From the NCBI GenBank assembly GCA_026991575.1, contig JALXBF010000069.1:46102-66101 (forward strand): a DNA stretch of 20,000 nt, given 5' to 3'. This DNA is from Planctomycetota bacterium (lineage in GTDB: Bacteria > Planctomycetota > Planctomycetia > JALXBF01). Below are positions 1 to 20,000 of the stretch, piece by piece (the stretch's first letter is position 1; each line of letters starts with the position of its first letter). A program made the translations under genes and the position numbers. The notes beneath the pieces are model-generated. The model was not told the origin of the DNA. It was given only the letters and a program-made list of their open reading frames with translations, and searched no databases.

Positions 1-1034
1 TCGGGTGGTCGCTGAGCCCAGAAACTGCCCAGATAGACAGCCAGCATAATCAGCGCGCGGACCGTGGCCGGTCGCGCTCCGGCCTGTAGCGTGAACAGCG
101 CCGCCGCAACCAGAACCAGCAGCGATCCGGTCCGCGGCCCGATCCCTAGCAGCCTCAGCGGGAACCACGCAGCCGCAGCGACGATGCCCAGGTGCAAGCC
201 GGAGACCGCCAGCAGATGGACGACGCCCGCTTCACGGAACGCACGCTGGGCTTCGGCCGGCAACTGAGCGGTTTCTCCTGTCACGAGCGCAGCGACCAGC
301 GCAGCCGTACGCGGCGGCAGCCGGCGACGAAACCGCTCGGTGGCCCGAGCGGCGAACCGAGCGGGCAGGTACCACCACCATCGGCTGCTGCGACCGACCT
401 TCCGGATGAGTTCCACGCTGGGGCACCAGACCGTGCCGATGGTACCACGCCGCAGTGCACGACATGCGGTGCAGGGTAGCCCTGGATTCCCCGCGTGGAC
501 CGGCGCGGAGAGGCTCCCCTTCAAGTGCACGCGATCACCGGGAAGGATTGGCAAGCGGCCTGCTGGAACGTACAGCGTTACCGACCCGTCCAGCGACGCT
601 TTGCCAACGTCAGACAGCAGCATCAGCTCCGTCAACGTCACCTGAGCCAGTTGGTCGGGGCCAGGGACAGTATGCCCATGCACGCGTCGCGGCCGGTAGA
701 CCGGCCCGCGCGCGACGGTGGCGACCATTTCGACGAGAAGTTCTCCTGAGGGGGGATAAACCGGTGCAGTCTGGACCGTTGCCTCCACCGCACTCCGCCG
801 GCAGATGCCGACGATCGCCCACGCTACGATGACGGCGACGGTTGACAGCCCGCGAGTGTAAGGCAGGGTGCAGGCGATGACCAGGCAGAGGCCAAGCGTT
901 GACCAGGGGCGTAGCACACCGGCTGTTTCCGGCGGCAAATGATAGCCGACCACGTAGCCGATGACAGCCACCAGCCACGGCCAACGGCAATGGAGCCCGA
1001 CCGAATTGGTGCCGCTCCGGAGATGACCGTTCAC
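1..1034 (-). CDS. comEC: ComEC/Rec2 family competence (DNA uptake) membrane protein; N-terminal part only, the gene continues past the left edge
   Basis: Hand translation of the minus frame from GTG at 1034 (in-frame stop upstream at 1056-1058) shows N-terminal hydrophobic helices, an OB/DUF4131-like segment 'PGDRVHLKGSLSAPVHAGNPG', and the Competence-domain signatures 'ALVTGE...FREAGVVHLLAVSGLHLGIV' and 'GARPATVRALIM'. It is missing from the ORF track because there is no stop in the window. Start codon uncertain. Confidence 0.93.
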   Translation of the reverse strand, partial: MNGHLRSGTNSVGLHCRWPWLVAVIGYVVGYHLPPETAGVLRPWSTLGLCLVIACTLPYTRGLSTVAVIVAWAIVGICRRSAVEATVQTAPVYPPSGELLVEMVATVARGPVYRPRRVHGHTVPGPDQLAQVTLTELMLLSDVGKASLDGSVTLYVPAGRLPILPGDRVHLKGSLSAPVHAGNPGLPCTACRALRRGTIGTVWCPSVELIRKVGRSSRWWWYLPARFAARATERFRRRLPPRTAALVAALVTGETAQLPAEAQRAFREAGVVHLLAVSGLHLGIVAAAAWFPLRLLGIGPRTGSLLVLVAAALFTLQAGARPATVRALIMLAVYLGSFWAQRPP

Positions 1035-1489
1035 TGTTCCCGCCCAACTTTTCGCTTACGCCATTGGCATGCTAGCGCCCGCCGGCTCGGTCGGCAAGCG
1101 CCTGGCTTGCGGCACCAGCACCGCAGCTCCGCGCCGGCACTGCTTGAGCACCGCCGGCCACCGTTTCGCAGAAACCCGCTGTACAGGCCCATCTGCGGCG
1201 GCGGGGGGGAATCGCTTTGCTTGCAGGTGTAGCTCCATTGCCCGGGCCACGCATCCGGAGCGTCGCTAACCGGGCGCCAGCGAGCCCGCCAGACGAGCCT
1301 GATCGGAGGGGGTGGCGGTGGGTGGATCGTCTTCGGCGTGCGGTGACCTGTGTCCGGACGTGCCCGACCTGGGCGGCACGCGGGTTAGCGGACGGGCGGG
1401 GCAAGTGGGGTAGGTGGGGAGCGGCAGGACCTGGGCTCTAAGATTAACCGGCTCTGGTCGGTCGTGACCGTAGCAGCGAAGGCAGGGCG

Positions 1490-2518
1490 ATGACGGTTCA
1501 ACCAGGCAAAGTACGCGTTGGCATACTGGGCGGTTCCGGCTACACGGGCCGGGAATTGTTGCGCTTGCTGGCGCGCCACCCACATGCAACGATCACCGTG
1601 GTCACGTCGCGGCAATACGTCGGCAAAGCGATCGCAGAGCTACATCCGTCGCTGAGGGGGCTGTACGACTTGTCCTTCCAGGCCAATGACGTCGCTGCGG
1701 TGGTGGACGGATGCGATCTGGTCTTCTCCGCACTTCCGCACTCGCAGAGCATGACCGTGGTGGGCAAGCTGCTGGACGCGGGCCTGCGGGTCATCGACCT
1801 GAGTGCGGACTACCGGTTGAAGGACCCGAATCTGTACGCGGAGTGGTACGCGCTGAGTCACCAGGATACCGGCCACCTGGAGGAGGCCGTCTACGGGTTG
1901 CCGGAGTTGTTTTCCGACGCGATATCGCGTGCCCGCCTGGTGGCTAATCCCGGCTGTTACGCCACGGCCGCCATCCTGGGCCTTGCTCCGCTGGTCTCGG
2001 GAAGGCTTATTGAACTGGATGACGTGGTCATCGATGCCAAGAGCGGCGTCAGTGGGGCCGGCCGTTCCCCCCGCCCTGCCTTCCACTTTCCCGACTGCGT
2101 CGAGAACATGTGGGCGTACCATCCCGGGACCCACCGGCACACGCCCGAGATCCAGGAGGTGCTTAGCTATGTTGCCGGTGAGCCGGTGCGGGTTTTCTTC
2201 ACGCCCCACGTGGTTGCCATCGAACGGGGCATCCATGCGACGATCTACGCGCGGCTGCGGACCCACGAGTCGACCGACGATCTCTACGAGCTCTTCGCTA
2301 CCTTCTACGCTCAGGCGCCGTTCGTGCGGCTGACACGCGACCTGCCCCAGGTGAAGAGCACCACGGGCACGAACTTCTGTGACATCGGTATCCGCCGCGT
2401 GGGCGATCGCGTCGTGGTCTGCAGCGTGCTGGATAATCTATTGAAAGGAGCTTCCGGGACGGCCGTCCAGAACTTTAACCTCATGTTGGGTATCGATCAG
2501 ACAACGGCCCTTTGGTAG
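1490..2518 (+). CDS. argC: N-acetyl-gamma-glutamyl-phosphate reductase
   Basis: Rossmann motif GGSGYTGRELLRLL, DLSADYRL, catalytic ANPGCYAT, DAKSGVSGAGR, HRHTPEI and DNLLKGASGTAVQNFN; 342 aa. Confidence 0.98.
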   Translation: MTVQPGKVRVGILGGSGYTGRELLRLLARHPHATITVVTSRQYVGKAIAELHPSLRGLYDLSFQANDVAAVVDGCDLVFSALPHSQSMTVVGKLLDAGLRVIDLSADYRLKDPNLYAEWYALSHQDTGHLEEAVYGLPELFSDAISRARLVANPGCYATAAILGLAPLVSGRLIELDDVVIDAKSGVSGAGRSPRPAFHFPDCVENMWAYHPGTHRHTPEIQEVLSYVAGEPVRVFFTPHVVAIERGIHATIYARLRTHESTDDLYELFATFYAQAPFVRLTRDLPQVKSTTGTNFCDIGIRRVGDRVVVCSVLDNLLKGASGTAVQNFNLMLGIDQTTALW

Positions 2519-2563
2519 CGGTCACCGCGCCTGCCCGGCGCGCCAAGCCGAGGCACGTTCTCC

Positions 2564-3454
2564 ATGAGAGGAAGCCTGCGCATCCTGGCACTGATTGCGA
2601 TCGGTGTGCTCCTGGTGACCGGTGTTCTCCTGATCGGCTACCTCGCGTGGCGTGCCCGCCACGAAGTGCCGATGCCACCGCCGGTCGCGGCCTTGGAGGG
2701 GCAGGAGCAACCGGACCCGTTCCCTGAGCTCCGCAACTGGCCACTCGAGCGGCTGAAGCCGATCCCCACCGAGATGGTGCTCGTGCCGGCCGGCCAGTTC
2801 CTGTTCGGGCCGAACAACGAACCGCGCACCCTGCCTGCGTTCTACATCGACAAGTACGAGCTAACCCAGTGGCAGTACGCCGTCTTCCTGGAGTACATCC
2901 GGCGCACGAACGACCACAGCAAGTGCCATCCAGACGAGCCCCCGGACAAGGACCACACCCCGCTCGGCTGGGGCCAGCCGTCGATCACCGACAAGCGGTT
3001 CCCGGTTGTCGGTCTCGATTACTGGGATGTGTACGCGTATGCGTCCTGGGCTGGCCGGAGGTTGCCCACCGAAGAGGAATGGGAAAAGGCCGCGCGTGGC
3101 ACAGACGGCCGGCTCTACCCGTGGGGCAACGAATGGGACCCTTCACGGTGCAACTGGGGGCCAGGCCCCGGACTACCACGCACGCTCGTCCCGGTGGATT
3201 CGATGCCTGAGGGGCAGAGTCCCTACGGCTGTTTCCACATGCTGGGCAACGCGGCGGAATGGACCGATACGGTTGCCGATCCGGTACGCGGCATCCGGGT
3301 AGGCAAAGGATACTGTTGGATGCTAGGCCACCTGAAGCCGTACGTGACCACCTACCGGATGCTCGGGGCTACCGAATTGCGTGACCTTGGCAGCGGCTTG
3401 CGCTGCGCGATGGACGCGACCGATGCTGAATCAGCCCGCGCGCCGAAGCGCTAA
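2564..3454 (+). CDS. Membrane-anchored formylglycine-generating-enzyme (FGE-sulfatase/SUMF1) fold protein, probably not a true FGE
   Basis: N-terminal TM helix, then MVLVPAGQFLFG, FYIDKYELT, PVVGL, RLPTEEEWEKAARG, YPWGNEW, SPYGCFHMLGNAAEW and C-terminal GLRCA. Lies 45 bp after argC on the same strand. Confidence 0.9.
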   Translation: MRGSLRILALIAIGVLLVTGVLLIGYLAWRARHEVPMPPPVAALEGQEQPDPFPELRNWPLERLKPIPTEMVLVPAGQFLFGPNNEPRTLPAFYIDKYELTQWQYAVFLEYIRRTNDHSKCHPDEPPDKDHTPLGWGQPSITDKRFPVVGLDYWDVYAYASWAGRRLPTEEEWEKAARGTDGRLYPWGNEWDPSRCNWGPGPGLPRTLVPVDSMPEGQSPYGCFHMLGNAAEWTDTVADPVRGIRVGKGYCWMLGHLKPYVTTYRMLGATELRDLGSGLRCAMDATDAESARAPKR

Positions 3455-4698
3455 CGGATCGGCTCCCCCTGCAGCGTGTTACCCATCTGCACCGCTTCCT
3501 GCGGCCATTGCGGACTGACCATCGGCGCCGTCGGCCGGCTTGGCGGCCGCGTGAACCGCCCCAGCGACGCCTTCACGCCTTGCTTGATTCGCTGCCACAG
3601 CGACGGCCGGCGACCGCCGAGAGGAACGATCCGTGGGGTGGGGCGATGCACGTGACCGGGCGCGACCTGCGGCACACTGTAAGGACTCATCGGAACCGCG
3701 CCTGGCGCGGTCGGGGCAGCAGGCAGCGGCTGCACATGGCCGTGCTGATGCGAGTGGCGATGCGTCGTTGGCCCGGGAACGGGAGGCGGCGGCGGGGTAG
3801 CCAGTGACGGATACGGCTGTCGCTTGCGGCAAGTTTCACATTGGGCTTGTGGGTACTGCGGCAGGCCGCGTGGCCGCGGCTGCGGCTGGACGACACGTGG
3901 AGGCCAGGGCCTGGCAGCCGGCGGCTGTGGCCGGAACTGGTGGAAAAAGTGCTTGAAGCGGTGCCATAGGCTGACGCGGGGCCGCGGTGCCGGATACGCA
4001 GCCGACCACGAGCCGTTGTGCTGATGCGTATGCGGCACAACAGCGTTCGGCGCCGCAGGCGCCGGTACCGCCGCCGTCGTGTCCGTGACGACGGGCGCTT
4101 GAGACGGCTGCGGCCAAACCGTCCCGGGTACCGGCTGGTGCTGATGCCGGCGGCGGGGGCGCCCCAGGAACCTGTCGAACAGACCTACAGGCTGCACTGC
4201 CTGGACGGTGTGGTCGGACCTGCCTTCTGAGGCGGTTCTTGCTGCACCCGGCTCAGACGCTGCCGGCAGGCCGTTCCGAAAAGCAGCGTAGGCGGCGTCA
4301 AGCTCTTCGCGGATTGCCAGCGCCTGCTCATGCTGATTTGCCGCGATCGCATCCTGCAAGGCAACCGAGAGAGTACGAAGTGCGTGGTCGGAGAAGCCCA
4401 GCTCGATGAACGCTCGGGCCACCTCGCGGTGCAGCAGGAGTTGCTCCGGGGTCAGAGCGGGCGTTGCGTCGTCCAGCAGCTGATGCAGGGGCTTCAGCGC
4501 AGCCTCCCCCTGTCCCAACGCTAGCCCCTGACGCACCTGTTCCATGGCGCGCACGACGGCAGCCGAATAGGGCAGGGTGCGGAGCGTTTCCGGAACGCGG
4601 CTCTGTTGCGCGGGCGTGGCGACAGGCAGAGCGGACACGGCCCAACCGAAGGCCGTGCCGGTGGCGATGAGCTTCAGCATCCAACGGCGGTTCGTCAT
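3451..4698 (-). CDS. Hypothetical exported protein: signal peptide, helical (TPR-like) domain and a long Pro/His-rich disordered tail
   Basis: 415-aa ORF with AGGAG upstream of the ATG. The N-terminus MTNRRWMLKLIATGTAFGWAVSALPVATPA resembles a (possibly twin-arginine) signal peptide. Its stop overlaps the stop of the convergent FGE-like gene (CTAA, 3451-3454). Confidence 0.8.
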   Translation of the reverse strand: MTNRRWMLKLIATGTAFGWAVSALPVATPAQQSRVPETLRTLPYSAAVVRAMEQVRQGLALGQGEAALKPLHQLLDDATPALTPEQLLLHREVARAFIELGFSDHALRTLSVALQDAIAANQHEQALAIREELDAAYAAFRNGLPAASEPGAARTASEGRSDHTVQAVQPVGLFDRFLGRPRRRHQHQPVPGTVWPQPSQAPVVTDTTAAVPAPAAPNAVVPHTHQHNGSWSAAYPAPRPRVSLWHRFKHFFHQFRPQPPAARPWPPRVVQPQPRPRGLPQYPQAQCETCRKRQPYPSLATPPPPPVPGPTTHRHSHQHGHVQPLPAAPTAPGAVPMSPYSVPQVAPGHVHRPTPRIVPLGGRRPSLWQRIKQGVKASLGRFTRPPSRPTAPMVSPQWPQEAVQMGNTLQGEPIR

Positions 4699-4870
4699 GG
4701 AAGGAGAACTCCTGGCCTCAGTCCGGCAGCGCAGGGCGGTCGCGTCCTGCCGTTGTTATCGACCTGGCGGCCAGAAAAACTTCAGCCCGCCGATCTGCGG
4801 CCACAGGGCTCAGCGACATGACCGCGCAGCATTCCCTCTGCGGCCAGCACCTGGTTAGCAGAAAGGACGC

Positions 4871-4899
4871 TTGACGTCCAGGGCAGATGCTACTAAGCT
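4871..4899 (+). promoter_or_regulatory. Sigma70-type promoter TTGACG-N17-TAAGCT
   Basis: -35 TTGACG at 4871-4876 (5/6 consensus), a 17-nt spacer, and -10 TAAGCT at 4894-4899 keeping the conserved TA...T; sits in a locally AT-richer intergenic patch. Confidence 0.7.
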
Positions 4900-4905
4900 A
4901 TTAGT

Positions 4906-5016
4906 CGGGAGGGGCGAGTGCAGGCACAAGGGGTGGCGCGCGGTCCAGCGCCGGCCGCGGCCGGTGGCAACACTGGCCGCGGCTTGTTTTCTGCGCACGA
5001 TTGCCCCAGCCTTCCG
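4906..5016 (+). ncRNA. Candidate structured small RNA (three-way junction), family not recognised
   Basis: Starts at the expected TSS of the 4871-4899 promoter. By hand, 4906-4929 pairs with 4984-5016 (bulged stem) and encloses hairpins 4935-4952 and 4954-4983 (13 bp, GCAA loop). The G-U pairs work only on the + strand. Confidence 0.5.
4954..4992 (+). terminator. Intrinsic-terminator-like hairpin (alternative reading of the sRNA 3' domain)
   Basis: GCCGCGGCCGGTG-GCAA-CACTGGCCGCGGC followed by TTGTTTTCT on the + strand. The minus strand has a C-A mismatch and no U-tract. Confidence 0.5.
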
Positions 5017-5023
5017 CGTGCTC

Positions 5024-6481
5024 TCAACTGAGGATCTCGTGTAGGACGTGCCCGTGAACGTCGGTCAGCCGACGGTCCAGTCCGTTGTGGTAGTAGGTCA
5101 GACGGCGGTGATCCAGTCCGAGCAGGTGCAGCACCGTGGCGTAGAGGTCCCAGACCGTTGTGACCTTCTCCACGGCCCTACGACCAAACTCGTCCGTGGC
5201 GCCGTAACTAACACCCCCCTTGATGCCCGCGCCCATGAGCCAGATCGTAAAGCCGTCAGGGTTATGGTCGCGCCCCTTGGTCCCCTGTTGGTGCGTGGGC
5301 ATGCGGCCGAACTCCGTGGTCCACAGCACGACGGTCTCGTCCAGCAGTCCGCGGAGCTTTAGGTCGGTGAGCAGGGCAGCAGTTGGCTGGTCAAGGATTG
5401 GGCAGTGACGCTCGTAATCGGATTTCAACGTCTTGTGTGCGTCCCAGTTCAGCAAGCCGTCGACGCCCGAAGCCCGCGATGCGCAGTAGAGCGTCACGTA
5501 GCGGACGCCGCGCTCCAGCAGGCGCCGCGCCAGCAGGCAATTCCGCGCATAGGCCGCCTTCAGGCGGTTCGGGTCCTCGGTGCCGTACATGCGATGGACC
5601 CACTCAGGCTCGGCGGACAGATCGGTCACTTCCGGTGCGGACAGCTGCATGCGCGCGGCCAGTTCGTACGCGGCGATCCGTGCGGCGAGCGCTTCGTCCG
5701 CTGGCCGCCGCTGCTGGTACCGGTCGTTCAGCAAGCTGAGCAATTGCCGGGTTGCCCGCTCCTCGTCCGGCCCGATGCCGGGGGGGCGGGTCAAGTTGCG
5801 GATGGGCCGATGCGCGGCCAGCACGATCCCTTGATGCCGTGCCGGCAGGAAGCCTGCGGACCAGTTGGCCTTGCCGTTAGGCGGCTCGCCACGGATGTCG
5901 GGGATGGCCACGTAGGTGGGTAGATTCTTGTTCTCACTGCCCAGTGCGTAACTGACCCACGCCCCGGCGCTGGGGAATCCCTCAGCCGTCTGTCCGGTGT
6001 TCATGAACACGCACGCCGGACCGTGTGTGTTGCTGCGGCTCGTCATCGAATGGATGAACGCTATCTCGTCGACATGCTGACTGAGGTGCGGTAGCATCGA
6101 GCTGATCCACTTGCCCGACTCGCCCACCTGCTTGAACGGCCAGGGCGGAGCCATAAGGTTCCCATTCTTGCCCTGAAAGGAGACAAACTGTCCCGCTCCG
6201 GGCAACGGCTCGCCAGCGCGGCGAAACAGCTCCGGTTTGTAGTCCCAAAGGTCGACGTGCGAAACGCCGCCGGGGCAGAAGATCTGTAGCACTCTTTTTG
6301 CCTTCGGCGCAAAGTGCGGTACGTCGCGTCGCCGGGACCGAGTTGCTGCGTCGGTGTCACGGCCGAGGAGATCGATCAGGCTGATGCCAATCAACCCATG
6401 GAGCATACTATCGAGGAAGCCGCGCCGGGTGAGAAGCCCGGCCAGGGATGTTGCCGAGGGCGAGGTTGCGGCGTGCGTCAT
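5024..6481 (-). CDS. DUF1501 domain-containing protein (planctomycete type) with Tat-like signal
   Basis: TRRGFL twin-arginine motif, HFAPKAKRVLQIFCPGGVSHVDLWDYKP, ARRLLERGVRYV, WDAH, TEFGRMP, GRDHNP, GGVSYGATDEFG and RRLTDVHG. Start reassigned to ATG 6481 (7 nt after the upstream gene's stop, GGAG upstream) instead of 6625. Confidence 0.93.
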   Translation of the reverse strand: MTHAATSPSATSLAGLLTRRGFLDSMLHGLIGISLIDLLGRDTDAATRSRRRDVPHFAPKAKRVLQIFCPGGVSHVDLWDYKPELFRRAGEPLPGAGQFVSFQGKNGNLMAPPWPFKQVGESGKWISSMLPHLSQHVDEIAFIHSMTSRSNTHGPACVFMNTGQTAEGFPSAGAWVSYALGSENKNLPTYVAIPDIRGEPPNGKANWSAGFLPARHQGIVLAAHRPIRNLTRPPGIGPDEERATRQLLSLLNDRYQQRRPADEALAARIAAYELAARMQLSAPEVTDLSAEPEWVHRMYGTEDPNRLKAAYARNCLLARRLLERGVRYVTLYCASRASGVDGLLNWDAHKTLKSDYERHCPILDQPTAALLTDLKLRGLLDETVVLWTTEFGRMPTHQQGTKGRDHNPDGFTIWLMGAGIKGGVSYGATDEFGRRAVEKVTTVWDLYATVLHLLGLDHRRLTYYHNGLDRRLTDVHGHVLHEILS

Positions 6482-6488
6482 CGCCTGG

Positions 6489-9335
6489 CTACTCCAGATA
6501 CAGGAACTCGTTGCTGTTAAACAGGGCACGGCACACGGCGCGCAGCCCAAACCGACGGGCAACCGCCAGCGCCGCCCGACGTTCCCGATCGTCCGGGGGC
6601 CGCTGGTACAGCAGCACGAACGCACGCTCCACCTGAGCGGTCAGGTCCGTACCTACCTCACGCTCAATCCGCCGCGTCATGAGCTCGGCCATGTCCAGCA
6701 CGAACGAGTGATTCAGCAGCGTCAGCGCCTGCAGCGGACTGGTCGTCTCGGGCCGCCGTGGCGCGGCGAAAGCCGGATCGGGACAATCGAAGTCGCTGAG
6801 CAGGTCCACCCAGGCAGCCCGAGCATTCTGGTGGTACACGGCCCGTCGGTACGTCTCCGGGCCGACCCGATCTAACGGTTCGTACGTCGCCACGTTATCC
6901 TCCAGATACCGGTACAGCCGAAAACCCGGCCCGCCCATGCGACGGTCCAGTACCCCGGCAGCATCAAGCATCGAGTCGCGAATCTCTTCGCCGGTCAACC
7001 GCCGCGGGGGGTAGCGCCACAGCAGACGCGTGCCGGCATCGATCCGTAGCGCGTCCGGCCGAGCGACCGACTGCTGGCGATACGTGGCCGAAAGGACGAT
7101 CATCCGATGCAGCGGCTTCAGCCGCCACCGGTAACGCAGCAGCTCGGTGGCCAGATAATCGAGCAGCTCGGGGTGAGACGGTAAGCTGCCCATCTGGCCG
7201 AAATCGCTCGGCGTCGCGACGATTCCCTGGCCAAAGTGGTAATGCCAGATACGGTTGGCCAGCACGCGAAGCGTGAGGGAGTTGGAGTCGGAAGCAATCC
7301 ACTGCGCTAGCGCCAGTCGCCGCGTGGCTTCCGGGGCATCCGCCGGCAGCTCGTACCGCCCGACCGTCCTTTCCAGCACGCGGATACTCCGCGGCACCAC
7401 GACCTTGCCTCTGCGCTGCGGGTCCCCCCCGAGGAAAACGTGGAACGGTCCGGGCGCAGCCGTCATGCGACCGACCCAGTAGACGGGCAACGGAGGCACG
7501 GTTCGGATCTTCGCTTCAATGGCTGCTAGTTCGGCTGCGAGCTCACTTAGCCGCTCCCGTTCTTCGTCAGTCAGCCCGGCCTGCAGCAGGCGATGACGAC
7601 GGTGAGCGGCGGTGACCGGCTTGCGATCGTAGCTGTCAGCCACCGTCTGCCAGCGGCGTCCGTCCATGGAGACTTCGATGCGGTACTCGCAGATGAACCG
7701 AGTATAACCGTGTGTCGGCGGTAGCTCCCTGGGCCGATCGCTGGAGAAGACGACGCGGCCGATGACCGCCGGACGAGCAAGCGTGATCGTCAGCGTGGGA
7801 CCGGCAGCAATCCAGCGGGTTCCGAAGTCGCCGTCGATGGCCCGTTCGGCCGAGTAGGCGTCGGCAAAGTCACGTGCGATCCGGCTTGCTCCGTCAGCAC
7901 GTGCTCCCTTGCTCAGAAGTGCCACGTTCTCCGGCTTCGGCCTTACCGTCCAAACCTCAAACTCGTCGATCCGGAAGTCGGTGCGGCTTTCCGGTGCGTC
8001 GTCCCGACCGAACACGACCAGGCGCACGTAGCGCGCCGCCACGGGCTGGAACGACTCCTCCGTCCGGTAGCGGCTGACCGGGGGCCGTTGCCAGCGTTCT
8101 TCCAGACGGTGACGCTGCGCCTCGGCCCGGCGAATCGCACGCTGCCGAATCTCGTCCCGCTCCCGCAGCAGTGCCGCTCGACGGGCCTGCAGCGGTGCCA
8201 GCAGCTGCTGCCGCCGGGCACGCTGCGCCGCAGTGGCTAGCTCCCGGTCTCCATGCCGAACGCCGGCAAACGTAGCGTACCACGAGTAGTAATCCTCCTG
8301 GGTGATCGGATCAAACTTGTGATCGTGGCAGCGAGCACAGCCCATGGTGATGCCCAGGAACGCCTCGGCCGTTGCCCGGATGATCTCGTCCAGCGTGTTC
8401 GCTCGGATGATCGCCGCTTGCACCGGATCCTGGTTGCCCACGTTGTCGTACGGACCACACACGAGAAAAGCGGTGCCAACGGCAACGTCCGGGTTATCAC
8501 TGTCAAGCACATCACCTGCCAGCTGCTCGATGATGAACCGGTTGAACGGCTTGTCTCGATTGAACGAGCGGATGACGTAGTCGCGATAGGGCCAGAGATT
8601 GTTGATGAGTACGTTGCGTTCAAAACCGTTGCTTTCACCGAAACGGGCCACATCAAGCCAGTGCCTGCCCCACTGCTCGCCATAAGCGGGCGAAGCCAGC
8701 AACCGGTCGACGACGCGTTCGTAGGCTGCCGGGTGGTCGTCGTTCAGGAAGGTGAGAAGCAGTTCCTCGTGTGGCGGAAGCCCGGTCAGGTCGTAGCAGA
8801 CGCGACGCAGCCAGGTGCGGCGATCCGTCGGCGGGCTGGGAGTCAGACCGGCCTGCTGCAGCCGCACGTACACAAAACGGTCGATCGGGTTGTGCTGCCA
8901 GTGTTCGGGAGCACCGGGCGTGTCCGGAGGGGAAACCCGTCGTAACGGACGGTATGCCCACCAGTCAGAACCAGCACCTTTGGGACGTAGCACAACGTCC
9001 TCGGGCCAGTGTGCACCGGCGGCGATCCAGCGGCGCAGCGTCTCGATCTGCTCGGGGGTCAGCGGAGGCCCGGCCTTTGGCATCTCCACCCGACCGTCCG
9101 GCCCTGGGGCCACCAGCCGCAGCAGCTTGCTAGCCTCTGGGGCTCCGGGGCGGACCAGCCCGCGGGCTCTGAGGTCTGCTGCCGTGTTAAGCGATAGCCC
9201 GCCTTTGCGCTGCTTGGCATTGTGACAGATCAAACAGCGGCCTTCAAAAATCGGGGCCACATCGCGCCGAAACTCGACCGAGGGCCCGGCAAGCAAGAAG
9301 GCAGTCAGGATGATCGAGCACAGTTCCGCGGTCAC
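6489..9335 (-). CDS. PSD1 and planctomycete cytochrome c domain protein (PSCyt1 + DUF1549/PSCyt2 + DUF1553/PSD1) with an inserted discoidin-like domain
   Basis: VEFRRDVAPIFEGRCLICH heme motif with MP...LRRWIAAGA; NPIDRFV, RRVCYDLTGLPP, YGEQWGRHWLDVARFGE, CARCHDHKFDPI; NRIWHYHFGQGIV, PSHPELLDYLA, RRLTGEEIRDSML, PLQALTLLN and terminal NSNEFLYLE. Confidence 0.95.
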   Translation of the reverse strand: MTAELCSIILTAFLLAGPSVEFRRDVAPIFEGRCLICHNAKQRKGGLSLNTAADLRARGLVRPGAPEASKLLRLVAPGPDGRVEMPKAGPPLTPEQIETLRRWIAAGAHWPEDVVLRPKGAGSDWWAYRPLRRVSPPDTPGAPEHWQHNPIDRFVYVRLQQAGLTPSPPTDRRTWLRRVCYDLTGLPPHEELLLTFLNDDHPAAYERVVDRLLASPAYGEQWGRHWLDVARFGESNGFERNVLINNLWPYRDYVIRSFNRDKPFNRFIIEQLAGDVLDSDNPDVAVGTAFLVCGPYDNVGNQDPVQAAIIRANTLDEIIRATAEAFLGITMGCARCHDHKFDPITQEDYYSWYATFAGVRHGDRELATAAQRARRQQLLAPLQARRAALLRERDEIRQRAIRRAEAQRHRLEERWQRPPVSRYRTEESFQPVAARYVRLVVFGRDDAPESRTDFRIDEFEVWTVRPKPENVALLSKGARADGASRIARDFADAYSAERAIDGDFGTRWIAAGPTLTITLARPAVIGRVVFSSDRPRELPPTHGYTRFICEYRIEVSMDGRRWQTVADSYDRKPVTAAHRRHRLLQAGLTDEERERLSELAAELAAIEAKIRTVPPLPVYWVGRMTAAPGPFHVFLGGDPQRRGKVVVPRSIRVLERTVGRYELPADAPEATRRLALAQWIASDSNSLTLRVLANRIWHYHFGQGIVATPSDFGQMGSLPSHPELLDYLATELLRYRWRLKPLHRMIVLSATYRQQSVARPDALRIDAGTRLLWRYPPRRLTGEEIRDSMLDAAGVLDRRMGGPGFRLYRYLEDNVATYEPLDRVGPETYRRAVYHQNARAAWVDLLSDFDCPDPAFAAPRRPETTSPLQALTLLNHSFVLDMAELMTRRIEREVGTDLTAQVERAFVLLYQRPPDDRERRAALAVARRFGLRAVCRALFNSNEFLYLE

Positions 9336-9364
9336 GACCAGGCCTCACCACTGGCTGCCATCAC

Positions 9365-9382
9365 AGATCAACAAGATCAACA
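9365..9382. repeat. Perfect 9-bp tandem direct repeat (AGATCAACA x2), candidate regulator binding site
   Basis: AGATCAACA at 9365-9373 and 9374-9382, AT-rich, about 30 bp upstream of the PSD1 gene start in the divergent intergenic region. Confidence 0.45.
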
Positions 9383-9822
9383 TATGCGGATCCTGCAAGT
9401 AGGCTACCACCGCGGTCGGCGAAAGAAAAGACGTGCGCGTCAGCTCGAATCCAAGACATGCCCCGACTCGTTCTTCCGATTCGGTCGTTCACCCCACTGT
9501 GGAAGGGTCGACACAACCGACAGAGCCGTACGCCCGATCATCACGGCCGGCCGAGGAGCGGTTTCGCGCGATCGAGACGGCCACGGGTCGCGGGGCTGCC
9601 GTGAAGGGCGACGATCGCAGATGGTGGATGCGCATCTGTAGTCGGTCGGCCGTGCCCGCCATCGGGGGGGGCGAGCCGCGACAGCCGGAACCCGCGAAGC
9701 GGGCCGCTTCGGGCTTTCGGCCGTAGCCACGTAGAATCGAGTGAGCTTCGGATGCGGCAGCACGAGCGGCCGCACGCACGCACCGGCCGGCTCGCCGACG
9801 GCCGCTTCGTGGTTGCGTGTCT

Positions 9823-12800
9823 ATGGCAACGCCCGCGATGAGACTCACCGCCGCAGCTATCACGTGCTTCCTCGCCTGTTGCCCGCCGCTCCGGGCACAA
9901 GTTACGCTCGATCCGGATACGGTCCCGGTGCCCCAGCAGACGGCGCGCATGATGCACGTCCCGCCGGGCTGGCGTGTGGAAGTGTTTGCTGCCGAGCCGA
10001 CGGTTGTGAACCCGCTGGCGATCGATTTCGACCAGGAAGGTCGAGCATACGTGCTGGAAGCACGTCAGTACCCACAGAAGGCCCCCGAGAACAAGGCCGG
10101 TGCGGACCGCATCCTCGTGCTCGAGGACACGGACGGTGATCATCGAGCAGACCGCGTCCGCGTCTTCGCCGACGGCCTGAATCTGGCCTCTGGGCTGGCG
10201 GTCGGTTACGGGGGCGTCTTCGTGGGCCAGGCGCCGGAGCTGCTGTTCCTGGCCGATAGCGACGGAGACCTCCGTGCCGATCGCCGTCAGGTGCTTCTAA
10301 CCGGCTGGGCCTACGAGGATACGCACGAGACGCTAAACAGTCTGACATGGGGCCCGGACGGTTGGCTGTACGGCACGCACGGTATCATGCACCATTCGGA
10401 AGTGGCCGGCTACCGGTTCAACGCAGCCGTCTGGCGATATCACCCACGAACGAAGCGGTTTGAACTGGTTGCCGAAGGCACGAACAACCCCTGGGGCCTG
10501 GACTACCTGCCCAACGGTGACTGGGTCATCAGCACCTCCGTGATCCCGCACCTGTACGCCATCGTGCCCGGTGGCTTCCACCGCCACGGTCTGGTTCGCT
10601 GGTGGTCGAACCCATACGCTTACGGAGAGGTCCCCCCCATCGTTGATCATCGCCATTTCCCGCCCAACATGGCTGGCTGGGACCTGGTGCTGAAAACCGA
10701 CAGCGCGACAGTGCCCGAGCCGGTTTCCGACGAGCGTGATCCGGTGCGCGCCTACGGAGGTGGCCACGCACACAGTGGTCTGGCGCTGAGCCACGGCACG
10801 CCCGTGCCTGCCGCTTACCGGAACGCTGCCCTTATCGGCAACCTGCATGGCAATCGCATCAACGCCGACGTCATCCGGCCTTACCGCTCGCTGTACGTGG
10901 CCAGCCATCGCAAGGACTTCCTCACGTGCGACGACCCGTACTTCCGCCCAGTCCACCTGCGCTGGGGGCCCGACGGCTCCCTCTACGTGCTCGACTGGTA
11001 CGATCGCCAGATCTGCCACAACACGGACGAGGCGGTGTGGGACAAGCGGCTCGGTCGCATCTACAAGGTCATCCCCCCTGAACGCCCGGCCACGGAACGT
11101 GACGCTTCCATCGAACAGCTGCTGGTGAGCGAGTATGTCTGGCACTGGCGGCTGGCCCTGAGGTTGATTGCAGAGCGGCGGGCGTCGGTGCCACGAAGCA
11201 CACTCGTGCGCATGCTCGATACCGCTGCGGAGCCGATGGCGTTGCGAGCATTGTGGGCGCTACATCTGTCCGGTGGACTAACCGAAGCGGATCTGCGACG
11301 GCTGCTGGCGGATCCGCGCAGTGAGCTCCGCCGATGGGCGGTTCGACTGCTCAGCGAGCCACAGTATCGGGGCCGCGTGGATGAGTTTGCCGACGAGCTA
11401 CTGCGACTGGCCGCCCGGGAGCCGTCGCCGCGGGTTCGCCTGGAGCTTGCCTCAGCCGCCACGCGGTGGGCTGCGTGGGGGGGACGCGAAGCTCTGCTAC
11501 ACGAGTTGATGCTCCACGATGAGGATGCCGATGACCCGGCCATCCCCGCTCTAATCTGGACGGCATACGAATCCGATCTTGAACACCACGCGGCCCGCCG
11601 GGCCGGGTGGTTGGCCAAGCACAGTGATCGGGCTGTCATCCAGCGCCACGTGCTGCCTTGGTTCCTGCGCCGGCTGGCAGAGGACGGAACCGACTCGGCA
11701 TTGAGGCTGGCTCTGGACACGTTGGCGCAAGTGCGCTCGGCGGACGCGGCACGGTACACGCTGCGTGAGTTCGCACGCGGGCTGAGCAGGCCGTCAGAGA
11801 AGCTGGCGACCGAGTGGGCACGTGTCCGTTCTGCGCTGGAACCGTTGCTTGCGCGACCGGCGGACCGGCTTCTGCTGGCGCGGGTAGGTGCGCTCTTCGC
11901 GGACCCCTGTGCGGTCAGCATGCTCATCGCGGCGATGCACGAGGCCAATCGCCCGCCAGCGGAACGGTTGGCTGCCGTTGAGGTGCTGGGACGAACGCCG
12001 GTGGAGCAGGCGCGCGAAGCGCTGGTGTCTGCAGTCCTGGACAGCAAGCTCCTACTAAGCGTGCGCAGGGCGGCCGTACAGGCGATGAAGCGGGGCATGA
12101 CCCGGGCCCAGGCAGCTGAGCTCGTGCGGCACTGGCATCGTGTTCCCCCCGAACTCCAGCATGAGGTGTTGCTGCTTTTGGCCACGTCGCGGCTCGGGGC
12201 AGAGCAGCTGATTGCGGGCATGGAACGCGGATGGGTGCCGCGGGACGACGTGCCCGAGGGGGCTGTGCGGCGGATCCTGATGGTTGCTGACAGAGCGCTG
12301 GTCGAGCGGTTGCGCACGGTCTGGGGCAACCTTCAGGCGATGACCGTGCCGGAGGCCCGGCGGGAGATCGCTCGCCTGGGCCCTGCGCTGGCGACGCTAC
12401 CCGGGAACCGCCACCGAGGCAAGCGGCTGTTCAGCACGCACTGTGCCGGCTGCCACCGGTTCCGCGGAGAAGGCCATGCCGTCGGCCCGGACCTGGAGGG
12501 CGCCCAGCTGAACGACCCATTCTACCTTTTGTATAACATCGCCGATCCAAACCGCGTCGTCGGCGCCGCTTACTACACCGTGCGGGTCATGGACCGGCAG
12601 GGACGAGTGCACCAGGGACTGCTGGTCCGCCGCGACGGCAGCGGGCTGGAACTGAAGGCCGAACAGGGTCAGACGCTGCGGTTCAGCCGGGACGAAGTGG
12701 AAGAGGTGCGCGTCTTACAAGAATCGCTGATGCCAGCAGACATCGCGAGCCGGTTCACGGCCCAGCAGTTCGCCGACCTGGTCGCCTACCTGATGGGCGA

Positions 12801-13305
12801 CCTTCGCTTGACGGCAGGTTACCGCTACGGGCCACTCGTTGCTGACCGGCCGCTTGAGAGCACATTGCCGGTGGACGGTAGGTTGAACCCGCTAAGCTAT
12901 GACCCGGAGGGATGGCAGCCGTTTCGGATCGGCCCGGCAGGGAAGGTCATCTTCTCCATGGTGGGGCTGGATCGGAACCGGCGACCACCTGAGGCTGCAT
13001 ACTACGTGTACGTACGGGTGTACAGTCCGACGGCACGGGACGTGACCATGTGGCTGGACGCCCGTAAGGCGGCGCGGGTGTGGGTCAACGGCAACGAAGT
13101 GTTCACGGGACGGAAGCTGACGGTACCCGTGCGGTTTTCGATCACGCTGCGGCGGGGCGAGAATGAACTGCTCATCAAGCTGGCCAACATCGTGCGCGAT
13201 CCGAACGCCCCGGCGGCAGCGGGTGAGTGTTCGTTTGCGGCCTGGTTGGTCGACCCAGAGCATGAGCTGGCGCTGATCAGCCCGGACGGCGACCGCATCC
13301 AGTGA
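9823..13305 (+). CDS. PVC-type heme-binding CxxCH protein (putative membrane-bound dehydrogenase beta-propeller, HEAT-like repeats, cytochrome c, C-terminal beta-sandwich)
   Basis: Signal peptide; VPPGWRVEVFAAEP, DRILVLEDTDGDHRAD, DTHETLNSLTWGPDGWLYG, NPWGLD, GGGHAHSG, FRPVHLRWGPDGSLYVLDWYD, GRIYKV; HEAT-like repeats; GKRLFSTHCAGCH...VGPDL...IADPN...SLMP. Start may be 9817, 9823 or 9838. Confidence 0.93.
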   Translation: MATPAMRLTAAAITCFLACCPPLRAQVTLDPDTVPVPQQTARMMHVPPGWRVEVFAAEPTVVNPLAIDFDQEGRAYVLEARQYPQKAPENKAGADRILVLEDTDGDHRADRVRVFADGLNLASGLAVGYGGVFVGQAPELLFLADSDGDLRADRRQVLLTGWAYEDTHETLNSLTWGPDGWLYGTHGIMHHSEVAGYRFNAAVWRYHPRTKRFELVAEGTNNPWGLDYLPNGDWVISTSVIPHLYAIVPGGFHRHGLVRWWSNPYAYGEVPPIVDHRHFPPNMAGWDLVLKTDSATVPEPVSDERDPVRAYGGGHAHSGLALSHGTPVPAAYRNAALIGNLHGNRINADVIRPYRSLYVASHRKDFLTCDDPYFRPVHLRWGPDGSLYVLDWYDRQICHNTDEAVWDKRLGRIYKVIPPERPATERDASIEQLLVSEYVWHWRLALRLIAERRASVPRSTLVRMLDTAAEPMALRALWALHLSGGLTEADLRRLLADPRSELRRWAVRLLSEPQYRGRVDEFADELLRLAAREPSPRVRLELASAATRWAAWGGREALLHELMLHDEDADDPAIPALIWTAYESDLEHHAARRAGWLAKHSDRAVIQRHVLPWFLRRLAEDGTDSALRLALDTLAQVRSADAARYTLREFARGLSRPSEKLATEWARVRSALEPLLARPADRLLLARVGALFADPCAVSMLIAAMHEANRPPAERLAAVEVLGRTPVEQAREALVSAVLDSKLLLSVRRAAVQAMKRGMTRAQAAELVRHWHRVPPELQHEVLLLLATSRLGAEQLIAGMERGWVPRDDVPEGAVRRILMVADRALVERLRTVWGNLQAMTVPEARREIARLGPALATLPGNRHRGKRLFSTHCAGCHRFRGEGHAVGPDLEGAQLNDPFYLLYNIADPNRVVGAAYYTVRVMDRQGRVHQGLLVRRDGSGLELKAEQGQTLRFSRDEVEEVRVLQESLMPADIASRFTAQQFADLVAYLMGDLRLTAGYRYGPLVADRPLESTLPVDGRLNPLSYDPEGWQPFRIGPAGKVIFSMVGLDRNRRPPEAAYYVYVRVYSPTARDVTMWLDARKAARVWVNGNEVFTGRKLTVPVRFSITLRRGENELLIKLANIVRDPNAPAAAGECSFAAWLVDPEHELALISPDGDRIQ

Positions 13306-13344
13306 CCTCTGATCGCATCCGGCGCCGCTTGACGGGCGTGCCCC

Positions 13345-14196
13345 TCAGACAAACTCGACCTGGATTCGTTCCGGTATGATCTCCGCAGCGGCAGCTTCGT
13401 CCAACAACCGCTGTACCGCTTCGCGCCCGCGCGGTCCATAGTCGACCGTCCATTCGTTGACGTATCGGCTCACAAAGTCCTCAGCACGGGCCCGGTCCAG
13501 GTCACGGGCATACTGAAGCGCGTACTCTAGAGCTTCATCCTTGTGCTCAAGTGCGTACAGGATACTGCGGCGCACGTCATCCGTGATTGCTTTCATGAGT
13601 TCCGGCCCAAGATCGCGGCGAACGACATTGCCGCCCAACGGCAACGGGAGGCCGGTCGTCTCGTACCACCACTGACCCAGGTCCACCACCGGGTGCAGGC
13701 CTAAGTCCCCGTAGGTCAGCTGACCCTCGTGAATGATCAGCCCAGCATCGACCTTACCGGCAGCAACGATGGGCAGAATCTGGTCGAACGGATAGACCTC
13801 GTAGGCGAACGACGCTCTTAGCATCAGCTTTAGCGTCAGAAACGCGGTGGTCATCGTGCCGGGCACGGCAATCGTTTTCTCATGCAGATCGGCCGGTCGC
13901 AGCGGTTGGCGGGCAACAACCAGCGGCCCATAACGATCGCCCATGCTGCAGCCGCAGGACATCAGGGCATACTTGTCTGCCACGTAGGCGAACGCATGGA
14001 TGCTGATGGCCGAGACTTCCAGCTCACCGCGTTCTGCGCGGCGGTTCAGCGACTCAATGTCCTCCAGGATGTGGCGGTAGCGTCGATTGCCCGTGTCGAT
14101 GCGTTCGTGCGTCAGCGCGTAGAACATGAACGCATCGTCCGAATCGGGGCTGTGACCGACACGTAGCAGGATCGTAGTGTCGTTGTTGGCTGCCAT
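13345..14196 (-). CDS. mqnD: 1,4-dihydroxy-6-naphthoate synthase (futalosine menaquinone pathway, MqnA/MqnD family)
   Basis: GHSPDSDDAFMFYAL, DIESLN, SMGDRYGP, IAVPGTMTTAFL, GLIIHEGQLTY, DLGQWWYETTGLPLPLGGNVVRRDLG and YVNEWT. Confidence 0.93.
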   Translation of the reverse strand: MAANNDTTILLRVGHSPDSDDAFMFYALTHERIDTGNRRYRHILEDIESLNRRAERGELEVSAISIHAFAYVADKYALMSCGCSMGDRYGPLVVARQPLRPADLHEKTIAVPGTMTTAFLTLKLMLRASFAYEVYPFDQILPIVAAGKVDAGLIIHEGQLTYGDLGLHPVVDLGQWWYETTGLPLPLGGNVVRRDLGPELMKAITDDVRRSILYALEHKDEALEYALQYARDLDRARAEDFVSRYVNEWTVDYGPRGREAVQRLLDEAAAAEIIPERIQVEFV

Positions 14197-14209
14197 GGTG
14201 AGGCAATTC

Positions 14210-14986
14210 CTAGCGACTTGGTGGCGGGCGCCGCGGCCGGCGTGGCGGACGGGCCGGTCGGCTGGCCGGCCGGCGAGTACTGGCCGGCTTCTGCTGCGCG
14301 GTCTTGCTCTTGCCGCCGCTGCCGATCACATACACCTTCTGCTGCTGACCGGCGGGCACGAACGGTTCGATTGGCTCCTCTTCAACCGGCTTGCCCAGGA
14401 TGACGGCAACGACCAGCGTCAGCAGCGTGACGGTCAGCGCGATGGTAAGCGGCAGTTGGAGCTCGCGTACGGTGTCGGCTGCCGCAAACCAGCTCAACGC
14501 GCCGCCGAGCAGGCTGGCAGCAAGTCCCGGCAGGAGGTAGAAACGCCGATCCTTGTCAAGCACGGAGTCCACGACGATACACAGGCCGGCGAAAGCGATC
14601 ACCGCCGCTAGCGCCGCAAGATAACGACGCCACGTCCCGCCAGGCCGCGCCAGACCGAGAAATTCCTCTCGTGTGATGATTCCGTCCCCGTCCAGGTCCA
14701 TGCTCCGCAGCCAGTCGCCGAATTGCTCGAGCCGGGGGTCGTCCGACGTGAAGTCCTCGTCCAGCTCGATCTTGCCGTTCTGATTGGTGTCGAGCAGTCG
14801 GAAGTTGGTGTCATTGCGTTCCAGCTCAACAGCGGGCGCCGCTGCGGTGCCGCCTGGGCTGCTTGACGCCGTCGAAGCGGGCGCCTGCGCAGGCGACGCC
14901 TGCTGAGCCTCACCGGCCAGCGGCAGGCAGCAGACTAGCATCAAGGCCACCAGCGCGGTGCCCGGTCTCCGGTCAAATGCCATCAT
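14210..14986 (-). CDS. Hypothetical membrane protein with two EF-hand loops
   Basis: Start reassigned to ATG 14986 (GGAG just upstream). Signal peptide ending in AEA, EF loops DTNQNGKIELDE and DLDGDGIITREE, three hydrophobic helices, and an Arg/Pro-rich tail. Confidence 0.8.
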   Translation of the reverse strand: MMAFDRRPGTALVALMLVCCLPLAGEAQQASPAQAPASTASSSPGGTAAAPAVELERNDTNFRLLDTNQNGKIELDEDFTSDDPRLEQFGDWLRSMDLDGDGIITREEFLGLARPGGTWRRYLAALAAVIAFAGLCIVVDSVLDKDRRFYLLPGLAASLLGGALSWFAAADTVRELQLPLTIALTVTLLTLVVAVILGKPVEEEPIEPFVPAGQQQKVYVIGSGGKSKTAQQKPASTRRPASRPARPPRRPRRPPPSR

Positions 14987-15037
14987 CTGCTCCGTTGACA
15001 GGGCCTGCAGCAACGAACTCGTCTTGATTCTACCGGC

Positions 15038-15853
15038 TCAGCCAGAATGCCTCAGGATCTTCCGGGCAATCGCAACCATCTGGTCGTGAATCAGCCCGTT
15101 GGTTGCCAGCAGATCCGGTTCGTAGAGGTCGAACACGGTGCCGTCCAGCTTTGTCACACGACCACCGGCTTCCTGCACGAGCAGCACGCCGGCAGCACAA
15201 TCCCACGCGTGCAAGTGAGTCGCATAGAAGCCGTCAAAACGACCGGCCGCCACATAAGCCAGATCCAGAGCAGCCGATCCCAGACGCCGCACCGCGTGAC
15301 TTGCCTCACAGAAGGCGGCGAAAAGCTCCAACAGTTCGGGGCGCCGTCGCGGCCGGGGCGGGAACCCTGTCACCAGCAGCGCCGCAGACAGCTCATGGAC
15401 CGCGCTGACGTGGATCTGCTCACCGTTCAGCCACGCGCCTTGCTCGCGGGCAGCATAGTACAACTCGTCGGTTGCCGGCGCGTAGATGACACCGACTTCG
15501 ACATCCGTGCCGACCGTTGCCGCGATGGAGACGGCAAAGAGATCGAGGCCGTGCAAGTAGTTGGCTGTGCCGTCCAGGGGGTCGACCACCCAGCGCACCG
15601 TTGCCGGGCCCGTTGCCCCTGCCTCAGCATCGCCGGCCGCGGCGCCTTCCTCACCAAGGAACGCATGCTCGGGGAACTGCTCAAGGAGAAAGCGGCGGAT
15701 GGCCTCTTCCGCTTCGACGTCCGCCTTGGTGACCACGTCGCCTGGAGCCTTCTGCCGAGCCTTCACTCGGCCGCGGTAGCGCAGCAGGACGTCGCCGCCG
15801 ACCCGTGCGGCATCCAGCGCAGCCTGAAGCAACTTGGACCGTTCAATCGTCAC
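15038..15853 (-). CDS. suhB: Inositol monophosphatase family protein (SuhB-like)
   Basis: DVVTKADVEAE, FLGEE, WVVDPLDGTANY, RRLGSAALDLAYVAAGRFDGF and WDCAAGVLLVQEAGG. Confidence 0.93.
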   Translation of the reverse strand: MTIERSKLLQAALDAARVGGDVLLRYRGRVKARQKAPGDVVTKADVEAEEAIRRFLLEQFPEHAFLGEEGAAAGDAEAGATGPATVRWVVDPLDGTANYLHGLDLFAVSIAATVGTDVEVGVIYAPATDELYYAAREQGAWLNGEQIHVSAVHELSAALLVTGFPPRPRRRPELLELFAAFCEASHAVRRLGSAALDLAYVAAGRFDGFYATHLHAWDCAAGVLLVQEAGGRVTKLDGTVFDLYEPDLLATNGLIHDQMVAIARKILRHSG

Positions 15854-15999
15854 AGATGCCTTTCCCGTTGGGTTGTGCCGGTGCTGCCACTCTCGCGACA
15901 GGTTGCGCTACGCCGGGCCACGGCCGCAAACAGGGCACCCGCTCTGGTCGCGATCCGGACGAGAGAGTCAGTGGGACCAAGCGGGGCGCGACGGTTCAT
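15850..15999 (-). CDS. Possible 49-aa small ORF coupled to suhB
   Basis: ATG at 15999, 2 nt after the stop of the 21-aa ORF; its TGA overlaps the suhB GTG (GTGA, 15850-15853). No recognisable motif. Confidence 0.2.
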   Translation of the reverse strand: MNRRAPLGPTDSLVRIATRAGALFAAVARRSATCRESGSTGTTQRERHL

Positions 16000-16001
16000 T
16001 C

Positions 16002-16067
16002 TCAGAGGATGTCGACGAGCTGTCCAGTCATGCTGCCGCCGGGTCGTTTGCCGGCGGTGAATTCCAT
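16002..16067 (-). CDS. Possible 21-aa small ORF or leader peptide MEFTAGKRPGGSMTGQLVDIL
   Basis: Strong SD GAGGAG (16075-16080) 7 nt upstream of ATG 16067; TGA at 16002-16004. Confidence 0.25.
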   Translation of the reverse strand: MEFTAGKRPGGSMTGQLVDIL

Positions 16068-16182
16068 GCGCGATCTCCTCAATTACCCTCGGCAGATCGT
16101 GTCACAAACAGGCCATCGGCCGAGCGTGCGGACTCTGGCAAAGGATCGGGGGATGACAGCTGCTTGGTCGTCGCCGGGGTGC

Positions 16183-17427
16183 TTAGCCCCCCAGGACCTC
16201 TCGTCCCTTGCCCTGTTGGATCAGCGGAACGTAGGTTTCCAATTCTTCCAGCGTGCCCTCGTCGGTCAGGTCCACCACACGGCCCGTCTCCGCCGACATG
16301 TATGCGGCCATGGTCAGACGCACGATCTCGAGCCCGTAGTGCCAGTCCAGCATCGGCCTGCCGCCGGTGACGAACGCTCGATAGGCGTCCTCATTCTCAT
16401 CGGTGTACCCGTACAGGTCTGCTTCGTTGGGTTGAACTGCCAGGAGCCCTCGGGATGCTGTGGACTTCTCCAGCGCAGCTTCCGCGTCGGCAACGGCATC
16501 GGCGGCTGCATCGCCGATGAAGACCTCCAGCGGCGACTTCAACGTGTTCATCTCAAACGCGTATCCTGGCCCAATGCCCTCCAGGCCGAGCTTCAGTCCC
16601 TGCTTCTCGTACATCCAGCTGTTCATGAACTGGCCCTTGACAAGCTGCCCCGTCTCCGGATTCTGAAATGTGACGACCCCAGTCGCGTAGTCCTCGGCCG
16701 GGGTCTTGGAGTAGTCCACGCCGAAGCGGTCCAGCAGCTCCTGGCGCCAGCGGGGCTGTCCCCATTTCAGCAGCGCGACGTCGGCCGAGACGCGAACCGG
16801 CCGCAGGAAGTCGACCGGTTTGCCGACGGGCGTCAGGGCGTACCAGGCGACCGCAAGGCAGTGGCAACCCATGTCGCTCAGCACGCCGCCGCCCTGCAGC
16901 GTCGGATCCCAGAACCAGCCGTTGTGCGGTCCAGCGTGCTCTTCGCTGGAGCGGGCTAGCACGGGCGGGCCCATCTGCTCCATGACCTTGCGCAACTGGA
17001 ACCGCGTGGCCTTGATGGTCTTCATGTGCAGTTGGTTCTCGAAGTAGGCATGCGGGATCCCGGTCGATTCGATCAGATCGACCAGCCGGCGGGCTTCGCG
17101 CAGGTTCCGGGCCAGTGGCTTCTCACAGATGACCCCCTTCAGCGTGGCTCCTTGTTTGACGGCTTCCACAATCTGCTCAACGGTCTCGACACGCACGAAA
17201 TTGGGTGAGAAGATGCAGACGACATCAACGTTCTTGACCAGTTCGATGACCGAGTCGTAGATGACCGGATCGCCAAGCCGGTGCTCGCGAGCGAATTGAG
17301 CGGCTTTTTCCGGCCGGCTGCGCGACACGAGGCCCGCGATCTCGATGCCACGCACCTGAGTCAACGCGCGCATGTGAAAGAGCGTGACGAAGCCGCCGCC
17401 GATGATGCCGTAGCGCAGTGTGCTCAT
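16183..17427 (-). CDS. Gfo/Idh/MocA family NAD(P)-dependent oxidoreductase
   Basis: YGIIGGGFV nucleotide-binding start, ICEKPLA motif, WFWDPTLQGGGVLSDMGCH catalytic-region motif and PAED. The start overlaps the glpK stop (ATGA, 17424-17427). Confidence 0.92.
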   Translation of the reverse strand: MSTLRYGIIGGGFVTLFHMRALTQVRGIEIAGLVSRSRPEKAAQFAREHRLGDPVIYDSVIELVKNVDVVCIFSPNFVRVETVEQIVEAVKQGATLKGVICEKPLARNLREARRLVDLIESTGIPHAYFENQLHMKTIKATRFQLRKVMEQMGPPVLARSSEEHAGPHNGWFWDPTLQGGGVLSDMGCHCLAVAWYALTPVGKPVDFLRPVRVSADVALLKWGQPRWRQELLDRFGVDYSKTPAEDYATGVVTFQNPETGQLVKGQFMNSWMYEKQGLKLGLEGIGPGYAFEMNTLKSPLEVFIGDAAADAVADAEAALEKSTASRGLLAVQPNEADLYGYTDENEDAYRAFVTGGRPMLDWHYGLEIVRLTMAAYMSAETGRVVDLTDEGTLEELETYVPLIQQGKGREVLGG

Positions 17428-18929
17428 GATTCACTCCGGTAGTGCTCGATCACCGTGCTCACGGATCGCTTCCACCGCTGCACCAGTGCCGCAATCCGTT
17501 CCCGCTCACCGGACGGTCGGAACGTGCGGGCAACTCGGGACCAGCCCCGCACCGCTTCCGGATCGGTAAACACCCCGGCGCCCAGACCGGCCAGCATGGC
17601 GGCCCCCAGCGCGGTGCACTCGGTGTACTGGCTACGTTCCACAGGCAACTCAAGCAGGTCGGCTTGCAGTTGCAGCAGCAGGTCGCTGCGGGCTGCGCCT
17701 CCGTCGGCACGGAGCGACTTCAGCGGCTCGCCCGTATCATGAGCGATCGCTTCGGCCAGATCGTACACCTGAAGCGCAATCGATTCGATCGCCGCGCGGG
17801 CCAGCTCGGCAGCACCGGTTGCCCGCGTCAGGCCAAAGATCGTGCCCTGAGCTTCCGGAGCCCAGTACGGCGCACCGAGCCCGACCAGAGCAGGCACAAA
17901 GACCACCTCGCTGTCGCTCCGAGCTCGTGCCGCCAACTCGTTCACCTGTTCGCTCCGCGAAATGATCCCTAACGCATCACGCAGCCACTGGATCGCCGCG
18001 CCTGCGATGAACAGGCTTCCCTCAATGGCGTACTGCAACGGTTGGTCCGTCAGCGTTGCCGCGATCGTGGTCAACAGACCACGCTCGGACAGAACCGGCC
18101 GATCGCCCAGATGGACCAGCAAAAAGGCCCCGGTGCCGTACGTGCATTTCGCCTGCCCAAACCGCCAGCAGCCCTGGCCAAATAACGACGCCTGCTGGTC
18201 ACCGGCCACGCCGGAGATCGGAATCCCGTCCGGTAGCCAGTCAAGGCCAGCCGTTGTGCCATAGACGTGCGCGCTCGGCAAGACGTCGGGCAACACGGCC
18301 TCGGGAATGCGGAGCTGGTGGCACAGTTCGCCGTCCCAGGTGCCGGAGTGCAGGTTCAGCAGCAGGGTGCGTGAGGCGTTCGTGACGTCGGTAGCATGGA
18401 CCTTGCCTCCGGTGAGCCGCCAGATCAGGAAGCTGTCCACCGTGCCAAAGGCCAGCTCCCCCTTCTCGGCCCGAACCCTGGCACCCTCGATGTTGTCCAG
18501 GATCCATTGCAGCTTCCAAACGGAGAAATAGGGGTTGGCCACCAGACCGGTCCGCTCGCGCAGCATCGGCTCTTCCGCCTTCCACCGGTTGCACACCTCC
18601 GCCGTGCGGCGGTCCTGCCAGACGATGGCGTTGTAGACAGGCTGGCCGGTCTGTCGGTCCCAGACAATCGTGGTCTCACGCTGATTGGCGATGCCAATGC
18701 CGCGAATGGCGTCGGCGTTGATGCCCGCCGAGCGGATCGCGTCGGCGACCACTTGACGCACGCTCGCCCAGATCTCTTCCGGGTCGTGTTCAACCCAGTC
18801 GGCCTGGGGGTAGTGCTGCGGGAACTCCGCCTGAGCAGAGCTGACCGGCTCACCGGACAGCGAGTAGATGATCGCACGCGAGCTGGTGGTGCCCTGGTCA
18901 ATTGCCAGCAGGTAGCCGTCGTCTGCCAT
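17424..18929 (-). CDS. glpK: Glycerol kinase (FGGY family)
   Basis: AIDQGTTSSRA, WVEHDPEEIW, NQRETT, IVWQDRR, PYFS, FGTVDSFLIW, TDVTNASRT, GDQQASLFGQ, KCTYGTGAF, FVPALVGLGAPYW and DGG; SD AAGGAG at 18939-18944. Confidence 0.96.
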   Translation of the reverse strand: MADDGYLLAIDQGTTSSRAIIYSLSGEPVSSAQAEFPQHYPQADWVEHDPEEIWASVRQVVADAIRSAGINADAIRGIGIANQRETTIVWDRQTGQPVYNAIVWQDRRTAEVCNRWKAEEPMLRERTGLVANPYFSVWKLQWILDNIEGARVRAEKGELAFGTVDSFLIWRLTGGKVHATDVTNASRTLLLNLHSGTWDGELCHQLRIPEAVLPDVLPSAHVYGTTAGLDWLPDGIPISGVAGDQQASLFGQGCWRFGQAKCTYGTGAFLLVHLGDRPVLSERGLLTTIAATLTDQPLQYAIEGSLFIAGAAIQWLRDALGIISRSEQVNELAARARSDSEVVFVPALVGLGAPYWAPEAQGTIFGLTRATGAAELARAAIESIALQVYDLAEAIAHDTGEPLKSLRADGGAARSDLLLQLQADLLELPVERSQYTECTALGAAMLAGLGAGVFTDPEAVRGWSRVARTFRPSGERERIAALVQRWKRSVSTVIEHYRSES

Positions 18930-18965
18930 CGCCTAGCACTCCTTACGCTGCCGCAGGATTTCACC

Positions 18966-18999
18966 AAGATAAGCGCCACGGCGTACCAGGTCAATGACC
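18966..18999 (-). promoter_or_regulatory. Sigma70-type promoter for glpK (TTGACC-N17-TATCTT) with an overlapping GGTCA-N-TGACC palindrome
   Basis: Minus-strand -35 TTGACC at 18989-18994, a 17-nt spacer, and -10 TATCTT at 18966-18971, about 36 nt upstream of the glpK ATG; palindrome at 18989-18999. Confidence 0.65.
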
Positions 19000-19036
19000 G
19001 CCACGGGTATGGGTGCGTTTCAGCTCTTGCGGCACA

Positions 19037-19345
19037 GCCGGGCAGCTGCGGCGGTGCCTCGGCATCGCGTCGTGTCCTCGGTTGGGCCAGTGCCCGGCGT
19101 GGTGGTGACAGGCGAAGCGGGAAACAAACCGAACGAGCAGCCTACTTCCAGCGCCCGGGGGGGCATATACTCCCCCCGGGCGGGCGCGGATTGGATTGCG
19201 CCGGCGGTGTCCTCTTAAGTCGGGTTCCTTGCCCTGCCGCCGCGGGCGCCGACCGCGGCGCCAGGGCAGTCGTCCGCGTCGTGCCACGGGCGAACCCGCC
19301 CGCGACGCGTCTCGAAACAGATTCTTTCGATCCGCCGCGCTGTTC
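19037..19345. other. Cluster of strong inverted repeats in a long intergenic region
   Basis: Stems read by hand: 19037-19044/19091-19098; 19152-19162/19172-19182 (11 bp perfect); 19230-19245/19253-19268 (15 bp, one mismatch); 19275-19309 (7+6 bp with a bulge); and a weaker one at 19316-19344. Confidence 0.5.
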
Positions 19346-19860
19346 AAACAATCCTGCGCGTGCGGGGCGTGCAGCCCTGCCCCCATCTGCCCGTACCAGC
19401 AACCGGCCCGCCGGATCAGCCTCCCGCCCCGCGCCATGCTCCACCGACGCGGACCGTCTCGCCAGCCTACAGCGAGCCACCGGCCGCCACGGTGGGCGCA
19501 GGAGCAGAAACGCAGCCTCTGGTGCACCTGCCGTTCGCCAGCTGCCCTGCACGCTCGTCTGGTCCCAGCGCGCGGCCCAGCGGCCCGGTCCGCAGACTTC
19601 CATACGAACGGGCACAGGACTGTCGCACGCTCGTGCCCGGTCAGCGGCCGAGGCCAGCAAGTGGGGTCAAGCCGGAGACCTACCGGGGAACACGAGGTGA
19701 TCGGACCGTTCCACTGCAAGAGCCGAACTGGCCCCGGTTGCTCGGGCTCCTCGAGTTGACCTTCCTGCGCCCCGACCGCCAGGTCATCGTTCGTGGCGCC
19801 GGAGTGAAGAGTTCGAGAGCGAGAGGCCGGATGGCGCGGAACGCTACCGACCGTTGGCAG

Positions 19861-20000
19861 CTAGAGTTCCCCGGCCAGCCGTTTGCAAATCGCCGCCACA
19901 TCATAGACGCAGCCACCCCAGACACCGCCGCTTACCGTCTGCAGGGCGGCCCAGAGGCGGGTATCGGCGGGCAAATCGGGGCGGGGGGACAGGTCTGGAC
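19861..20000 (-). CDS. yjhG: YjhG/YagF family D-xylonate dehydratase, C-terminal fragment (gene begins beyond the right edge)
   Basis: Hand translation [45 protein letters not shown] matches the distinctive C-terminus of this family ([25 protein letters not shown]); TAG at 19861-19863. Confidence 0.88.

Follow-up and report, generated by a model that had tools for sequence, protein, structure and literature searches.

The segment at positions 4871-4992 of the window (the whole 20-kb stretch of DNA analyzed here) is best explained, with somewhat better than even confidence, as an independent plus-strand gene for a small non-coding RNA. In the proposed scheme, a sigma-70-type promoter would start transcription at about 4905-4907, with its -10 box lying inside the palindrome TACTAA-N4-TTAGT, a probable operator. 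A hairpin at 4953-4984 followed by a U-tract would serve as intrinsic terminator and end transcription near 4990, giving a predicted product of about 86 nt in the genome bearing the window (G000) and about 70 nt in a related genome (G001). The functional part of this RNA would be a 34-nt core, whose AAGGG stretch is left unpaired by the predicted folds from both genomes. The RNA may act in trans without Hfq, either through base-pairing with C/U-rich stretches of mRNAs or through binding to a protein, and could be linked functionally with a divergently encoded, exported-looking protein of 415 aa in a MicF/ompC-like arrangement. The features discussed are collected in Table 1.

Table 1. Features of the locus, in coordinates of the window.
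Feature	Position	Strand	Remarks
-35 box TTGACG	4871-4876	+	TTGACA in G001; CTTGAC identical in both
Palindrome TACTAA-GCTA-TTAGT	4891-4905		Wraps the -10 box and reaches the predicted start site; candidate operator; TACTAA-TGTG-TTAGT in G001
-10 box TAAGCT	4894-4899	+	17 nt past the -35 box; TAATGT in G001, likewise at 17 nt
Predicted RNA, about 86 nt	4907-4992	+	Start (about 4905-4907) predicted from the -10 box; end placed in the U-tract
5' extension of about 17 nt, present in G000 only	4908-4925	+	Alignment gap in G001; pairs with the core in the predicted G000 fold
Conserved core CAAGGGGTGGCGCGCGGTCCAGCGCCGGCCGCGG, 34 nt	4927-4960	+	32 of 34 positions identical to G001
Hairpin 1, GGCGC-GCGGTCCA-GCGCC	4935-4952	+	Stem invariant; predicted in G001, absent from the minimum free energy (MFE) fold in G000
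Terminator hairpin, 14 pairs (11 G-C), GCAA loop	4953-4984	+	Found by terminator scan
U-rich tail TGTTTTCT	4985-4992	+	CTTTTTTGTT after the stem in G001
DUF1501 gene	5024-6625	-	Convergent neighbor in G000
415-aa gene	3451-4698	-	Divergent from the RNA; sole conserved neighbor

Conservation and Genomic Context

The comparative evidence on the RNA unit consists of two sequences, from G000 (97.84% complete) and from G001, the sole other genome of the same family, which belongs to a sister genus. When the whole window was compared with G001 by blastn, 53 matches were obtained, 52 of which lie in long open reading frames (ORFs) at 64-83% identity. The remaining one is the core, which is thus alone among the matches in being non-coding and exceeds all others in DNA identity (94%, E 1.3e-7). 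Next to the core, CTTGAC, the 17-nt spacer, CTACTAA and TTAGT are kept in G001, while the other intergenic DNA is unalignable. The core is therefore conserved above the intergenic background of the related genome. Coincidence, with a GC-rich hairpin happening to lie next to a promoter-like string, is the least probable of the readings considered here: GC-rich intergenic DNA generally folds well and a consensus scan calls no promoter, but a syntenic match of this quality in otherwise unalignable DNA, with both boxes in register, makes a chance origin unlikely given the comparative data.

In G001, the ortholog of the 415-aa gene (37% protein identity, E 2e-47) again flanks the RNA unit in divergent orientation, and in both genomes the start of this gene lies about 170 bp from the -35 box. 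The encoded protein is exported-looking, with a Tat signal and a His/Pro-rich composition. The presence of the whole unit at the syntenic position lends support to the original prediction of a free-standing small RNA outside Rfam. On the downstream side, the neighborhood is not conserved; the DUF1501 ortholog is found on another contig in G001, and the nearest convergent ORF there ends about 480 nt downstream of the unit.

As had been described, both flanking genes in G000 are on the minus strand and no plus-strand gene follows for 4.8 kb. This arrangement bears on the reading of the element as a cis-acting leader, i.e., a riboswitch or attenuator for a downstream plus-strand gene. Riboswitch leaders indeed have such a layout, with a promoter followed by a short structured RNA and a terminator; however, G000 offers no gene to be controlled within that distance, and in G001 the next plus-strand gene is 1.2 kb away from the element and separated from it by a minus-strand ORF with a G000 homolog, ahead of which no plus-strand gene occurs. 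Furthermore, no Rfam aptamer was matched. A leader function is accordingly regarded as highly improbable.

Promoter and Candidate Operator

The TTGACG-N17-TAAGCT promoter that had been proposed on the plus strand was found where expected, and its boxes and spacing are kept in G001. A strict sigma-70 consensus scan lists it in neither genome because the -10 box agrees with TATAAT at only three of six positions; support for the promoter comes from its conservation in G001 and not from a consensus score. A related string, TTGCCC-N17-TACGCT, is located upstream of the 6S RNA gene in G000, and the pattern TTGAC[AG]-N17-TAnnnT occurs 49 times genome-wide versus about 17 expected by arithmetic from base composition. 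TTGACG-N17-TAAGCT is thus a plausible promoter type for this organism.

The palindrome around the -10 box is probably an operator, for which it is proposed as a candidate. Sites of the form TACTAA-N4-TTAGT number three in G000 and four in G001, all of them intergenic, compared with none for a reversed-pattern control. One orthologous pair of sites in the two genomes is situated upstream of a methyltransferase gene.

The Predicted RNA and Its Core

Folding against shuffled sequences, as the original prediction had called for, favors the plus strand in G000 and also in G001. For positions 4900-5025 of G000, the plus strand reaches -68.6 (z -2.59), with 2 of 200 shuffles as good, and the minus strand -56.7 (z -1.28; 27 of 200). 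At the G001 locus, the corresponding values are -45.7 (z -3.55; 0 of 200) and -35.2 (z -2.03; 7 of 200). The fold of 4906-4994, close to the predicted transcript, gives -52.2 with z -3.19. The claim that several G-U pairs fit the plus strand only was borne out in both genomes, and the U-tract is likewise confined to that strand.

Within the core, AAGG(G) is left unpaired with a probability of at least 0.94 in each of the two predicted RNAs, and in G001 the exposed AAGGG stretch is only 4 nt from the predicted start. Hairpin 1 is more ambiguous. The GGCGC-N8-GCGCC sequence is present as had been described, but the MFE structure of G000 lacks the hairpin, whose pair probability there is 0.003. 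Since its stem is invariant between the two genomes, no covariation signal can be drawn from it.

A larger structure had also been proposed, in which an RNA of about 110 nt (4906-5016) folds into a three-way junction and switches between termination and antisense read-through into the DUF1501/PSD1 operon. Positions 4906-4929 are indeed able to pair with 4984-5016 as an outer stem (duplex -26.9 kcal/mol), and folding of 4906-5016 gives the described three-way junction as its MFE structure (-67.3). Nevertheless, on the 5' side of the outer stem 17 nt are absent in G001, and no conservation is seen for the 3' strand. Its part at 4996-5016 lies beyond the U-tract and would hence be missing from the terminated RNA. 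Without the main hairpin, the plus strand folds with -36.5 against a shuffle mean of -33.1 (z -1.12; 64 of 500 as good), which is typical of shuffles, so that the junction and outer stem do not rise above chance. As for the switch, the DUF1501 neighbor on which it depends is not conserved in G001. Neither part of this model is supported, and the model as a whole is considered very unlikely.

The core could alternatively encode about ten codons of a short ORF for a small protein or leader peptide. Both core substitutions fall at third positions of the frame CAA GGG GTG GCG CGY GGT CCA GCG CCG GCY, although two substitutions would share one codon phase by chance in about 1 in 3 cases, and in G000 GGGAGGGG is found 5 nt ahead of an in-frame GTG. 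However, G001 has no usably spaced start codon in that frame, and G000 has none in the other. Moreover, the peptides are unrelated past the core, both continue through the hairpin and the T-tract, and the 93-aa plus-strand ORF at 4577-4858 has no Pfam match. A coding role is held to be as improbable as a leader function.

For the preferred reading as a small RNA, targets were sought in G000 by seed-and-extend duplex scans, which returned mostly GC-rich noise. A scan limited to start-codon regions, based on a crude ORF and GC3 gene caller, yielded 53 rows, headed by a prepilin-type gene (G000:C82) with 12 nt of complementarity in its 5' UTR. This lead was rejected, given that in G001 no site occurs upstream of a gene of this type and the complement of the seed 10-mer is not enriched there (15 sites versus 29 for the reversed control).

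Terminator and the Alternative of DNA-Level Control

A rho-independent terminator was found on the sense strand at the 3' end of the unit in both genomes. The base of its stem is conserved, with a compensatory change at 4956-4981 (C-G in G000, U-A in G001); among the 16 pairs that can be aligned, this is the single compensatory change, next to two one-sided ones. The upper stem in G001 consists of a different sequence which is still self-complementary, and the U-tract is kept. Comparison of the two sequences thus shows a terminator structure maintained through sequence change. The stem at 4954-4983 that had been described as capped by a GNRA tetraloop is present with GCAA in G000, but the tetraloop is not kept in G001, where the loop is CUU.

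The hairpin in G000 lies 40 nt past the stop codon of DUF1501 and could therefore also terminate that minus-strand gene. With its 14-bp, G-C-rich stem and TGTTTTCT, and with its position in G000, where the RNA lies on one side and the convergent DUF1501 gene on the other, it resembles intrinsic terminators in general, including bidirectional ones. It differs from them in that the U-tract is one-sided, the unit has its own conserved promoter and core, and no convergent gene end is nearby in G001.

The same hairpin enters into a reading at the level of DNA, in which the inverted repeat of the core and the palindrome are protein-binding sites upstream of the 415-aa gene and the hairpin belongs to the convergent minus-strand gene as its terminator. 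In line with this, the core, with its inverted repeat, is located about 220-250 bp upstream of the start of the 415-aa gene in both genomes, the palindrome recurs at other promoters, and the hairpin in G000 follows the DUF1501 stop codon by 40 nt. Conversely, a 34-nt block at such identity exceeds the usual length of an operator, and the -35 box, 17-nt spacer and -10 box are kept in the plus direction. On the minus strand, the G-U pairs turn into A-C mismatches and the U-tract is missing, in both genomes, and in G001 the end of the nearest convergent ORF is about 480 nt away. In addition, simple scans of the minus strand detected neither a sigma-54 nor a sigma-70 promoter pattern. A sigma-54 enhancer was rejected on similar grounds, as a regular-expression search allowing up to three mismatches recovered no GG/GC pattern on the minus strand of either genome. 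DNA-level control is overall considered unlikely, less so than the junction, peptide and leader readings.

Distribution

As a small RNA gene, the unit appears to be narrowly distributed. When 401 genomes of the class were scanned for a degenerate version of the core, with up to three mismatches allowed, two of them matched, namely G000 and G001. The exact degenerate pattern, searched in genome contigs, gave 46 loci, and the flanks were read at all of them; promoter and terminator are both present at one (L034), which has the sequence of the G001 locus across the compared stretch and hence adds no information. The other 45 loci lack promoter and terminator and were rejected. By eye, many of these share a common, protein-coding-looking context and come from Thermoleophilaceae-type records. 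In metagenome contigs, the pattern was found at one locus, with the same coordinates as in G001.

Similar results were obtained with a covariance model (R1) run on 61 genomes. Matches at E<=1 were returned in 22 of these, with 99.6 bits for G000 and 91.7 bits for G001; the third-ranked match reached only 27.9 bits, so that strong matches are restricted to these two among the genomes covered. Seven of the weak matches were inspected (five aligned, plus two more) and all seven were rejected, including the end of a coding frame (L065), what is essentially a terminator hairpin (L064) and a match inside long open frames (G003). Two blastn matches (L004 and L005) were likewise discarded as coding DNA, and no paralogs of the RNA were found in G000 by blastn. 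The element is probably a lineage-restricted small RNA, with a role that is probably regulatory.

Comparison with Known RNAs

The Rfam scan that had been suggested identified no family: with Rfam 15 at gathering thresholds, the whole window has zero matches. At E<=10, only CRISPR-DR29 (22 and 13.5 bits versus 39) and Ms_IGR-4 appear in 4650-5100. A CRISPR-repeat reading of 4726-4763 was rejected, the sequence being single copy in the genome. Ms_IGR-4 (RF02468), a Mycobacterium sRNA and the top sRNA-type match, has a GC-rich hairpin of comparable size; it was rejected because its score of 17.6 bits falls short of the gathering threshold of 55 (E 1.9) and because it lies on the minus strand at 4952-4985, covering the terminator stem only. 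The 6S and SRP RNAs are likewise small, structured and stand-alone, and the 6S gene of G000 has the same TTGnnn-N17-TAnnnT promoter layout. Unlike the present element, however, both are found above the Rfam cut-off, and at other loci (6S RNA at C58:54670-54859, 57.9 bits; SRP RNA at C36:14654-14753, 67.3 bits).

Enterobacterial trans-encoded sRNAs such as RybB and MicF combine a 5'-proximal seed with a Rho-independent terminator, and micF and ompC are divergent genes. The candidate RNA resembles them in its own (here predicted) promoter, its length of 70-90 nt, an exposed and conserved stretch close to the 5' end and a 3' GC-rich hairpin with U-tract. Like micF, it has a divergent neighbor, here a gene whose product looks exported, and the two have their upstream region in common. 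In contrast to RybB and MicF, to which it has no sequence or Rfam relationship, its exposed motif is G-rich (AAGGGG) and is not a complement of the ribosome-binding site. Moreover, no Hfq gene (PF17209) was found in G000, in a search whose control was positive in 5 of 14 reference genomes, and the classical chaperone route would thus be unavailable. A sponge of the CsrB/RsmZ type was rejected as well, since the exposed AAGGGG contains no GGA and each RNA has a single GGA, at non-conserved places.

Outlook

A more far-reaching proposal can be put forward only tentatively, as it is doubtful on present evidence and clearly less probable than the small RNA gene itself. The RNA could be the first representative of a hitherto undescribed family of regulatory RNAs that work independently of Hfq and are restricted to one uncultured planctomycete family. 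It may be part of a TACTAA-N4-TTAGT regulon together with a methyltransferase and secreted LEPR/RTX-like proteins, and its exposed AAGGGG core may control envelope or exported proteins, including the 415-aa protein.

As one more candidate sRNA, represented by two genomes, the element has a value that is local and not conceptual. Its promoter-to-terminator unit is more constrained than any nearby protein-coding DNA, and the palindrome provides a handle on a possible regulon. In the literature accessible to a full-text search, no paper on planctomycete sRNAs was found, and described RNA-based regulation in Planctomycetota is therefore apparently very scarce. If the broader proposal is true, this RNA would be one of the earliest trans-acting sRNAs of Planctomycetota to have comparative support.

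Conservation in the sister genus

The original prediction of an orphan + strand promoter followed by an undescribed small RNA is upheld by comparison with G001, the only other genome in the family of the source genome (G000) and a member of its sister genus. A blastn search with 4700-5030 as the query gave matches in four of 41 related genomes, the self-match of G000 included. In G001, 34 nt align at 94% identity (E 1.3e-7 against the whole genome) as the core of the predicted RNA, while the matches in two other genomes, G013 and G002 (loci L004 and L005), were rejected as homologs, both lying within coding DNA. Furthermore, when the whole 20-kb window, G000:C69:46102-66101, was compared with G001, 52 of the 53 matches fell by their coordinates inside long ORFs, at 64-83% identity; the RNA core is the sole non-coding match and the one with the highest identity. 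The intergenic DNA around the G001 unit does not align to G000. The unit itself comprises, in order, promoter boxes, the core (CAAGGGGTGGCGCGTGGTCCAGCGCCGGCTGCGG), a hairpin of other sequence and a T run.

Several other identities were considered for the element. Rfam returned no match at gathering scores over the whole window, and at E<=10 only sub-threshold matches that cover plain hairpins. SRP RNA and 6S RNA were rejected, as both genes were found elsewhere in the genome, and so was a repeat element, as the genome holds no second copy. A small coding gene is probably not the explanation: neither frame has a conserved start codon, and the downstream peptides are unrelated in G000 and G001 and run through the terminator. 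Both core substitutions fall at third positions of one frame, for which the chance is about 1 in 3.

Features of the locus and related sites (window positions unless a contig or locus is named)
Feature	Position	Strand	Remarks
Stretch compared with L008 (includes asd)	1490-3454		
415-aa gene	3451-4698	-	No Pfam or NCBIfam family
Intergenic stretch	4699-5023		
Upstream hairpin	4726-4763	+	
Small inverted repeat	4865-4879	-	GGACG-CTTGA-CGTCC
-35 box	4871-4876	+	TTGACG, then 17-nt spacer
Palindrome	4891-4905		TACTAA-N4-TTAGT
-10 box	4894-4899	+	TAAGCT, 17 nt after the -35 box
Outer stem	4906-4929 with 4984-5016	+	
Predicted sRNA	4907-4992	+	
Conserved core	4927-4960	+	
Hairpin 1	4935-4952	+	GGCGC-N8-GCGCC
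Terminator hairpin	4953-4984	+	GCAA loop; 14 pairs, 11 G-C
DUF1501 gene	5024-6625	-	Then PSCyt/PSD1 gene
Stretch compared with L008 (includes DUF7133/cytochrome c)	9817-13305		
Palindrome sites TACTAA-N4-TTAGT(A), elsewhere in G000	G000:C58:58803-58816; G000:C181:25682-25695		
Palindrome sites TACTAA-N4-TTAGT(A), G001	L058, L059, L060, L061		
6S RNA gene	G000:C58:54670-54859		57.9 bits, above cut-off
SRP RNA gene	G000:C36:14654-14753		67.3 bits

Putative promoter and candidate operator

The promoter boxes, hairpin 1 and the GCAA-capped stem all sit where the original prediction had placed them. The main argument for the putative promoter is that its boxes are conserved in register: G001 carries CTTGACA, a 17-nt spacer and TAATGT, and CTACTAA and TTAGT flank the -10 box identically. 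A strict promoter scan called no promoter here in either G000 or G001, since the -10 box agrees with TATAAT only at T1, A2 and T6. The architecture is plausible because the 6S RNA gene of G000 has TTGCCC-N17-TACGCT upstream and because the genome holds 49 instances of TTGAC[A/G]-N17-TAnnnT, against about 17 expected by arithmetic from base composition. The 6S gene, which also has a T run at its 3' end, is a useful organism-specific benchmark for calling promoters and terminators.

The -35 box also lies within a small inverted repeat, which is minus-strand terminator-like according to the scan and has the tail TTTCTGCTAA; the same intergenic region of G001 contains a different minus-strand terminator-like hairpin (L003, 1408-1389).

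The palindrome in which the -10 box falls is a candidate shared operator. ACTAA-N4-TTAGT is found at three sites in G000, against about 0.56 expected by our arithmetic, and at four in G001 (reversed-pattern control, 0). All seven sites are intergenic and overlap or abut promoter-like boxes. Apart from those at the two RNA loci, two of the sites are orthologous and precede a class-I methyltransferase gene, where ACTAAAATGTTAGT is identical in both genomes and TAAAAT occupies the same palindrome register, 17 nt behind TTGCCG or TTGTCG. Further sites precede the genes of secreted-looking proteins whose N-terminal motif is LEPRCLLS or LEDRCLLS; RTX calcium-binding repeats are present in one of these proteins. 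Another site is 57 nt upstream of the gene of a 481-aa membrane protein. A small regulon might be controlled through this palindrome.

Structure of the predicted RNA

On the + strand, 4900-5025 folds at -68.6 kcal/mol (z -2.59; 2 of 200 shuffles as good), and on the minus strand at -56.7 kcal/mol (z -1.28; 27 of 200); the + strand fold is the better one by ~10-12 kcal/mol in both genomes. The terminator scan places TGTTTTCT after the terminator hairpin on the + strand, and the T run is found on this side only. From the two sequences, RNAalifold predicts hairpin 1 with the terminator hairpin immediately after it. Thirteen of the 16 aligned pairs are unchanged, two have one-sided changes and one, 4956-4981, a two-sided change (C-G in G000, U-A in G001). 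Unrelated self-complementary sequence stands in G001 in place of the terminator stem's upper half.

The hairpin-1 stem is identical in both genomes and therefore uninformative on hairpin 1, either way. For G000, the prediction pairs the core with an extra 5' segment of ~17 nt in place of hairpin 1 (MFE -51.4 versus -47.3 with hairpin 1 enforced; hairpin-1 pair probability 0.003), and in the G001 RNA hairpin 1 is predicted with a probability of at least 0.997. Common to both predictions is an exposed AAGG(G) within the core, unpaired with a probability of at least 0.94.

The larger fold originally proposed, an RNA of ~110 nt in which an outer stem closes a three-way junction, fared less well. 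The outer stem can form (duplex -26.9), and the MFE structure of 4906-5016 is the proposed three-way junction (-67.3), but the stem failed the comparative and shuffle tests. Its 5' strand is missing from G001, and its 3' strand (4996-5016) is unconserved and lies downstream of the U-tract. Without the main hairpin, what is left of the extended fold reaches -36.5, where shuffles average -33.1 (z -1.12; 64 of 500 as good), an outcome that by the original prediction's own account would refute the extended fold. The GNRA loop, too, did not survive comparative testing.

Genomic context

DUF1501 and PSCyt/PSD1 are families typical of planctomycetes. The 415-aa protein has an N-terminus, MTNRRWMLK (MTNRRWMLKLIATG), that is Tat-signal-like as judged by eye, and a His- and Pro-rich C-terminal half. 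A search of 13 related genomes found it in two, G000 and G001 (37% identity, E 2e-47). In G001, too, the sRNA unit is divergent from this gene, at about equal distance. The main rival explanation, which we consider unlikely, takes the conserved blocks for DNA sites serving this divergent gene; simple scans of the minus strand for sigma-54 and sigma-70 promoter patterns found none by which the core could be read as an upstream activating site, a weak negative.

The downstream neighbour of the unit is not conserved: the DUF1501 ortholog is on a different G001 contig, and what follows the unit in G001 is a minus-strand ORF that ends ~480 nt away and has a homolog in G000. A suggested switch to read-through into DUF1501 was, with this neighbour not conserved, abandoned. 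The element is not a cis-acting leader, because it is not followed by a + strand gene in G000 or G001.

Comparison of 1490-3454 and 9817-13305 with locus L008 shows the RNA locus flanked in both genomes by the asd and DUF7133/cytochrome c genes, with order and orientation rearranged; the FGE-sulfatase and DUF1501/PSD1 genes are on other contigs in G001. The upstream hairpin at the other end of the intergenic stretch (GCAGGGCGGTCGCGTCCTGC, then CGTTGTTATC) is terminator-like on the + strand according to the scan and gives a weak Rfam match to CRISPR-DR29 (22 bits versus 39). It has one copy in the genome, is not conserved in G001 and may represent a 5' UTR structure of the 415-aa gene.

Distribution

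With up to three mismatches, the core pattern occurs in two of 401 genomes of the class. An exact degenerate pattern, searched in one genome per species, gave 46 loci, only one of which has a promoter and a terminator, and its sequence is that of the G001 locus. Metagenome contigs yielded one locus, on the same contig as that of G001. A covariance model applied to 61 genomes gave high scores for G000 and G001 only; the weak matches inspected were rejected as coding DNA or plain terminators. On present data, the predicted RNA is confined to one family and two genomes.

In G001, near-identical stretches around CCACCCCTTG are repeated at L080, L083 and L087 (three contigs) and, separately, at L078 and L088 (two), which suggests repeat or insertion-element families.

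Possible function

No Hfq gene was found in the genome, and target searches gave no result reproducible between G000 and G001. We propose that an operator-controlled sigma-70-type promoter would start a stand-alone regulatory sRNA, with transcription ended by an intrinsic terminator. The sRNA would act in trans through the conserved core, with its exposed AAGGG stretch, and would have a functional link to the 415-aa gene transcribed divergently from it. Judged from sequence comparison, this reading as a whole is slightly favoured, and we place greater confidence in the existence of a small + strand transcript. The two genomes together point to an undescribed small RNA.
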